Positions 1-64,000 of a stretch of DNA of 64,000 nt are shown piece by piece. The notes under the pieces were generated by a model. It worked only from the letters and a program-made list of their open reading frames with translations. It had not been told where the DNA came from and ran no database searches. How positions within the stretch are numbered: the first letter of the stretch is position 1; each line of letters begins with the position of its first letter. This DNA comes from Vulcanimicrobiota bacterium (GTDB lineage Bacteria > Vulcanimicrobiota > Vulcanimicrobiia > Vulcanimicrobiales > Vulcanimicrobiaceae), in NCBI GenBank assembly GCA_963820825.1, contig CAWGBN010000009.1, positions 64,001-128,000 of the forward strand, written 5' to 3'. Made by a program: the position numbers and the translations under genes.

Positions 1-505
1 CCGCGCGCGCGTAGGCGGCGGAAACCTCGCCGCGCAGCGCGATCGCCGGTTCCCCGGCGAACCGGTCGAGCAGTTCCAGATGATAGCTCGCCGAGAGCAG
101 GCGGTGTGCTTCGTGCTGGCCGACGATCTCGGCGATTGCATCGCGCAGTTCGCGGACGTACGCGGCGGTCGCCGCCCGTCCGTTGACGCGCAGGCTCGAT
201 CGCCCCGCATCGGTCATCTCGCGCGCGACCGTCGCGCTTTCACCAGGATCGAGCTCGAAGCCGTCGGCAGCGAATCGTTCGCGCAGCGGCTCGCCGGCGT
301 CGAATACGAGCGTGACGAGGGCGCGGCGGGCGCCGCGCCGCACGACGTCCGCGCCGGCGCGAGCACCGAGCGCAAAATCGAGCGCGCCGATCAACATCGT
401 CTTGCCCGAGCCGGTCTCGCCGGTAAAGACCGTCGCACCGCCGGCAAACTCGACCTCGGCGCGCTCGATCAGACCGTAACACTCGATCAGGAGCTGCCGC
501 AACAT
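1..505 (-). CDS. recN: DNA repair protein RecN, N-terminal part (runs off window)
   Basis: Manual translation MLRQLLIECYGLIERAEVEFAGGATVFTGETGSGKTMLIGALD (Walker A, RecN N-terminus); lies downstream of tlyA-nadK. Confidence 0.93.
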   Translation of the reverse strand, partial: MLRQLLIECYGLIERAEVEFAGGATVFTGETGSGKTMLIGALDFALGARAGADVVRRGARRALVTLVFDAGEPLRERFAADGFELDPGESATVAREMTDAGRSSLRVNGRAATAAYVRELRDAIAEIVGQHEAHRLLSASYHLELLDRFAGEPAIALRGEVSAAYARA

Positions 506-520
506 GCTCTACGAATGATC

Positions 521-1357
521 TTAACGACGAGGGTCCTTGATGGAAACGCCCCAGAGCATCTTCGCCTCGAGACGCTCGAGAAAATGCAGCGGCGCGGTGC
601 GCGCAAAGCGGACGCGCTTGGGATGACAGCGCACGACGACGCTCGAACTCGGAGCGACTTCGCTGAGCACGTCGCCGTCGCACTCGAGGTGCGCTTGCGC
701 GGCCTCGGTATCGGAGCTGATCTCGATGCGCGAGGTCATCGGCACGATCAGCGGACGCGAGAAGAGCGTGTGCGGCAGGAGCGGCACGACGCCGAAGGCG
801 GCGACGCTCGGGGCGATCAGCGAGCCGCCGGCCGAAAGGAAGTACGCGGTCGAGCCGGTCGGGGTGGCGATGCAGATTCCGTCCGCCGCGATCTGCGTTG
901 GGGCGCCGTCGTCGACGCGCAAGCCGAAGGGGACGAGCCGAGAGACCTCGCCTTTGCGCACGACGACGTCGTTGAGCGCGAAGAAACGCCCGTCGCCGTA
1001 CTCGGCCTGCAGAGCGGTGCGCTCGTCCATCACCAGACCGCGCGTCACCAGCGCCGGTAGATCGGCGAGGCGCGGATCGTCCTCGTCGAGTTCGGTCAAG
1101 AATCCCAGGCGGCCGGTGTTGATGCCGAGCAGCGGAACGTCGTGCTCCACGGCGAGCCGCGCAGCGCGCAGCAGCGTGCCGTCGCCGCCGACGGTGATAA
1201 GCAGCGAGGCGGCGGGTGCACCAGCCCGATCGACGACGTCGAAACCGCTCGCGCGAAAGTCGGTCGCGATGCGCGTCGCGATCGTCCGCGCGTGCTCGCG
1301 CTCGGTATCGACGTAGAGTGCAATGACCTTCTTCTCAACGGCCGGCATCGTCGTCAT
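521..1357 (-). CDS. nadK: NAD(+) kinase
   Basis: GGDGT, GINTGRLGFL, LNDVV and TPTGSTAY motifs; ATG at 1357 overlaps the tlyA stop (ATGA). Confidence 0.95.
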   Translation of the reverse strand: MTTMPAVEKKVIALYVDTEREHARTIATRIATDFRASGFDVVDRAGAPAASLLITVGGDGTLLRAARLAVEHDVPLLGINTGRLGFLTELDEDDPRLADLPALVTRGLVMDERTALQAEYGDGRFFALNDVVVRKGEVSRLVPFGLRVDDGAPTQIAADGICIATPTGSTAYFLSAGGSLIAPSVAAFGVVPLLPHTLFSRPLIVPMTSRIEISSDTEAAQAHLECDGDVLSEVAPSSSVVVRCHPKRVRFARTAPLHFLERLEAKMLWGVSIKDPRR

Positions 1358-2136
1358 CTGCCGCTCTCTTCGCCGAGGACCGTCTCGAGTCGTGCGTCGT
1401 CGAACGGCCTTCCCGCCCGGAGCAGCTCCATGAGAAACTCGCGATTTCCGGCCGGCCCTCGCAAGGGCGATTCGGCGAGCGCGACGGGAACGAGGCCGAG
1501 CGCGGCCGCCGCTTCGCGGAGCTCCCGGAGAACGGCCCGGTGGGTGGCGCGATCGTGCACGACGCCGCCCGCACCGACTCGTTCGCGGCCCGCTTCGAAC
1601 TGCGGCTTGACGAGCGCGACGATGACGCCGCCGGTACGCAGGTACGCAACCGCGCGCTCCAAGATCGTTCGCAGCGAGATGAACGACGCGTCGATCGCGA
1701 TGAAATCGAAACCCTGCGGGAATGCGTCGCCGGCGAGCAGCCGGAAGTTCACGCGCTCCATTACCACCACGCGCGGATCGTTGCGCAGACGCCAATCGAG
1801 CTGCCCGTAGCCTACGTCGACGGCGGTCACGCGCGCCGCACCGCGCTGCAGCAGGCAATCGGTAAATCCGCCGGTCGATGCGCCGACGTCGAGCGCCTCG
1901 AGGCCGCGAACCTCGATTGCAAACTCGTCCAACGCGCGCTCCAGCTTCTCTCCGCCGCGGCTGACGAATCGCCGGGGGCGCTCGATCTCGATGCGCGCGC
2001 CGGGAGCGATGCTCTGGCCGGCCTTGGTTGCGACGACGCCCTCAACGCTGACGCGCCCTTCCATGATCAGGCTGCGCGCTTGCGAGCGCGTCATCTTTTC
2101 ACGCTCCGCCACCGCCTCGTCGAGCCGAACCTTCAC
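1354..2136 (-). CDS. tlyA: TlyA family rRNA 2'-O-methyltransferase
   Basis: S4 domain, FVSRGGEKL, DVGASTGGFTD, LVKPQFE, GPAGNREF. Confidence 0.95.
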   Translation of the reverse strand: MKVRLDEAVAEREKMTRSQARSLIMEGRVSVEGVVATKAGQSIAPGARIEIERPRRFVSRGGEKLERALDEFAIEVRGLEALDVGASTGGFTDCLLQRGAARVTAVDVGYGQLDWRLRNDPRVVVMERVNFRLLAGDAFPQGFDFIAIDASFISLRTILERAVAYLRTGGVIVALVKPQFEAGRERVGAGGVVHDRATHRAVLRELREAAAALGLVPVALAESPLRGPAGNREFLMELLRAGRPFDDARLETVLGEESGR

Positions 2137-2257
2137 GTTCGTTCGATTCCGAAGCCGGCATTGCAGACCTGGCGCGCGCCGTCACGGCGCGCGTAGCGCG
2201 CGCGCTATAGAGGCGTCGCCATGAAACTTCCGGCGCCGTGCCGAGACAATTCGTTAG

Positions 2258-2319
2258 GCAACCGAAGGGTTGCGTTTTAGCGAAGGCTGTGATAGGCTGA
2301 CATGCAACCAGGAGGTTGC
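2258..2319. promoter_or_regulatory. Two palindromic operators GCAACC-N4-GGTTGC (2258-2273, 2304-2319), probable ArsR-family sites
   Basis: Identical half-sites seen directly; the second overlaps the AGGAGG SD of the SRPBCC gene; ArsR gene in the same operon. Confidence 0.7.
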
Positions 2320-2322
2320 GTA

Positions 2323-2820
2323 ATGACGACAACGACCAATCGAATCGAAAAGCGCGTGCTCTTGCGCGCGCCCCAAGAGCGCGTTTGGCGCGCGATCAGC
2401 AATGCATCGGAGTTCGGCGCGTGGTTCGGCGTGGAACTCGACGGCTCGTTCGCTCGGGGAGTGCGAATGACGGGTCGCATCACACCGACCCAAGTCGATC
2501 CCGACGTTGCCCGAACGCAGGAGCAATATCGCGGCACGCCGCTGGAGTTCTACGTCGAGCGCGTCGAACCGATGAGCCTCTTCTCGTTTCGCTGGCATCC
2601 GTTTGCGATCGATCGCACGGTCGACTATTCAAACGAGCCGATGACGCTCGTGACCTTTACGCTCGAGCCGGCCGACGGCGGCACCATGCTCACGATCGTC
2701 GAGTCGGGCTTCGACGCGATACCCATCGCGCGTCGCGCCGATGCCTTCGAAGCGAACGACGAAGGTTGGAGCTTGATCGTGCAGCTCGTCGAGAAGTATC
2801 TTCAGAAGCCGCGATCGTGA
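2323..2820 (+). CDS. SRPBCC (AHSA1/START-like) domain protein
   Basis: IEKRVLLRAPQERVWRAI...FSFRWHP...TLVTFTLE...GW; SD AGGAGG before ATG 2323. Confidence 0.9.
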   Translation: MTTTTNRIEKRVLLRAPQERVWRAISNASEFGAWFGVELDGSFARGVRMTGRITPTQVDPDVARTQEQYRGTPLEFYVERVEPMSLFSFRWHPFAIDRTVDYSNEPMTLVTFTLEPADGGTMLTIVESGFDAIPIARRADAFEANDEGWSLIVQLVEKYLQKPRS

Positions 2821-3125
2821 GCGTCGCCCCGGTCCTTGCAGCGCTCGGTGACGAATCGCGCCTGCAAATCGTCAGAAAACTCTGCAAGAGCGGGCCGCTC
2901 TCGATTACCAAGCTCACCGAAGGCGCCGCGATTTCGCGTCAGGCGGTCACCAAACACCTGCACGCCCTCAACAAGGCGGGCTTGGTGCGCAGCGAGCGTC
3001 AAGGCCGGCTACGAATTTGGAAGCTCGAGCCGAAGCGCTTCGATGAAGTGCGACGCTACTTAGCGCTGATCTCCGAGCAGTGGGACGACGCGATCGGCCG
3101 GCTCAAAGCCGCCGTAGAAGAGTAG
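2817..3125 (+). CDS. ArsR/SmtB family transcriptional regulator
   Basis: AALGDESRLQIV...ISRQAVTKHLHAL..AGLV...GR; GTGA overlap with the SRPBCC stop. Confidence 0.9.
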   Translation: MSVAPVLAALGDESRLQIVRKLCKSGPLSITKLTEGAAISRQAVTKHLHALNKAGLVRSERQGRLRIWKLEPKRFDEVRRYLALISEQWDDAIGRLKAAVEE

Positions 3126-3192
3126 CTGGTGCGTGGCTAACCTGCCGCTCCGGCAACGAGAACGCAGTGCTCATCGCCCAAACCCTTAAGCG

Positions 3193-3444
3193 TTAAAATG
3201 GAATCTGGTCGTCGAGTTCGTCGAGTTTTGGGGATCCGGGGCTTTTCTTCGGTTCGGCCATCGCTTCGTCGATTTGAGTCTGCGCGCTTTTCAGCAGCGC
3301 TTCGCACTCGCGCGCGAGCGTCTTACCCTCTTTGAAGAGTTCGGTCGCGCGCTGCAGTTCGACCGTCCCACCCTCGAGCTCTTTGACGATCGCGTCGATG
3401 CGCGCCAGCTTCTGCTCGAACGTCTTCGGTAGGCGGTCGCTCAT
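3193..3444 (-). CDS. xseB: Exodeoxyribonuclease VII small subunit
   Basis: TFEQKLARIDAIVKELEGG...FKEGKTLARECEALL; follows xseA with ATGA overlap. Confidence 0.92.
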   Translation of the reverse strand: MSDRLPKTFEQKLARIDAIVKELEGGTVELQRATELFKEGKTLARECEALLKSAQTQIDEAMAEPKKSPGSPKLDELDDQIPF

Positions 3445-4702
3445 TCTGCGCAGACCGATTCCACGCGGGCCGCGAACGTCCCGCGTTTCACGCGCGCACT
3501 CACCGCATCCCCGATCGCCAGTACCTCGGCATCGTGTACGGCGACGCCGTCCTTGGTGACGATCGCGTAGCCTCGGTCGAGTGGACGTAACGGGTTTTCG
3601 GCCTCGAGGGCAGCCTCCGCACGCTCGAGCCGCCGCGCGTAGCCCTGCGGTACTCGCTCGAATACGCGCGCGAGCGCGCCGTTGCTCCGCTCCAGATCGA
3701 CCCGCCACTGCGTGACGCGCGCCGCCGGACTCGATTGCTCGAGCCGGCGCTCGAGCGCGCGAGCTCGTTCCGCGCACCGCGTGACGAAGATTCGGCCTAC
3801 GTGGTCGAGCGCCAAAGACGAGAGGCGCGCACCCTGCGTTTTGGTCGCGAGCAACGACCGGTAGCCGCGATCGAGCGACTCGCGCAGCACCTGCAGCCTT
3901 TCGAAGGCGCGCAGCCATTCCTGCGCGAGCCGAACGGCAGCCGCGGTCGGCGTGGCGAGAGCGAGGTCCGCGACCTCGTCGGCGAGATGCCGGTCTCGCA
4001 AATGTCCCAACGCGGTGACGACCGGGTGTTTCGCGCGCAGGATGGCGCGAATCACCGGCTCGAGATTGAAGGTTAGGCGATCGTCGCGCGAGCCGCCGCC
4101 GCGCGTCAGCACGATGACGTCCACTTTCGCGCGCGACGCCCGGTCCATCGCCTCCGCGATCTCGATCTCGGCGCCTTTGCCCTGCACGCGCGTCGCGAAG
4201 AAGAGAATCTCCACGTGCGGCGCTTCGGCGCGGATGCGCCCTTCGAAGTCGGCGCGTGCATCGTCGTCGCTGGTCACGAGTGCGATCCGGCGCGGCATCG
4301 GCGGAACCTCGCGCTTTCTCGATGCATCGAAGGCGCCTTCGGCGCGAAGGCGCACGCGCAGTTCCTCGATTTGTGCGGCGAGCTTCCCTTCGCCCACGAG
4401 CGAGAGTGCAACCGCGCGAAGTTGATAGATCCCGCGGTTCGAACGGATCTCGATGCTGCCTTGCGCGCGAACGGTGATCCCGCGTTTGATCGGCGGAAAA
4501 TTTCGCGCCTCGTTCGCAAAGGAGAAACAGCTCAGGATCGCTTCACCTTCCTTGAGCGTCAGATTGAGGTGCCCTTCCCACCAGCGAATGTCGGTGATCT
4601 CACCGGTAATTGCGATGCGCTGTAAGACGGTGTGGCGCGCAACCATCCCGGCCAAGCGGCGCGAGAACTCGCCGACGGAGAGTTCGAGAACGCCTTCGTT
4701 AT

Positions 4703-4706
<4 letters not shown>
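3441..4706 (-). CDS. xseA: Exodeoxyribonuclease VII large subunit
   Basis: LSVGEF, GEITD OB fold, RGGGSRDD, TALGH, TPTAAA, PLDRGYAI; GTG start overlaps the PBP stop. Confidence 0.93.
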
Positions 4707-6830
<2,124 letters not shown>

Positions 6831-6844
<14 letters not shown>

Positions 6845-7228
6845 TGGCCACCGCGCTGAGCACGCCGTTGACGAAACGTCCGGAATCCTCGGTCGAGAAA
6901 CGTTTGGCGAGCGCCACCGCTTCGTTGATCGCCACCGCCTTCGGCGTCTCCGGGCGGCAGTGCAGTTCGAATGTCCCCATCTCTAAGAGCAGCCGGTCGA
7001 TCGTCGGCAAACGTTCGATTGCCCAGCCCTCCAAGAGCGGACTGACGATGCGATCGGCCTCTTTTGCGTATTCGAGCGTACCCATCGCGAGTTCCTCGAC
7101 GAACGTGCGCTGCTCGCTATCTGCTCCCTCACCGACGATCTCGGCGACGGCATCGCGCGGCTCCCGGTCGCCGATGACGACCGAATAGAGCACTTGAAGC
7201 GCCTGTTCGCGAGCGACGCGCCGCGACG

Positions 7229-7232
<4 letters not shown>
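6831..7232 (-). CDS. nusB: Transcription antitermination factor NusB
   Basis: RRVAREQALQVLY...AINEAVALAKRFS...FVNGVL. Confidence 0.95.
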
Positions 7233-8608
<1,376 letters not shown>

Positions 8609-8609
8609 C

Positions 8610-9503
8610 TTACTTTCCTCGCGCGACCAAGAAGAGCGGCTGACCGTACTCAACCGGCATCGCGTCGGCGGTCGCGACGGAGACGAGGCGGCCCGAACCC
8701 ATACTGTGAATCGGCGTGCGAATGCCGAGGGCTTCGATGTAACCGAGCTCGCGATCGCCGTCGAGCATATCGCCCTCGACCGGGGCGGGCCGGCTCAAGT
8801 GGAAAATTCCGACGAGATCGGCTTTGATCGCATCGATGCGTTGCGCTGCAACCTCAGGCGCTTTCGTTTCGGTGCTTCCTGCAGGCGGACGAGGCGCTTT
8901 TGCCGCCGCGACGAGCTCGATCTCTCCCTGCGCGTCCTCCACCCGCACGCGAACCGCATCGGTCTGGGCGAGGAAGTGCGCGAGTGCGCGTACGCGCTCG
9001 CTCGCGAGCCCCCGTTCTTCGGACATCACGGTTACGCTTTCGCGCTCGACGCGGGCGACCCCCGCGAGCTCCGATTCATGCAGCGCGTCGCGCGACGCTT
9101 CGAAGCGATCGTCGATTTCGGCGAGCGGCACCAATACGAAGGCGCGCTCGCGCAGACGCGGATGCGGCACCCGTAGACCGGGTTCGTCGATCTCGCAATC
9201 GTCGAAGATCAAAAGGTCGAGATCGACGATGCGCGGACCCCAGCGCTCGCTTCGGACGCGTCCGAGCTCATCCTCGACCGCATGCAGACGGCGCAAGAGT
9301 GAGTGCGGCGACAACTCCGTCTCGATTAGCGCCACGGCATTGAGAAACCACGGCTGCTCGCGGTTTCCCCACGGCTCGGTTCGATAGAACGCCGAACGGC
9401 GCACGACCCTTCCGAGCTCGCACATCAACGCAAGCGCCCGCTCGACGTTCTCGAACCGATCGCCGAGATTGCTCCCGATCCCAACGTATGCCCGGTGGAT
9501 CAA
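8610..9503 (-). CDS. folK: HPPK (FolK) fused to a C-terminal BCCP-like domain lacking the biotinylated lysine
   Basis: N-half GIGSNLGD, FLNAV, WGPRIVDLDLL, PHPRLRERAFVLVPL; C-half KADLVGIFH...GYIEALGI...PVEYGQPLFLV. Confidence 0.88.
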   Translation of the reverse strand: MIHRAYVGIGSNLGDRFENVERALALMCELGRVVRRSAFYRTEPWGNREQPWFLNAVALIETELSPHSLLRRLHAVEDELGRVRSERWGPRIVDLDLLIFDDCEIDEPGLRVPHPRLRERAFVLVPLAEIDDRFEASRDALHESELAGVARVERESVTVMSEERGLASERVRALAHFLAQTDAVRVRVEDAQGEIELVAAAKAPRPPAGSTETKAPEVAAQRIDAIKADLVGIFHLSRPAPVEGDMLDGDRELGYIEALGIRTPIHSMGSGRLVSVATADAMPVEYGQPLFLVARGK

Positions 9504-9865
9504 CGCGCTTCGAATCGTGGGTTCACCCGCTCGAGCGTCACGCTCGGCGTTGCGCCGTCGAGAATGCCCGGCTTAGAGAGGCTGACTCGCGCTCGCTCGA
9601 CGCGCCGGTCGGCGAAGACCGCATCGAGAAGATCGGCGCCGAGGCGCTCGAGGAGCGAATACGACGTGGTCGCGACGATGCGAACGAAGCGTTCGCGCAA
9701 CGCCGCGTAATCGAGGGTCTCCGCGAGATCGTCGCTTCGGCCGGCGGCGCTCAGATCGATCTCGACGGTGACGTCGATCTCGACGAGTTGACGCCGCGCG
9801 CGCTCCTGCGGCAGCGTACCGATCCGTCCATAGGCGCGGATGCCGCGCAGCGTCATGGAATCCAA
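9500..9865 (-). CDS. folB: Dihydroneopterin aldolase
   Basis: GRIGTLPQER, SDDLAETLDY, LLERL, SKP; TTG start with GGAGG SD; between folP and folK. Confidence 0.93.
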   Translation of the reverse strand: MDSMTLRGIRAYGRIGTLPQERARRQLVEIDVTVEIDLSAAGRSDDLAETLDYAALRERFVRIVATTSYSLLERLGADLLDAVFADRRVERARVSLSKPGILDGATPSVTLERVNPRFEAR

Positions 9866-10710
9866 TCGAGCGGCCTCCATCCGCGTGCGATCGCATCGGT
9901 GACGGCGGTTGCATCGCGCGCCGCCGCCACGTCGTGCACGCGAACCATATCGATGCCGGCGGCAATGGCCAGCGCGGTCGTCGCGACCGTGGCGTAGACG
10001 CGGTCGGCCGGCATCCGGCCGGTGAGCTTGCCGAGCGTCGACTTGCGCGACGTGCCGATCGTCGTGGGAAAGCCGAGCGCGACGATGCGGTCGAGCGACT
10101 TCAAAACGGCGATATTCTGCTCGGCGGTCTTTCCAAAACCGATTCCGGGATCGAGCACGATTCGTTCGGGCGCGATTCCTCGGGCCGTGGCGCGGGCCGC
10201 AGCATCGTCGAGATAGCGCACGACCGCGTCGACGACGGAACCATCGTACGACGTACCGATCTGATTGTGCATCGCGACAATCGGCATCGCCAGCTCGGCC
10301 GCGAGGTCCAAGAGTTCGTCGGGCGCTCCCCAGACGGAGTTGACGAGATCGGCGCCGGCGGCGTGCGCCGCACGGACGACTGCGGGCTTATAGCTGTCGA
10401 TCGAAATCGGCGCCTGCGGTAAGCGCGAGCGCACGGCGCGGATGACCGGCACGACGCGCGCGGCTTCGACGCCGGGACCGACGGCTTCGTGCCCCGGGCG
10501 GGTCGACTCACCGCCGATGTCGAGGATGTCGGCACCCTCGCTCCACTGAAGCGCGGCGCGGTCGGTCGCCGACGACGCATCTTCGAGACCGTCGCCGGAG
10601 AACGAATCCGGCGTAACGTTCACGATTCCCATGACGTAGGTTCGCGCGCCCCACTGCAGCTGCGCGCCGCGCAGGGGAAGACTCTTCAGACCGCGCTCGG
10701 TGCGTACCAT
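9853..10710 (-). CDS. folP: Dihydropteroate synthase
   Basis: MGIVNVTPDSFSGDG, DIGGESTRPG, DPGIGFGK, GTSRKS, RVHDV. Confidence 0.96.
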   Translation of the reverse strand: MVRTERGLKSLPLRGAQLQWGARTYVMGIVNVTPDSFSGDGLEDASSATDRAALQWSEGADILDIGGESTRPGHEAVGPGVEAARVVPVIRAVRSRLPQAPISIDSYKPAVVRAAHAAGADLVNSVWGAPDELLDLAAELAMPIVAMHNQIGTSYDGSVVDAVVRYLDDAAARATARGIAPERIVLDPGIGFGKTAEQNIAVLKSLDRIVALGFPTTIGTSRKSTLGKLTGRMPADRVYATVATTALAIAAGIDMVRVHDVAAARDATAVTDAIARGWRPLDWIP

Positions 10711-12005
10711 TCGCGTAATCCGGCGACGACGAAGGTCGAGCCGGTGACGACGACAACCTCGTCGATTTGAGCGCGACGGCGCGCAACGGTCAGCGCTTCG
10801 AGCGGATCTTCGATCGTGCGCCCCCAGGTGCCGAGCGTCTCGGCGATTGCCGCGAGCCGCTGCGGCGGTATCGATCGCCGCCCCGCGACCGCAAACTTCG
10901 TAAAGGTGAAGGTCGACGGCAGCCGGGCGAGGATCTCGACGATGCGCCGCGCGTCTTTGGTTTCGCCGATCGCGACGACGTAATGAATTCGCCGGCCGCC
11001 GAACCGCTCGCGCAACGACGCGACCAAAGACTCGGCCTTCTCGGCGTTGTGCGCGATATCGAAGACTACGACGGGATCGCGCGCGATTACCTCCATCCGT
11101 CCCGGAATCGCCAGCTCGGCAAATGCGCGCACGAGCGCCTCGCGACTGGGGCGCAGGCCGTCGCCGAGTTGTTCGATTACGGCGATCGCCGTCGCCGCAT
11201 TCGTACGCTGAAAGATACCCAAGACCGGCAACTGCAGTCGATACGAGCCGAGAGCCGACCGCACCGTCAGCGTCTGCCCGGCAGCGTCGCCGTCGACGCT
11301 CTCGATCCGCACCGTTTCGGCAACGTTGACGACCGGAGCGCCTGCCTCGGCGGCATATCGCTCGATCACCGCCGCGATGCTCGCCGGCAGTGCTGCGAGC
11401 ACGAGCGGAACGCCGCGCTTGGCGATGCCGGCTTTCTCCCGGGCGATATCCTCGAGGGTGCTTCCGAGCACGTCGGTGTGATCGTATCCGATCGAGGTGA
11501 TCGCCGCGACGAGCGGGTGAATCACGTTCGTGCCGTCGAGCCTGCCGCCGAGCCCAACCTCGATCACCGCAACGTCGACTCGCTCCTGCGCGAAGTAGAG
11601 GAACGCGAGCGCGAGCAGCGTTTCATAATAGGTTGGGCGTCCGTGACTCGATGCCGTACGCTCGATGGCCGGCATCATCGCGTCGAGCAGCGCGACGAAA
11701 CGTTCGCGCGAAATGGGGACGCCGTCGATCCGAGCCCGCTCGGTCATCGAATGGAAGTGCGGCTTCGTGTGCAGACCGGTGCGCCGTCCGGCGGCCTGCA
11801 ACGCGCTTGCGATCATCGTCGAAGTCGATCCCTTTCCGCTCGTGCCGCCGACGTGGATCGTCGGATAGGCGCGGTGCGGATCGCCGAGCTCGGCGAGAAC
11901 GGCGCGCATGCGGTCGAGCTTATACGCGGTGCGCGGCGAGGCGATCTCGTCGATCGTGCCGAGCAGATACCGCTCGGCCTCCTCGTAGGTTGCGAAGCGG
12001 TTCAT
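10686..12005 (-). CDS. folC: Folylpolyglutamate synthase/dihydrofolate synthase
   Basis: IHVGGTSGKGST, EVGLGGRLDGTN, EKAGIAK, PGRME, DIAHN, TGS. Confidence 0.95.
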   Translation of the reverse strand: MNRFATYEEAERYLLGTIDEIASPRTAYKLDRMRAVLAELGDPHRAYPTIHVGGTSGKGSTSTMIASALQAAGRRTGLHTKPHFHSMTERARIDGVPISRERFVALLDAMMPAIERTASSHGRPTYYETLLALAFLYFAQERVDVAVIEVGLGGRLDGTNVIHPLVAAITSIGYDHTDVLGSTLEDIAREKAGIAKRGVPLVLAALPASIAAVIERYAAEAGAPVVNVAETVRIESVDGDAAGQTLTVRSALGSYRLQLPVLGIFQRTNAATAIAVIEQLGDGLRPSREALVRAFAELAIPGRMEVIARDPVVVFDIAHNAEKAESLVASLRERFGGRRIHYVVAIGETKDARRIVEILARLPSTFTFTKFAVAGRRSIPPQRLAAIAETLGTWGRTIEDPLEALTVARRRAQIDEVVVVTGSTFVVAGLREWYAPSAV

Positions 12006-12484
12006 CCGTCGACGACGCGATCGGCGAGCAGTTCGAGCGCGTGCGGGAGCACCGGCAGGAGCACGTCGAGCGTCTCCGCGACCGCCTTCGGACTCCCGGG
12101 AAGATTCACGATCAGCGTGCGGTCGCGGACGCCCGCGAGCGCGCGCGAGAGCATTGCGGTCTTCGTCTTCGCAATTGAAGCGGCGCGAATCGCCTCGGCG
12201 ATTCCGGGAACTTCGTAATCGAGAATCGCCGCCGTTGCCTGCGGCGTCCGGTCTCGCGGGGAGAGTCCGGTGCCGCCGCTGGTAAGAATCAAATCGGCCG
12301 CGTGAGAATCGGCGAGCTCGATGATCTCGGCTTGCAGCGCTGCGGGATCGTCGCCGATGACCCGTTCGCGCGCGATCGCATAGACCGGTTCGAGCCGTTC
12401 CTTCATGAGCGGGATGCACTCGTCGGCGCGCTCGCCCGAAGCGGCGCGATCCGAGAGCACGATCAGTGCGACTCTGAAGCTCAC
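12002..12484 (-). CDS. mog: Molybdopterin adenylyltransferase (MogA/MoaB family)
   Basis: SDRAASGERAD, TSGGTGLSPRDRTP, SRALAG, NLPGSPKAV. Confidence 0.9.
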   Translation of the reverse strand: MSFRVALIVLSDRAASGERADECIPLMKERLEPVYAIARERVIGDDPAALQAEIIELADSHAADLILTSGGTGLSPRDRTPQATAAILDYEVPGIAEAIRAASIAKTKTAMLSRALAGVRDRTLIVNLPGSPKAVAETLDVLLPVLPHALELLADRVVDG

Positions 12485-12957
12485 GCCCTCTCCCGCGACC
12501 ACTGACCGCTCTTGCCCCCGCGCTTATGCAGCAGGCGGACCACCTCGATGGTAATCCCCTTGTCGAGCGCCTTCGACATATCGTAGATCGTCAATGCGGC
12601 GACCGAGGCCGCAACCATCGCCTCCATTTCGACGCCCGTTCGCGCCGTCGTGCGCACTTCGGCCTCGACGTGCAAGAGGCCGTCGCTTCCCCAATTGAAG
12701 CGAACGTCGACGCTCGAGAGCGGCAGCGGGTGGGCGAGCGGAATCAGCGCCGCGGTCTGCTTCGCCGCCATGATCCCCGCGAGCTGTGCGGTGACGAAGG
12801 CGTCGCCCTTCGGCAGCGTCGCGCGTTTGAGCGCGGCGACCGCCGCCGGATTCATCCGAACGAGGGCCTCGGCGCGAGCCGACCGCTGCGTGACGGCCTT
12901 CTTCGAAATGTCGACCATCGCAACGCTTCCATCGTGCGCGATGTGCGAAGGTTTCAC
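12481..12957 (-). CDS. moaC: Cyclic pyranopterin monophosphate synthase
   Basis: MVDISKK, KGDA, AAKQT..LIPLAHP, TGVEMEA, IYDMSKA, KRGGKSG. Confidence 0.95.
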   Translation of the reverse strand: MKPSHIAHDGSVAMVDISKKAVTQRSARAEALVRMNPAAVAALKRATLPKGDAFVTAQLAGIMAAKQTAALIPLAHPLPLSSVDVRFNWGSDGLLHVEAEVRTTARTGVEMEAMVAASVAALTIYDMSKALDKGITIEVVRLLHKRGGKSGQWSRERA

Positions 12958-13154
12958 CGAAGCGAGCGTGACGGCGAGCCTTGGAAGCGCGCCCAAATCA
13001 AGCAGAGCAGCGCGAGCACCCAGCAGACCACCAAATGGGTGATGTGATGCGGATGCACCGCGCCCGATTCGGTGAAGAAGTTGATCTTGCCCAGACCGTA
13101 GAGAATTCCCAGAACGAAGAAGGCGACGGCCAAGAGTAGGGCAACGATTCTCAT
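12954..13154 (-). CDS. Small two-TM membrane protein, unknown function
   Basis: 66 aa, two hydrophobic helices with a His-rich loop (VHPHHITH); overlaps both neighbours. Confidence 0.7.
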   Translation of the reverse strand: MRIVALLLAVAFFVLGILYGLGKINFFTESGAVHPHHITHLVVCWVLALLCLIWARFQGSPSRSLR

Positions 13155-14011
13155 GAAATGATTCCTCTCCTAGCGAGAACGTACGCGATTGCACCGAGGA
13201 TGACGCAGTACCAGCCGAACGGCCGCAGATCGTTGGAACGGAAGTAGCGCATCAAGAAGGCGACCGAAAGATATGCGGCGGCACCGGCGAGAATTCCGCC
13301 GCAGACCGCTTCGATGAGGACGATGTCCGCGCCGGGCGCGAAGAGTTTGGGCACCTCGAGCAGGCCCGCTGCGAGAATCACCGGCGTCGCGAGCAGGAAC
13401 GAGAAGCGGGCCGCGCTCTCGTGGTCGAGATCGCAGAGCAGGCCGGCGACCATCGAGATACCCGATCGCGAGATGCCCGGCAACAGCGCGAGCCCCTGCG
13501 CGACGCCGATCAACACGCTCGCCGGATAACTCAACTCTTCGATCGGCTTGTACGAACCGGCGCTCGCACGGTGTTGACGCCGGCGCAGCGCCTCCCCGGC
13601 AAACATCACGAGGCCGTTGACGATCAGAAAGAGTGCCGCCGGCCCGGGCGATCCAAAGAGCCGGCGGACGGGCGCCTCGAAAATGACGCCGAGAATGCCG
13701 ACGGGAATCGTTCCCACGACCAAACGCCAGCCGATTCGTTCGTCGCGATTATCACTCAACTGGCCGCGCACGATGCTGCCCACGAGCGCGCGCACGATCG
13801 CATACCACTCCGTCCGATAGTAGACGATGAGTGCGACCGCCGTACCGAGGTGAAGGACGACGACGAATGCGAGAAACGACGGACTCGCACGCTCGAAGTT
13901 CCAGTGGAGCAGCGCCGGAACCAAGATCGTATGGCCGAGGCTCGAGACGGGGAAGAGTTCGCTGACGCCCTGCAGGAGTGCGAGCGCGAGCGCCTGCGCG
14001 AAGGTCATCAC
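13151..14011 (-). CDS. uppP: Undecaprenyl-diphosphate phosphatase (BacA/UppP)
   Basis: LQGVSELFPVSSLGH, LHLGT, PGISRSG, ARFSFLL. Confidence 0.95.
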   Translation of the reverse strand: MMTFAQALALALLQGVSELFPVSSLGHTILVPALLHWNFERASPSFLAFVVVLHLGTAVALIVYYRTEWYAIVRALVGSIVRGQLSDNRDERIGWRLVVGTIPVGILGVIFEAPVRRLFGSPGPAALFLIVNGLVMFAGEALRRRQHRASAGSYKPIEELSYPASVLIGVAQGLALLPGISRSGISMVAGLLCDLDHESAARFSFLLATPVILAAGLLEVPKLFAPGADIVLIEAVCGGILAGAAAYLSVAFLMRYFRSNDLRPFGWYCVILGAIAYVLARRGIIS

Positions 14012-14625
14012 CAGGCCACGAACTTAACGCTGAAGGAATAATCGCTCGCGATCGGTTTGCAGTCGCGCAACGCCGGCGTGTAGCGCGCGTCGCGAGCCAT
14101 TCCCACGGCGACGAGGTCGAGCGATGAGTTTCCGGTGCTCTGGGCGACGCTCGTCCCCGTCACCTGACCGCTGGAATCGAGCTGTACCGCCACGCGCGCG
14201 ATTCCGTTCGTCGCCGAGGCGCGCGTCTCGGGAGCGATCTCGGGCGGCGGCGGCGTGCTTGCGACGGCTGCGGCGATATCGGCGTGCGAGCACGGGGCCG
14301 CCGTCGCTACCGGCTCGGGCGTCGCAGTCGCAACGACCGGCGCGGCCGTTGCGGCGGCTGCGCCGGTGGTTCCACCGTTGCCAGGTCCCTTCCGGGCGGG
14401 CGGCGCGGAGTTAGCGGTGCGCGGTGCGGGCGTCTGTTTCGGACGAGGCGGCGGAGGCGTCGGCGGTTTCGTCATCGCGATCGTCGCGGGACGATGTTCG
14501 ATCGATACTACTTCAGCCTGATTCTCGGGCGTGGGCACCGGCGGGTGCAGAACGAGCGCGACGATCACGTGCAGCAGCAACGAGAGCGCGAACGCGACCA
14601 GCAGTAAACGCGGTACGCGTTTCAT
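14008..14625 (-). CDS. TonB family protein
   Basis: TM with SLLLH motif, Pro-rich linker, TonB_C domain (STGNSSLDLVAV...YTPA). Confidence 0.85.
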   Translation of the reverse strand: MKRVPRLLLVAFALSLLLHVIVALVLHPPVPTPENQAEVVSIEHRPATIAMTKPPTPPPPRPKQTPAPRTANSAPPARKGPGNGGTTGAAAATAAPVVATATPEPVATAAPCSHADIAAAVASTPPPPEIAPETRASATNGIARVAVQLDSSGQVTGTSVAQSTGNSSLDLVAVGMARDARYTPALRDCKPIASDYSFSVKFVAW

Positions 14626-14646
14626 CGCTCATCGACGGCGCGCGGA

Positions 14647-15363
14647 TTAGTCGGGCTGGAAGTCAGCGCGGAAGAGATAGTTGCCCGTCGTCGGCTGGCA
14701 ATCGACGAGCTTCGGTGAATAGCTCGACTGGCGTGCTGCGCGCAGCGCCGCTTGGTCGATGGCCATGTTGTTTGCGCTCTTATAAACCGATGCCGTAATG
14801 AGATTGCCGCTTGGTCCAACGGTCACCTCGACTTCGACGGTAACCGGGCCAAGCCCGAGATCCTTCGCCGACTCGGGGTAATCCGGCTGCACCGGGTTGG
14901 TGACGGTCGCCTCGACGTTCGGGTTGGCGCAAGCGGGTTTGGGCGCGCCGACCGTTGCCTGCGGACCCGGCGTGCCCTGTGCTCCGGCGGGGGCGCCGTT
15001 CTCCGTTCCGTGCACCGGCTGAGTGACCGTCGTTTCGGTCGAGCCGCGCGCGGAGTTGCTGGTCGTTTTGACGAGATTGACTTTGAGCTTCGGCTGCTCG
15101 ACCTGCTTCTTCTGCGGCGGCGGCGTCGAGTTCGGCGGCGGCGTTGGAGTCGGCGGCGGCGTGGGAGTCGGCGGCGGCGGTGTGTGGACGACGATCTTGC
15201 GCTTCTGCACGGTGACTTGCTCGGGCCCCTGCTGCTCGGCATGCTTGGCAAAGTTCGGCAAGAACGAGCCGATCGCTAAGTGCGCGATGATCGAGATGAC
15301 GAACGCCCAGCCGATATAGCTGCGGACGCGCTCGCCCGTCGTGAGGTAACCGCGGTTCGCCAT
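14647..15363 (-). CDS. TonB family energy transducer
   Basis: TM with SIIAH, PTP repeats, PDYPESA...IDQAALRAARQSSYSP. Confidence 0.88.
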   Translation of the reverse strand: MANRGYLTTGERVRSYIGWAFVISIIAHLAIGSFLPNFAKHAEQQGPEQVTVQKRKIVVHTPPPPTPTPPPTPTPPPNSTPPPQKKQVEQPKLKVNLVKTTSNSARGSTETTVTQPVHGTENGAPAGAQGTPGPQATVGAPKPACANPNVEATVTNPVQPDYPESAKDLGLGPVTVEVEVTVGPSGNLITASVYKSANNMAIDQAALRAARQSSYSPKLVDCQPTTGNYLFRADFQPD

Positions 15364-15366
15364 CGC

Positions 15367-15792
15367 CTATTGGTTGACTCCCGCGGGCGCGCCCTGGACG
15401 TGGTTCGCCAGACCGAAATCCGTGAGGTCGACCGACTTCGCCGCATCCATCACCTGAAGGATGACGCCGTAGCTCGCCTTGGGATCCGCCTTGATGATGA
15501 CGCTCTTGAAGCGGTGGTCGGTGGCATCTTGAAGCTGTGAGAAGGCCGCCTTGGCATCCGGGATCGTCACCTGGTTGGAGCCGATCTGAACGTGATCGTG
15601 CTCGTCGACGATGACCACGATCTGCGAAGGCTGAACCTTTTCCTTGTTGTAGGCGTCGGGAAGCTTCGGCTCTTTCGTGACCGACGCCAAGATGATGAAG
15701 ATGATGAGGAGCACCAACAACACGTCCGTGAACGGCGTGATGTTGATGGTCGACATTACCTCATCTTCACCTTGCCCAGTGGAAACGGCCAC
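15367..15792 (-). CDS. exbD: ExbD/TolR family protein
   Basis: INITPFTDVLLVLLIIF with the conserved Asp; IKADPKASYG. Confidence 0.9.
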   Translation of the reverse strand: MAVSTGQGEDEVMSTINITPFTDVLLVLLIIFIILASVTKEPKLPDAYNKEKVQPSQIVVIVDEHDHVQIGSNQVTIPDAKAAFSQLQDATDHRFKSVIIKADPKASYGVILQVMDAAKSVDLTDFGLANHVQGAPAGVNQ

Positions 15793-15810
15793 GTCGCAAT
15801 TACCTCCAGA

Positions 15811-16221
15811 CTATGACGTTACGAAGCCGACGTCTTCGAGCCCGGCGTTCTTCGCCGCGTCGAGGATTCGAATGATGACGCCGTAGGGAGCCTTCGCGTC
15901 GGCAACGATCGCCACGTGGTGGTGCGGCTTCTTCTTCGACGCGTCGAACATCACGCGATAGACGCCGGTATCGTCGGTCTTCACGCCGTCGACGAAGATC
16001 ACGCCCTTATTGTTAACGTCCACCTCGATGTCGTTCTTGTTCTTGGTGTTGGTCGACGTGTTGGGATTCTTGTTCGGCAGCTCTTTCTCGAAGCCGGGCG
16101 GCGCCACCAAGGCGGCGAGAATCATGAAGATGATCAGCAAGACCAACAGCACGTCCGTAAACGGGGTGATGTTGATCTCGGCCATCACCTCTTGGTCTTG
16201 CTGCGACGATAATAGGCTCAC
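15811..16221 (-). CDS. exbD: ExbD/TolR family protein (second copy)
   Basis: EINITPFTDVLLVLLIIFM; VADAKAPYG...AG. Confidence 0.9.
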   Translation of the reverse strand: MSLLSSQQDQEVMAEINITPFTDVLLVLLIIFMILAALVAPPGFEKELPNKNPNTSTNTKNKNDIEVDVNNKGVIFVDGVKTDDTGVYRVMFDASKKKPHHHVAIVADAKAPYGVIIRILDAAKNAGLEDVGFVTS

Positions 16222-16240
16222 GATCGCGCCCTACGAAGCT

Positions 16241-16909
16241 TTACTTGGTCGCCTTCGAAGGTTGATAGAGCTCCGTCGGAATCGGCGCACCCGTGTTGTG
16301 GAAGTGCAGCATCTCCGCGAGCTGATTCGCGGCGACGATCATCTCTTGATTGTAATTCTTGATGCGCGACTTGAAGAAGTTGAAAAAGACCACCGCGATG
16401 ACCGCGATGATCAGACCGGTCGCGGTCGTGATGAGCGCTTCCGAGACGCCCGCCGCGACGACGGCCGGCGTCGAGTTACCCTTCAGCGCGATGTCTTGGA
16501 AGGCACGGATGATGCCCAAAACCGTTCCGAAGAGACCGACGAACGGCGCGATGACGGCGATGGTGCCGATGATCGCCAAGTTCCGCTCGAGCGAGTTGAG
16601 ATGCTCCATCAGTGCGATCGAGAGCGCGTCGGTGATGTCGGCGCGGTTCTTCTCGCCGCGACGCAGACCGAACTCGAGGATCCGCGGAAGCATTCCGCGG
16701 TTCTTCTTACAGACGTCGATCGCCCCGTCGAGATCGTCGGCCGAGACCTTCGCTCCGATCTGGCGCAGCAGCCCCTTGGTATCGCCATGCTGCATCTGGA
16801 AGAAGACGAGCCGCTCGATGACGACTGCGAGACCGACGATCGAAATGAGCAGGAGCAGCCACATATCCCAGCCGCCCTGCTGCATGAGACCCATAAATCC
16901 GGAAAACAC
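16241..16909 (-). CDS. exbB: MotA/TolQ/ExbB proton channel protein
   Basis: APFVGLFGTVLGIIRAF, GVSEALITTATGL. Confidence 0.92.
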   Translation of the reverse strand: MFSGFMGLMQQGGWDMWLLLLISIVGLAVVIERLVFFQMQHGDTKGLLRQIGAKVSADDLDGAIDVCKKNRGMLPRILEFGLRRGEKNRADITDALSIALMEHLNSLERNLAIIGTIAVIAPFVGLFGTVLGIIRAFQDIALKGNSTPAVVAAGVSEALITTATGLIIAVIAVVFFNFFKSRIKNYNQEMIVAANQLAEMLHFHNTGAPIPTELYQPSKATK

Positions 16910-17007
16910 GGTGCTCTACCACCCTCCACTTAAACGTAGTTCCGCGGCGCCTGCCCGCCCCGTGAGGGCGAGCCATTGGCCTATGCCGCGCTAAAGTCCT
17001 GGTAACG

Positions 17008-18390
17008 TTAGCTCCCGCCTCCCGACCCACCCGAGGCGGTGCCGTTGAGGTTCTTCTTGATGAACGTTTCGATCTGCAGCGCCAACGCTTCGTTGCCCTC
17101 GGCTTTGGCTTGTTCGTCGGCCTTGTTGAGCGCGTCGGTGGCCTTCTGCTTCGTGCCTGCATCGTGGTTCGTAGACCACTGGCCGGCCAGCGCAATGCCC
17201 TCCGCGAAATTCGCCGCGGCATCGTTGGGATTCGTCGCGAGAGCCTTTTCGGCATAAGCTTGCATACGCTTGTAGTCCGGCTTTTCCGTGCGCGCTATAG
17301 CAAACGCGGCGAGGGTATTCGCTGTGACGGCGAGTTTGGGATCGCCGGCGGCCGCGGCTTGATCGTAATCGGCGAGAGCCGTGGTCGTGTCCTTGGCGTC
17401 GGCCGCCTTGGTTCCGGCGTTGATCAGCGACAACGCCATCGCCGAGGAACCCGCGGTGCTATTGGGATCGAGTTGCTTGATCTGAGCGACCATTGCCTGC
17501 GCTTGCGCGGTATCGTGGTTGGCCAGGTACGCTTCGACCAGCTCGGCGTCGATGTTCACCTTCGACGAGACCGGAATCTTCGGATTGGCCATCGCCGCGC
17601 TCTGCGCCGCCTTCAGCGAGGCGAGTGCCGACGCGAGGTCGCCGTTGGCAAGCTGCGCGACGCCGAGCGCAAACTGCGAGTTCGGTCCGGGGTCGAGCGC
17701 CATCGCCTTCTGCGCGTATCCGAGCGATTGACTCGCATCCGTTCGCGCCCCCTTGACGGCTGCGGTCGCAAAGCTCTGTGCCGCGATCGGACGGAACTGC
17801 GGACCGATCGTTTCGACCTTATCGAACGCCGCAGCGGAAGTCGCGACGTCGCCGGCATCGAAGGCGGCGATCCCCAGCATCTGGCGCAGCGACGCGTCGT
17901 TCGGCGAACTGATCAGTGCGGACTGGGCCTTCGATTTCGCCGCTTCGTACTTACCCTGCCGGATCAACGCGGCAACTTGGCTCGCCGCGGGGCTCATCGA
18001 TCCGCCGGCCGGCACCCCGGAGCCCGCCTCGCTCGTGTTGGTCGCAACCGACTTCCCGCTGAACTTCAAGGTGAAGTCGTAAAACGAGGTGATCGGCGTC
18101 GTCCCGCGATGGGCCGGACGGTAGGTCGAGTTCTGGGCGATCTCCATCGCCGCCGCGTTATCGCCCGCGTTGCTCGAGTGAATGACCTTGATGGCCTTGT
18201 GCGTGCCGTTCGCATTGACTTGCACCTGCACCACCACCGTGCCGCTGCCCGCGACGGAGGTGGTCGTCGTGCCCTGCTTGAGCAGTTTGGCCGGCACGAA
18301 CTCGCTGGCGTACTGCGCCGCCGCCGGGAGTTGCGTGAGAGCGACGAGCGCCGCGATAGCCGGCGCGACGATGCGGAACTGAGCGTTCAT
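17008..18390 (-). CDS. Secreted protein with N-terminal TonB_C-like domain and TPR-like repeats
   Basis: Signal peptide (LPAAA-Q); GTVVVQVQVNANG...SSNAGDNAAAMEIA...YRPA; TPR-like helices (AQKAMALDPG, AEKALATNPNDA). Confidence 0.75.
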   Translation of the reverse strand: MNAQFRIVAPAIAALVALTQLPAAAQYASEFVPAKLLKQGTTTTSVAGSGTVVVQVQVNANGTHKAIKVIHSSNAGDNAAAMEIAQNSTYRPAHRGTTPITSFYDFTLKFSGKSVATNTSEAGSGVPAGGSMSPAASQVAALIRQGKYEAAKSKAQSALISSPNDASLRQMLGIAAFDAGDVATSAAAFDKVETIGPQFRPIAAQSFATAAVKGARTDASQSLGYAQKAMALDPGPNSQFALGVAQLANGDLASALASLKAAQSAAMANPKIPVSSKVNIDAELVEAYLANHDTAQAQAMVAQIKQLDPNSTAGSSAMALSLINAGTKAADAKDTTTALADYDQAAAAGDPKLAVTANTLAAFAIARTEKPDYKRMQAYAEKALATNPNDAAANFAEGIALAGQWSTNHDAGTKQKATDALNKADEQAKAEGNEALALQIETFIKKNLNGTASGGSGGGS

Positions 18391-19160
18391 GGCGTACCTC
18401 GAGTTGCTTGGCGATGCTTCGTGTTCGGCATGGTACGAGGCGCTTCGTCCGTCGGCCTGCGATGCCGTTCGAGCGCGGCGAGTTCCCTGGCGGTGAGCGG
18501 CCGCATGCATCCCGCCGATAGGTTCCCCAACCGCAGCGGTCCGAAACGCGTACGGGTCAGCGCGAGCACCCGGTGACCGAGCGCTTCGAACATCCGGCGC
18601 ACCTGCCGGTTTCGTCCTTCGTGAATGGTCACGTCGACGACCGACCGGTCGCGGCGCACCGCGAGCACGCGCAGCTTCGCCCCGCCGGTGCGAAACTCGT
18701 CGAGCGCGATTCCCTGGTGGAGCGATCGTACGTCGCGTGCGGAGAGGCGCCCGGCGATCTCGGCGCGATAGGTCTTTTCGACCCCGTATCGCGGATGGAG
18801 CAACGAGTGGGCGAGCTCGCCGTCGTCGGTCAAGAGCAGCGCGCCGCCGGTCGCGTAGTCGAGACGTCCGACCGGGACGACTCGCACGCTCGCCGGCACG
18901 AAATCGGCCACGGCCGCGCGTCCCTGCGGATCGCGCATCGTGGTTACGACGCCGAGCGGCTTGTTCAGCAGCAGATACGTGCGTTCGAGAGGCAATTCCG
19001 CGAGTGCGCCATCGACTTCAACACGATCGCCGTCCCGAACGTTCGTTCCCAACTCGGTGACGATCCGTCCGTTGATGCTGACGCGTCGCGCCGCGATGAG
19101 TTCGTCGGCCCGCCGCCGCGCCGCAACTCCCGCCTGCGCAAGATATCTATTGAGGCGCAT
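18387..19160 (-). CDS. rluB: RsuA/RluB family pseudouridine synthase
   Basis: S4 domain MRLNRYLAQAG, LNKP, VGRLD catalytic motif, EGRNRQVRRM. Confidence 0.9.
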   Translation of the reverse strand: MRLNRYLAQAGVAARRRADELIAARRVSINGRIVTELGTNVRDGDRVEVDGALAELPLERTYLLLNKPLGVVTTMRDPQGRAAVADFVPASVRVVPVGRLDYATGGALLLTDDGELAHSLLHPRYGVEKTYRAEIAGRLSARDVRSLHQGIALDEFRTGGAKLRVLAVRRDRSVVDVTIHEGRNRQVRRMFEALGHRVLALTRTRFGPLRLGNLSAGCMRPLTARELAALERHRRPTDEAPRTMPNTKHRQATRGTP

Positions 19161-19190
19161 CGACCGCCCCACTTTAATCTACGGAAATAC

Positions 19191-19338
19191 TAGCTAAGCG
19201 AGCGACGTGATGCCGAGGAAATTCGGACCGACTCGCGGAGCCATGGATGGCGGGAGCGAGTCGGCCGTATAGTAGGAGCGAAGCCGGGACGGCGCAGCGA
19301 CGAACGGTTCCGAAGGATCACGTCGCAAGCGAAAGCTA
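19191..19338. repeat. 148-bp TA-flanked nested inverted-repeat element (MITE/ERIC-like)
   Basis: TAGCT...AGCTA ends, GCGACGTGAT/ATCACGTCGC arms, inner CCGACTCGC/GCGAGTCGG stem around GCCATGGATGGC. Confidence 0.6.
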
Positions 19339-20793
19339 ATATTTGCCGTTCCCGCCATCCTCGTAGCCTCGATTCATCGAGAGCGCCTCTTTGGTAACCG
19401 TCTGTAAGAACTCTTCGTTCGTGCGCGTCTGCGCCATTTTGTCGAGAATGATCTCGGTGATGTCGCCGGTGTTGAGCACCGCGGTCGCGCGGCGCAGCAT
19501 CCAGATCTTGCGCATCTCGTCGGGCGAGAGTAGCAGCTCTTCGTGCCGCGTTCCGGAACGCTTGATGTCGATCGCCGGGAAGACTCGCGACTCGGCGAGC
19601 TTACGGGTGAGATCGATCTCCATGTTACCGGTGCCCTTGAACTCTTCGAAGATCACGTCGTCCATCTTTGAGCCGGTCTCGATCAGCGCCGTTGCGATGA
19701 TCGTCAGCGAACCGCCTTCTTCGATCTTGCGGGCCGCACCGAAGAATCGCTTCGGCTTATGCAGCGAAGCGGTATCGAGACCACCCGAGAGCGTTCGTCC
19801 GGAACTGGCGACGACCTGATTGTAGGCGCGCGCGAGACGCGTAATCGAATCGAGCAGGATCACCACGTCTTTTCCGAGTTCGACCAGCCGCTTCGCACGC
19901 TCCATGGCGAGCTCGGCAACGGTCGTGTGATTCTCGGGATGCTCGTCGAACGTGGAGGCCACGACCTCTCCGTCGATCGTCCGCTGCATATCGGTGACTT
20001 CTTCCGGACGCTCGTCGACGAGCAGCGCGATGATGTGCGCGTCGGGATGGTTGATCGAAATCGAGTTGGCGATATTCTTCAGAAGCGTCGTCTTGCCGGC
20101 CTTCGGCGGCGAGACGATCAGCGCGCGTTGTCCTTTGCCGATCGGCGAGAACAAGTCGATGACGCGCGTCGAGAGCTGGGTCGAGCGGACTTCGAGTTTG
20201 AAGCGCTCTTGCGGATAGATCGGCGTCCCTTTTTCGAAGGTGCGCCGTCCCTTGATTGCCTCAGGATCCAAATCGTTGACTTTGTCGACGCGAATGAGCC
20301 CGTAATACTTTTCGCTCTCTTTCGGACGCCGGACCTGACCCTCGACCATATCCCCGCGCCGCAGCTCGAAGCGGCGGATCTGCGATTGGCTAACGTAGAT
20401 ATCGTCGTTGCCGATGTAATAGCCGGCGCGGCGTAAGAAGCCGTAGCCCTCGGGAAGAACGTCGAGGATTCCGCTGGCCATCTCGATGCCGGAGCGCGAG
20501 ATCTGCGCCTGCACGAGCATCTCAACCAGCTCGTCTTTTTTAAGCTTCGCCGGCGCCGGAAGCTCGATTTCGAGCTCCTTCGCGAGCTCGACGAGTTCGG
20601 TCTTCGTCTTCTCCGAAAGCTGCGCCGCCGTTTGAATCGGCGGTACTTCTACCTGCGGGACCTGATCGTGGAAGACGGCCTGATGCTGCGGAAAGTGGTG
20701 CCGGCGACGCGAGCGCCGGCGGCGCCCACCGCCCCCTTGCTGGGGTGCGTTATTCGAACGGTGGTCGAGGTTGGGGCGATGTTCCGTTTGCAG
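19336..20793 (-). CDS. rho: Transcription termination factor Rho (probable CTG start)
   Basis: Rho_N domain LSEKTKTELVELAKEL...KKDEL upstream of the ORF-track Met; GYGFLR, GKGQR, PPKAGKT, DERPEEVTD, LDSITRLARAYN. Confidence 0.96.
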   Translation of the reverse strand: MQTEHRPNLDHRSNNAPQQGGGGRRRRSRRRHHFPQHQAVFHDQVPQVEVPPIQTAAQLSEKTKTELVELAKELEIELPAPAKLKKDELVEMLVQAQISRSGIEMASGILDVLPEGYGFLRRAGYYIGNDDIYVSQSQIRRFELRRGDMVEGQVRRPKESEKYYGLIRVDKVNDLDPEAIKGRRTFEKGTPIYPQERFKLEVRSTQLSTRVIDLFSPIGKGQRALIVSPPKAGKTTLLKNIANSISINHPDAHIIALLVDERPEEVTDMQRTIDGEVVASTFDEHPENHTTVAELAMERAKRLVELGKDVVILLDSITRLARAYNQVVASSGRTLSGGLDTASLHKPKRFFGAARKIEEGGSLTIIATALIETGSKMDDVIFEEFKGTGNMEIDLTRKLAESRVFPAIDIKRSGTRHEELLLSPDEMRKIWMLRRATAVLNTGDITEIILDKMAQTRTNEEFLQTVTKEALSMNRGYEDGGNGKY

Positions 20794-20943
20794 AAGAGTA
20801 ATCTCTCTTTAAGAGTCGCTCGCGCCGCGCTTGGACGACCGAGGGCGAGGCGAGGCTGCCGTCGCTGTCAGGTCGGTGACGTGAACGTGGGGATGTCAAA
20901 AGTCGTCGCGGCTGTCAACCAAAGACCGCAACGCGACGCACAC

Positions 20944-20972
20944 ACTATAGCACAGCGGCAGCGAGCGTTCAA
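20944..20972 (-). promoter_or_regulatory. Sigma70-type promoter of rho: TTGAAC-N17-TATAGT with extended TG
   Basis: Minus strand reads TTGAAC gctcgctgccgctgtgc TATAGT. Confidence 0.65.
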
Positions 20973-21567
20973 GCGGGGTTCAAGCGGGCGGCTCCGCTCA
21001 CGAATGGGCTTCCTGCCGCGTAGAAACGCAGCCTCCGATCGGCAGCCGCCGATATGCCGATGCGGGGGCTGCGACGCACGCGCATCGGAAAGGCACCCGC
21101 ATCGGCCAACCAAAGGTGCGGATGCGTGAAGGGATCGATCCCATCGAGCGAACGGTCGATGTCGAGCGCGCGGCAGAGACGGCCCGGCCCGCGACAGAGG
21201 TCGCGCATGCGCTCGATCGCGCGCCGGTTGCGCATCAGCGCGACGCCTTCGATCGGCTCGAGCGCGCGTACGAGCACGCCTGCGCCCTCGCCGTCGCGTT
21301 CGCTCGACAGATTGAAACAGTATGAGGTGCCGTAAATTTGATAGACGTAGGCGCGATGCGGGGGTCCGAAGAGCGTGGCGTTCCGTCGCGTCTTGCCGCG
21401 ATAGGCGTGGCAGGCGGGGTCCCCGGGGAGATAGGCTTCCGTCTCGACGATCCGGCCGGCCGTTATCCCATCGTCGCTATCGCGAACGAGGACGCAGCCG
21501 AGCACGCGTGTGCCAACGCACGCGTTTCGATAGGCAAGCGCTCCGGCTCGAGCCGGCGCAGCGTCAT
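20969..21567 (-). pseudogene. mpg: DNA-3-methyladenine glycosylase (MPG/AAG family) with one frameshift near 21506 (likely sequencing error)
   Basis: MTLRRLEPERLPIETRALAHA continues as LGCVLVRD...GRIVETEAY...AYVYQIYG...VLVRALEP...GPGRLC...RIGIS after a 1-nt shift. Confidence 0.85.
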
Positions 21568-21992
21568 GCGGCAACGTTCAGCGCTACTTCGGCTCTCGCC
21601 CTTTGCGTCAGGTCTTCGACCGCTCCGGCTCGCACTGCGAACTTTGCAAGCGAGTTGAGCAGACAACGTAAGCGAACGTACGGAATCGCCAGGCGTTGAT
21701 CGACGCCCCGCCCGCTGGTGATCTCCTCGGCAAACTCGGCGTCGCCGACGATGAAGCGCACGTCGCGACAGCCGCGTTTAACGATCGCTTGCACGACGGC
21801 AGTGAGTGCGGCGTACGCGCCGGCGCGCTCGCCGGCCGCCGATTGCGCCGGTCGAAAGACGACGCGCAGGAGCTTTCCCGCCACCGGACCGGTCAGCCGC
21901 GCGTAGGCGACGCCCCTTCCCCGAGAATCGGCCGCATAACCGACCTCGGCTTCGACTGTGGTACCGGGGACTCGATCTGCTTGCATCTCCAT
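21564..21992 (-). CDS. Hypothetical protein, degenerate RNase H-like fold
   Basis: AYAALTAVVQAIVKRG..VRFIVGDAEF..YVRLRCLLNSL..F resembles the RNase HI-like pattern EYxAL..GL..A..G..V..GDS; most acidic catalytic residues absent. Confidence 0.6.
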   Translation of the reverse strand: MEMQADRVPGTTVEAEVGYAADSRGRGVAYARLTGPVAGKLLRVVFRPAQSAAGERAGAYAALTAVVQAIVKRGCRDVRFIVGDAEFAEEITSGRGVDQRLAIPYVRLRCLLNSLAKFAVRAGAVEDLTQRARAEVALNVAA

Positions 21993-22008
21993 GGGCCTCG
22001 TATTCCCA

Positions 22009-22037
22009 TTTTAATGCGAACGTATGTTCGCAGTCAA
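22009..22037 (-). promoter_or_regulatory. Promoter TTGACT-N18-TAAAAT with a Gram-positive-type LexA box (TGCGAAC-N4-GTTCGCA, 22015-22032) in the spacer
   Basis: Perfect 7-bp palindromic arms matching CGAAC-N4-GTTCG, between near-consensus -35 and -10, upstream of a DNA repair gene. Confidence 0.8.
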
Positions 22038-23176
22038 GCGATTCGAGCGGTTTTCAGGAGGTTTTCATAGAGGATTTGCATGCGATCGAGCTGACCGTCG
22101 ATCGAGAATCGCAGCGCGGCTTGGCGCACCGCGCCCGTCTCTGCAGTGCGGCCGCGAGGAACGTCGCCGAACGCCGCCGCGAAGGCCTCGGGCGTCGCCG
22201 GGACGACGCGTCCCGTCCCCCCGAGCACGTCGCGGTTCTGCGGCGCGTCGGCGGCGATCACATGGGCGCCGGCGGCCATTGCTTCGGCGAGTACGAGACC
22301 CTGGGTCTCGGTGGTGCTCGGCATCACGAACGCATCGGCACTCGCATAGAAGTCGGGGAGCCGATCGCGCGCGATGACGCCGAGGAAACGGACCGCGCCG
22401 GCGACGCCGATCTCGGCGGCGAGGCGCTCCAAGTCGGTGCGATACGGACCATCGCCCGCAATCACGAGTCTGAGTGAATCGTCGCCCGCCCGTTTGAGCG
22501 CCGCGAGCAACAGTTCGAGGTTCTTCTCTCTGGCCAGACGGCCGACGGAGAGGAGCATCCGCTCGTGGTCGCCGATGCCGATTCGCGCGCGCAGCGCCGC
22601 TTCGCGCCGCCCCGAGCCGTAGTGCGCTAGGTCGATGCCACTCGGCACGACTTCGATGCGAACGGTTACGCCAAGTTCGCGCAGGTGCGTCGCCATCGCC
22701 GGGGTCGGAACGACGACTGCATCGGCCGAGTTGGCGAACGTCCGCGTCAACTGCGCGGCGGCAAACCGCGTGGCATGCGCTTCGAACGGGATGTAATGCG
22801 CGTACGCTTCGAGTTGCGTGTGATACGTGTAGACGAGCGGCATGCCGTAACGGCGAGCGTACCGCGCGCCCATCCAGCCGGTGATGAACGGCGAATGGAC
22901 GTGGACGAGCGAGAGTCGCTTGATCACGGTATTGAGATTCCGCCGGCTGACCAGCGGCAGCGTCAGGCGATAGGGGGTGCGCGTCGGGAGCGGCAGCGAG
23001 GGCATCCGGAAGACCGGACCGTCGGCTTCGGCGTAGCCCGGCATGCGCGGGGCAAAGCAGTAGACCTCGTGACCGCGCCCCCGCAGACCCTCCGCAAGCG
23101 CCTCGACCGAGGCGACGACGCCGTTGACGACGGGGAGGTAAATCTCGGTGAAAAACCCCAGGCGCAGCGGCTCCAT
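22034..23176 (-). CDS. GT4 family glycosyltransferase (diacylglycerol glycosyltransferase-like)
   Basis: FTEIYLPVVNGV, HVHSPF, YHTQ, GRLAREKN, ETQGLVLAEAMAAG. Confidence 0.9.
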   Translation of the reverse strand: MEPLRLGFFTEIYLPVVNGVVASVEALAEGLRGRGHEVYCFAPRMPGYAEADGPVFRMPSLPLPTRTPYRLTLPLVSRRNLNTVIKRLSLVHVHSPFITGWMGARYARRYGMPLVYTYHTQLEAYAHYIPFEAHATRFAAAQLTRTFANSADAVVVPTPAMATHLRELGVTVRIEVVPSGIDLAHYGSGRREAALRARIGIGDHERMLLSVGRLAREKNLELLLAALKRAGDDSLRLVIAGDGPYRTDLERLAAEIGVAGAVRFLGVIARDRLPDFYASADAFVMPSTTETQGLVLAEAMAAGAHVIAADAPQNRDVLGGTGRVVPATPEAFAAAFGDVPRGRTAETGAVRQAALRFSIDGQLDRMQILYENLLKTARIA

Positions 23177-23475
23177 CTGGGCTCTTCCTTCGCCCTGCAA
23201 AGCAGCGGCGCCCGCAAAAGGAGTCACCTTCCAACTTGAGACTTTCAGCATATTCCCGCCGGACGGCGAATGTGCTATATTGCCCGGGTCAGGCCCGCCC
23301 GCCACGACGGAGAGCAGGCAGGCATGGGAATCTTCCGGCGATTCCGTCGCATCCAATCGCCCCGCGGCCGTCTAGCGCCGCTTCCCCAAACGCACGACTT
23401 GCGGTTCATCGTTCGATTTTTGCGTGGTGTGCATTCGAACCATGATGCGAGCCGAGAGAAGAAAGGAACCTCGGG

Positions 23476-24144
23476 TTGATCGGACGTCTGCTCTGCGCTG
23501 CACTCTTTATTGCGAGTCTCGGGATCCATCCGGCTGCGGCCGCGCCGGTTACGGCGGTGACGTGGCATCGGGACGGGGTCGTGACGTGGGAGCGCATCGA
23601 GCGCCGCACTACCGCCCCGCAAACGCTCCACCGGCTCAGTATCGGCCTGGCGCCCGGGCACTCGAAAGTCGTCGCCCACGGTCGCCCCGGTCTGGTCGAA
23701 GTCGCGACGCTCTACGCGCAGCGCGACGGCGGACCGGTTCACCGGACCGTTCTCTCTTCGAAGGTTCTGGTCGCGTCGAAGCCGCGGATCGTCGCCGACG
23801 GCATCGGCTCGGCCTCCCTGGCGAGTTTTGAGGCCCACGGGCTCATCCACATGGCATACATGGCGCGCAGCGCTATCGAAATGCTAGCCACCGCCTATAC
23901 CGCCGGTTCGGCGGGAGGCAGCGGCTGGACCGCGATCGGACGCCGCGCCGGCTACGGCGTCGTTGCGGTCGATCCGCGCGTGATCCCGCTCGGGACGCAC
24001 CTCTACATCCCAGGCTACGGCGTAGCCATCGCGGGCGACACCGGCGGCGCGATCGTTGGAAACCGCATCGATCTCGGATTCGACTCGCTGCGCGATGCGA
24101 TGCTCTTCGGCCGGCGCGACGTTAAAGTCTATCGGCTCAAATAG
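23476..24144 (+). CDS. Secreted G5 + 3D domain protein (YabE/RpfB-like cell-wall lytic protein)
   Basis: Signal peptide; G5-like middle; 3D domain ATAY...VAVDPRVIPLGT..IPGYG..AGDTGGAIVGNRIDL; precedes rsmA. Confidence 0.85.
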   Translation: MIGRLLCAALFIASLGIHPAAAAPVTAVTWHRDGVVTWERIERRTTAPQTLHRLSIGLAPGHSKVVAHGRPGLVEVATLYAQRDGGPVHRTVLSSKVLVASKPRIVADGIGSASLASFEAHGLIHMAYMARSAIEMLATAYTAGSAGGSGWTAIGRRAGYGVVAVDPRVIPLGTHLYIPGYGVAIAGDTGGAIVGNRIDLGFDSLRDAMLFGRRDVKVYRLK

Positions 24145-24159
24145 CGAAATAACTGCGGG

Positions 24160-24990
24160 GTGACGACGCCCCGCCAAATGCTCGCGCAGGCCGGTCTCTC
24201 CCCGAAAAAACGCTTCGGACAGAACTTCCTGCAGAACGAGCCCGCCGCGCGGAAGATCGCGCAGCTCGCGCTCGACGGCGCGCCCGCGGGCATCCGAACC
24301 CTCGAAATCGGCGCCGGTACCGGTGCGCTCACCCGAGCGCTCCTCGATCTCGGTGCCGACCTCACCGGGCTCGAAATCGATCGCGATCTCGTCGCGCTCT
24401 TGCGCGCGCGCGACGATTTGCACGGCGTGACCATTGTCGAAGCCGACGCGCTCGAGTTCGATTATCGCGCATGGGCGGCGAACCGGCATTGGCTCGTTGC
24501 CGGAAATCTGCCGTATAACGTCGCAACGCCATTGATGCTGCGGCTCATCGAGATGAACGGGGGACCCGATTGCCTTACCGTCATGGTGCAGCGCGACGTC
24601 GCCGAACGCCTCGTCGCGGTACCGGGCTCGCCGGCGTACGGCAGCCTCTCGGTCGCGGTGCAGTTCGCGATGCACGCGCGAATCGCGTTCGCTCTTTCGC
24701 CCGGCTCCTTCTTTCCCTCGCCGAACGTCGACTCGAGCGTCGTTCGGCTCGTACGCCGCGCGACGCCGGCGGTCCATCCGCGCGATCTTCCGACCTTTTG
24801 GAAGGTCGTGCGTGGCGCGTTCGCGTACCGGCGAAAAACGCTCGCAAATACGCTCGCGCTCGCACTCGATCTCGATCGAGCGCGGATCCTGCGGGCGCTC
24901 GAATCGAGCAACCTCTCTCCGGAGCTTCGCGGTGAACGACTCGACCTCGGCGATTTCGCCCGCTTGGCCGACGCGCTGGCCGAAGAATAG
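24160..24990 (+). CDS. rsmA: 16S rRNA m6,2A dimethyltransferase
   Basis: KKRFGQNFL, EIGAGTGALT, GNLPYNV, F.PSPNVDS, RRKTL. Confidence 0.96.
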   Translation: MTTPRQMLAQAGLSPKKRFGQNFLQNEPAARKIAQLALDGAPAGIRTLEIGAGTGALTRALLDLGADLTGLEIDRDLVALLRARDDLHGVTIVEADALEFDYRAWAANRHWLVAGNLPYNVATPLMLRLIEMNGGPDCLTVMVQRDVAERLVAVPGSPAYGSLSVAVQFAMHARIAFALSPGSFFPSPNVDSSVVRLVRRATPAVHPRDLPTFWKVVRGAFAYRRKTLANTLALALDLDRARILRALESSNLSPELRGERLDLGDFARLADALAEE

Positions 24991-25672
24991 TTTCAAGAGC
25001 CTCTGGACGTGGATCATTGCGGTCTTCATAGCCGGGCTCTTCGTTGCCGTCTTTTTCTTTAGCTTAAAGAATCCGCCGCCCGCAAACGTCACGCCTCTCG
25101 AGGTAGATTTCGTCCTCGGCATTCAGTTCGTCATCGACGCATTGCTCGTGGCCTTGGTCCTTGCGACGCTCCCGGCGCTTGCGAAGTTCACGCTGCGCGA
25201 GCTCGGCTTTCGCACACCCAATCCGGCAACGCTCGTCACCGCCCTGATCGGTTTCGTCGTCATGTTCGTCGTCGCCAACGGAAGCGCGGCGATTATTGAC
25301 TACTACTCGGGGCGCACGCACCCGCAAGACATCGTCCAGATGTTCAAGCACCTGCACGACCCGGTAACGGTCGGCATCTTCGTGGTCTTCGCCGTGCTCT
25401 TCGCGCCCTTTACCGAGGAGACGCTCTTTCGCGTCTTCTTCTTCAACCTCGGCCTTCGCTACGGCGGTTTCTGGGGAGGCGCGGTTCTCAGCGGAATCCT
25501 CTTCGGAATCGCACACGGCGACCCGTATGCCGCGCTTCCGCTCGCGCTGGGCGGCATCGTGCTCTGCGCCGTCTACTACCGCACGCGCAACGCGTACGCC
25601 TCGATGATCTCGCACGCGCTCTTCAACGCCGTCTCGATCGTCACGCTCCTGGCCACGCCGAAGATCACGTAA
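24932..25672 (+). CDS. CPBP (CAAX/Abi) intramembrane glutamic protease
   Basis: APFTEETLFR, FGIAHG, HALFN; GTG 24932 with GGAG SD (start uncertain). Confidence 0.85.
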   Translation: MNDSTSAISPAWPTRWPKNSFKSLWTWIIAVFIAGLFVAVFFFSLKNPPPANVTPLEVDFVLGIQFVIDALLVALVLATLPALAKFTLRELGFRTPNPATLVTALIGFVVMFVVANGSAAIIDYYSGRTHPQDIVQMFKHLHDPVTVGIFVVFAVLFAPFTEETLFRVFFFNLGLRYGGFWGGAVLSGILFGIAHGDPYAALPLALGGIVLCAVYYRTRNAYASMISHALFNAVSIVTLLATPKIT

Positions 25673-26750
25673 GCGCTTCTACCGCGTCGACGACCGCGCC
25701 GGCGCCGATCGCCTGGGTGTCGAGATAGATCAAGCGGTGTAGCAGCTCCGGCGGCTTCGTCGTGCTCGCCGGGCGCCGATCGAAGCCGCGATCGCGCACG
25801 TATCGGCCGACGATGTGAATCGCATTGGCGTTCGGCTCGTCGTACCAATCGGGATGGTGCGCGATCCAAAGACCGATCGTCGGGATGCCGCCGCGTGCGA
25901 GCGTTACGTGCAGCGGACCGGCCGGAATGCCGGCGAAGAGCTCGATGCGATTCGCGAACGCCTTATAGAGCCGCGCGAACGGCTCGTCGAGGTCGCCGAA
26001 GAGCGCGCGAAACCCGGCTACGCTGTCGCCCAGATTCTCGTCCTCCATCGAAATGAAGCGCCAGGCCGGCGATTTCCGCTGCATCGCCGCGACGAACGCG
26101 CGGGCTTCGGATCCATCCCCCCAGTTCTTCCGCGCGGCGGTGACGCCGCTTCGCGAGATCACGCCCAAACGCATCGGCGGCTGCATAAACTGCGCGAGAC
26201 GTTCGTCGACCGCGCGCTGCGCGGCCGGCGGCGCGGTAAAGTCGAGCGCGTTGGCGAGCGGATTGGCGAGGTCGAGGCCGGCGAGACGCTCGGGACGAAC
26301 GAGGAGCCGCGCCGCGTTGCGCGCCTTGGTGTGAAACGGATAGGGCGTTCGACCCTCCGTCTCCGGATAATCGGTCCAGAGGAGAATCTCCGGCGCGAAC
26401 CGGAGCACCGCGCCGTCGAGCGGCGGCGGAACGTCGAGATTCACCGTGCGTCCGTTGCATTGCTTCAAGCGCAGACCGAAGTGCGGCGAGCCGAGTGGGG
26501 CTCCGTCACTCGGAGCGCGCACGCCGGAGAAGAGCGGCTTGACTCCGGCGCATCCCTCCGCGAGCGCGACGTAGTCGTCTCCGAAGCGCGTGATCGCGTA
26601 TTCGTTGGAGGGTTCGAGCAGCGGCGCGAGCGTTCCGAAATGGACCCAATCGCCGAGGCCGTGCGGCCAATAGATCAGCACGCGCCGCTCGCGCAGCGCG
26701 GCGAAGCGCCCGCGATCGTCGCGAACGGCCGGCAGCGCGAGCCTCGTCAC
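25665..26750 (-). CDS. GT-B glycosyltransferase-like protein (GT9-like)
   Basis: LIYWPHGLGDWVH, KNW, FAGIPAGPLHV..A..IPTIGLW resemble heptosyltransferase motifs. Confidence 0.6.
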   Translation of the reverse strand: MTRLALPAVRDDRGRFAALRERRVLIYWPHGLGDWVHFGTLAPLLEPSNEYAITRFGDDYVALAEGCAGVKPLFSGVRAPSDGAPLGSPHFGLRLKQCNGRTVNLDVPPPLDGAVLRFAPEILLWTDYPETEGRTPYPFHTKARNAARLLVRPERLAGLDLANPLANALDFTAPPAAQRAVDERLAQFMQPPMRLGVISRSGVTAARKNWGDGSEARAFVAAMQRKSPAWRFISMEDENLGDSVAGFRALFGDLDEPFARLYKAFANRIELFAGIPAGPLHVTLARGGIPTIGLWIAHHPDWYDEPNANAIHIVGRYVRDRGFDRRPASTTKPPELLHRLIYLDTQAIGAGAVVDAVEALT

Positions 26751-26752
26751 GC

Positions 26753-28045
26753 TCAACGCCCGATCGGCACGCCGCCGCAGACGTGCGCGGGCGCATGCCC
26801 GCGCAGACTGCCGAAGAATGCCGCGGCGTTCGTATCGTATGCGGGACATCCCGGGAAGTGCGGATCGGGGCGCGGATCCAGCCGAACCTTCGGATTCGCC
26901 GCGGCGACGGCCCAAACGCCTTCTTCGCCTCGCTCGATCGTCGCGCTCGATCCGCTCTCGCGCAGCGCAACGGCCTGCGCGTACGCGTTCCAATCGACGA
27001 CGTAGGGCCAACGCCCCGGACGAAGCACGGCATCGTTGAAGAGCAGCATCACGACGAGCGCGCAGGGAATCATCCAGCGGGCGAAACGCACGTCGCTCGC
27101 GGCACCGAAGGCCGCCGCAACGGCGGTTGCCGCCAAGAGCGGCGCCGCGTAATGCGAACCGATCCGGCTCGGCTCGTAGTTCCACGGCAGCATGAAGACG
27201 ATCTCGGCAAGCAGCGGCAGGGAGAGCAGCAGCCATCGGCGCACGGCGAGCGGCGCGAAGGCAAAGGGTGCGAGCAGCAGCACGACCATGCTCAGCTTGC
27301 TCCATGGGTTGAAAATCTGCAGCGAATACCCAGGATCGTTCGGCCGAATGCCCGACAGATGCTCGACCACCCAAAAGCCGGCGCCATTGAGAACGGCGAG
27401 TAGGACGAGCGCGATACCGATGCGGCGATCCCACCAGATGGCGCACGCCGCACCGAACCACACCACGAAGAGAATCTCGTCCTCTTTCAATCCCATCGCC
27501 AGCTGCGCGACGATCAGCGTCCACCAGAACGCGCGCCGGCGCGCGGCCAGCGCTCCGCAGATCGCGAGCACCGGCACGAAAACGTTCTCGGAGAAGTTGT
27601 CGTAGCTCAACCCCTGGGCCGCCGGCGATAAGAGATACGCGATCGCCAGCACGTTCGCTGCGCGCGCGGCCAAGCCGAGCTCGCGCGCGAGCAGCGCGAG
27701 CGGAATCGCGGCGGCCGCGACGGCGACCACCTGCACGACGATGAGCGTCTGCGCCATTGGGAAGAGCGCGACGAGCGGAACGAGCGCCGTCAACACCCAC
27801 GAATCGTGAACGCCGAAGTGCGCGCGCCACTCGCCGTAGTTCCACGACGAGCCGTGCCGCATATTGACCAGCGTCTGCAGATACGTGCCGAGATCGGCGC
27901 CGTACCGCAGCGCGTAAAGTTTATTGAAGTCGAGCGCGACGTAGACCGCAGCATAGATCGCTACGGCGATATAGGTCGCGCGCAACTCGGCGCGACGCGG
28001 CGTGGAACCAGCAGCGCGGATTCGAAGACGCCCGTCGCTTCTCAT
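26753..28045 (-). CDS. DUF2079-like multi-pass membrane protein (GT-C-like)
   Basis: DLGTYLQTL, HFGVH, YDNFSEN, KEDE, HYAAP; many TM helices. Confidence 0.7.
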   Translation of the reverse strand: MRSDGRLRIRAAGSTPRRAELRATYIAVAIYAAVYVALDFNKLYALRYGADLGTYLQTLVNMRHGSSWNYGEWRAHFGVHDSWVLTALVPLVALFPMAQTLIVVQVVAVAAAAIPLALLARELGLAARAANVLAIAYLLSPAAQGLSYDNFSENVFVPVLAICGALAARRRAFWWTLIVAQLAMGLKEDEILFVVWFGAACAIWWDRRIGIALVLLAVLNGAGFWVVEHLSGIRPNDPGYSLQIFNPWSKLSMVVLLLAPFAFAPLAVRRWLLLSLPLLAEIVFMLPWNYEPSRIGSHYAAPLLAATAVAAAFGAASDVRFARWMIPCALVVMLLFNDAVLRPGRWPYVVDWNAYAQAVALRESGSSATIERGEEGVWAVAAANPKVRLDPRPDPHFPGCPAYDTNAAAFFGSLRGHAPAHVCGGVPIGR

Positions 28046-29136
28046 CCGGCTGCTGGTTCCGCGCCGCTTTCGCGTTTCTCTCGATAGACGCGCTCGACGA
28101 TCGCGCGAAGCTGCTCGATAAAGCGCGCCGGTGAGAACCGCTCGGCATGCGCGCGCAACCGCTGCGGTTCGAAGCGAGAGGCGTCGAAGGTTCGCAGCGT
28201 TGCGGCAAGCGATTCGGGAATCGGGTCGTCGAAGAAGTCCCCCGTCTTACCCTCGACAATCGTTTCGAGCGCGCCGCCCGCGCGATACGCGATCGTCGGG
28301 CGTCCGGCGGCGGCCGCTTCGAGCGGAACCAAGCCGAAGTCTTCTTCGCCCGGCACGATCGCCGCGCGAGCCTCGCCGATTAGCTCGTTGAGGCGTTGGT
28401 CCGAGACGTAACCGAGCATGATCGTCGTCGTTCCCCGTGCAATTTCGTGCAACGCCATCTCGGCCGGACCGCTTCCGGCGACGAGCAGCGGAACGTTCGC
28501 GAGCGCGGCCGCGCGGATGGCGAGCTCGACGCGTTTGTAGGGCAGCAGACGGGTCGCGACGACGAAGTAGTCGCCGGCGCCGGAGCCGACGGTGAAGCGA
28601 TCCAGGTCGACCGGGCAGTGCAAGACGTCGCTATCGCGACCGTAGTACGTTTCGATCCGGCGCGCGACGTTGCGCGAGTTTGCGACGAATCGCGTCGGGC
28701 GTTGGGCCGCGGCGCGATCCCACGCGATCAAGCCGTTGACGAACGGGCGCGCGAAACCCGGGACGTATTCGTCGGGCGCAAAGGCGAAGCGGCTGACCGT
28801 GTTGATGTAGCAGACGTGCACCGCCCCCGCGGGGACGCGCACGCCCTTCGACCACGAGGTCGTCGAGCTGACGATCGCGTCGTACGCGCGCAGATCGAAC
28901 GATTCGAAGGCGCGCGGATAGAGCGGCGCGAGCGGGCGAAACCATCGGTTTGCAAAGGGTATTCGGGCGAGATACGACGCCCGAACCCGCGCGCGCAAAA
29001 AGGTATCGCCGAGCGCGCGCTCGTCGTAGAGCGCCGTATAGATCGGTGCGTCGGGCCACGCGCGGGCAATGTGCGCGAAGACGCGCTCGGCGCCGCCGCG
29101 CTGATTCAGATAATCGTGAACCAGCGCAACGTTCAT
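28042..29136 (-). CDS. GT4 family glycosyltransferase
   Basis: ALVHDYLNQRGGAERV, RLLPYKR, EEDFGLVPLEA. Confidence 0.9.
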   Translation of the reverse strand: MNVALVHDYLNQRGGAERVFAHIARAWPDAPIYTALYDERALGDTFLRARVRASYLARIPFANRWFRPLAPLYPRAFESFDLRAYDAIVSSTTSWSKGVRVPAGAVHVCYINTVSRFAFAPDEYVPGFARPFVNGLIAWDRAAAQRPTRFVANSRNVARRIETYYGRDSDVLHCPVDLDRFTVGSGAGDYFVVATRLLPYKRVELAIRAAALANVPLLVAGSGPAEMALHEIARGTTTIMLGYVSDQRLNELIGEARAAIVPGEEDFGLVPLEAAAAGRPTIAYRAGGALETIVEGKTGDFFDDPIPESLAATLRTFDASRFEPQRLRAHAERFSPARFIEQLRAIVERVYREKRESGAEPAAG

Positions 29137-29147
29137 AATCTCAGGAC

Positions 29148-29249
29148 AACGAGGAGCTGATTCGCTTGACGCCTAGGCGACGAAAGGCGACGTGTGCTTT
29201 GCACACGAGCGTTTCGGCAACAACGGCGTGAAGCGAATCAGCCCTCGTT
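29148..29249. repeat. About 100-bp long imperfect hairpin / inverted-repeat element
   Basis: AACGAGG-A-GCTGATTCGCTT-G-ACGCC pairs with GGCGT-G-AAGCGAATCAGC-CCTCGTT; apical CGTGTGC-TTT-GCACACG. Confidence 0.65.
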
Positions 29250-30586
29250 TAGTCTTGTAGATTTGTGCCTCGCGGCAATACCAGCGCGATCATCGGATTG
29301 CCCAGATAGGTGCGGGCAACGCGCTGAACGTCGTCGGGTGTCGTCGTCGAGATTGCTTCCAAGGCGCGGTTGATGAAGTCGGGCGACGAGCTTTCGCTGG
29401 AAAAGACTGCGGCGAGCCATGCGCGCGTCTCGAGCGTCGTCGCATCGCTGGCAAAATCACCGGCGGCTTCGGCTTTGAACTCTTCGATCGAGCCCTGCAG
29501 GCGGGTCGCTGCGAGCACGTTGACGACCGAGAGCGCGGTCGCGAAGGCGCGGCTCGGATTCCCTTCCAAACCGCCGTTGACGTAGAGCACCAGCGTCGCG
29601 GGCGCGCGATCGTATGCGTAGACCGCACCGACGGAACGCGAGGCGAAGGTCGGCGAGACGACTCCGGGCACTTGTGCGATGTCGGAGAGCGTGCGCCGGA
29701 TGAATGCCGCCAAGACGAGCATCGGACCGAAGTCGCGGCTGTCGACCTTCGGCGCCGGATATTGCGCGATCAGCCATGGCGAGGCGATGTCGCGATGCGC
29801 GACGATTTCGTGCGTTGCGCCGTTGAGCGCCGGTACGCGCACCGCGACCGGAGCCGTGTTCCCCTCGGGGAGCGCGGAGGCGAGCGCCGTAAGCGCGTCG
29901 GGCGGCAGCGTGTCGAGCCGGCCCGCGGCGCTGACGAGCACGCCGCCGCGTCGATAGTATCGCTGATAGAACGCGCGTGCGTCGGCGGCGAAAAACTGCG
30001 CGAGCGAGTTGGGCGTTCCCAACTCGGGTAGACCCGCATTTGCCTGCGAGCTCGACGCTGCGTTGAGCATATCGAGACCGACTTGCAGCGCGATCTGCTG
30101 CGTCTGCGCGATCTCGCGAACGAGCGCCGCGCGCGCGTCGCGCACCGTCGCCGGCGAGAAATCGGGCGCCGCAATCGCACGGCGGAAGAGATCGAGCACG
30201 GCCGGTGCGTCGTCGGCGAGCGCTTCGACGTAAAACCGCACGTCGCTCGGATCGACGGTGAAGCGGATCGAGCCGCCGCGCGCCGCAATCGCATCTTCCA
30301 GCGGCATCGCCGTCGCGTTGCCGGCAACCGAAACCGGTGTGTGGACGATCGTCTCGGCGACGAGCGCGGCCAATCCGTTCTCCTTGAGCGTCTGCCGGTC
30401 GAGACCGGCGCGCACGACGTAGGCGACACCGATGAGCGCGGCGGCGCTATCGGATTGACGGACGATCGTCGCGCCGGCGGCGCTCTCGAGGCTGGGAATC
30501 GGCACGGCCGCCGCCGCGAGCGTCGGACTCGGTACCAGCGAGATCGCGAGCGCCGCGAGCGTACAGAGCGGGAACGGCGACCTCAC
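29249..30586 (-). CDS. Secreted M16 (insulinase)-like protein, no HXXEH
   Basis: RAG...ENGLAALVAETI, GGSIRF, FYQRYYR, TPDDVQRVARTYL; signal peptide. Confidence 0.75.
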   Translation of the reverse strand: MRSPFPLCTLAALAISLVPSPTLAAAAVPIPSLESAAGATIVRQSDSAAALIGVAYVVRAGLDRQTLKENGLAALVAETIVHTPVSVAGNATAMPLEDAIAARGGSIRFTVDPSDVRFYVEALADDAPAVLDLFRRAIAAPDFSPATVRDARAALVREIAQTQQIALQVGLDMLNAASSSQANAGLPELGTPNSLAQFFAADARAFYQRYYRRGGVLVSAAGRLDTLPPDALTALASALPEGNTAPVAVRVPALNGATHEIVAHRDIASPWLIAQYPAPKVDSRDFGPMLVLAAFIRRTLSDIAQVPGVVSPTFASRSVGAVYAYDRAPATLVLYVNGGLEGNPSRAFATALSVVNVLAATRLQGSIEEFKAEAAGDFASDATTLETRAWLAAVFSSESSSPDFINRALEAISTTTPDDVQRVARTYLGNPMIALVLPRGTNLQD

Positions 30587-31886
30587 GGCGTGGACTCCTT
30601 CTGCGGAGTGGTCGCGACCAAATCGACGACCACGGGTTTGCCGAGATAGCGACGCACGACGTCGGCGACGTACTGCGGATCGAGCGAGCGCGCCGTCTGC
30701 TCGTAGGAACCTTTGGTAATGCCGGGCGCGTAAGCGAGACTGCCCTCGACGGTATACCAGCCGAGATTGTCGGCGCGTTGTTGCGGGGTCTGCGTGTCGG
30801 CGGCGACGTGATAGAGAAAGGCCTCGCGGGCCGCGTCGAACGTCTGCCGGTCCATCGGTTGCTGCAGAGCCGAGAGCGATTCGAGCACGCGCTGCTCGGC
30901 CTGTTTTTCGTGATCGCCCCCGATGGTCACGAGCATCACGCCCGGGTCGTGAAGGGTGATGAACTGTCCGACGACGAGCGCGGTGCTCTGCGACTTATCG
31001 AGAGCGCTGGTAACGACGCCGGTCTGCTCCCGAAAGAGATAGTCGGCGATAAAATCGAGCGCGGTTGCGGCTTTCTGGTCGGCGATCGGCGGGCCGATCC
31101 ACGCCAGACCAACGCCGTCGACCGAACCCGTGCTCGTGCTCGATGCGGGGGCCGCGGCGAGCGTGGAGTCGTACGGGTGATCCATCGAGCCCGACCCGCT
31201 ACCGTCGGTGACCGCGGCGACGCTCGTCGCGTCGACGTTTCCGGTCAACGTGAGCACCGCGTTCTCCGCGCGGAATGCGCGTTTGGCGAAGTCGCCGACT
31301 TGCTTCGCGGAGATGCTGGTGAGCTGCGAAACCGAGGTCGGCAGCGGCGGATAGTGTTCGGGACCGCCGGCGAAGATCTGCGCGAAGAGCAGATCGTGCA
31401 GCGTCGTATCCGATTCGTAGCGCTGCTGCACGCCGAGGACGGCCGCATTCGCGCGCGCGGTTTTTACCGCGGTCTCGTCAACGGACGGAGCGAAATATGC
31501 GGCGGTCATCGCGGCCACGACGCGCCGCGCCGACGATGCGGGAACGATGGCCGCAATTCCGACGATATCCGGATAGACCTGGATATTGAGTTGGCCGCCG
31601 AGGGTGTGGACCAATGCGTAGAGCGACCTTCCGCTCGCGAGCGGCGAGATCGCCGCCGCCGTCGCGGCTAAGTTCGAAATGCCGGGCGTTGCGTTGTCGT
31701 ATCCCGCGCCCGGCGCGCGGAACCAGAGACCGATGGCGGCCGTTCCGACCGTCGGGTCGGGATCGAGAATGTAGGAACCGCCGCGCGGGAGCGGGCTGAG
31801 CTCTTGCATCGCCGCAGCCGCCGGGGACGGGACCAAGCCAAACGATGCGATGCCAAGCACCGCAGCCGCGAGCGCCGCTCGAATCA

Positions 31887-31890
<4 letters not shown>
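30583..31890 (-). CDS. Secreted M16 (insulinase)-like protein, no HXXEH
   Basis: LWFRAPG...PGISNLAAT, GGQLN, FRAENAVLTLTGNVD, VVRRYL; signal peptide. Confidence 0.75.
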
Positions 31891-33803
<1,913 letters not shown>

Positions 33804-33892
33804 GTTGCGGTTAGATTTCCTTATGCTACAAACCGCAACCTATAAGGAAGTCGTTGCGGGCTGCCGAGCGACCAGGCGCTTAATGTTCTTCG

Positions 33893-34780
33893 TCACTCCC
33901 TCGTGATACCCGTCACCAAGCCGCTTTCGATTCTCAGCGCGAGCCCAGGCTTCATATGAAAGGTCCCCGTTCGGCCGCCTTCGAGCGCCTTCACGACCTC
34001 CTCGACGTGGAGAAAGTCGACGTCGCTCAGTTCCCCCTCATCGGCGAGCCGAGAGCGCACCAAGAGCCGCAGCTCGGCTCGTCGCGAGGCATCCCGTTCG
34101 TCGGCGACGACCGCCGCGGCTCGGGCGACCGCCTCGTCCAGGCCGGGGAAGACCGGGCGCAGCGCCGTCAGGGCCTCCCGCACGGCATTGCGGCGAAGGG
34201 TCGTGTCGGCGTTGGACGGATCGACCGCGTACGGCAACGCTCGGGCGTGACAGTACGCGCGCAACGTCTCGGACGGAATTCCAAGGAAGGGCCGTGCGAG
34301 ATCGAGGCCCGGGGCGAGCCGGCGCCGGCCGCGCATCCCCCGCAGCCCGGCCGGTCCCGTCCCGCGCAGCAACGCGAGCAGTACCGACTCGGTCTGGTCC
34401 TCCGCGTGGTGCGCGGTTGCGACCGCTTGGCAGTCGGAGCGTTTGCCGGCGTCGATCAGCGCGTCGTAGCGCGCCGTCCGCAACCGCTGTTCGCTTCGCT
34501 GCCGGCCGCCGAGCGAGACGGTATCGATCGGCATGCCGAACTGCGCCGCGATCTGAAGCGCGACGCACTCGTCTTGCCACGTCGATTCGCGCGTTCCATG
34601 ATCGACGAAGGCCAAACGCAGCGTAAGCTCGAGACGTTTTGCCACCGCGTGAAGCGCCGCCGCGAGCGCGACCGAATCGGGACCGCCGCTGCAGGCAACC
34701 AACACGCGCTCGCCGCGGCGAATGACGCCGCTCTCTTCGACGGCGCGTTCGACGTCGCGCTCGGGATGCGCGCCTCTCAC
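33893..34780 (-). CDS. tilS: tRNA(Ile)-lysidine synthetase (short form)
   Basis: ACSGGPDS, DHG, RY, TAHHAEDQTE, RP, DPSN, RN; precedes ftsH. Confidence 0.92.
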   Translation of the reverse strand: MRGAHPERDVERAVEESGVIRRGERVLVACSGGPDSVALAAALHAVAKRLELTLRLAFVDHGTRESTWQDECVALQIAAQFGMPIDTVSLGGRQRSEQRLRTARYDALIDAGKRSDCQAVATAHHAEDQTESVLLALLRGTGPAGLRGMRGRRRLAPGLDLARPFLGIPSETLRAYCHARALPYAVDPSNADTTLRRNAVREALTALRPVFPGLDEAVARAAAVVADERDASRRAELRLLVRSRLADEGELSDVDFLHVEEVVKALEGGRTGTFHMKPGLALRIESGLVTGITRE

Positions 34781-35238
34781 GAGCGGCGCACGTGCGCGGC
34801 AATTTCGCGCTCGACCTCGCGCTTCGCGGTGGCGGCGCGCTTATCCCAAAATTTCTTGCCGCGTACCAGACCGAGCTGAATCTTCGCCATCCCTCGGGTG
34901 AAATAGAGCCGCAGCGGCACGACCGTCAATCCCTTCTCGGCAACGCGGCTCTGCAGCCGCAGAATCTCTTCCTTATGCAGCAGCAGCTTACGCGGGCGCG
35001 TCGGCTCGGAGTTCGAGAAGCTTCCCTGGCGGTAGGGCGGAACGTGCATGCCGAGCAGCCACGCTTCGCCGTCGCGAAAGCGCGCGTACGCTTCCGTCAG
35101 GCTCGCGCCCCCGCCCCGAATCGCCTTGATCTCGGTGCCGCTGAGCACCAAACCGGCTTCGAGCGACTCGAGAACGTGATATTCATAGCGCGCGCGCCGA
35201 TTCTCGATCGACGGCGCGGTGTTCGCCGGCCTACTCAT
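34777..35238 (-). CDS. smpB: SsrA-binding protein
   Basis: NRRARYEY, EAGLVLSGTEIK, RKLLLHK, GKK.WDKR. Confidence 0.96.
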   Translation of the reverse strand: MSRPANTAPSIENRRARYEYHVLESLEAGLVLSGTEIKAIRGGGASLTEAYARFRDGEAWLLGMHVPPYRQGSFSNSEPTRPRKLLLHKEEILRLQSRVAEKGLTVVPLRLYFTRGMAKIQLGLVRGKKFWDKRAATAKREVEREIAAHVRRS

Positions 35239-35684
35239 TGCGCAAAGAGCGGATTGCGGCGATCGTCGGCGGCATCGAGCGTGCCGCGCGAGACGAAACT
35301 CCCTTCCGCACGCGCGAGAACGTCGCCATCGGCATCGAGAACCGTACCTTCAACGCCGAGAACTCTTCGGCGTTGCCAGGTGACGCGCCCGCGCACGACG
35401 ATCGGCGCCTCGAGCGGCACCGGTTTTCGGAAGCGCACGCTTACGCTCGCGGTAACGCCGCGATGTCCGGCAAAGCCCGCCGCATGCGCCATCGCCTCGT
35501 CGAGGAGCGCCATCACGATGCCGCCGTGCGCGATGCCGCGCCAACCCTGATAGACGGGCGCCAGCCGGAGCCGCGCAACGACGCCTTCGGCATCGAGCGC
35601 GCGATCGAAGTGCAGGTGCATCCCAATCGGATTCGCCGGGCCGCACGCAAAACAGTTGCCGTCGTCGAAGGGTACGTCGCTCAT
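35235..35684 (-). CDS. PaaI family (hotdog) thioesterase
   Basis: CFACGPANPIG, HGGIVMALLDEAM, VRFRKPVP. Confidence 0.88.
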   Translation of the reverse strand: MSDVPFDDGNCFACGPANPIGMHLHFDRALDAEGVVARLRLAPVYQGWRGIAHGGIVMALLDEAMAHAAGFAGHRGVTASVSVRFRKPVPLEAPIVVRGRVTWQRRRVLGVEGTVLDADGDVLARAEGSFVSRGTLDAADDRRNPLFAQ

Positions 35685-36406
35685 CGCCCGTGGCTCAAAC
35701 GGCTAACCAGGTGCGCCGGCAAACCGGCCTCTCGCATCTTTCGCTGCGTCTCTTCGATCGGATACGCGTAGCGAATCCACTCGACGCGCCGAGCCTCCGA
35801 ATCGTACCGTACGAAGCAGGGTTCCGGATTGAGATCGCGCGGCTGTCCGACGCTCCCGACGTCGATAATATAGCGTCGATCTTCCTCGAGATCGAGCGTA
35901 CCGCCCTTCTGCATGTGTTTGTGCGCGATATTCCCTTCGCCGTCGAGCGCCCAATACTCGGCGATGTGCGTGTGACCGACGAAGACGATCGGCGCGTCGG
36001 TCCGTTCGAAGGCGTGCGCCGCCGTGCCCTTGTCCAGGATGTATTCGAAGTACTCAACCGGCGCGCCGTGCACGAGCAGAAACTCCGGCAGGCGCAATTC
36101 GTAGGGAAGGGCGTTTAACCAGAGGCGGCTCGGCTCGTCGAGCACCCCTTGCGTCCAACCGATCGCCGCGCGCGCGGCTGCGTTGAAACTCTCGACGCCG
36201 AAGTTCTCGACCGCGGCGAGGTCGTGGTTCCCTAAGACGGCGTGCCGGCAGCGCTCGCGCAGCAGCGCGACGCAATCGTTGGGGTTCGGTCCGTAGCCGA
36301 CGACGTCACCGAGAGAGACCAGCGTCTCGTCTTCCGCGACGCTCGCCAACACGCACTGCAGCGACTCGAGGTTCGAATGAACGTCCGAGACGATCGCATA
36401 CTTCAT
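35681..36406 (-). CDS. Calcineurin-like metallophosphoesterase
   Basis: SDVHSN, GDVVGYG, GNHD, HG, GHTH, GSVGQPRD. Confidence 0.9.
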   Translation of the reverse strand: MKYAIVSDVHSNLESLQCVLASVAEDETLVSLGDVVGYGPNPNDCVALLRERCRHAVLGNHDLAAVENFGVESFNAAARAAIGWTQGVLDEPSRLWLNALPYELRLPEFLLVHGAPVEYFEYILDKGTAAHAFERTDAPIVFVGHTHIAEYWALDGEGNIAHKHMQKGGTLDLEEDRRYIIDVGSVGQPRDLNPEPCFVRYDSEARRVEWIRYAYPIEETQRKMREAGLPAHLVSRLSHGR

Positions 36407-36410
36407 CGTT

Positions 36411-37508
36411 TTAGGCGAAGACCTCGGCCAAGACGCCGCGCAAGGCTTGCGCGAAAGCGGTGCGCATCGGTTCGGTGCCGGCGCTCACGCGAACGTACGA
36501 ATCGAGCGGCGGCGCTCCCGGCTTACGGATCCAAACGCCGCGGGCGAGCAGCTCGTCCATAACGCGCCGCGCGCGCTGCGCAGTCTCCATCTCGATGCAG
36601 ACGAAGTTCGTCCGCGATTCGATGTAGCCGCGGCCGAGCTCGCGGGCGAGCCGGTAGTACGCCTCGCGCGCCTCCGCCGTCGCCGCGACGACGCGTCGCC
36701 GAAACTCGTCGTCGCCAAGCGATGCCAGCGCGCCGATCTGCGCGTTGCGGTTGATACCGTATTGGAGCCGAATCTTTTGGAAGGTGCGCACGTTGCGCTC
36801 GGTCGTTACCGCGTAACCGATGCGCGCGCCCGCCATGCCGTACGCCTTCGAAAAGGTGCGTAATCGGATTATCCGGTCCTCGAGCACTTGTGCGAGGAGT
36901 TCCTCCTCTTCGACGAAGTCCGCGTAGGCTTCGTCGAGCAGCAAGAGCGTGTCGGGCGGGAGCGATTCGAAGAAGCGCGCGATCTCCGATTTCAAGATGA
37001 AGCGCCCGCTCGGATTGTCGGGGTTCGCCAAGTAGAGGATCCGCGGCGCGTCTCGACGCGCGCCGGCGAGCAGCGACTCGCAATCCGGCGTACCGTCGCT
37101 GCGGTACTCGACCTCGACGAGCCGTCCGCCGTACCCGACGACGTGATAGGCGAAGGTCGGATAGGTTCCGCGGGTTGCGAACGCCGTATCGCCGGGCGCG
37201 AGAAAGGCGCGGACCGCCAACCCCATCAATTCGTCGATGCCCGAGCCGACGACGATCTCCGCGGGACGGCAACGATGCTTCGCTGCAAGCGCATCGCGCA
37301 GATCGAGCGATTCGGGATCTCCGTACCACGCGAGTCGTGGAAGCTCGCGCGCCATCGCCTCCACCGCCTTCGGCGATGGCCCGAAGGCGCTCTCGTTTGC
37401 ACCGAGACGAATGAGCTCGCGCTGACCCGTCTCGCGCATCAGTTGCTCGGGGCCGATGAACGGCGTCGTCTCCGGGATCGCCTCGACGGCGCGGGTGGGA
37501 CGAATCAC
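36411..37508 (-). CDS. Class I/II PLP-dependent aminotransferase (HisC-like)
   Basis: LGANES.FGPS, NPDNPSG, DEAY, RTFSKAYGMAGARIGY. Confidence 0.88.
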   Translation of the reverse strand: MIRPTRAVEAIPETTPFIGPEQLMRETGQRELIRLGANESAFGPSPKAVEAMARELPRLAWYGDPESLDLRDALAAKHRCRPAEIVVGSGIDELMGLAVRAFLAPGDTAFATRGTYPTFAYHVVGYGGRLVEVEYRSDGTPDCESLLAGARRDAPRILYLANPDNPSGRFILKSEIARFFESLPPDTLLLLDEAYADFVEEEELLAQVLEDRIIRLRTFSKAYGMAGARIGYAVTTERNVRTFQKIRLQYGINRNAQIGALASLGDDEFRRRVVAATAEAREAYYRLARELGRGYIESRTNFVCIEMETAQRARRVMDELLARGVWIRKPGAPPLDSYVRVSAGTEPMRTAFAQALRGVLAEVFA

Positions 37509-38755
37509 GCAGCCCCTAAGAAACCGTAGACGCTCACCGGCGTATTCTCCGGCCATTCGTCGTCGCGTTCGGCCATCACGATATATCCGTCGGCACGCGC
37601 CGTGAGACTGACCGAGAACGAGCGCAGCGCCAGCGGATAGGCCGACGGTAGTCCACCGTCGGCCTCAATGCGAACCGGAACGTACCAGGTCCATCCGCTG
37701 CGGCTGCGCGCCGGCGCGGCGAGCCGGGCTCGGCGCTCCGGGACGACGATCGGCGCGCCGGTAAGCGCGCCGGCAATCGGTGCTGCAACCGCCTCGAGAA
37801 TCATCAGCGCCGAGGTTGGATTGCCGGGTAGGCCGATGATCGGCTTGGCGCCATGCGCGCCCAAGAGCGTCGGCTTCCCCGGTTTGACGCGCAGGCCGTG
37901 AACGACGATGCCGGGATCGGCGATTGCGGCGACGGCGCGTGGTAGACGATCGCGCGCGCCGACCGACGAGCCGCCGGTCACGACGACGCCGTCGCACTCT
38001 GCGAGTGCCGCGGCGATCGCCGATTCGAACTCCGGTGCCTCGTCGCGCAGCGTCGGATAGTGACGCGGCGTTACGCCCATCGCGCGCAGCGAGGCAGCGA
38101 CGACGTACCGGTTCGAATCCCGAATTTGGCCCGGCTCGGGGCGCTGCGCGGGATCGATCAGCTCGTCGCCGCTGGAGAAAACCGCCAAGACCGGACGCCG
38201 GTAGACCGCAACGCTCGTATGCCCCAGCGTTGCAAGCACCCCGATCTCCGGCGCGCGAATGCGACGGCCGGCGGCGAGAACGAGCTCTCCGCAACGCATG
38301 TCGGCCGCGCGATCGACGACGTTGTCGCCCGCGGCGACGGGTGCTTCGACGATTACCCGCCCGTCGACGACGCGCACGTCTTCGACCGGAACGACCGCGT
38401 CGGCTCCTTGCGGGAGCAGTCCGCCGGTCGGAATCCGGCTCGCGACACCAGCGCCGATCGGCTGCAGCGGGGCGCTTCCCATGCGCACCTCTTGCGCGAT
38501 CTCGTAGGTCCGGGGCGACGAGTCTGCGCGCAGCGCAAAGCCGTCCATGAGCGAGCGGGGCGCCGCCGGATAATCGGCGTCGGCGGCGATCGGCTCGGCG
38601 AGCACGCGTCCGAGCGCCTCGTCGAGCGAGACGCGCTCGGCGGCGGGCGGCGCAATCGCCACCCGGCTCAAAAATGCGACGATCGCCTGGCGGGGCGGCA
38701 GCAGCCGTTCTACCGCAAACCCCGTTTCCGGTAGGACTGGATTTACAGACCGCAT
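37505..38755 (-). CDS. moeA: Molybdopterin molybdotransferase MoeA
   Basis: GRVLAE, SLMDGFA, TGG.LP.GADAVV, SGDEL, DSN, TGGSSVG, KPGKP, LPGNP. Confidence 0.94.
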   Translation of the reverse strand: MRSVNPVLPETGFAVERLLPPRQAIVAFLSRVAIAPPAAERVSLDEALGRVLAEPIAADADYPAAPRSLMDGFALRADSSPRTYEIAQEVRMGSAPLQPIGAGVASRIPTGGLLPQGADAVVPVEDVRVVDGRVIVEAPVAAGDNVVDRAADMRCGELVLAAGRRIRAPEIGVLATLGHTSVAVYRRPVLAVFSSGDELIDPAQRPEPGQIRDSNRYVVAASLRAMGVTPRHYPTLRDEAPEFESAIAAALAECDGVVVTGGSSVGARDRLPRAVAAIADPGIVVHGLRVKPGKPTLLGAHGAKPIIGLPGNPTSALMILEAVAAPIAGALTGAPIVVPERRARLAAPARSRSGWTWYVPVRIEADGGLPSAYPLALRSFSVSLTARADGYIVMAERDDEWPENTPVSVYGFLGAA

Positions 38756-38770
38756 AAGGCGCGCTTCTCC

Positions 38771-40054
38771 ATGCTCGACATCGCTCTGATTCGGCGCGAT
38801 CCCGACCGCGTTCGAAAGGCTCTCCGTCGCCGCGGGCTCGATGACTCGCCGGTCGGCGAAGTTCTGCGCTACGACGAGGAGTACCGCTCCGCGCTTACGG
38901 CGGCCGAACAGGCGAAGGCCGAGAAGAACAGACTCTCGGCGGCAATCGGCGAGGCGGAAGACAAGGCAACCGCGGCGCGCGAGCTGCGCCCGAAGATCGC
39001 CGAACTGACCGCACGCATCGCCGACCTCGAAGGACGCGCTCGCGCGCTCTCGATTTCGAACGGCGAATCGCCGCTGCGCGCGCTGCTCGAGAGCATGCCG
39101 AACGTTCTCGACGATTCCGTTCCCGACGGAACCGACGAAACGGCAAACGTCGAGTTGCGCCGTTGGGGTGAACCCCCGCGCTTTGACTTCACGCCGCTGC
39201 CGCATTGGGAGCTCGGCGAGCGCCTCGGAATTCTGGATTTCGCTCGCGCCGCAAAGCTCTCGGGAAGCCGGTTCGCCGTGCTGCGCGGCGCCGGCGCGCG
39301 ACTCTCTCGCGCGCTCGCCGCATTTTTCCTCGCCCGGGCTGCGGAGCGCGGGTACGTCGAGATCGCGCCGCCGCTCCTCGTTTCGCGCGAAACGATGTGG
39401 TCGACGGGTCAGCTCAGCAAGTTTTCGGACGCAATGTTTGCCGACGCCGACGGCGAGCTCTTTATGATTCCAACCTCCGAGGTGCCGTTGACGGCGCTGC
39501 GCGGCCACGAAATCCTCGATGCCTCCGAGCTTCCGCTCCGGTACGTCGCGCAGACGCCGTGCTTTCGCAAAGAGGCCGGAGCGGCGGGAAAGGATACGCG
39601 CGGATTGATGCGGCTGCATCAATTCGATAAGGTCGAGCTCGTTTGGCTCACCGCGCCGGAAGCCTCGTTCGAAGCGCTCGAAACGCTGACGCATCACGCC
39701 GAGGAACTCTTGGCGGAGCTCGAGATACCCCATCGAGTCGTCTCTCTCTGCGCGGGCGATACCGGTTTCAATGCCGCCAAGACCTACGACTTGGAAGCCT
39801 GGATTCCGAGCGGAGGTTCCTATCGCGAGATCAGCTCGTGCTCGAACTGCACCGACTTTCAGGCGCGCCGCGCCGCAATTCGATTTCGCCGCGACCCGAG
39901 CGGCAAGCCGGAGCTCGTGCATACGCTCAACGGCTCGGGCCTCGCCATAGGACGAACGTTGATCGCGATCATGGAGAACCATCAGCGGCCGGACGGATCG
40001 GTCGCCGTACCCGCCGCGTTGCAGCCGTACGCCGGATTCGACGTTATCGGCTAA
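38771..40054 (+). CDS. serS: Serine-tRNA ligase
   Basis: MLDI..IR, PTSEVP, FRKEAG..GKDTRGL.RLHQF.KVE, EISSCSNC.DFQARR, HTLNGSGLA.GR. Confidence 0.97.
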   Translation: MLDIALIRRDPDRVRKALRRRGLDDSPVGEVLRYDEEYRSALTAAEQAKAEKNRLSAAIGEAEDKATAARELRPKIAELTARIADLEGRARALSISNGESPLRALLESMPNVLDDSVPDGTDETANVELRRWGEPPRFDFTPLPHWELGERLGILDFARAAKLSGSRFAVLRGAGARLSRALAAFFLARAAERGYVEIAPPLLVSRETMWSTGQLSKFSDAMFADADGELFMIPTSEVPLTALRGHEILDASELPLRYVAQTPCFRKEAGAAGKDTRGLMRLHQFDKVELVWLTAPEASFEALETLTHHAEELLAELEIPHRVVSLCAGDTGFNAAKTYDLEAWIPSGGSYREISSCSNCTDFQARRAAIRFRRDPSGKPELVHTLNGSGLAIGRTLIAIMENHQRPDGSVAVPAALQPYAGFDVIG

Positions 40055-40998
40055 GAGACGTCTTGAATCAGCTCGAGGAGCACTTCGCGGTCGAGGTAAC
40101 GGATGTGCCCGTGCTCGCGGCGCAGCGCCTTGCGCGACTCGAGCTCGGCGATCGCGCGCGCGGCGACTTCCTTCACCGTGCCGCCCGCCGCGGCGATCTG
40201 CGATTGTGTGATCGTCGATAACGAAGCGGACGCCGGTACCATGCCGCGTTCGGGCATCGCGTACGGTAAGAGCACGCGCGCGATGCGTCCGAGAATCGGC
40301 AACGATCCCTGAATCGCCAGCGCGTCGGCGAGAAGCCGGATGCGCTGCGCCATCACGATTCCAAGCGCGTTGGTCAACTGCGGATAGCGTTCGGCGACGC
40401 GCGCAACGACGTCCCACGGAATCTTGAGCACGTGCGCCGATTTGGAGAAGACGGCGATGCGCGCCATCTTGAATCCGCGGTCGAAGTATTCGGCGACGCC
40501 GAAGAGCTCGTACGGGAAAATCTCGTACAGAATTCGTTCGCGCTCGCGGCCGCCGCCGTTCGCGCGAGCAACGATTCCTTCGGTCACCACGCCGATGAAC
40601 GTCCAGTCGGCGTTCTCGGCAACGAGCGTCTGGCCGCGCCGCCCCGTCTGCCAAAGCGACGCGGCGGCGAGTTCCGCGCGCACGCCGGCATCGAGCGAGG
40701 CGAAGGCAGGGCAGCGGCTCAAATGCTGTGCGGCTGAGTTGCGGTCGTTTTGCTCCCCGGCGCGCGGCGTCAGCCGCAAGTGCCAGAGGCGGTTGGCAAC
40801 GCGGCGGGCCTCGACGATGAAGCGATCCGGCCGGTCCTGCGTGAGACGCGCGGAGAGCGCGCGCGGCTCGTTTTCTGTTATGAGAGTAAGCGTGGCGCCC
40901 GATGGAAGACGATCGAGGGCCTTGCGAACGAGCTCGGACCGTTCCCATGCCGGGACGGCTCGCAGGTCAATTTCGGCTGGTTGTACCACGCTCGTCAC
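40051..40998 (-). CDS. Crp/Fnr family regulator with N-terminal DUF2249-like domain
   Basis: IDLRAVPAWER...L..ENEPRAL...W; cNMP-binding domain; HTH TQSQIAAAGGTVKEVAARAI. Confidence 0.8.
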   Translation of the reverse strand: MTSVVQPAEIDLRAVPAWERSELVRKALDRLPSGATLTLITENEPRALSARLTQDRPDRFIVEARRVANRLWHLRLTPRAGEQNDRNSAAQHLSRCPAFASLDAGVRAELAAASLWQTGRRGQTLVAENADWTFIGVVTEGIVARANGGGRERERILYEIFPYELFGVAEYFDRGFKMARIAVFSKSAHVLKIPWDVVARVAERYPQLTNALGIVMAQRIRLLADALAIQGSLPILGRIARVLLPYAMPERGMVPASASLSTITQSQIAAAGGTVKEVAARAIAELESRKALRREHGHIRYLDREVLLELIQDVS

Positions 40999-41052
40999 GT
41001 TCTCGCCGGGCCGAGCGCTCTACTCCCAGAATGGCACGAGAGAGGAGCTAGC

Positions 41053-41571
41053 ATGGTAGGGTCGTTGGTAAAGCGGTTCGTCAGTTGCGTCGGCATCGTC
41101 TGGTTGGGAGTCATGGGGCTGCCTAGCCCCGCGTCGGCACAGTCCACGATGTCCTATTTCAACACGGCGATAACCGAGGTCTACGGATCGACATATCCGA
41201 TCACGGGCAAGCTCGATCTGGAGATCTTTCCCGACGGTCACCTGCGCGGTTATTATCACACGTCATTTTATAAGCTCTTCATCCCGGTCGCGGGCGGTCG
41301 AGACGGCAACTATATCTGGTTCGACATCGGGCCCTCGAGCGTCGATCTCGGGCTCGGCGCCGGACCGCAAGGCAAGCTGCACGTCGTCGCGACCATGAAC
41401 AACGACGGCTCGTTCCGCGGCCAGGTCTACCCGGAGACTGCGGCGGTGCTCTCGGGGCTCTCGATGCAGTACAACTTCGCGAACACCTCGCCGAGTTCGC
41501 AGAACTCCACCGACCAGTACCTCTTCGCGGGGACGCCGACGTCGGAAGTGGAATCGACGCCGGCGCCATAG
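41053..41571 (+). CDS. Hypothetical secreted beta-rich protein
   Basis: GAGGAG SD, signal peptide ending ASA-Q. Confidence 0.65.
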   Translation: MVGSLVKRFVSCVGIVWLGVMGLPSPASAQSTMSYFNTAITEVYGSTYPITGKLDLEIFPDGHLRGYYHTSFYKLFIPVAGGRDGNYIWFDIGPSSVDLGLGAGPQGKLHVVATMNNDGSFRGQVYPETAAVLSGLSMQYNFANTSPSSQNSTDQYLFAGTPTSEVESTPAP

Positions 41572-41587
41572 CGAAACGAGTGAGGCC

Positions 41588-42268
41588 TTAGCCTCCGAGC
41601 GAGCGTTGGCCGACCACTCGGCCGACCGCCGGCATCGAATCGGCGCCGTTGCCCCAGATCCCGTTGAAGCTATTGTTGTCCCCGTTGAACCAGAACGAGA
41701 ACCATCCCGAACCGTTGGGACCCGTCCAGGTCGCGCGGACCTTATCCTTGGTGCGGAACTTGCCGTTGAGCGTGATCGGGCCGGTGTGGCAGACGACCGT
41801 CGGTCCCGACTCCGTGCACTTCATCGTGCCGACGAATGCGGTGGGACCGCCCGCGCCGACGACGTTCCAGGTACCCTTTGCCGTGATGGGCGAGGGCGGC
41901 AGAACCTTGTTACCGACGAACGAGCCGTTTGCCGCGCGCCCGTTGTAGCCCCAGGTTCCGTTGAAGCTGTGGCCGTTGGCGCTGACGTAGATCGTTAACC
42001 AGCCGGCGCCGCCCGGACCGTGCCACTTTCCGTTGATCTTGGAGTCGGTGACGAAGGTCCCCGTAAATCCGTTACCGTTGGCGGCATTATTGCCGACGAG
42101 CGAGTCGCCCGACTGCTTCAGCGTGACCGTCGCCGTCGAGGTGCCGTTCAGACCGGTCTGCTGGACGCTCCAGGTTCCGGTAATGTTCGGGGGGCTAGCG
42201 ACGACCGCGACCGTCGAGGTCGCGAGGAGCGCCAATCCGCAGCAGAGCGAAGTAACAAGACGTTTCAC
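41588..42268 (-). CDS. Hypothetical secreted protein with duplicated beta-barrel-like domain
   Basis: Signal peptide; two repeats GTW...G.W.GP.G.GW...SFNG.WG. Confidence 0.7.
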   Translation of the reverse strand: MKRLVTSLCCGLALLATSTVAVVASPPNITGTWSVQQTGLNGTSTATVTLKQSGDSLVGNNAANGNGFTGTFVTDSKINGKWHGPGGAGWLTIYVSANGHSFNGTWGYNGRAANGSFVGNKVLPPSPITAKGTWNVVGAGGPTAFVGTMKCTESGPTVVCHTGPITLNGKFRTKDKVRATWTGPNGSGWFSFWFNGDNNSFNGIWGNGADSMPAVGRVVGQRSLGG

Positions 42269-42363
42269 TAATCTCTCTCCTTCAAGTAGGTTGACTTCTT
42301 GGCAGTTAGTCTACTCGCGGAAGCAAGGGAGTGCCACCCCTTACGTAGGGAGAATAGGGGCTC

Positions 42364-42813
42364 ATGAAGCGTTTTTTCGGGGTCGCGGTCGCCGCCGCGA
42401 TCGCCGCCTTCGGAGTATCGGTACGTCCCGCCGGCGCCAACGGCACGGTCGTGATCGCCTACACGGACGGCTCCTCGAAGCTCTATCACAACGTCCGGAT
42501 CATCATCTGGAACGAGAGCATGGCCATCACTTCCGCCGACGGGCAGGGGACCGTCGTGCTCGGCAAAGCTTCCTGTACGAAGGTCGGGGAGCTCCTTCGA
42601 TGCCTGACCTACGACGCGACGCTCTTCCAGAACGGCGACAGGCTCCATATTCCACTACGGTCCGGGACGGTTTGGCTCAATCCGACCCATGACTACCAGC
42701 CGATGAGCCATTCCTCGGCGGAGATCCCCCCTCGCGGCGTGCTCCTGGCCGTAAAGACGCGACGGGGAACCGAAGTGACCATGACCGGTACCGTCGATGA
42801 GGTGCGCCGATGA
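42364..42813 (+). CDS. Hypothetical secreted protein
   Basis: Signal peptide (AGA-N), one Cys pair, coupled to the next gene. Confidence 0.7.
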   Translation: MKRFFGVAVAAAIAAFGVSVRPAGANGTVVIAYTDGSSKLYHNVRIIIWNESMAITSADGQGTVVLGKASCTKVGELLRCLTYDATLFQNGDRLHIPLRSGTVWLNPTHDYQPMSHSSAEIPPRGVLLAVKTRRGTEVTMTGTVDEVRR

Positions 42814-43712
42814 AACGCAGAATTGTCGCAGCGGCCGCGCTTGCGCTCGCACTCGTTCCCGTCGCCGGCCTTGCCGGCCGCGGCGGTTTCGCGCGTCCGG
42901 CCGGCGGATTCGATTTTCACGGAGAGTCGGGCGCCTCGCATCCGCCTTCGGGCAGCCATTCGAGCACGGGCCCGTACGGCACGAGCCGCACGACGAACGT
43001 AACGAATACCGGCAACGGCTACAACCGGACGACGACTGCAACGAACGGACAGTATGACCGCACGAGCAGCGGCGGCGCTTCGAACAACGGCAACTACTAC
43101 CACAGCAGCAGCGGATCGAGTCCGTACGGCAGCCACAGCAGCAGCACCAACGGCAACTACAACACCGGTAACTACAGCCATAACGGAAGCGGCAACAATG
43201 CCTACGGCTCCTATAGCACGTCGGGAAGCGGGAACACCTACAACCATACCTACAGCGGATCGGGGACGGCGACGAACGCGTGGGGGCAGACGTACCATTC
43301 CAGCACCTACGCGAACAACGGATACGTCTATCACGGTGCCGTCGTAACGAATCCGGTCTATCACGGAGTCTGGGGATGGAACGGCGGTTACGCCTGGTAT
43401 CCAGCGCCGTATTACTATGGGGGCGGCTTCTGGGGCGCATTTGCTATCGGAGCGACCTCGGCGGCGGTCTGGGGTTCGATCGTCGCGGCGAACAATGTCA
43501 CCTACACCTCATACGAAGTGCAGCAGGAGAGCCCGGGCGCGAAGCTCCTTACCAGCTACCACTTGACGCAAACGCAGTGCGGACCGCCGAACCTCGTGGT
43601 GATCTACGGTCCGAACAATAGCGTGATCTGCGCCTATCCGAACAACGTCGTCTCCGCGGGAAACTATAGCGTCGATTCGCAGACGCTGACGATCGTATCG
43701 GAAAAACCGTAA
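42810..43712 (+). CDS. Secreted low-complexity S/G/N/Y/T-rich protein
   Basis: Signal peptide; repeated G-x-Y-G/N-G-N-Y units; C-terminal Cys-paired domain. Confidence 0.7.
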   Translation: MKRRIVAAAALALALVPVAGLAGRGGFARPAGGFDFHGESGASHPPSGSHSSTGPYGTSRTTNVTNTGNGYNRTTTATNGQYDRTSSGGASNNGNYYHSSSGSSPYGSHSSSTNGNYNTGNYSHNGSGNNAYGSYSTSGSGNTYNHTYSGSGTATNAWGQTYHSSTYANNGYVYHGAVVTNPVYHGVWGWNGGYAWYPAPYYYGGGFWGAFAIGATSAAVWGSIVAANNVTYTSYEVQQESPGAKLLTSYHLTQTQCGPPNLVVIYGPNNSVICAYPNNVVSAGNYSVDSQTLTIVSEKP

Positions 43713-43722
43713 TCGCGGCGCA

Positions 43723-44235
43723 CTAACGCACCGCCGTCCACGCCTTCTGCGCCGCCGGCGGCAGCTGGTCCATGTGCTTCAAAAAGAGCGCGAGTTGCCA
43801 GATCTGTTCGTCGGTCAGCGTCTTGCCGAACGCGGGCATCCCGGTGAGGCGAATGCCGTGAGCGACCTTCCAGTACGTCACGCCTTCGGGATCGTCTTCG
43901 ACGCCGTCCTTCGCTAACTGCGGCGGTCTCTGATAGAGGCCGCGCGCGATCCGCGAGGGCTCTCCATTGGCTGCGCCATGACAGACCGCACAGTTTGCCG
44001 CATAGACGCGAATGCCCGAGATGAGATTGGCATCGCCGAGCGCTATGGGGTTCGGCTGCGTCGGCGCCTCGCGCGCAAGCGTCGCGTGCAGCGACGTCGC
44101 GGCTGCCCAGCGTTCCAGCCGCGACGGCTTAGCGTCGGCGTTTGCCGGCATCGCGCCGGCCTTGATCCCGATATAGAGCACGAGGGCGGCGGCGACGAGC
44201 GTCGCGACGACTCCGAGGACGAATCCACGCATCAT
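43723..44235 (-). CDS. Membrane-anchored monoheme cytochrome c
   Basis: CAVCH heme motif, GIRLTGMPAF distal Met. Confidence 0.9.
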   Translation of the reverse strand: MMRGFVLGVVATLVAAALVLYIGIKAGAMPANADAKPSRLERWAAATSLHATLAREAPTQPNPIALGDANLISGIRVYAANCAVCHGAANGEPSRIARGLYQRPPQLAKDGVEDDPEGVTYWKVAHGIRLTGMPAFGKTLTDEQIWQLALFLKHMDQLPPAAQKAWTAVR

Positions 44236-44253
44236 GGCCGCACCGCTTCGACG

Positions 44254-44270
44254 TTAACCGTCACTTAACC
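44254..44270. promoter_or_regulatory. TTAACC-N5-TTAACC direct repeat, probable OmpR-family binding site
   Basis: 11-bp periodic repeat between the divergent cytochrome c gene and the exporter/two-component operon. Confidence 0.5.
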
Positions 44271-44326
44271 GGCGAGGCCGCGACTCTCCACTGGTTGTCA
44301 GGCGCGGCGGCTATCCTGAGTGCGTC

Positions 44327-45841
44327 ATGTCAACGATCAGCATTCCCGCTTCGCGCGGACTCGGCGGCACCGCCGGAGCGATCTTCACCAAGCTTCCGCG
44401 CGGTCTCTGGATCGTCATCGCATTTTTGCTCGCGGGCGCCGTCTTAGCCTGGGTCTTGCTTCGCTCGCATGCGAGCGATGCGTCGATCACGGCTCCGGTT
44501 ACGCAGACCGATCTCGTCGCTTCCGTGACCGCTTCAGGAACGGTCAATCCGCAGAATCTCATCTCGGTCGGCACGCAAGCCTCGGGAACGATTGCTTCGA
44601 TCGACGTCGATTACAACAGCCGGGTGAAGCGCGGACAGGTCCTGGCGCGTCTCGATCCGAGCATGTTTCAGGCTCAGCTCGCGCAAGCCGAGGCGGCGCT
44701 CGCGCAGGCGCAGGCGCAAGTCTCGCAAGCAGCAGCCGGCGCAACCGGCGCGTCGTCCGGCGTCGACGTAGCCGGCGCGACGGCGGCAGCTGAGTTGGCC
44801 GCAATCGGCTCGGCGAAAGCCAACGTGTCCAAGACGCAAGCGGCGCTTGGGCTCGCGCAGAAGACCGCGTCGCGCGACGCCGCGCTGCTCGCGCAAGGAT
44901 ACGTCGCGCAGAGCACGGTCGACACCGATCGCGCCAACGTCGCGCAAGACGAGAGCGACGTCGCCTCAGCGCAGGCTGCCGTCGCGCAGGCGCAGGCGCA
45001 AGATATTGCCGGCAACGCCACGGTTAGTCAGAATGCATCGACCGCGCAGAGCCAGGCAGCCGCTACGCAAGCGGCGCAGGCCAACGTCGCCGCCGCGCAG
45101 GCCGTCGTGCGACAAGACGAGCTCAACCTGCAACATACCGTGATTACTTCGCCGGTCGACGGCACCGTCGTCGCGCGCGACGTTTCCGTCGGCCAAACCG
45201 TGGCGGCCTCGCTGCAGACGCCGACCCTCTTCTCGATCGCGCAGAACCTCGGCAAGATGGAAGTCGACATCAACGTCGGCGAGCCGGACATCGGTAACGT
45301 CAAGCCGGGCAACGGGGTCGCGTTCTCCGTACTCGCCTATCCCAACACGCTCTTCCACGGAACGGTCTCGCAGGTACGCATCAACCCGCAGACGCTCAAC
45401 AACGTCGTCACCTACGACGTGGTCGTCTACGCCGAGAACACCGGTGGAAGGCTCTTACCCGGTATGACCGCCAACGCGACGATCGACGTTGCCGCGGCGA
45501 AGAACGCGCTGACCGTACCGCTCGCCGCGCTGCACACCAAAACCGCCGCGACGACGCCGTGGGGCAGCGTGAGCGGATCGGCCGCAAGCGGTGCGATAGC
45601 GGCCGGATCGACGGCGCGGCTCGTCGTCGATCGCAATGGAAAGCCGGCTCCGATCGACGTCTACGTTCGACTCACCAACGGCACGCAGGCCGCGGTCGAA
45701 CCGGTTAACGGCGCCGCGCTCGCCGCCGGCGACCGCGTGGTGGTCGGCACCAATCAGACGCACCGCAACGGCGGCGCGCAAGGCGCGCGCTCGCCGATCG
45801 GCGGCAGCCCGATGGGCGCGATGCGAGGACTGCACTCATGA
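44327..45841 (+). CDS. MacA-like periplasmic adaptor (membrane fusion protein)
   Basis: ASGTV.P...VGTQASG, coiled coil, ITSPVDG.V, GQTVAASLQTPTLF, PGMTA. Confidence 0.9.
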   Translation: MSTISIPASRGLGGTAGAIFTKLPRGLWIVIAFLLAGAVLAWVLLRSHASDASITAPVTQTDLVASVTASGTVNPQNLISVGTQASGTIASIDVDYNSRVKRGQVLARLDPSMFQAQLAQAEAALAQAQAQVSQAAAGATGASSGVDVAGATAAAELAAIGSAKANVSKTQAALGLAQKTASRDAALLAQGYVAQSTVDTDRANVAQDESDVASAQAAVAQAQAQDIAGNATVSQNASTAQSQAAATQAAQANVAAAQAVVRQDELNLQHTVITSPVDGTVVARDVSVGQTVAASLQTPTLFSIAQNLGKMEVDINVGEPDIGNVKPGNGVAFSVLAYPNTLFHGTVSQVRINPQTLNNVVTYDVVVYAENTGGRLLPGMTANATIDVAAAKNALTVPLAALHTKTAATTPWGSVSGSAASGAIAAGSTARLVVDRNGKPAPIDVYVRLTNGTQAAVEPVNGAALAAGDRVVVGTNQTHRNGGAQGARSPIGGSPMGAMRGLHS

Positions 45842-46539
45842 CGCCGGTCGTTGCGGTTACCGGCCTGCGCAAGGAGTACGCGATGGGCAACGACCACGTC
45901 TACGCCCTGCGCGGCGTCGACCTGACCGTCGAGCCGGGCGAGTTCGTCGCGGTAATGGGACCGTCGGGTTCGGGGAAATCAACCTTCATGCACGTGGTCG
46001 GACTTCTCGACGCGCCGTCGGAGGGAACGTACCGCTTCGAGGGCGCCGAGGTCTCGCATCTGAGCTCGGACGAGCGCGCGGAAATCCGCGGGCGGCGGCT
46101 GGGATTCGTCTTCCAGGCGTACAACCTGCTCGCGCGCACCAGCGCGCTGGAGAACGTCGAGCTGCCGATGGTCTACGCCGGCGTCCCTGAAGAAGAGCGC
46201 CGCCGCATCGCGCTGGCGAAGCTCGAGCTGGTCGGCATCGCGCAACTCGCGCAGCATCATCCCAATCAAATGTCGGGCGGTCAGCAGCAGCGCGTGGCGA
46301 TCGCCCGCTCGCTGGTCAACGACCCGGGGCTCATTCTCGCCGACGAGCCGACCGGTGCGCTCGATACCAAGAGCTCGGAAGATATCATGCGCCTCTTTAC
46401 GCGTTTGAACGAGGAGCAGGGAATCACGATCATGCTCGTCACCCACGAACCCGACGTCGCAGCCTATGCGCGGCGCGTCGTAACGTTTCGCGACGGGCTC
46501 ATCACCGGCGACGCGCGCAACGAACGGCGGGCCGCATGA
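45838..46539 (+). CDS. MacB/LolD-type ABC transporter ATP-binding protein
   Basis: GPSGSGKST, MSGGQQQRVAIAR, ADEPTG, VTH. Confidence 0.93.
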   Translation: MTPVVAVTGLRKEYAMGNDHVYALRGVDLTVEPGEFVAVMGPSGSGKSTFMHVVGLLDAPSEGTYRFEGAEVSHLSSDERAEIRGRRLGFVFQAYNLLARTSALENVELPMVYAGVPEEERRRIALAKLELVGIAQLAQHHPNQMSGGQQQRVAIARSLVNDPGLILADEPTGALDTKSSEDIMRLFTRLNEEQGITIMLVTHEPDVAAYARRVVTFRDGLITGDARNERRAA

Positions 46540-47753
46540 CCCTCAGAGCAACGCTTCTCCTCGCACTGGCCGCCCTGATCCGCAACAAAGCGCGCTCGCT
46601 GCTGACGATGCTCGGCATCGTGATCGGCGTCGCGGCGGTGATCGTTACGGTTGCGATCGGCATCGGCGCACGTACGTCGGTCGCGCAGAGCATCAACAGC
46701 CTGGGCTCCAACCTCATCGTCGTGCAGCCCGGGAGCGTGACGCAGACCGGCGCGCGCTCGGGCTTCGGCGGTGCCTCGACCCTCACGCCTGCCGATGGAT
46801 TAGCGATCGCCAAACTCCCCGGCGTCGCGGCGGTCTCACCGACGGTCTCGGTGCGCACGCAAGTCGTCGCCGGCGAGAACAACTGGCAGACGATCGTCAA
46901 CGGCGTCGCGCCGACCTATACGTTCATCCGCTCGTGGCCGATGGAGAGCGGACGCTTCTTCAACGAAAACGAGGTCGCGTCGGCAGCCAAGGTCGCCGTA
47001 CTCGGGCAGACCGTTGTCAGCGAGCTCTTTCCGAACGGCGACTCACCGGTCGGGCAGACGGTCATCATCAAAGGCGCGCCGTTTACCGTCGTTGGAACGC
47101 TCGCGGCGCTCGGTCAGAGCGGTCTCGGTCAGGACCAGGACGATACGGTGCTGATTCCCTATACTTCGGCCATGGAACGGCTCACCGGATTGACGACCGT
47201 GAACACGCTAATGATCTCGGCGGCAAACGCGGACGAGATCGATGCGGTGACCCAGAGCGCGACGGAGTTGCTCGAGCAGCGCCATCGGATCGTTCCGCCG
47301 CGGACCGACGACTTTCAAGTGCGAAACTTGCAGGCGATCGCGCAGACCGCTTCGCAGACCGGAACCGTCATGGAGCTGTTGCTCGCCGGCGTGGCGGCGG
47401 TCTCGCTGATCGTCGGCGGAATCGGAATCATGAATATCATGCTCGTCTCGGTCACCGAGCGCACGCGCGAAATCGGGCTGCGCATGTCGGTCGGGGCGCG
47501 AGCGGCCTCGATTCTGCGCCAGTTTCTCGCCGAATCGGTCGTACTCTCGACGATCGGCGGACTCATCGGCGTCGTTTGCGGCGGTATCGGAACGATCGCC
47601 GTCGCACTGCTGACGCACTGGCCGACCGCGATCCCGCCGCAATGGATCCTTGCCTCGGTCGCCTTCTCGGCGATGGTCGGGATCTTCTTCGGCTACTATC
47701 CCGCGCGTCAAGCCGCGCAGCTCAATCCGATCGAGGCGCTGCGGTTCGAGTGA
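46536..47753 (+). CDS. MacB/FtsX-type ABC transporter permease
   Basis: RSLLTMLGIVIGV, GGIGIMNIMLVSVTERTREIG, PARQAA.LNPIEALR. Confidence 0.93.
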   Translation: MTLRATLLLALAALIRNKARSLLTMLGIVIGVAAVIVTVAIGIGARTSVAQSINSLGSNLIVVQPGSVTQTGARSGFGGASTLTPADGLAIAKLPGVAAVSPTVSVRTQVVAGENNWQTIVNGVAPTYTFIRSWPMESGRFFNENEVASAAKVAVLGQTVVSELFPNGDSPVGQTVIIKGAPFTVVGTLAALGQSGLGQDQDDTVLIPYTSAMERLTGLTTVNTLMISAANADEIDAVTQSATELLEQRHRIVPPRTDDFQVRNLQAIAQTASQTGTVMELLLAGVAAVSLIVGGIGIMNIMLVSVTERTREIGLRMSVGARAASILRQFLAESVVLSTIGGLIGVVCGGIGTIAVALLTHWPTAIPPQWILASVAFSAMVGIFFGYYPARQAAQLNPIEALRFE

Positions 47754-48418
47754 ACGCTCGCATCGCCGTCATCGATGACGAACCGCACATTCGCGATCTG
47801 CTCTCGCTCGCGCTCGGACACGCCGGCTACGCGGTACGCGGCGCCGCCGACGGGAGCGCGGGATTGACGCTCGTGCGGGAATGGTCTCCCGATCTCATCG
47901 TTCTCGACGTGATGATGCCCCGGGTCAGCGGGATCGAGCTCTTGCCGGCGATCCGGCGGATCACCGATGCGCCGGTCGTGATGCTGAGCGCGCGCGGCGA
48001 AGTCGAGAGCAAGGTCGAGGGACTCGCGCACGGCGCCGACGATTACCTCAGCAAACCGTTCGAAATCGCCGAGCTGCTCGCCCGGATCGACGCCAAACTG
48101 CGCCGGCCGCACATCGAGGGGCGGTCGACGCTCGAGTACGAGGGCCTCACCATCGATCTCGACGAGCACGTGGTCGAACGCGACGGCCGGCGTCTCGATC
48201 TCTCGCCGCTCGAATACGACCTCCTCGTGACGCTCTTACGCCGCCCCCGCCGCGTCTTTACGCGCGAGGAGTTGCTCGACGAAGTCTGGGGCGACGCGGA
48301 CGTCGGTACCGGCGCCGTCGAGCGCTACGTCTCGTATCTGCGCGGAAAGGTGGACGAGGGTTTCGCGCGCCCGCTGATTCAAACGATTCGCGGCGCGGGA
48401 TATACGCTGCGTGCCTGA
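47750..48418 (+). CDS. OmpR family response regulator
   Basis: IDDE, LDVMMP, GADDYLSKPF, winged helix TIRGAGY; GTGA overlap. Confidence 0.93.
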   Translation: MNARIAVIDDEPHIRDLLSLALGHAGYAVRGAADGSAGLTLVREWSPDLIVLDVMMPRVSGIELLPAIRRITDAPVVMLSARGEVESKVEGLAHGADDYLSKPFEIAELLARIDAKLRRPHIEGRSTLEYEGLTIDLDEHVVERDGRRLDLSPLEYDLLVTLLRRPRRVFTREELLDEVWGDADVGTGAVERYVSYLRGKVDEGFARPLIQTIRGAGYTLRA

Positions 48419-49757
48419 AGCCTTCGCCCCGTTCGCGAGCCGGCTCACGCGCGGGTACGTGCTGCTCGCCGTCGCGCTCGTCGCACTCGTCGTCATCGCC
48501 ACGAGCGTCCTCGCCTTTCTGCTCTACGTCGGTACGCTTAACGATGCGGTGGCAAACGAAGCGCATCGCATCACCGAACGCGCGGCCGCATACCAAGCGC
48601 TTCATCAGCCGCTGAGCGAGTACGCTCCGGCGCTTGCCGGCGAAGCCGGCGGCGCGCGCGTCGGCGTCCGCATCTACGACGACGACCGCCGGCTGCTCGC
48701 GCAGAGCGGCAGCCAAAATAGCGGTGCCGCCCGATGGACGCGCGGCGCGGCGGCGATTCTCGGCCTTCGTCCCGCGCTCGTGCGCGTCGCCGGCGGTACG
48801 ATCGTCGTCGCCCCCGATCTCGCCGGTTTCGCGCGCTTGCTCGAGCGCTATCTGATCTTCGTGACGCCGATCGGCGTGCTCGCCGTCCTGGCGGCGTGGC
48901 TGGTCGGGCGTGCGGTGACGCGCCGCGCCATCGCGCCGCTGCAAGAGGTTACGTCGGCACTGCATCGCATCGCATCGGGCGATTTTACGCCGGCACCGTT
49001 GCCGCCGGGCGAGCGCAGTCTGCGCGAACTCACTGCTGCGTATAACGAAGTCGCGCGCCGGCTCACCGCGGTGACGCTCGAACGCGATCGCAACGAGCTG
49101 CAGATGCGCCAGTTCATCGCCGATGCGGGGCACGAGCTGCGAACGCCGCTGACCATCGTCATGGGCTATCTGGAGATCCTGCAGCAAGGCGTCGTCGGCG
49201 ACGCGGCCGGCGTCGGACACGTCTACGAAACCATGCTCACCGAGAGCCGGCGCATGCGCGCGGCGATCGAGAAGCTCATCCTGCTGGCGCGTCTCGAGCG
49301 TCCTGCGCCCTCGCGCACCGAGCGCTTCGACGCTGCAGCGCTGGTTATGCGGGCGGCCGACGCTCTGGTGCCGCTCGCCGGCGCGGGGCGAATAACCGTG
49401 ACCGCGAACGGCGCACCGTGCAGCATCGACGCCGACGAAGCCGAGCTCTTCGAAGCGGTCAAGAACGTGCTCGAAAATGCGGTGCGTTACGCTCCCGGCT
49501 CGCCGATCGTCGTCGACGTTTCGTGCGACGGCGAGCGCGCGACGATCGCGGTGAGCGATCGTGGCCCCGGAATGGAGGCGCAAGACGTCGAGCACGCCTT
49601 CGATCGCTTCTATCGCGGCGGCGCGCGCAGCGGTGAGGGTTCGGGGCTCGGTCTCGCGATCGCCAAACGTGCGGTCGAGCGCGCCGGCGGCGCGATCGCG
49701 CTCGAGAGCCGCCCGGAAGTCGGAACCTGGGTAACCATTACGCTCCCCCGCGGGTAG
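48411..49757 (+). CDS. HAMP-domain sensor histidine kinase
   Basis: Two TMs, HAMP, DAGHELRTPL, NAVRY, DRGPG, GSGLGLAI. Confidence 0.93.
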   Translation: MPEAFAPFASRLTRGYVLLAVALVALVVIATSVLAFLLYVGTLNDAVANEAHRITERAAAYQALHQPLSEYAPALAGEAGGARVGVRIYDDDRRLLAQSGSQNSGAARWTRGAAAILGLRPALVRVAGGTIVVAPDLAGFARLLERYLIFVTPIGVLAVLAAWLVGRAVTRRAIAPLQEVTSALHRIASGDFTPAPLPPGERSLRELTAAYNEVARRLTAVTLERDRNELQMRQFIADAGHELRTPLTIVMGYLEILQQGVVGDAAGVGHVYETMLTESRRMRAAIEKLILLARLERPAPSRTERFDAAALVMRAADALVPLAGAGRITVTANGAPCSIDADEAELFEAVKNVLENAVRYAPGSPIVVDVSCDGERATIAVSDRGPGMEAQDVEHAFDRFYRGGARSGEGSGLGLAIAKRAVERAGGAIALESRPEVGTWVTITLPRG

Positions 49758-49765
49758 AGCCGAGT

Positions 49766-50233
49766 ATGAGCGTCAAAGTCTATGGGATCAACCACATTGC
49801 GATCGACGTCGACGACGTCGCGAAAGCCGTCGCCTTCTATCAAGACGTCTTCAATTTGGAGAAGCTCGACGAGGGCGAGGGCGACGCGTTCTTCAGGGTC
49901 GGCGAGCATCAGTTTCTCGCGATGTTCGAATCGCCGCGCGGCCCGGCGAACCGCACGCGCCACTTCGGCCTGATCGTGCGCGACGACGCGCAGCTCGCCG
50001 AAGTTCGAGAGAAGCTCACCGGAAAGTACGGAATAAAGTTGATTCCGCCGTTTCGCTGCGACTTCATCGATCCGTTCGGAAATCGCGTGCAGGTGGTCGA
50101 CCTGCACGACGAATCGTTGGTCTGGCTACTCCCCTACCGAGAGGTTCAGGACGTGTTCGGGCCGGAAGCCAAGGCCGACCAGCCGTCCGGGAATGCGCGG
50201 GAGAAAGGGGAGCCAGCGCAGCAACGCCGGTAA
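49766..50233 (+). CDS. VOC (glyoxalase-like) family protein
   Basis: INHIAIDVDD...AFYQDVF, HFGL, DPFGNRVQ. Confidence 0.85.
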   Translation: MSVKVYGINHIAIDVDDVAKAVAFYQDVFNLEKLDEGEGDAFFRVGEHQFLAMFESPRGPANRTRHFGLIVRDDAQLAEVREKLTGKYGIKLIPPFRCDFIDPFGNRVQVVDLHDESLVWLLPYREVQDVFGPEAKADQPSGNAREKGEPAQQRR

Positions 50234-51346
50234 GCGATGTAAGAGCGGCGCCCGTCCTGCTGTGAGTACGCGCCCGATGATTCGCCGCTGAATGAAGAGC
50301 TGCAGCCCTTGCGTTAGACGCGCCGCCGGCTCGCGCCGGCGCTGAACCGCGGCGAGGTCGCTCGCGGCGACGCCGCCGCGCAAGAGTTTCGGCGCGAGCA
50401 TATTTGCGCTCGCGACCGCATCCTGAATCGCGAGGTTGATGCCGACGCCGCCGATCGGTGACATGGCATGCGCCGCGTCGCCGATGCAGAGCAATCCCGA
50501 ACGATACCATTGCCGCAGACGATTCACGCGCACCGTCAACAGCTTGACGTCGTCCCAGCTTTGCAGCTCGCCGGCGCGATCGGCGAGAAACGGCACGATC
50601 GCCGCGACCTGCTCGCGAAAATCCGGCAATCCGCGCGCTTGAACCTCTGCGAAGGTGCCCTTGAGAATTACGTACGCGCACTGCCAGTAGAGACCGCGAT
50701 CGATCAGCGCCATAATGCGTCCGTCGCGAATGTATCCGAACGTTTCGTGCGGGTCGTCGGGGCGTTTCGTGATCCGAAGCCAGAGCACGTCCATAGGTGC
50801 ACCGAGCTCGATGACGTCGAGGCCGGCCCGCCGGCGCACAACCGACTCGCGCCCGTCGGCGGCGATCGTAAGATCGGCGCGAACGTCGAGCGGCCCCTGC
50901 GGCGTCTGCGCGCGAACGCCGGCGATACGCCCGTTCTCCCAGAGCAGATCTTCCGCGCGCGCCTGCATGCGAAGATCGAACGCCGGCGAGCGCTTCGCCT
51001 CCTCGGCCAAGAAGTTGAGGAAATCCCATTGCGGCATAAAAGCGACGAACTTGCAGCGGGTCGGCAGATGGGTAAAGTCGGCGACGGTGATCAGGGTATC
51101 GCCGAGGTTACCGGCAAGCGTCGTAACCTCTTGGTGCGGACGCTGAAGAAACGACTCGAGCACACCGAGCTCGTCCATGACGTCGAGCGTCGACGGATGG
51201 ATCGTATCGCCGCGAAAATCGCGTAAGAAGTCGGCGTGCTTTTCGAGGAGAACCGTCGCAACGCCGGCGCGCGCGAAGAGCAGCGCCGCCATCATTCCCG
51301 CCGGGCCGCCGCCGACGATGCAGCAACCCGCGCGTATCTCGCTCAT
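50126..51346 (-). CDS. FAD-dependent oxidoreductase (UbiH-like monooxygenase family)
   Basis: GGGPAG, DFRGDT, ADGR, GDAAHAMSPIGGVGINLAIQD. Confidence 0.9.
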   Translation of the reverse strand: MSEIRAGCCIVGGGPAGMMAALLFARAGVATVLLEKHADFLRDFRGDTIHPSTLDVMDELGVLESFLQRPHQEVTTLAGNLGDTLITVADFTHLPTRCKFVAFMPQWDFLNFLAEEAKRSPAFDLRMQARAEDLLWENGRIAGVRAQTPQGPLDVRADLTIAADGRESVVRRRAGLDVIELGAPMDVLWLRITKRPDDPHETFGYIRDGRIMALIDRGLYWQCAYVILKGTFAEVQARGLPDFREQVAAIVPFLADRAGELQSWDDVKLLTVRVNRLRQWYRSGLLCIGDAAHAMSPIGGVGINLAIQDAVASANMLAPKLLRGGVAASDLAAVQRRREPAARLTQGLQLFIQRRIIGRVLTAGRAPLLHRLPALLRWLPFLPRIPGRLVGLGFRPEHVLNLSVGE

Positions 51347-51852
51347 CGGAGGCTGCGCGTGTAAAAGTGATAGCGCGCGAACTCGGCTTCGCGCTTATTG
51401 ACCAGCGCCTCGCATGCCGCGCCGATCTCGTCGAGGAAGTTTACGAGCGAGCGTTCCGCGATGCCGGGCGTGAACGTCGCACCGACGAGTTTGCCGAAGA
51501 GCTGCATCGGCAACTCGTACGTGCCTTCGAGATAGAGCTTCGACTCGCCGAGGGTGCCGGGATCGGCGACGCCGACGCGCCCTTTGAAGCCGGGGAAGGC
51601 AGCCGGCAAGTTCGTCGAGGTGAAGGCGATGTCAAAGAGCCGGGCGTCGTTGGGATCTCTTTCGGCGGTGAGACTGATCGGCACCGCAACGTAACCGACG
51701 TCGGGAAGATGCAGATCGCCGAAGCTCACGTGCAATGCGAAGCCGCTCCACGGTCCCTCCTGGGCCGCGATCGCTTTCAAGACGTCGCCGAGCGCCTGAG
51801 CCGCGGAATCGGCGGGGACACCCAACTTGCGCTCGAGCCGTATCTTCGGCAC
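51343..51852 (-). CDS. Hypothetical protein (possible SRPBCC-like fold)
   Basis: AGGAGG SD before GTG 51852; FP.F.G...L.G.Y..P...G pattern; coupled to the FAD oxidoreductase. Confidence 0.6.
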   Translation of the reverse strand: MPKIRLERKLGVPADSAAQALGDVLKAIAAQEGPWSGFALHVSFGDLHLPDVGYVAVPISLTAERDPNDARLFDIAFTSTNLPAAFPGFKGRVGVADPGTLGESKLYLEGTYELPMQLFGKLVGATFTPGIAERSLVNFLDEIGAACEALVNKREAEFARYHFYTRSLR

Positions 51853-51925
51853 GTCAAACCTCCTGTACGCTTCATTTGGGGCCGGGAAGCCGGATGTCCC
51901 GCCGGAAACCACCGCCCATACGCAA

Positions 51926-54900
51926 ATGAAGAATCGGATGCAATGCGCCACAGCGCTCACGACGATCGCGGGGCTTTCTGCCGCGTTGGTTTGCACCTGG
52001 TCGTACGCACGGGCCGGCGACGAGCTCGGCGCCCTGCGCTATCGCTCGATCGGACCGGCGATCAGCGGCGGGCGCATCACCGCGGTCGCCGGCAGCGACC
52101 AGGACCCCTACTTGTACTACGCAGGCGCCGCGGATGGCGGGATCTTCAAGAGCGTCGACGGCGGCGTCTCATGGCAAGCCGTGTTCGATCGAGCTCCCGT
52201 TGCGGCGATCGGCGCGGTCGCAATCGATCCCGCAAACGCGCAAAACATTTGGGTTGGAACCGGCGAGTCGAATCCGCGGAACACCGTAGAAGGTGGCGAC
52301 GGCATCTGGCACTCCACCGACGGCGGGCGAACGTGGACGCATGCCGGGCTCGACGATACTTTTGCGATATCGAGCATCTCAATCGACCCGAGAAATTCAA
52401 ACGTGCTGCTCGCCGGCGCCCTCGGCACGCCGTTTGCGCCGTCGCCGGATCGCGGCATCTATCGAACCCGCGACGGCGGCAGGCATTGGCGCAAGACGCT
52501 CTATGTCGATGCGAGCGACGGCGTCTCGGATCTCGCGCGCGACCCGGCGAATCCCGCGCATCTGCTCGCCGGCGTCTGGGAGTTTCACCGAACGCCGTGG
52601 AGCGCATCGGCGGGCGGCACCCGCGGCGGAATCTTCGAATCGCGCGACGGCGGACTGACGTGGGAGCGATTGCAGGGTCGCGGATTGCCGTCGGGGCTCA
52701 CCGGACGCATCGGCCTGACCTTCTCCCAAACGAATCCCAAACGTATCTATGCCGCGATCCAATCGAGTGAGGCGGCGATTTGGCGATCCGACGACGGCGC
52801 AAAAACGTGGCACTCGATCGCGAAGAGCGAGTGGGTCGGCTATCGCGGCTACTACTTCAGCAAGATCTTCGTCGACCCGGCCGATCAGAATCGCCTGCTA
52901 AATCTCGAGACGCTCATGGCGCGCTCCGAGAACGGCGGACGCTCGTTCGAGCTCGTCGATCTCGATCAATACGATCAACACGCCCTCTGGTGGTCGCGCG
53001 ACGGCCGGCGCATCGTCGACGGCGCCGATACCGGCGTCGCGCTCTCGGTCAACGGGGGCAAGAGCTGGTTTACGCCGCGCAACTTGCCGGTGTCGCAGGT
53101 CTATCACATCGGCCTGAGTGCGCAGTTTCCGTACATCGTCTGCGTTGGGCTGCAGGACGTCAACTCGTGGTGCGGACCGGGCGTTGCCGCCAATGCGGTC
53201 GGCATCCTCAATCGCGATTGGACGCTCATCGCACCGGGTGACGGAAACTATTCGGTATTCGATCCCGTCGATCCGCAGTACGTTTGGTCGTCGGAGACGG
53301 AACGCTCGGCAGGGCAGATCTATCTGACGGATCTGCGCACGTATCAAAGCGTCGAAGTCTCCCCGTCGCAACGTTTCAGCGAGGGAATGGCCGCGGCCGA
53401 TCTTCCCTACCGCTTCGACTGGATGACGCCGATTGCGTTCACCTATACGAATCCAGTGCGAACGCTCGTCGGCGGCAACGCCGTCTTTGCGACAACGGAC
53501 CGTGGCCGAAGTTGGACGGTGACGAGCCCGGATCTGACGCGCAACGAGAAGTCTCACCAACTCCTATCCGGCGGTCCGATATCGCACGATAATACCGGCG
53601 CGGAATTTAGCGATGCCATCACCAGCATCGCCACTACACCGCTCGATCCTGCGCTGCTTTGGGTCGCCACCGACGATGGCTTGGTTCAAATCTCGCACGA
53701 CTTGGGCGGCCATTGGAGCAACGTCACCCCACGGGGTTTACCTCCCTGGGGACGGATCGACGTTTTGGAGGCCGGACACGCAACGGCGGGCACGGCGTAT
53801 ATCGCGGTCGACCGTCACATGAACGGCGACACCCAACCCTATCTTTTGAAGACGCTCGATTACGGCCGCGATTGGTCGTCGATCGCCGGCGATCTGCCAC
53901 GCAATCTTTACCTGCGTTGCGTTAGAGAGGATCCCACGACGCCGCTGCTCCTCTTTGCCTGCACGCAGCGCGGGGTCTGGGCGAGCTTCGACGGCGGTGC
54001 GCATTGGCGCTCGTTGCGCCTGAACATGCCGGCATCGGCGACCTACGACATCGCAATCTACGAGGGAACCCACGATTTGGTCGTTGGAACGCAAGGGCGC
54101 GGCATGTACGTTCTCGACGACATCAGCGCAATCGAACGCATGGCCGCATCACCGAACCGCGATCTTCAACTCTATCCCCCGCGCATTGCGTATCGCTATT
54201 TCTTGCCCTCGCCCTACACCACCACCGATGCCGGCGACTTCATCGGTCAGAACGCGCCGTACGGCGCGGTAATCAACGTCTATTCGCCGCGCGCGATGCG
54301 CGGCGCGACGCTCGAGATGTACGACTCAAACGAGAATCGGGTGCGCACGATGCACGTCGAGCATTGGAATTACGGCTTCAACCGCATCGTTTGGGATCTG
54401 CGTACGGACGGCCCGGTGCGATGGAAATACACCGCCGAGAACAATGCCGGGCCAACCGAAGGACCGCAAGTTGTTCCAGGCTCCTACACCGTCAAGCTCA
54501 CCGCAGACGGCGCGGTACGGCGGCAGCCGATCGTCATTCGCACCGTCTCCGGCGACGCCCAATCGCAGACGGAATACGAGGCGCGCTATCGTTTTCTGCA
54601 GGGATTATATGCCGATCTTTCGCTCGTAAACGAACGTCTCAACACAATCGACGCCTGCCTGCGTTCCAACTGCGCCGATCGGCAGCAGGAGAGCGCGCTG
54701 CGATCGACCTTAACCGCCGGTTATCGCAGCCAGCTCCAAATGGTGATGATGCAGCCGCGTCTGCGCGAGCGAATCCTCGCGCTCATCGAGCGGCTGGGCA
54801 CCTCCGAAGCCCCGCCGACGCAAGCACAGGTGGACGAAGCGGCCCTTTTGCATCAGTCGCTTCAACGCGCGCTGCCCGCCGCGGCACAGCTTCAGATCAT

Positions 54901-54955
54901 GCGAGCCGTCACGCTGGTCGAGCCCAGCAGCAGTGAGCCGAAAGCTGGCGAGTAG
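51926..54955 (+). CDS. Secreted BNR/Asp-box (VPS10/sortilin-like) beta-propeller glycosyl hydrolase-like protein
   Basis: RSIGPAISGGRI; many S.DGG.TW Asp-boxes; SPDLTRN; C-terminal helical tail. Confidence 0.85.
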   Translation: MKNRMQCATALTTIAGLSAALVCTWSYARAGDELGALRYRSIGPAISGGRITAVAGSDQDPYLYYAGAADGGIFKSVDGGVSWQAVFDRAPVAAIGAVAIDPANAQNIWVGTGESNPRNTVEGGDGIWHSTDGGRTWTHAGLDDTFAISSISIDPRNSNVLLAGALGTPFAPSPDRGIYRTRDGGRHWRKTLYVDASDGVSDLARDPANPAHLLAGVWEFHRTPWSASAGGTRGGIFESRDGGLTWERLQGRGLPSGLTGRIGLTFSQTNPKRIYAAIQSSEAAIWRSDDGAKTWHSIAKSEWVGYRGYYFSKIFVDPADQNRLLNLETLMARSENGGRSFELVDLDQYDQHALWWSRDGRRIVDGADTGVALSVNGGKSWFTPRNLPVSQVYHIGLSAQFPYIVCVGLQDVNSWCGPGVAANAVGILNRDWTLIAPGDGNYSVFDPVDPQYVWSSETERSAGQIYLTDLRTYQSVEVSPSQRFSEGMAAADLPYRFDWMTPIAFTYTNPVRTLVGGNAVFATTDRGRSWTVTSPDLTRNEKSHQLLSGGPISHDNTGAEFSDAITSIATTPLDPALLWVATDDGLVQISHDLGGHWSNVTPRGLPPWGRIDVLEAGHATAGTAYIAVDRHMNGDTQPYLLKTLDYGRDWSSIAGDLPRNLYLRCVREDPTTPLLLFACTQRGVWASFDGGAHWRSLRLNMPASATYDIAIYEGTHDLVVGTQGRGMYVLDDISAIERMAASPNRDLQLYPPRIAYRYFLPSPYTTTDAGDFIGQNAPYGAVINVYSPRAMRGATLEMYDSNENRVRTMHVEHWNYGFNRIVWDLRTDGPVRWKYTAENNAGPTEGPQVVPGSYTVKLTADGAVRRQPIVIRTVSGDAQSQTEYEARYRFLQGLYADLSLVNERLNTIDACLRSNCADRQQESALRSTLTAGYRSQLQMVMMQPRLRERILALIERLGTSEAPPTQAQVDEAALLHQSLQRALPAAAQLQIMRAVTLVEPSSSEPKAGE

Positions 54956-55015
54956 CACCTAGAGCTGCGGGTAAAGCTTAAGCCGGACCGAACCGTTTAC
55001 GATGTTCGGAAAGGG

Positions 55016-55924
55016 GTGACGGGGATGATTACTATGTGCCGCGCTTTTGGAGTCTGCGCGATTATTTCTATGCTTGCTGGATGCGCAGGGTCGCAGACGA
55101 GTGGAACGACAACGGGTGCCCTTCCGGCAACGGGTCTATCGCAACGCTCGATGACGCCAATGATACATCAGACGGTTTTTAGCTACACAGGTGGAGAGCA
55201 AACCTTCGAAGTCCCCTCTGGCGTAAAGTCTATCACCGTTGATGCTATAGGCGCTGCCGGAGCGGGTAACAGAAGGCTTGGTGCGCCGCCTGTGCGTGGC
55301 GGCCGTACCGAAGCCAAGGTACCCGTCACGCCTGGTGAGACGTTGTACGTTTTCGTCGGAGGCCGATGGTCCGCGGGTGGCTTCAACGGCGGTGGAAACG
55401 GCGGCTGCGGTGGATCCGGCGGTCGCTACGCGGGCGGTGGTGCGTCGGACGTGCGAGAGGGTGGCGATGGCCTGAGTAACCGCGTTGTCGTCGCTGGAGG
55501 TGCCGGTGGTGGCGGGGAGACCAAAGGGCACGGCGGTTTTGGCGGCGGCGAGGTCGGCGGATTGGGGCACGATGGCGGCAAGCGTCTCCTGCGCGGCGGC
55601 CAGGGCGGCGACGGGGGCACTCAAAGCCAGGGCGGAGCGAGCGGTGCTGGTGGTGCGCATTCTGGCAATCCCGGTAGCCCAGGAACACTAGGCGCGGGAG
55701 GTTCCGGAGGCCAGGGCGACAGCGACACCCATTGCGGTGGCGGTGGTGGCGGAGGCTACTACGGCGGCGGCGGCGGCGGAAGCGGATCGCGAGGCGGGGG
55801 CTCCGGTGGCGGTGGCGGCGGCGGGTCGTCATATGCCGAACCAAATGCCATTGGCCACGTGCAGATGTGGCAAGGTTGGCAAGATGCGACGAGCAACGGG
55901 GCGGTTACTCTCAGTTGGAAATAG
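55016..55924 (+). CDS. Glycine-rich domain lipoprotein (ALK/LTK-type Gly-rich domain)
   Basis: Lipobox LAGC; FSYTGGEQTF.VP.GV, GGGASDVR, VVAGGAGGGG, GGGGGYYGGGGG, GGGGSSY. Confidence 0.75.
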   Translation: MTGMITMCRAFGVCAIISMLAGCAGSQTSGTTTGALPATGLSQRSMTPMIHQTVFSYTGGEQTFEVPSGVKSITVDAIGAAGAGNRRLGAPPVRGGRTEAKVPVTPGETLYVFVGGRWSAGGFNGGGNGGCGGSGGRYAGGGASDVREGGDGLSNRVVVAGGAGGGGETKGHGGFGGGEVGGLGHDGGKRLLRGGQGGDGGTQSQGGASGAGGAHSGNPGSPGTLGAGGSGGQGDSDTHCGGGGGGGYYGGGGGGSGSRGGGSGGGGGGGSSYAEPNAIGHVQMWQGWQDATSNGAVTLSWK

Positions 55925-56052
55925 TCAGAGCACTGTAGCTATCCGGCGCTATTTTCGCTGTCTGCACGGAACAGAAGTTTAAAAGACAAAGCCGACCGGA
56001 CGACCGGAAAGCGGGAAAAGGTGAGCCTACCTACAATCTTAGGCACACCTAA

Positions 56053-57151
56053 ATGAAGCCATGGTTTCGATTCGCGTGCGCGCCGGCCTTCGGGGCGCTC
56101 GCGCTCGTCCTTCTTCTGCCGACGGTTGCTCTGGCGGACGCAGATGAGGTTGCCTCGCCGAACTCAACGACCCTCGGTCTGCAGCCGATCCGCGGGCCGA
56201 TTCCGCAAGCGACGGCCGCTCCAGGCGAGTCGAGCGTCTTCCGCCGAGCCGATGGAGCCTACCAAGCGATTCCCACCGTGCAAGGGCGGACGAAGACGTT
56301 CCACATCGTCGAGCGCGCCGCGCCGTGGACGCTCGCAGCCCGGGCTGACCGTGATGGCCAACACGTATAACGGCGTCGTTCCCGGTCCGGCGATGGTCGT
56401 GCAAGCAAGGCGACACCGTCGTCATCGACTACACGAACGACGACGCGACCCCCGACTCGATTCACCTGCACGGCGTTCACGACATCCCGGTCTCGATGGA
56501 CGGCGTCGGCGGCATCTCGCAGCGACTCGTTCCGACCGGCGGCACACTTCGTCTATCGTTTCATCGCCGACCAGCCCGGCACGTTTATCTATCACTCGCA
56601 CGACGACGAGGCGATGGTCGACTCCGGACTCTACGGCGCGATCATCGTCGAGCCGTCGCAATCCGCGGCCGGTCGAACGCGGCTTGGCGCACGACTTTCT
56701 CGAGATGATCTCGTCGTGGCAGATCCAGAGCGCGGCCGAGAACCACTTCACGCTCAACGGCAAGGAGTATCCGGCGACGCGCGCGCTCGACGTCCGCCGC
56801 GGCGAGCGCTTTCGCATTCGCTGGATCAACATCTCGGGCGAAGAGTTTCACACGATGCACACGCACGGGCACTATCAGCAGATCGTCGCCCGCGACGCCG
56901 CGCCGGTCGATTATCACGACGTCCAGGATACGGTGCTGGTCGCGCCGGGACAGCGCGTCGACGTCGTCGTCGACGCCAACGCGCAGCCCGGAACGTGGCT
57001 GATGCATTGCCACGTGCTCGATCACATCGAAGACGCACGCGGCATGCCCGAGCGGTCTCATCACCGCGATTCATTACGTCGGAACGCCGAATACCCTCAC
57101 CGTCGATGTATCGCGCGATGATGCCCGCCGCATCTCCGACCCGCGCGCGCG
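56053..57151 (+). CDS. Two-domain multicopper oxidase (several +1 indels; probably fused to the ZIP domain)
   Basis: Across frames: signal peptide, YNGVVPGP, IHLHG, MDGV, YHSH, HTMHTHGH, WLMHCHVLDH. Confidence 0.85.
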
Positions 57152-57940
57152 TTGAGCTTCTGGGCTGACGGTACTGCTCGGCGCGATCGCGGGCTTCACG
57201 ATCTTTCTCGGATTGCCGATCGCGCGCGCGCGGCGGCTCTCGCCGCAGACCGTCGCGCTGCTCAACGCGCTCGCAATCGGGATTCTTGCTCTATCTCGTC
57301 GTCGAGATCGCGCAGAACGCGATCCTCCCGATCTCGCAAGGGCGTCAACGCCTGGCACGCCGGTGCGGGCGGCGTTTCCCGATTGCGGAGGTGCTCGTTT
57401 TTGTCGCCGGTCTTGCTGATCGGCTTGGTCGGCCTCGGCAGCGCGGCGACCCATCTCACGCGCCGGGCCGCTTCGCACGCCGAGAATCCGATCGTGCTCG
57501 CGGCGATCATCGCGATTGGGATCGGCGCGCACAACTTCGGCGAGGGACTTGGCGATCGGCGCGTCGGCCGCCTCGGGCGCGACCGCCGTCGCGATCGCGC
57601 TGATCGTCGGCTTCGGCCTGCACAACGCCACCGAAGGCTTCGGCGTGGCTGCCCCGCTGGTCGGACGCGTCGTTCCGACGTGGGCGCAGATCGGTCTCGC
57701 CGGACTGATCGCCGGCGGGCCCGACCTTCATCGGAACGATCCTTGGCTACAGCTTCTACTCGCCGATGCTCTCGGTGCTTCTTCCTCGCGATCGCCGTCG
57801 GCGCGCTGGTTTTCGTGATCGGCGAGTTGTGGAGCGTGCTGCGCCGAACCGGCTTAACCGGATTCGTCACGGCAACGATGTGCCTCGGCTTTCTGATCGC
57901 GCTGGCAACGGAGCTTTTTCTCGATATCAACGGAGGATAA
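57152..57940 (+). CDS. ZIP (GufA/ZupT-like) metal transporter domain (several indels)
   Basis: LLGAIAGFTIFLGLP, GIGAHNFGEGLAIG, GFGLHNATEGFGVAAP, LAIAVGALVFVIGEL. Confidence 0.85.
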   Translation: MSFWADGTARRDRGLHDLSRIADRARAAALAADRRAAQRARNRDSCSISSSRSRRTRSSRSRKGVNAWHAGAGGVSRLRRCSFLSPVLLIGLVGLGSAATHLTRRAASHAENPIVLAAIIAIGIGAHNFGEGLGDRRVGRLGRDRRRDRADRRLRPAQRHRRLRRGCPAGRTRRSDVGADRSRRTDRRRARPSSERSLATASTRRCSRCFFLAIAVGALVFVIGELWSVLRRTGLTGFVTATMCLGFLIALATELFLDINGG

Positions 57941-57944
57941 CGCT

Positions 57945-58245
57945 ATGACGTTCGAGGAGTTCTATCCCGAGTATCTCGCGGCGCATCGCGATCGCCGCAC
58001 CAAGATCGTCCACACCGCGGGCTTATCGAGCGGCTTGGCGGTCGGCGCTGCCGGGTTTGCGCTGCGCCGGCCGGCATTGGTAGCTCGGCGGTTTAGCTCT
58101 GGGCTACTTTCCGGCGTTCGTCTCGCATTGGGTCTTCGAGAAGAATCAACCGAAGACGCTCGAACACCCGGCGCTCTCGTTTTGCGGCGACTTCGTCATG
58201 GTCTATCAGTTCCTGACCGGGACGCTCCGCGAAGCGGAGGAGTAA
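57945..58245 (+). CDS. DUF962/Mpo1-like small membrane protein (frameshift near 58086)
   Basis: FEEFYPEYLAAH..R.TK.VH; after the shift GYFPAFVSHWVFEKNQP.T.EHP...GDF. Confidence 0.8.
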
Positions 58246-58248
58246 CAG

Positions 58249-59001
58249 TTGCTTCTCGCAGCGATTCTCGTTGCGCAAGCCGTCTCGCCGTCACCGGCCC
58301 CCTACGCGACGTGGAACGCGATCACGCTGGGCGCGCCGGCCTCGACGCTGCGGCCGGGCGTTGGCGATCCGTTGCGAATCACGCTCTTCGATAATGGCGC
58401 AAGCCGTTTCGCGCGCTATTGGCTTCCCGGTTCGGACTCGACCTACCTGATCGTGATCGAAGTGCGCGGTTATATCAAAGTGATCGACATCTTCACCGAC
58501 GCGGCGCCGACCGCCGTGTTCGAGAACGTGCCGCCCGATCAACTCGGCGTCCGCTTAGGAGATACGTTCGAAGCCGCACAGCAACAGGCGGCGCAGCTCC
58601 ACCGCGACACCGACGAAGGCGGCGCGCCGATTCTGATCGGGCGCCTGACGCCGGCTATCGGTGCGGCCTATTCGTTTCAGGGTAATCGCGTGCAGAGCAT
58701 CCATTGGACGACGGCTCTTCCGGCCGCTGCGCCCGATCTACCGCCGCTAACGCTGGCCGCCGGCGACGCGATCTCGTCGGCAATCTTCGTCGTGCAGAAG
58801 AACGAAATGGACGGCGTTGCCTGGGAGTACCGCTTCTTGTCGTTTCATCCGTGCGCCGACGGGGCGTTTTGGAAACTGAAATCGCAGTCGCTTCTGCATG
58901 ATGGGGGACGCGCATACGACCGACTTCACGTTTTTTGTCCGCCGACGAAAGCCGAGCGCGACTTCTACTTCGATATAACGAGCTACTTCGGGAAGCTCTA
59001 A
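58249..59001 (+). CDS. Hypothetical secreted protein
   Basis: GGAGGAG SD, signal-like N-terminus, C-terminal EY..L...C...W...Q.L.....YD...C...R.FYFDITSYFG. Confidence 0.65.
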   Translation: MLLAAILVAQAVSPSPAPYATWNAITLGAPASTLRPGVGDPLRITLFDNGASRFARYWLPGSDSTYLIVIEVRGYIKVIDIFTDAAPTAVFENVPPDQLGVRLGDTFEAAQQQAAQLHRDTDEGGAPILIGRLTPAIGAAYSFQGNRVQSIHWTTALPAAAPDLPPLTLAAGDAISSAIFVVQKNEMDGVAWEYRFLSFHPCADGAFWKLKSQSLLHDGGRAYDRLHVFCPPTKAERDFYFDITSYFGKL

Positions 59002-59002
59002 G

Positions 59003-59386
59003 CTACGACAGAATTACGAAGCGGCCGCCGTTGGTGAAGAGGATCACGAGCAACATCGAGGTCAGCGTGAGCTCGTAGTACCAGCCGAGTCCGTCGCTGC
59101 CCCAGAAGCCCGTTCTCCAGACGAAGATCTTCTTCTGCAGCGCTCCGAGCATGATCGCGATGAGTCCGATCGCTGCGAGCTGCTGCAGGATGCCGAGGAT
59201 GATGCCAGCGCCTCCCGCGACCTCGGCAACGGCCAGGAAGATCGTGAAGCTCTTGGGCATCCCGATGCTCTTGCTGCGCGCGTCGGGATTCTTCAAGTCG
59301 CTGTAGCCGCTGCCGATAAAGATCAGCCCGGCCATGATTCGCAGCAAGAGCAGGCTGTAATCCGTGAACGCCTCGAGATGAAACAC
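59003..59386 (-). CDS. DoxX family membrane protein
   Basis: LLLLRIMAGLIFI.SG, EVAGG...LG; GGAGGAGG SD before GTG 59386. Confidence 0.85.
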   Translation of the reverse strand: MFHLEAFTDYSLLLLRIMAGLIFIGSGYSDLKNPDARSKSIGMPKSFTIFLAVAEVAGGAGIILGILQQLAAIGLIAIMLGALQKKIFVWRTGFWGSDGLGWYYELTLTSMLLVILFTNGGRFVILS

Positions 59387-59499
59387 CGCGTACCTCCTCC
59401 CGACTCGTGGTTTGCCTTGCGGGTTGAGCAGCCTTCTGACGCCGCGAGCACCTCGGCCGGAAAGGGAAGCCCGCCACGCCGCGCTTAACGTCGGGGACC

Positions 59500-59943
59500 A
59501 TGAGGACGCCCGGCGGCACAGCAGCCCTCGCATCGCTCCTACTCGGCTTCGTGCTTGTGTGCACAGCCTCGGCAGCGGCGCAGGAGATGTCGTCACTTTC
59601 CTACTTCATCGGAACGTGGAGCTGTCAACGCATTTTCCCAAGTACCGGAAAGACCATCGCATCGACGATCCGCTTCGGCGATGACGGCACATCCGTCATT
59701 ACGCACCACGACGACATCCCGCCGAACGCCTACCACGCGATCGAGCTATGGGGATATAGTGCGACCGATCGTCAATTCAACGCGGTGATTCAGGATAGTT
59801 TCGGTCGCATTCGAGATTTTAGCTCCCCGGGCTGGGCCGGTGACGCGCTCGCCTGGACGAGTGCGGCCCAGGTGAGCCCGCAGCTCAAGAACGGCGGCTA
59901 TGTTGTCGGAGATTCGCTGCCGAGCGTGCGCCCGCCGACGTGA
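59500..59943 (+). CDS. Hypothetical secreted protein (DUF1579-like, possibly truncated)
   Basis: Signal peptide; LSYFIGTWSC...WGY....F....DSFG....S.GW. Confidence 0.55.
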   Translation: MRTPGGTAALASLLLGFVLVCTASAAAQEMSSLSYFIGTWSCQRIFPSTGKTIASTIRFGDDGTSVITHHDDIPPNAYHAIELWGYSATDRQFNAVIQDSFGRIRDFSSPGWAGDALAWTSAAQVSPQLKNGGYVVGDSLPSVRPPT

Positions 59944-61151
59944 ATCGTAGCCGGTATCTACTTTTCGGCGTTGCGCTGCTGGGCGCCGGCGCTGCCTCAA
60001 ACCAAACCGCAGCGCTCAAGCCGATCGATCAGGGTGCACTGCAAGCGATGGTTAGTGCGACGGCACGGGAACTCTTGATTCCCGGCGCCGTGGTGCTTCT
60101 GCGCACGCCCCAAGGCGAGTTCACGGCCGCCTACGGTACCACGCAAATCGGCACGACGAACCCGCCGACCGCCGGCACCTACTTCCGCATCGCTTCGAAC
60201 ACCAAGACGATGACGGCTGCAGCGATCGTCCAGCTAGCCCAGGAAGGACGGCTCACGTTCGACGACGCGGTTTCGAAGTATATCGCGGGCGTGCCCAACG
60301 GCGACAAAATCACGATCGCCGAACTGCTCGACATGCGCAGCGGTCTATACAACTACACCGATGCGCCGGAGTTCGCAGCCAGCATCGACCGCGGTATGAC
60401 CAAAATTTGGACTCCAGCGGAGTTGTTGGCCATGGCGTTTGCGCGACCACCAAACTTCGCACCCGGCACGAAGTACGAATACTGCAATACCAACTACGTA
60501 TTGCTCGGGCTCATCATTGAGAAAGTCGGCGGCAAGCCGTTGGCCGAGGCATTGCGGGACCGATTGTTCGAGCCGCTCGGTATGCAGCACACGGCATTGC
60601 CGCCAAGCAGCGTGAACGCAATGCCCGAACCATACTCCCACGGATACCTGTACGGCAGCTCTTCAGTCGCCCTGATGGGGACGCCGCCGTATTCGCCCAG
60701 CCTGCAGGCCGCGGCTCGCGCGGGCACCCTTCTGCCCAACGACTTCACTGCTCTGAACCATTCCTTCGCCGCTGCGGCCGGAGGCGTCGTCTCCAACGCC
60801 GACGATCTCGCAATCTGGATTCACGCCTTGGTCTCCGGCCGCGTGTTCGAGCCGGAGTATCAGCAGCGTTGGCTCGATAGCCTGCGACCCGTGGACCCGG
60901 CCAAACCGGAGGGCCAACAGTACGGGTACGGCATTAGCCAGATGCGCTGGGGAACCAACGCCATGTACTTTCACGGCGGCGAGACTCCGGGTTACAATTC
61001 TTTTATCGGCTACGATCCCACCAATAAGGTGACGTTAATCGTATGGACCAATTTGACCGTGTCGCTCGACGATCTCCCGACCGCCAACACCCTTATGTTG
61101 AAAGTGCTCGATCAAATCTACGTCGCGTCACCGCTAGCGCCTGGACCGTAA
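59940..61151 (+). CDS. Serine hydrolase (beta-lactamase class C/DD-peptidase family)
   Basis: FRIASNTK (SxxK), YCN (YxN), HGG; signal peptide. Confidence 0.9.
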   Translation: MNRSRYLLFGVALLGAGAASNQTAALKPIDQGALQAMVSATARELLIPGAVVLLRTPQGEFTAAYGTTQIGTTNPPTAGTYFRIASNTKTMTAAAIVQLAQEGRLTFDDAVSKYIAGVPNGDKITIAELLDMRSGLYNYTDAPEFAASIDRGMTKIWTPAELLAMAFARPPNFAPGTKYEYCNTNYVLLGLIIEKVGGKPLAEALRDRLFEPLGMQHTALPPSSVNAMPEPYSHGYLYGSSSVALMGTPPYSPSLQAAARAGTLLPNDFTALNHSFAAAAGGVVSNADDLAIWIHALVSGRVFEPEYQQRWLDSLRPVDPAKPEGQQYGYGISQMRWGTNAMYFHGGETPGYNSFIGYDPTNKVTLIVWTNLTVSLDDLPTANTLMLKVLDQIYVASPLAPGP

Positions 61152-61158
61152 AATAAAG

Positions 61159-62201
61159 ATGGGAGAGCTCATGCGGTCAGTGACTCGTCGACAAGCAATG
61201 CTCGCAATCTCCAGTGTAGCGGCGTCAAGCATGCTGCGTCCGATCGTTGGACGCGCCGAGACCGACCCTTTGCCCTCCTGGAGCCGTGGGCCGGCGAAAC
61301 AAGCCGTTCTCGATTTCGTGCGCGTCACTATTGATTCGTCAAGTTCAAAGTATGTCGCACCGAAAGAGCGTCTCGCAGCCTTCGATCAGGATGGAACGAC
61401 GTGGGTGGAGCATCCTTTCTACACGGAGCTGGTATTCGCATTGGACCGCGTCGTGGAGCTAGCCCCCCAGCACCCATCCTGGAATACGACGGAACCGTTT
61501 CAGTCCGTTCTCGCCGGCAACAAGGCGGCGATGGCAAGCTCCACGACGAAGGACCTCGAAGCCATCGTCGCCGTCACCCACTCGGGGATGCCCGTCGGCG
61601 CGTTCCAACAGCTGCCAGAACCTGGATCGCGAAGGCGAGGAACCGGCGCTGGAATCGGCCCTACACCGACTTGGTCTATCAACCGATGCTGGAAGTGATG
61701 CGCTACCTGCGCGCCAATGGATACCACACGTACATTGTAACCGGTGGTGGCCAAGACTTCGTGCGTGTATATTCCGAGCGAGTGTACGGCGTACCGCCCG
61801 AACAGGTCATCGGCTCCGCCGGGGATACTCGATTCGAGTACGGCGAAAGCGGCAAAGCGGCCCTGATTAAGGCGCCAAAGCTGTTGCTCAACAATAATAT
61901 GTCGGGTAAGCCGGAAGACATCTATCTGTTCACGGGCCTTCAGCCGCGGGCCGCATTCGGAAACAGCACCGGCGATCAGCAGATGCTCGAATACACGGGC
62001 CGTGGCGATGGGACGCGTTTGATGATGCTGGTGCTACACGACGATGCAGAACGCGAGAATGCATATGGACCGGCCGAGGGTCTGCCCAGCACGAAGGTAG
62101 GCACCTTTACTCAAGCGCTATACGACGAAGCAAAGGCCAAGGGCTGGTTCGTGATCAGTATGAAAAGGGACTGGAAACGTATCTTCGCTTTCGAGGCTTA
62201 A
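61159..62201 (+). CDS. Tat-exported HAD family phosphatase (frameshift near 61612)
   Basis: TRRQAM twin-Arg; AFDQDGT; second frame VYQPMLE, IVTGGG, FGNSTGD, HDDAERE.AY, SMKRDW. Confidence 0.85.
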
Positions 62202-62243
62202 CCACCACCAAACCCCCACTCTTAGAACGGACGGTGAAACGTC

Positions 62244-63701
62244 ATGCCCCTGCACCGGCGAGTGCTCCCGCGCGACTCCGATATAACCGACGTCTACGCG
62301 ACGCGGGCTATGGACGCGACGATCCCCAAACACCGCGTGCCTGCCGAAGGCTTGCGCCCGGACGTAGCGTTGCAGCTCGTCGTCGACGAGCTGATGCTCG
62401 ACGGTAATGCCCGGCAGAATCTCGCAACGTTCTGCCAGACGTGGTTCGACGACGGAATCCACAAGCTCATGGATCTCAGCCTCGACAAGAACATGATCGA
62501 CAAGGACGAGTATCCGGCAACGGCGGAGATCGAGAGCCGCTGCGTGCACTTGCTGGCGCATCTATGGAATTCGCCGGCAGCCGGAACGACGATCGGATGC
62601 TCGACGACCGGTTCGAGCGAAGCTGCGATGCTCGGCGGGCTCGCCCTCAAGTGGAAGTGGCGCGAACGTCGCGCGAAGGCCGGTAAGCCCAGCGACAAGC
62701 CGAACATCATTACCGGGCCGGTGCAAGTTTGTTGGCACAAGTTCGCACGCTACTTCGACGTCGAGCTTCGGGAGGTTCCACTGGAGCGCGACCGTCTGGT
62801 CATGACGCCGGAGGAAGTCCTCAAGCGCGTCGACGAGAACACGATCGGCGTCGTGCCGACGTTCGGCGTCACGTTCACGTGTCAATACGAGCCGGTCGCG
62901 CAAATCGCCGAAGCGCTCGACACGCTCCAACGCGATACCGGACTCGATATTCCGATCCACGTCGACGGCGCGTCCGGCGCATTCATCGCGCCGTTCGTCG
63001 AGCCCGAGATCCTGTGGGATTTTCGCTTGCCGCGCGTGCGATCGATCAACGCGTCCGGCCATAAATTTGGATTGGCGCCGCTGGGCGTCGGGTGGGTGAT
63101 TTGGCGCGAAGCGAGCGATCTGCCCGAAGGCCTCGATCTTCCACGTCAACTATCTCGGCGGCGACATGCCGACGTTCGCGCTCAACTTCTCTCGGCCCGG
63201 CGGACAGGTCATCTGCCAATACTATCTGATGCTGCGCCTGGGCATGGACGGCTACCGGCGCATCCACCAAGGCTGCTACGACGTCGCGCAACACGTCGCG
63301 CGCCGCATCGCCGCGCTCGGTCCGTTCGAAGTGCTCTTCGACGGCGACAGCCGCAATGGAATTCCGGCGGTATCGTGGACGATGCGCAATCCGGGTGCGG
63401 GATATTCGCTATTCGACCTCTCCGATCGATTGCGCGCGCGCGGCTGGCAGGTCGCCGCGTACACGATGGTCCCGAACATCACCGACATGGCCGTGATGCG
63501 CGTGCTGATCCGACACGGCTTTAGCCTGGATTCTGCCGACGCATTACTCGAAGATCATTCGCCGGTCTTTGGAATACTTCAAGACGCATCCGATTTCTAA
63601 ACCGATGACGGAGCGAGGAGGGCGCCTCGCACGATCACCATGCGCGCCCGCGCGCGGTCGGCGTCAGGCGCGAGATCAGTGAGACGCAACGTGCAACTTG
63701 A
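62244..63701 (+). CDS. gadB: Glutamate decarboxylase (frameshifts near 63137, 63557 and 63614)
   Basis: [41 protein letters not shown] (PLP Lys), [17 protein letters not shown]. Confidence 0.9.
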
Positions 63702-64000
63702 TCCAGGCGGCCATGTATTCACGGTACCCGGGTAACACTCGCGGCCCGATTTGAATGTCATGATCCGCAGTTTCGAAGATATGAATCGTCACATCGGCGT
63801 TCGAGTTCGCGCGTAACGCTCGTTGAAAGACGGCGATAGATCGCTCAACTGGAACATTCTCGTCGTGCCCACCATAGATCAGAAGCAGCGGCGAGCTGAG
63901 AGATGTGTAGAGTTCGGTCGGCTCCGACCACGTACGCGGATCGCGATAGAACTCATACCTCGAAGGATCGGATCGATCGATCGCTGCGAGGCGGCCGGGA
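63676..64000 (-). CDS. Alpha/beta hydrolase, C-terminal part (runs off window; frameshift near 63780)
   Basis: Manual translation PLLLIYGGHDENVPVERS...IFETADHDI...YMAAWI shows catalytic Asp and His motifs. Confidence 0.65.
   Translation of the reverse strand, partial: PGRLAAIDRSDPSRYEFYRDPRTWSEPTELYTSLSSPLLLIYGGHDENVPVERSIAVFQRALRANSNADVTIHIFETADHDIQIGPRVLPGYREYMAAWIKLHVASH

Follow-up and report, generated by a model that had tools for sequence, protein, structure and literature searches.

A lysine-less AccB twin beside accC in the Vulcanimicrobiota, fused to FolK in some lineages

The closest described systems are the BADC proteins of plant plastids. In published accounts these proteins pair with biotin carboxylase and BCCP without taking part in catalysis, either inhibiting the enzyme or helping it to assemble (PMC11926652, PMC11889953, PMC12706156, bioRxiv 10.64898/2025.12.30.697075); one account calls them unique to the plant enzyme (PMC11926652). 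In Chloroflexus aurantiacus BC1 (PDB 8HZ4) it is the N-terminal hairpin of the BCCP, not the core, that assembles biotin carboxylase oligomers and raises activity (PMC11077971). The protein described here, which we call the AccB twin, can be set beside each of these. Like plant BADC1-3, it is a BCCP paralogue without the biotinylation motif that coexists with a working BCCP and a heteromeric ACC; unlike them, it is bacterial, occupies the accB slot directly before accC and is fused to FolK in some lineages. It keeps a predicted hairpin at the same place as the Chloroflexus BCCP, which is, however, fused to the carboxylase and biotinylated. With E. coli AccB (4HR7, 1BDO; TIGR00531) it shares the N-terminal helix-hairpin, the Ala/Pro linker, the barrel and the place before accC, but it lacks the acceptor lysine, its thumb is 5 residues shorter, and a true AccB is encoded elsewhere in the genome. 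A literature search, with most subscription journals outside its coverage, found no published bacterial lysine-less AccB or FolK-AccB fusion. From its position in the slot and from a graded Lys/Arg/Gly series at the lysine site, we infer that the twin, most likely BADC-like in kind, evolved separately. Whether the non-biotinylated mimics of plastids inhibit or assemble is disputed, and the matter could be settled more simply in a bacterium whose small accC operon is served by one twin and one working AccB.

The window, that is, the whole 64,000-nucleotide stretch analysed, belongs to the genome of a soil bacterium (G000, 85% complete). It carries the gene run folC-folP-folB-fusion-accC-nusB-penicillin-binding protein gene, in which Pfam and NCBIfam models match accC and the fol genes; folC, nusB and the penicillin-binding protein gene are named from their sequences, presumably correctly. 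The folK::accB-twin fusion (8610..9503, minus strand) is one open frame of 297 codons whose TTG start overlaps the folB stop. Its HPPK (FolK) domain, residues 6-131 (9111..9488, minus strand), matches Pfam PF01288 at E 8.6e-41 and scores 144.5 bits on TIGR01498, above the cut-off of 54.1; the single frame, its position and the intact HPPK motifs are thus as given in the preliminary description. On the 5' side, also on the minus strand, lie folB (9500..9880; PF02152), folP (9853..10710; PF00809) and folC (10686..12005; Mur-ligase domains PF08245 and PF02875). On the 3' side and the same strand are accC (7229..8608; TIGR00514, 647 bits, above cut-off), whose frame opens 1 base past the fusion stop, and nusB (6831..7232), which is conserved in its place 3' of accC. 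A scan of window positions 6500-13500 returned no sigma-70 promoter sites, and terminator-like sites were at chance level (6 vs 4.6). FolK is known in other multi-domain forms (HPPK, TIGR01498), and the window's FolK is likewise intact and part of a folC-folP-folB-folK run; the difference is that its partner is no folate enzyme, being the AccB twin in parts of the family and a methyltransferase in outer families.

The start of accC is apparently an ATC (8606-8608, minus strand) behind GAGG. At the position of AccC Met1 we read ATT in 38 of 100 loci, ATC in 17, ATG in 17, GTG in 14, TTG in 9 and other codons in 5. A non-standard accC start across the lineage could keep AccC less abundant than the twin.

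Counted from its own ATG, the twin comprises 138 aa (8610..9026, minus strand). Pfam Biotin_lipoyl gave no match in these C-terminal 138 residues, even at E<=1, and on the BCCP model TIGR00531 the twin scores 32.1 bits, below the cut-off of 115.2; the canonical AccB of the same genome, at 111.4 bits, is itself slightly below that cut-off. A profile built from 76 twin sequences aligns to E. coli AccB (4hr7_B) at E 2.3e-13, covering positions 12-137: EaLgi falls on EAMKM, and the thumb appears as a 5-residue gap. An hhalign comparison with the lineage's own AccB gave a probability of 98.9, and the thumb gap is seen there too. AlphaFold2 predicts for the free twin a helix, a hairpin, a loose linker and a barrel (elements H3-21, E26-31 and E34-39; mean pLDDT 84), and the best Foldseek match of this model is 1bdo, the AccB biotinyl domain. 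Mapped onto the window (all minus strand), the AccB-type N-terminal helix and beta-hairpin span fusion residues 167-198 (8910..9005), the biotinyl-type barrel spans 8619..8840 with its shortened thumb near 8795-8787, and EALGI replaces EAMKM at 8721..8735, with Gly (8726-8724) at the biotin-lysine position. The twin combines a biotinyl-domain fold with an AccB-type N-terminal module. These comparisons show it to be a full-length AccB homologue without the biotin lysine and thumb, so that what had been described as an AccB-shaped region with EALGI and no acceptor Lys turns out to have AccB homology over the entire length of the twin. Codon comparisons over 16 pairs show that it is kept under purifying selection (dN/dS 0.11 in the barrel and 0.19 in the N-terminal module). 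We also looked for a charge complement that would fit an AccB/twin heterodimer, and this failed: the first 42 residues of the twin have a median net charge of -1.

We examined 104 loci of the class, of which one (L114) was dropped since it gave no tblastn hit (it was later recovered as L138). The remaining 103 are a non-random sample: 45 are the top-scoring same-genus matches, and the others were chosen across genera with frame lengths considered. The lysine site holds Gly in 87 of them, Lys in 9 and Arg in 7. All Gly loci belong to the window's order, where the residue is invariant (82/82 in the family, 5/5 in a second family); the K-to-G change reported for the window therefore extends to all its sampled relatives in the order. 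The 16 loci of the outer family account for the 9 Lys, which read EALK[LV], and the 7 Arg. Since Lys is kept in 9 of these 16, modification may still occur in the outer-family EALK copies. From family to family, the Lys/Arg/Gly series shows a carrier turning into a pseudo-carrier. Among the outer-family twins (L063-L077, L115, L138), Lys and Arg switch even inside one genus (Arg in L064, Lys in L065), and the proteins end with an acidic tail bearing a conserved EPPR[LMI].

The twin lies directly 5' of accC in every class locus long enough to show it. Its domain is matched in 61/61 relatives and in 273/301 genomes of the phylum, a count in which weak matches outside the class could be either paralogue; genomes marked unpublished are included in both tallies (G048, G059), and the second also takes in G197, G222, G239, G245, G253, G255, G267 and G275. 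By these matches, the source bacterium and nearly all examined members of the phylum appear to keep a biotin-incompetent AccB copy beside accC. This breadth disposes of the idea that the twin is a decaying pseudogene or an assembly artefact. The source assembly is indeed frameshifted elsewhere (hisS, a SigH-like gene, two carboxylases), and one relative, L027, from a 68% complete genome, has a TAG at twin codon 4; but relatives refute this reading, to which we give next to no probability, by the presence of the domain in 61/61 and 273/301 genomes, by the barrel dN/dS of 0.11 and by a Gly that is invariant across the order. Nor is the EALGI fusion a sequencing artefact, because Gly is found in 87/87 loci of the order and a frame of at least 298 codons is open in 59 of the 63 same-genus genomes with a match.

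A profile search of 31 chosen genomes gave matches in 25. In 24 of these 25 the best match precedes accC; the remaining one is a canonical AccB copy near hisS. The 24 accC-slot copies, 23 of them from other classes, include none with Lys. Lysine-less AccB homologues occur also in Armatimonadota and Ktedonobacterales. One Fervidibacter locus has a DALGV copy 5' of accC and nusB; at two other loci, L168 (Armatimonadota) and L169 (Ktedonobacterales), no accC match was found within 3 kb of the homologue, so outside the phylum the twin can also lie away from the slot. A locus scan with alignment A5 returned mainly canonical AccBs (Lys in 76/80). In databases, members of the twin family are labelled Candidatus Eremiobacteraeota, one as Dormibacteraeota and, in the Atlas, Vulcanimicrobiota. 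For annotation this means that, in this phylum, the carrier should not be sought in the gene before accC, and that the fused form can be named FolK alone, as two database names are.

The working carrier lies elsewhere. On contig C6 the source genome encodes a canonical AccB, complete with EAMKL and thumb, between genes that we take to be hisS and a gmhA-like gene; this is the separate accB that the preliminary description had called for. A canonical AccB is found at a separate locus in 58/61 genomes (a tally that includes the unpublished G048 and G059), and EAMK is invariant in the 21/21 aligned. Beyond the three tallies so marked, nothing claimed here depends on unpublished genomes. With the motif columns dropped, slot and canonical copies form separate clades within the class (support 97/97 and 100/99), in a tree that leaves unsupported the deep branching that bears on whether slot copies of different classes and phyla share an origin. 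As to the rest of the enzyme, an AccA family member and AccC are present in the source genome, and the window's accC is the sole stand-alone biotin carboxylase found there; another carboxylase continues into a carrier domain that is frameshifted. The biotin/lipoate ligase family was not found in this 85% complete genome and is present in 5/5 relatives. Frameshifted housekeeping genes of the source genome (hisS in L117; C2:170863-171454; C2:239813-241466; C6:714783-715637) are consistent with indel errors of the assembly.

These data bear on what the twin does. Its position, its fold and the plastid analogy make it quite likely that the twin belongs to acetyl-CoA carboxylase as one of its subunits. 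It might instead have left that enzyme for a new partner, say by decoying biotin ligase or PII or by scaffolding a different enzyme, its adjacency to accC being simply inherited. The loss of both thumb and motif, the drift of the sequence beyond the Pfam model and the lack of resolution in the deep relations among slot copies would fit such a departure, but the linkage to accC is tight across the phylum while upstream neighbours change and the working accB has moved away, and the N-terminal assembly module is retained; we regard a change of partner as quite unlikely.

The fusion has a different history. Of the 103 loci, 54 are fused, 13 have the genes adjacent but separate, and in 36 folK is distant or without a match; the fused count includes two loci with frameshifts inside folK (L012, L100), and L027, with its stop at twin codon 4, was counted as separate. 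The twin thus stands alone in 49/103 loci, among them all basal lineages of the family and both outer families. In the window's genus 42 of the 47 examined loci are fused, which, together with the long frame in 59/63 genomes, makes the fusion genuine; across the family, 28 genera were sampled and 10 of them show it. On a five-gene tree with 52 of the loci, at least 7 changes between fused and unfused states are required, with separate fused clades and reversions inside them, and a single clade of folK-adjacent loci is rejected (p-AU 1e-54). By this phylogeny the fusion is real but patchy, and it arose several times. The expectation that relatives conserve it therefore stands for the genus and falls for the class. 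At 13 of the 15 non-adjacent loci of the family, folK and the twin are separated by a GAF-HD gene, homologous from locus to locus, which is encoded on the opposite strand and points away from the twin; since this intervening gene is divergent, the twin heads its own transcription unit at these loci. The GAF-HD gene has no match in the source genome (85% complete) at E 1e-10.

The twin's start, Met160 of the fusion at position 9026, is preceded within the linker by a start signal (9027..9062, minus strand) with GGGGTC at -36..-31 and CGAA at -16..-13 (9042-9039). A start codon is kept at this position in 54/54 fused loci (52 ATG, 2 GTG), and CGAA is found at -18..-13 in 89/103 loci, whether fused (45/54), adjacent (11/13) or distant (33/36), counts that are somewhat inflated as starts were picked with the help of a GAA rule; the suspicion that Met 9026 serves as a separate start is borne out to this extent. 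Over the 36 nt before the ATG there is no codon periodicity (entropy 1.00/1.09/1.06, against 0.09/0.06/1.11 in the core, over 40 fused same-genus loci). Linker dS is 0.11, compared with 0.40-0.43 in the flanking coding parts, and linker dN/dS is 0.66; given this low dS, the high ratio and equal variation across codon positions, the linker is constrained as DNA rather than as peptide. Its length ranges from 66 to 147 nt. The model of the whole fusion gives mostly pLDDT >90 for the HPPK domain, 57-61 for the linker and a pTM of 0.54, with no confident packing of the domains.

The preliminary description had proposed that a BADC-like factor tethered to a folate enzyme links folate to fatty-acid synthesis. 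In its strongest form, the twin would recruit FolK to acetyl-CoA carboxylase and so tie malonyl-CoA supply to pterin or folate status. Such coupling would suit the recurrence of the fusion in 10/28 genera and separate clades, a strong bias of junctions to the reading frame, and a FolK under purifying selection (dN/dS 0.19, 15 pairs). It is nevertheless unlikely: the genes are apart in most lineages, with the twin alone in all basal ones, fused clades contain reversions, a linker of 66-147 nt that holds the twin's start signal is constrained as DNA and not at the protein level, the model packs no domains together, and FolK has a different partner, a methyltransferase, in the two outer families. 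We found neither a single origin or fixation, nor protein-level constraint on the linker, nor loss of the internal start, which would have marked a selected fusion. We know of no metabolite common to HPPK and biotin carboxylase. Repeated origin and stand-alone twins thus speak against the tether, and a fusion without any signalling role is very likely.

The bias of the junction calls for an explanation of its own. Among the 66 adjacent loci measured, 61 keep the frame across it, and within the genus so do 8 of the 9 different linker lengths, where chance would give one third and kinship inflates the excess. Some selection for read-through may lie behind this. The twin could be a non-catalytic AccB partner and read-through could be mildly favoured for housekeeping rather than signalling: it might make the C-terminus of FolK more stable, spare it a junk tail, or couple translation to the twin-accC unit that follows. 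That one genus has kept the fusion for long agrees with this, as does the finding that one of the two shifted junction frames would extend FolK by 32 junk codons (median); the other would add just a brief tail, with a median of 9. Yet in-frame stops shortly before the twin ATG occur in relatives (L016, L024, L078, L087, L088, L112), so a clean split of folK and twin is viable, and we hold a housekeeping advantage to be improbable, if worth keeping in mind. Read-through needs no special change, because the 12 codons preceding the twin ATG already lack stops in 15/15 of the family's distant loci, with no frame running through them there.

The account that we favour on balance, with some reserve, takes the twin as a non-catalytic ACC subunit and the fusion as a tolerated by-product. 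An old accB duplication produced two copies: the working carrier, beside hisS, and the twin, which occupies the slot ahead of accC. In the twin the thumb disappeared and the biotin lysine was lost, the site being Gly across the order and Lys or Arg in the outer family; helix-hairpin and barrel stayed under purifying selection. Judging by position, fold and analogy, it would co-assemble with AccB and AccC through its N-terminal hairpin and, as glue or brake in the manner of plastid BADC, govern how acetyl-CoA carboxylase assembles or how active it is. The divergent GAF-HD gene that separates folK from the twin would have been lost in several lineages, presumably by deletion, after which folK lost its stop and read through the naturally stop-free signal region into the twin. 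Initiation at the internal start would supply free twin, and the folate transcript would yield some FolK-twin besides, a tolerated product and no regulatory device. Deletion of one gene can in this way repeatedly yield an in-frame fusion that resembles a functional clue and is probably none here; of the two, the twin is of more consequence than the fusion.

The element 5' of the twin ATG may be either promoter-like or an extended ribosome-binding site. GAAAG could pair with the 16S tail CTTTC; the GG..CGAA arrangement resembles a putative sigma-H-type consensus, and the SigH-like gene of the source genome is in two pieces, each below cut-off. Across that genome, CGAA at -17..-14 precedes 123 of 1536 ATG starts from rough gene calls, compared with 3.1% of internal ATGs; genome-wide, CGAA 14-17 bases 5' of an ATG may mark a class of leaderless or short-leader promoters. 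Starts preceded by CGAA rarely co-occur with a standard ribosome-binding site.

Of the 54 fused loci, 49 have both FolK motif patterns, GPRxxDLD and PH. In the two outer families a methyltransferase follows FolK in 11 of 21 loci and is fused to it in all three ORFs scanned, giving FolK::class I SAM methyltransferase proteins of about 410-437 aa (L061:1163-2473, L069:4510-5808, L077:4623-5855), the last with a degenerate HPPK portion. The source genome also carries, outside the window, a second HPPK domain above the Pfam cut-off (G000:C9:264270-264629).

Follow-up and report, generated by a model that had tools for sequence, protein, structure and literature searches.

ZIP proteins are carriers of divalent ions and have been studied as stand-alone transporters; coupling of uptake to an oxidase is known from the FTR1 family. 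Both ends of the eight-helix ZIP core face outward, and we know of no ZIP that carries Fe(III). In the yeast Fet3p-Ftr1p system (OFeT), an outward-facing multicopper oxidase is combined with an iron permease under iron-type regulation (PMC9174327; this and the other publications cited by identifier are drawn on in part), Fet3p being a three-domain monomer and Ftr1 a seven-helix FTR1 protein. The permease of EfeUOB and FtrABCD is accompanied by a cupredoxin, the EfeO module, and a DyP peroxidase, the EfeB module, the multicopper oxidase being the partner of Ftr1 (PMC9174327). The nearest precedent for the locus described here is a gene pair of ammonia-oxidising archaea (NVIE_000600 / NVIE_000590), in which a ZIP gene adjoins the gene for MCO1, a two-domain oxidase with Leu at the axial position (PMC7785015, PMC7819960); oxidase-assisted copper uptake has been proposed for this pair and called unvalidated (PMC7785015). 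Two-domain oxidases with the T1 site in domain 2 are classified as type B; according to the part of PMC13151041 used here, type-B enzymes form trimers in which the O2-reducing cluster lies between subunits and the T1 sites look onto a central tunnel, one of them has been demonstrated to be a slow laccase on phenolics, and the physiological roles of two-domain copper oxidases are poorly understood.

The gene examined here lies in the window (the whole stretch of 64,000 nucleotides that was analysed) and encodes a signal peptide, a two-domain multicopper oxidase and a ZIP domain (Table 1). It resembles Fet3p-Ftr1p in its combination of outward oxidase, putative iron permease and apparent iron-type regulation; however, its oxidase has two domains and is likely trimeric, and its permease is an eight-helix ZIP with HNxxEG motifs in the same polypeptide. 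Because the fusion protein has no FTR1 match (nor was one found in genome G000), it would at most function like the OFeT system and is not a member of it. The ZIP group of the fusion is elsewhere fused to the same two module types that accompany the permease in EfeUOB and FtrABCD, but here a ZIP takes the role of permease and a complete multicopper oxidase that of oxidant. Whereas the archaeal MCO1 and ZIP are two separate genes, the fusion is one chain. Two cupredoxin domains and a full set of T2/T3 His are shared with the two-domain oxidases 2zwn and 3g5w (type C) and SLAC and CjMCO (type B), and a long post-His loop with 2zwn and 3g5w; the fusion has its T1 site in domain 2, whereas these two closest structures have it in domain 1, and it is unlike all of these enzymes in its axial Leu and in being tethered to a transporter. 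The ZIP half has the eight-helix core and the TM4/TM5 metal motifs of BbZIP and ZupT, but belongs to a divergent subgroup, has Pro in neither motif and carries an enzyme as outer domain. The initial annotation had proposed an oxidase physically coupled to metal transport in an unfamiliar architecture; the single chain supports the coupling, and no description of an oxidase-ZIP fusion was found in the limited body of papers searched.

In a six-frame view, the oxidase and ZIP motifs between 56053 and 57940 were spread across three frames, and three fragments of the gene were recognised as Pfam copper-oxidase pieces. All the motifs on which the reading as signal peptide, two-domain oxidase and ZIP had been based were found in place, and the placeable indels, which had been taken as +1 insertions, proved to be so: global alignment with 15 intact relatives gave 16 single-base insertions (at about 56335, 56403, 56543, 56659, 57047, 57102, 57139, 57164, 57286, 57343, 57368, 57378, 57413, 57548, 57718 and 57777) and no consistent deletion. 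The insertion at the junction, whose removal near 57139 had been suggested to join the two frames, was placed at about 57125-57155 depending on the relative and in the 57138-57143 bin for seven of the 15, and a Shine-Dalgarno-like sequence was indeed absent upstream of 57152. Subtraction of the 16 bases from 1888 leaves 1872, that is, 623 amino acids and a stop codon, the same length as in relatives L007-L009. The read-through is stop-free, has 88-91% amino-acid identity to the relatives, and gave dN/dS values of 0.083-0.122 (three pairs; a fourth, mis-aligned pair was left out) compared with 0.085 for a pair of intact relatives.

When 41 genomes were searched at the DNA level, this stretch was recovered as a whole in 23 of the 24 genomes of the same genus, at 78-84% identity; homologues of the fusion carry the source labels Candidatus Cybelea and Eremiobacteraeota. 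The single reading frame of about 620 amino acids that the initial annotation proposed to seek in related genomes was found: an uninterrupted frame of about 623 residues crosses the oxidase-ZIP junction in 12 of 14 close loci, the exceptions (L003 and L004, from genomes 74% and 69% complete) having frameshifts at several other gene positions too. Among 20 further regions, reaching another family, the junction is in one frame in all 19 that contain it (including L025, from the unpublished genome G036), and the T1 motif and both HNxxEG motifs occur in a single chain in 119 of the best 120 among 685 protein matches. The possibility of two genes separated by a stop at the junction, raised as what would refute a fusion, is ruled out by the open frames in relatives together with the insertion alignment. 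Judging from these frames, the fusion is real, as a single chain in relatives. Sequencing errors, in a patch of poor coverage, likely account for the breaks in the window copy. That this copy is instead a decayed pseudogene, with 16 genuine insertions, would agree with the intact state of the four genes at 48411-51852; nevertheless we regard it as very improbable, since all 16 changes are +1, with neither a stop nor a deletion, the read-through dN/dS is close to that of intact relatives, the adjacent downstream gene and a DtxR-family gene on the same contig are likewise frameshifted, and the operator is perfect.

Table 1. Features of the fusion locus (window coordinates; domain ends are approximate where so marked).
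Feature	Position	Strand	Remarks
Weaker second DtxR-type operator (putative)	56017..56030	.	22 bp upstream of the main operator; 3 mismatches to TTAGG-N4-CCTAA
TACAAT, -10-like hexamer (putative promoter)	56032..56037	+	Between the operator sites; varies among relatives
Main operator TTAGGCACACCTAA, DtxR/IdeR-type palindrome (putative)	56039..56052	.	Directly 5' of the start codon; exact in 15/15 loci (L001-L015)
Fusion gene: signal peptide, two-domain multicopper oxidase and ZIP	56053..57940	+	623 aa minus insertions; from alignment to relatives
Sec-type signal peptide (predicted)	56053..56136	+	Ends ALA (56128-56136), AxA motif; putative cleavage site; no twin-arginine
Cupredoxin domain 1 (Pfam Cu-oxidase_3)	56284..56655 (ends approximate)	+	No T1 Cys
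Domain 1 motifs	HxH 56463-56471; MDG 56496-56504; HxH 56593-56601	+	HLHG at 56463-56474; YHSH at 56590-56601
Cupredoxin domain 2 (Cu-oxidase_2)	56690..57075 (ends approximate)	+	
Domain 2 motifs	HTMHTH from 56849 (HTMHTHGH 56849-56872); HCHxxxH (HCHVLDH) 57005-57025	+	
MPSGL, with the axial-position Leu	57044-57059	+	Leu invariant
Linker	57076..57151	+	Met-containing, about 25 residues; two of the insertions inside
ZIP domain	57152..57937	+	8 predicted helices; HNFGEG 57530-57548; HNATEG 57621-57638

Directly 3' of the fusion, a gene for an Mpo1-like small membrane protein (57945-58245) is frameshifted in the window and intact beside the fusion in several relatives. Upstream, 55016-55924 encodes a glycine-rich, secreted protein that matches an ALK/LTK glycine-rich domain and is not conserved beside the fusion. 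Two genes farther downstream, which we take to encode a HAD-like hydrolase (61159-62201) and a glutamate-decarboxylase-like protein (62244-63600), each seem to be split over two frames.

Residues of the oxidase and ZIP halves are numbered according to the intact relative P0001. The twin-arginine pattern [ST]RRxF was absent from all 17 N-termini checked. Both Pfam domains, Cu-oxidase_3 and Cu-oxidase_2, score above cut-off. Among 17 diverse fusions, the T1 ligands H266, C319 and H324, the T2/T3 His H138, H140, H181, H183, H269, H271, H318 and H320, and also D150 and the axial L335, are invariant, and the domain 1 motif is without Cys in all 17; the confinement of the T1 Cys to domain 2, as first read from the window, is thus borne out by the motif positions. 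As judged by these motifs, the oxidase half is a complete type-B two-domain multicopper oxidase. Its nearest solved structures by sequence are 2zwn and 3g5w, and the oxidase model matches 2zwn with a Z score of 20.3. By analogy with the type-B enzymes, it may assemble as a homotrimer. Fet3p has an acidic Fe site beside T1, formed by E185, D283 and D409. In the primary sequence of the fusion, acidic residues occur near the T1 ligands, D323 and D190 being invariant and E264 common.

Eight helices were predicted from residue 368 onward (AlphaFold2; pLDDT 69, pTM 0.47), so that the predicted fold agrees with the annotated order of a two-domain oxidase followed by an eight-helix ZIP core, the orientation of the two halves being left unfixed by the model at this pTM. 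The ZIP model superimposes on residues 54-308 of BbZIP 7z6m (Z 20.7, rmsd 3.2, 234 residues), and both HNxxEG motifs (H490/N491/E494 and H520/N521/E524) are invariant in 72 rows, aligning to HNLPEG and QDVPEG of BbZIP. The M1 ligand set is His, Glu, His, Glu, an ordinary broad-range set, and at the second metal site Asn and Thr occupy the places of BbZIP D208 and E240; these assignments rely on the metal-ligand roles that we take the BbZIP positions to have. P0001 scored 22.8 bits against Pfam Zip (cut-off 35.1) and 37.6 against ZupT (cut-off 252), several relatives of the same subgroup exceed the Pfam Zip cut-off, and a profile search matched BbZIP at E 1e-11. On these matches and the predicted fold, the ZIP half is a divergent ZIP transporter with intact metal-site residues. 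From its place between a Sec signal and the eight-helix core, the oxidase should be periplasmic, and since both ends of such a core face outward it would be periplasmic in either fusion order.

At all 15 loci, 0-3 bases separate the end of TTAGG-N4-CCTAA from the start codon, and the transcript is likely leaderless; a counterpart to the weaker second site, of the form AGG-N4-CCTA, can be seen with equal spacing in the 15 upstream regions. In the 2.98-Mb genome G000 the exact sequence has just two matches. The IdeR box is a palindrome of CCTAA repeats that overlaps the promoters of repressed iron-uptake genes (PMC10317159), and TTAGG-N4-CCTAA corresponds to its 14-bp unit, short of the full 19-bp box. 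A DtxR-family gene lies directly upstream of the fusion, under the same box, in family f3. A regulator of the f3 type, with Met/Cys, was also seen directly downstream of the fusion in a genome of family f1 (L329, G185:C115:4435). G000 holds two DtxR-family genes, one with Met10/Cys102 and one of Asp/Glu type before mntH. The former combination, which also occurs in nine of nine f3 sequences, has been tied to Fe(II) selectivity (PMC10317159). The Met/Cys gene of G000 (L038, G000:C9:23456-24130) is frameshifted, and the first 24 kb of C9 have a low density of intact ORFs. The Asp/Glu regulator has a different palindrome in five of five genomes, for instance TTA(A/C)CCATGG(C/T)TAA at G000:C8:147894-149800 (L046), and in G027 (L076) a Cyc2-like paralogue is preceded by a palindrome matching that of MntR-mntH. 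Because three box-bearing genomes have only a DtxR gene of the first kind, the box was assigned to this kind.

Among the parsed regulators of the family, Cys102 is present in 49 of 49, Glu occupies position 10 in 43 of 51 and Met in 8 of 51, and the ancillary His79 is lost in the Met forms. Of the parsed genomes, 20 of the 28 with the fusion and all 23 without it have Glu10, whereas Met10 is found in 8 of 28 and none of 23, respectively (kin counted as if independent; 3 of 54 unparsed); Met10 was therefore rejected as a marker of fusion carriers except in one direction. Since Glu10 prevails elsewhere, a repressor of clear iron specificity is confined to this genus, f3 and a few other genera.

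The second exact box of G000 precedes a gene whose 371-aa product has a predicted porin barrel and the Cyc2 motif AxPxFA...CxxCH...PxL, which differs by one change from the consensus given in bioRxiv 10.1101/228056. Homologues of this Cyc2-like porin were found in 41 of 41 genomes searched, and the exact box precedes the gene in 24 of 30 loci. In G000 it stands with a YceI gene under the same tandem operator (G000:C2:283397-285083; L036:6398-8083), at a locus distinct from that of a weaker paralogue (G000:C6:326552). Across 111 evenly sampled genomes of the family, just two contain FTR1 or FeoB_C; each of the two has both genes and lacks the fusion, and in both the box precedes the FTR1 iron permease; the replacement of the fusion by an EfeUOB-type FTR1 under the same box, and with it the evidence from FTR1 and FeoB, comes from one genus. 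TonB-dependent receptors are under the box in G080 and G145, which have no fusion, and an Nramp-family gene is under it in G147, G109 and G073 (L191, L193 and L195), all likewise without the fusion. The Nramp-family gene has an ADTEAGS motif, and a divergent MauE/DoxX gene lies there in two of the three. Counts of the exact box over whole genomes were near the backward control, and several exact matches had no clear target; it is the position of the box, rather than its genome-wide count, that is informative. The fusion is neither essential nor the sole possible iron route, because 46 of the 111 genomes lack the fusion, FTR1 and FeoB altogether and 110 have a FecCD-type permease.

The fusion ZIP type occurs in 63 of the 111 genomes, always at the fusion locus (four to five of these genomes are unpublished and contribute to the counts alone), and the fusion is present in 11 of 11 f3 genomes and 2 of 5 f2 genomes. 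The gene is conserved throughout the class. In both fusion-bearing f2 genomes, about 2 kb separates the fusion from a VIT1-family gene (L027:2332-3036 and L028:455-1159). Among the loci listed, matches from other families of the phylum had the oxidase half only, the ZIP half not being seen. Oxidase-only forms ending in one membrane helix were observed in L160 (G050), which has no operator, and P0126. Among the best 150 matches of a profile search against 50%-identity representatives, two were full-length forward fusions and three had the reverse order, ZIP then oxidase; in one reverse fusion (P0172) the ZIP has lost both metal motifs. A search for the ZIP in long proteins gave, among 120 of 557 matches, 6 with an oxidase, 16 with a cupredoxin and 2 with a DyP peroxidase, and a ZIP-cytochrome c fusion is also present. 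P0381 and P0383 are single chains of ZIP, cupredoxin and DyP peroxidase, an EfeU-O-B-like order on a ZIP, and ZIP-cupredoxin-helical proteins of the P0279 type are common, some being labelled Acidobacteria. Standalone same-group oxidases whose helical N-terminal domain has no family assignment occur in Neobacillus niacini (P0133 / P0277), and all matches of such a domain in an atlas search were below 0.8. Forward fusions fell into two clades in a quick tree of the ZIP, but a single forward-fusion origin was compatible with the data (AU; p = 0.278, on 36 of 74 rows), and the opposite domain order is the sole argument for separate fusion events.

Standalone members of the ZIP subgroup are common in Chloroflexota and Actinomycetota. 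Among 80 ZIP loci, an oxidase was present in the three fusions only, and a DtxR-family gene was nearby in 23; since no oxidase gene was seen near the 77 non-fused loci (flanks of up to 4 kb, some shorter), this ZIP type needs no neighbouring oxidase. The 14-bp box was found at 22 of 74 standalone ZIPs versus 0.16 in shuffles, and the 19-bp IdeR box (up to 4 mismatches) at 11 of 74 versus 0.02. When metagenomes were scanned for the surroundings of the reverse fusions, a ZIP was nearby in 1 of the 80 loci listed, and the oxidases there were generic.

The initial annotation had left open whether Fe, Mn, Zn or Cu is transported. The promoter, the regulon and the gene-replacement evidence favour iron, which is probably the cargo, and we tentatively suggest, at somewhat less than an even chance, that the fusion carries out oxidase-assisted iron import, in which Fe(II) is oxidised and handed to the ZIP. 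A DtxR-type iron-sensing repressor would leave the box, allowing synthesis of one membrane protein that imports iron, with the oxidase in the periplasm ahead of the eight-helix core. Three chains may assemble, so that their ZIP domains would lie beneath a central tunnel with the T1 sites along its wall; a trimer is proposed because two-domain oxidases build their O2-reducing copper cluster between subunits. Fe(II) would reach the periplasm, perhaps by way of the co-regulated Cyc2-like haem porin or around it, be oxidised at T1 with O2 as acceptor, and be passed to the tethered ZIP as from Fet3 to Ftr1, this being the weakest step. The wider proposal that a ZIP subgroup independently became an oxidase-coupled iron permease, with a trimeric oxidase that caps three ZIPs and supplies them with newly oxidised iron, downstream of an iron-repressed Cyc2-like porin, is more doubtful. 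A counterpoint to oxidase-assisted iron import is that ZIPs are known for divalent ions and that the M1 set is a broad-range one.

For this reason, and because most relatives lack an adjacent oxidase, the main rival is import of Fe(II) unchanged by the ZIP, with the oxidase as a guard or helper at the pore mouth that removes Cu(I) or O2, or that oxidises phenolic chelators and so frees iron. This agrees with the chemistry of ZIPs and with the 77 non-fused loci, many of which have the same box, and all the evidence on iron regulation counts equally for it; the slow laccase activity of a type-B enzyme on phenolics (PMC13151041) also fits. Taken alone, however, it leaves unexplained why ZIPs of this group are fused, in both orders, to several one-electron oxidant modules, and we consider it unlikely, if a serious contender.

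The two readings that give up iron as the sole cargo are both weaker. DtxR-family repressors are described as sensors of Fe(II) and Mn(II) (PMC10317159, PMC11672702). A manganese or mixed Mn/Fe importer under a Mn-responsive member of that family, with the oxidase acting on Mn(II), would account for the Glu10/Cys102 regulator of most family members and for the best, sub-threshold NCBIfam label of the f3 regulator, which is the MntR model; the Nramp-family gene under the box in three genomes fits manganese equally, and the axial Leu suggests a high potential (PMC13151041). It is nonetheless improbable, given that a distinct Asp/Glu MntR-mntH locus with a different box exists in G000 and four further genomes, that the box is also at FTR1 and TonB receptors, and that the regulator of this genus has Met10/Cys102. 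Conversion of Cu(I) by the oxidase to Cu(II), a divalent ion fit for a ZIP, would make the fusion a copper importer and gives the best chemical match between oxidase product and ZIP substrate; the Met residues in the linker and the archaeal gene pair, with its axial Leu and a modest rise in expression when copper is limiting (PMC7785015), point the same way. Against this, DtxR-family repressors sense Fe(II) and Mn(II) according to the sources cited above, the co-regulated genes are of iron type, and conserved copper-handling neighbours were not seen around the fusion loci, so that a copper importer appears distinctly improbable.

If the wider proposal of an oxidase-coupled ZIP subgroup is true, a ZIP would for the first time be seen to accept a redox-handed (ferric) ion, and Fet3-Ftr1 and EfeUOB would have a convergent twin in the fusion. 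One fused chain makes the redox coupling of a ZIP testable. The fusion also offers a role for two-domain copper oxidases and a test of the archaeal oxidase-ZIP idea. On the wider proposal, this Cyc2-like gene of Eremiobacteria would serve iron assimilation, not energy metabolism. Its position under an apparently iron-repressed box is a warning to surveys that use Cyc2 as a marker of iron-oxidising metabolism (e.g. PMC8357290). The fusion gene occurs in more than half of the genomes sampled from this soil family, of which almost all lack FeoB and FTR1, and may be their main route for unchelated iron.
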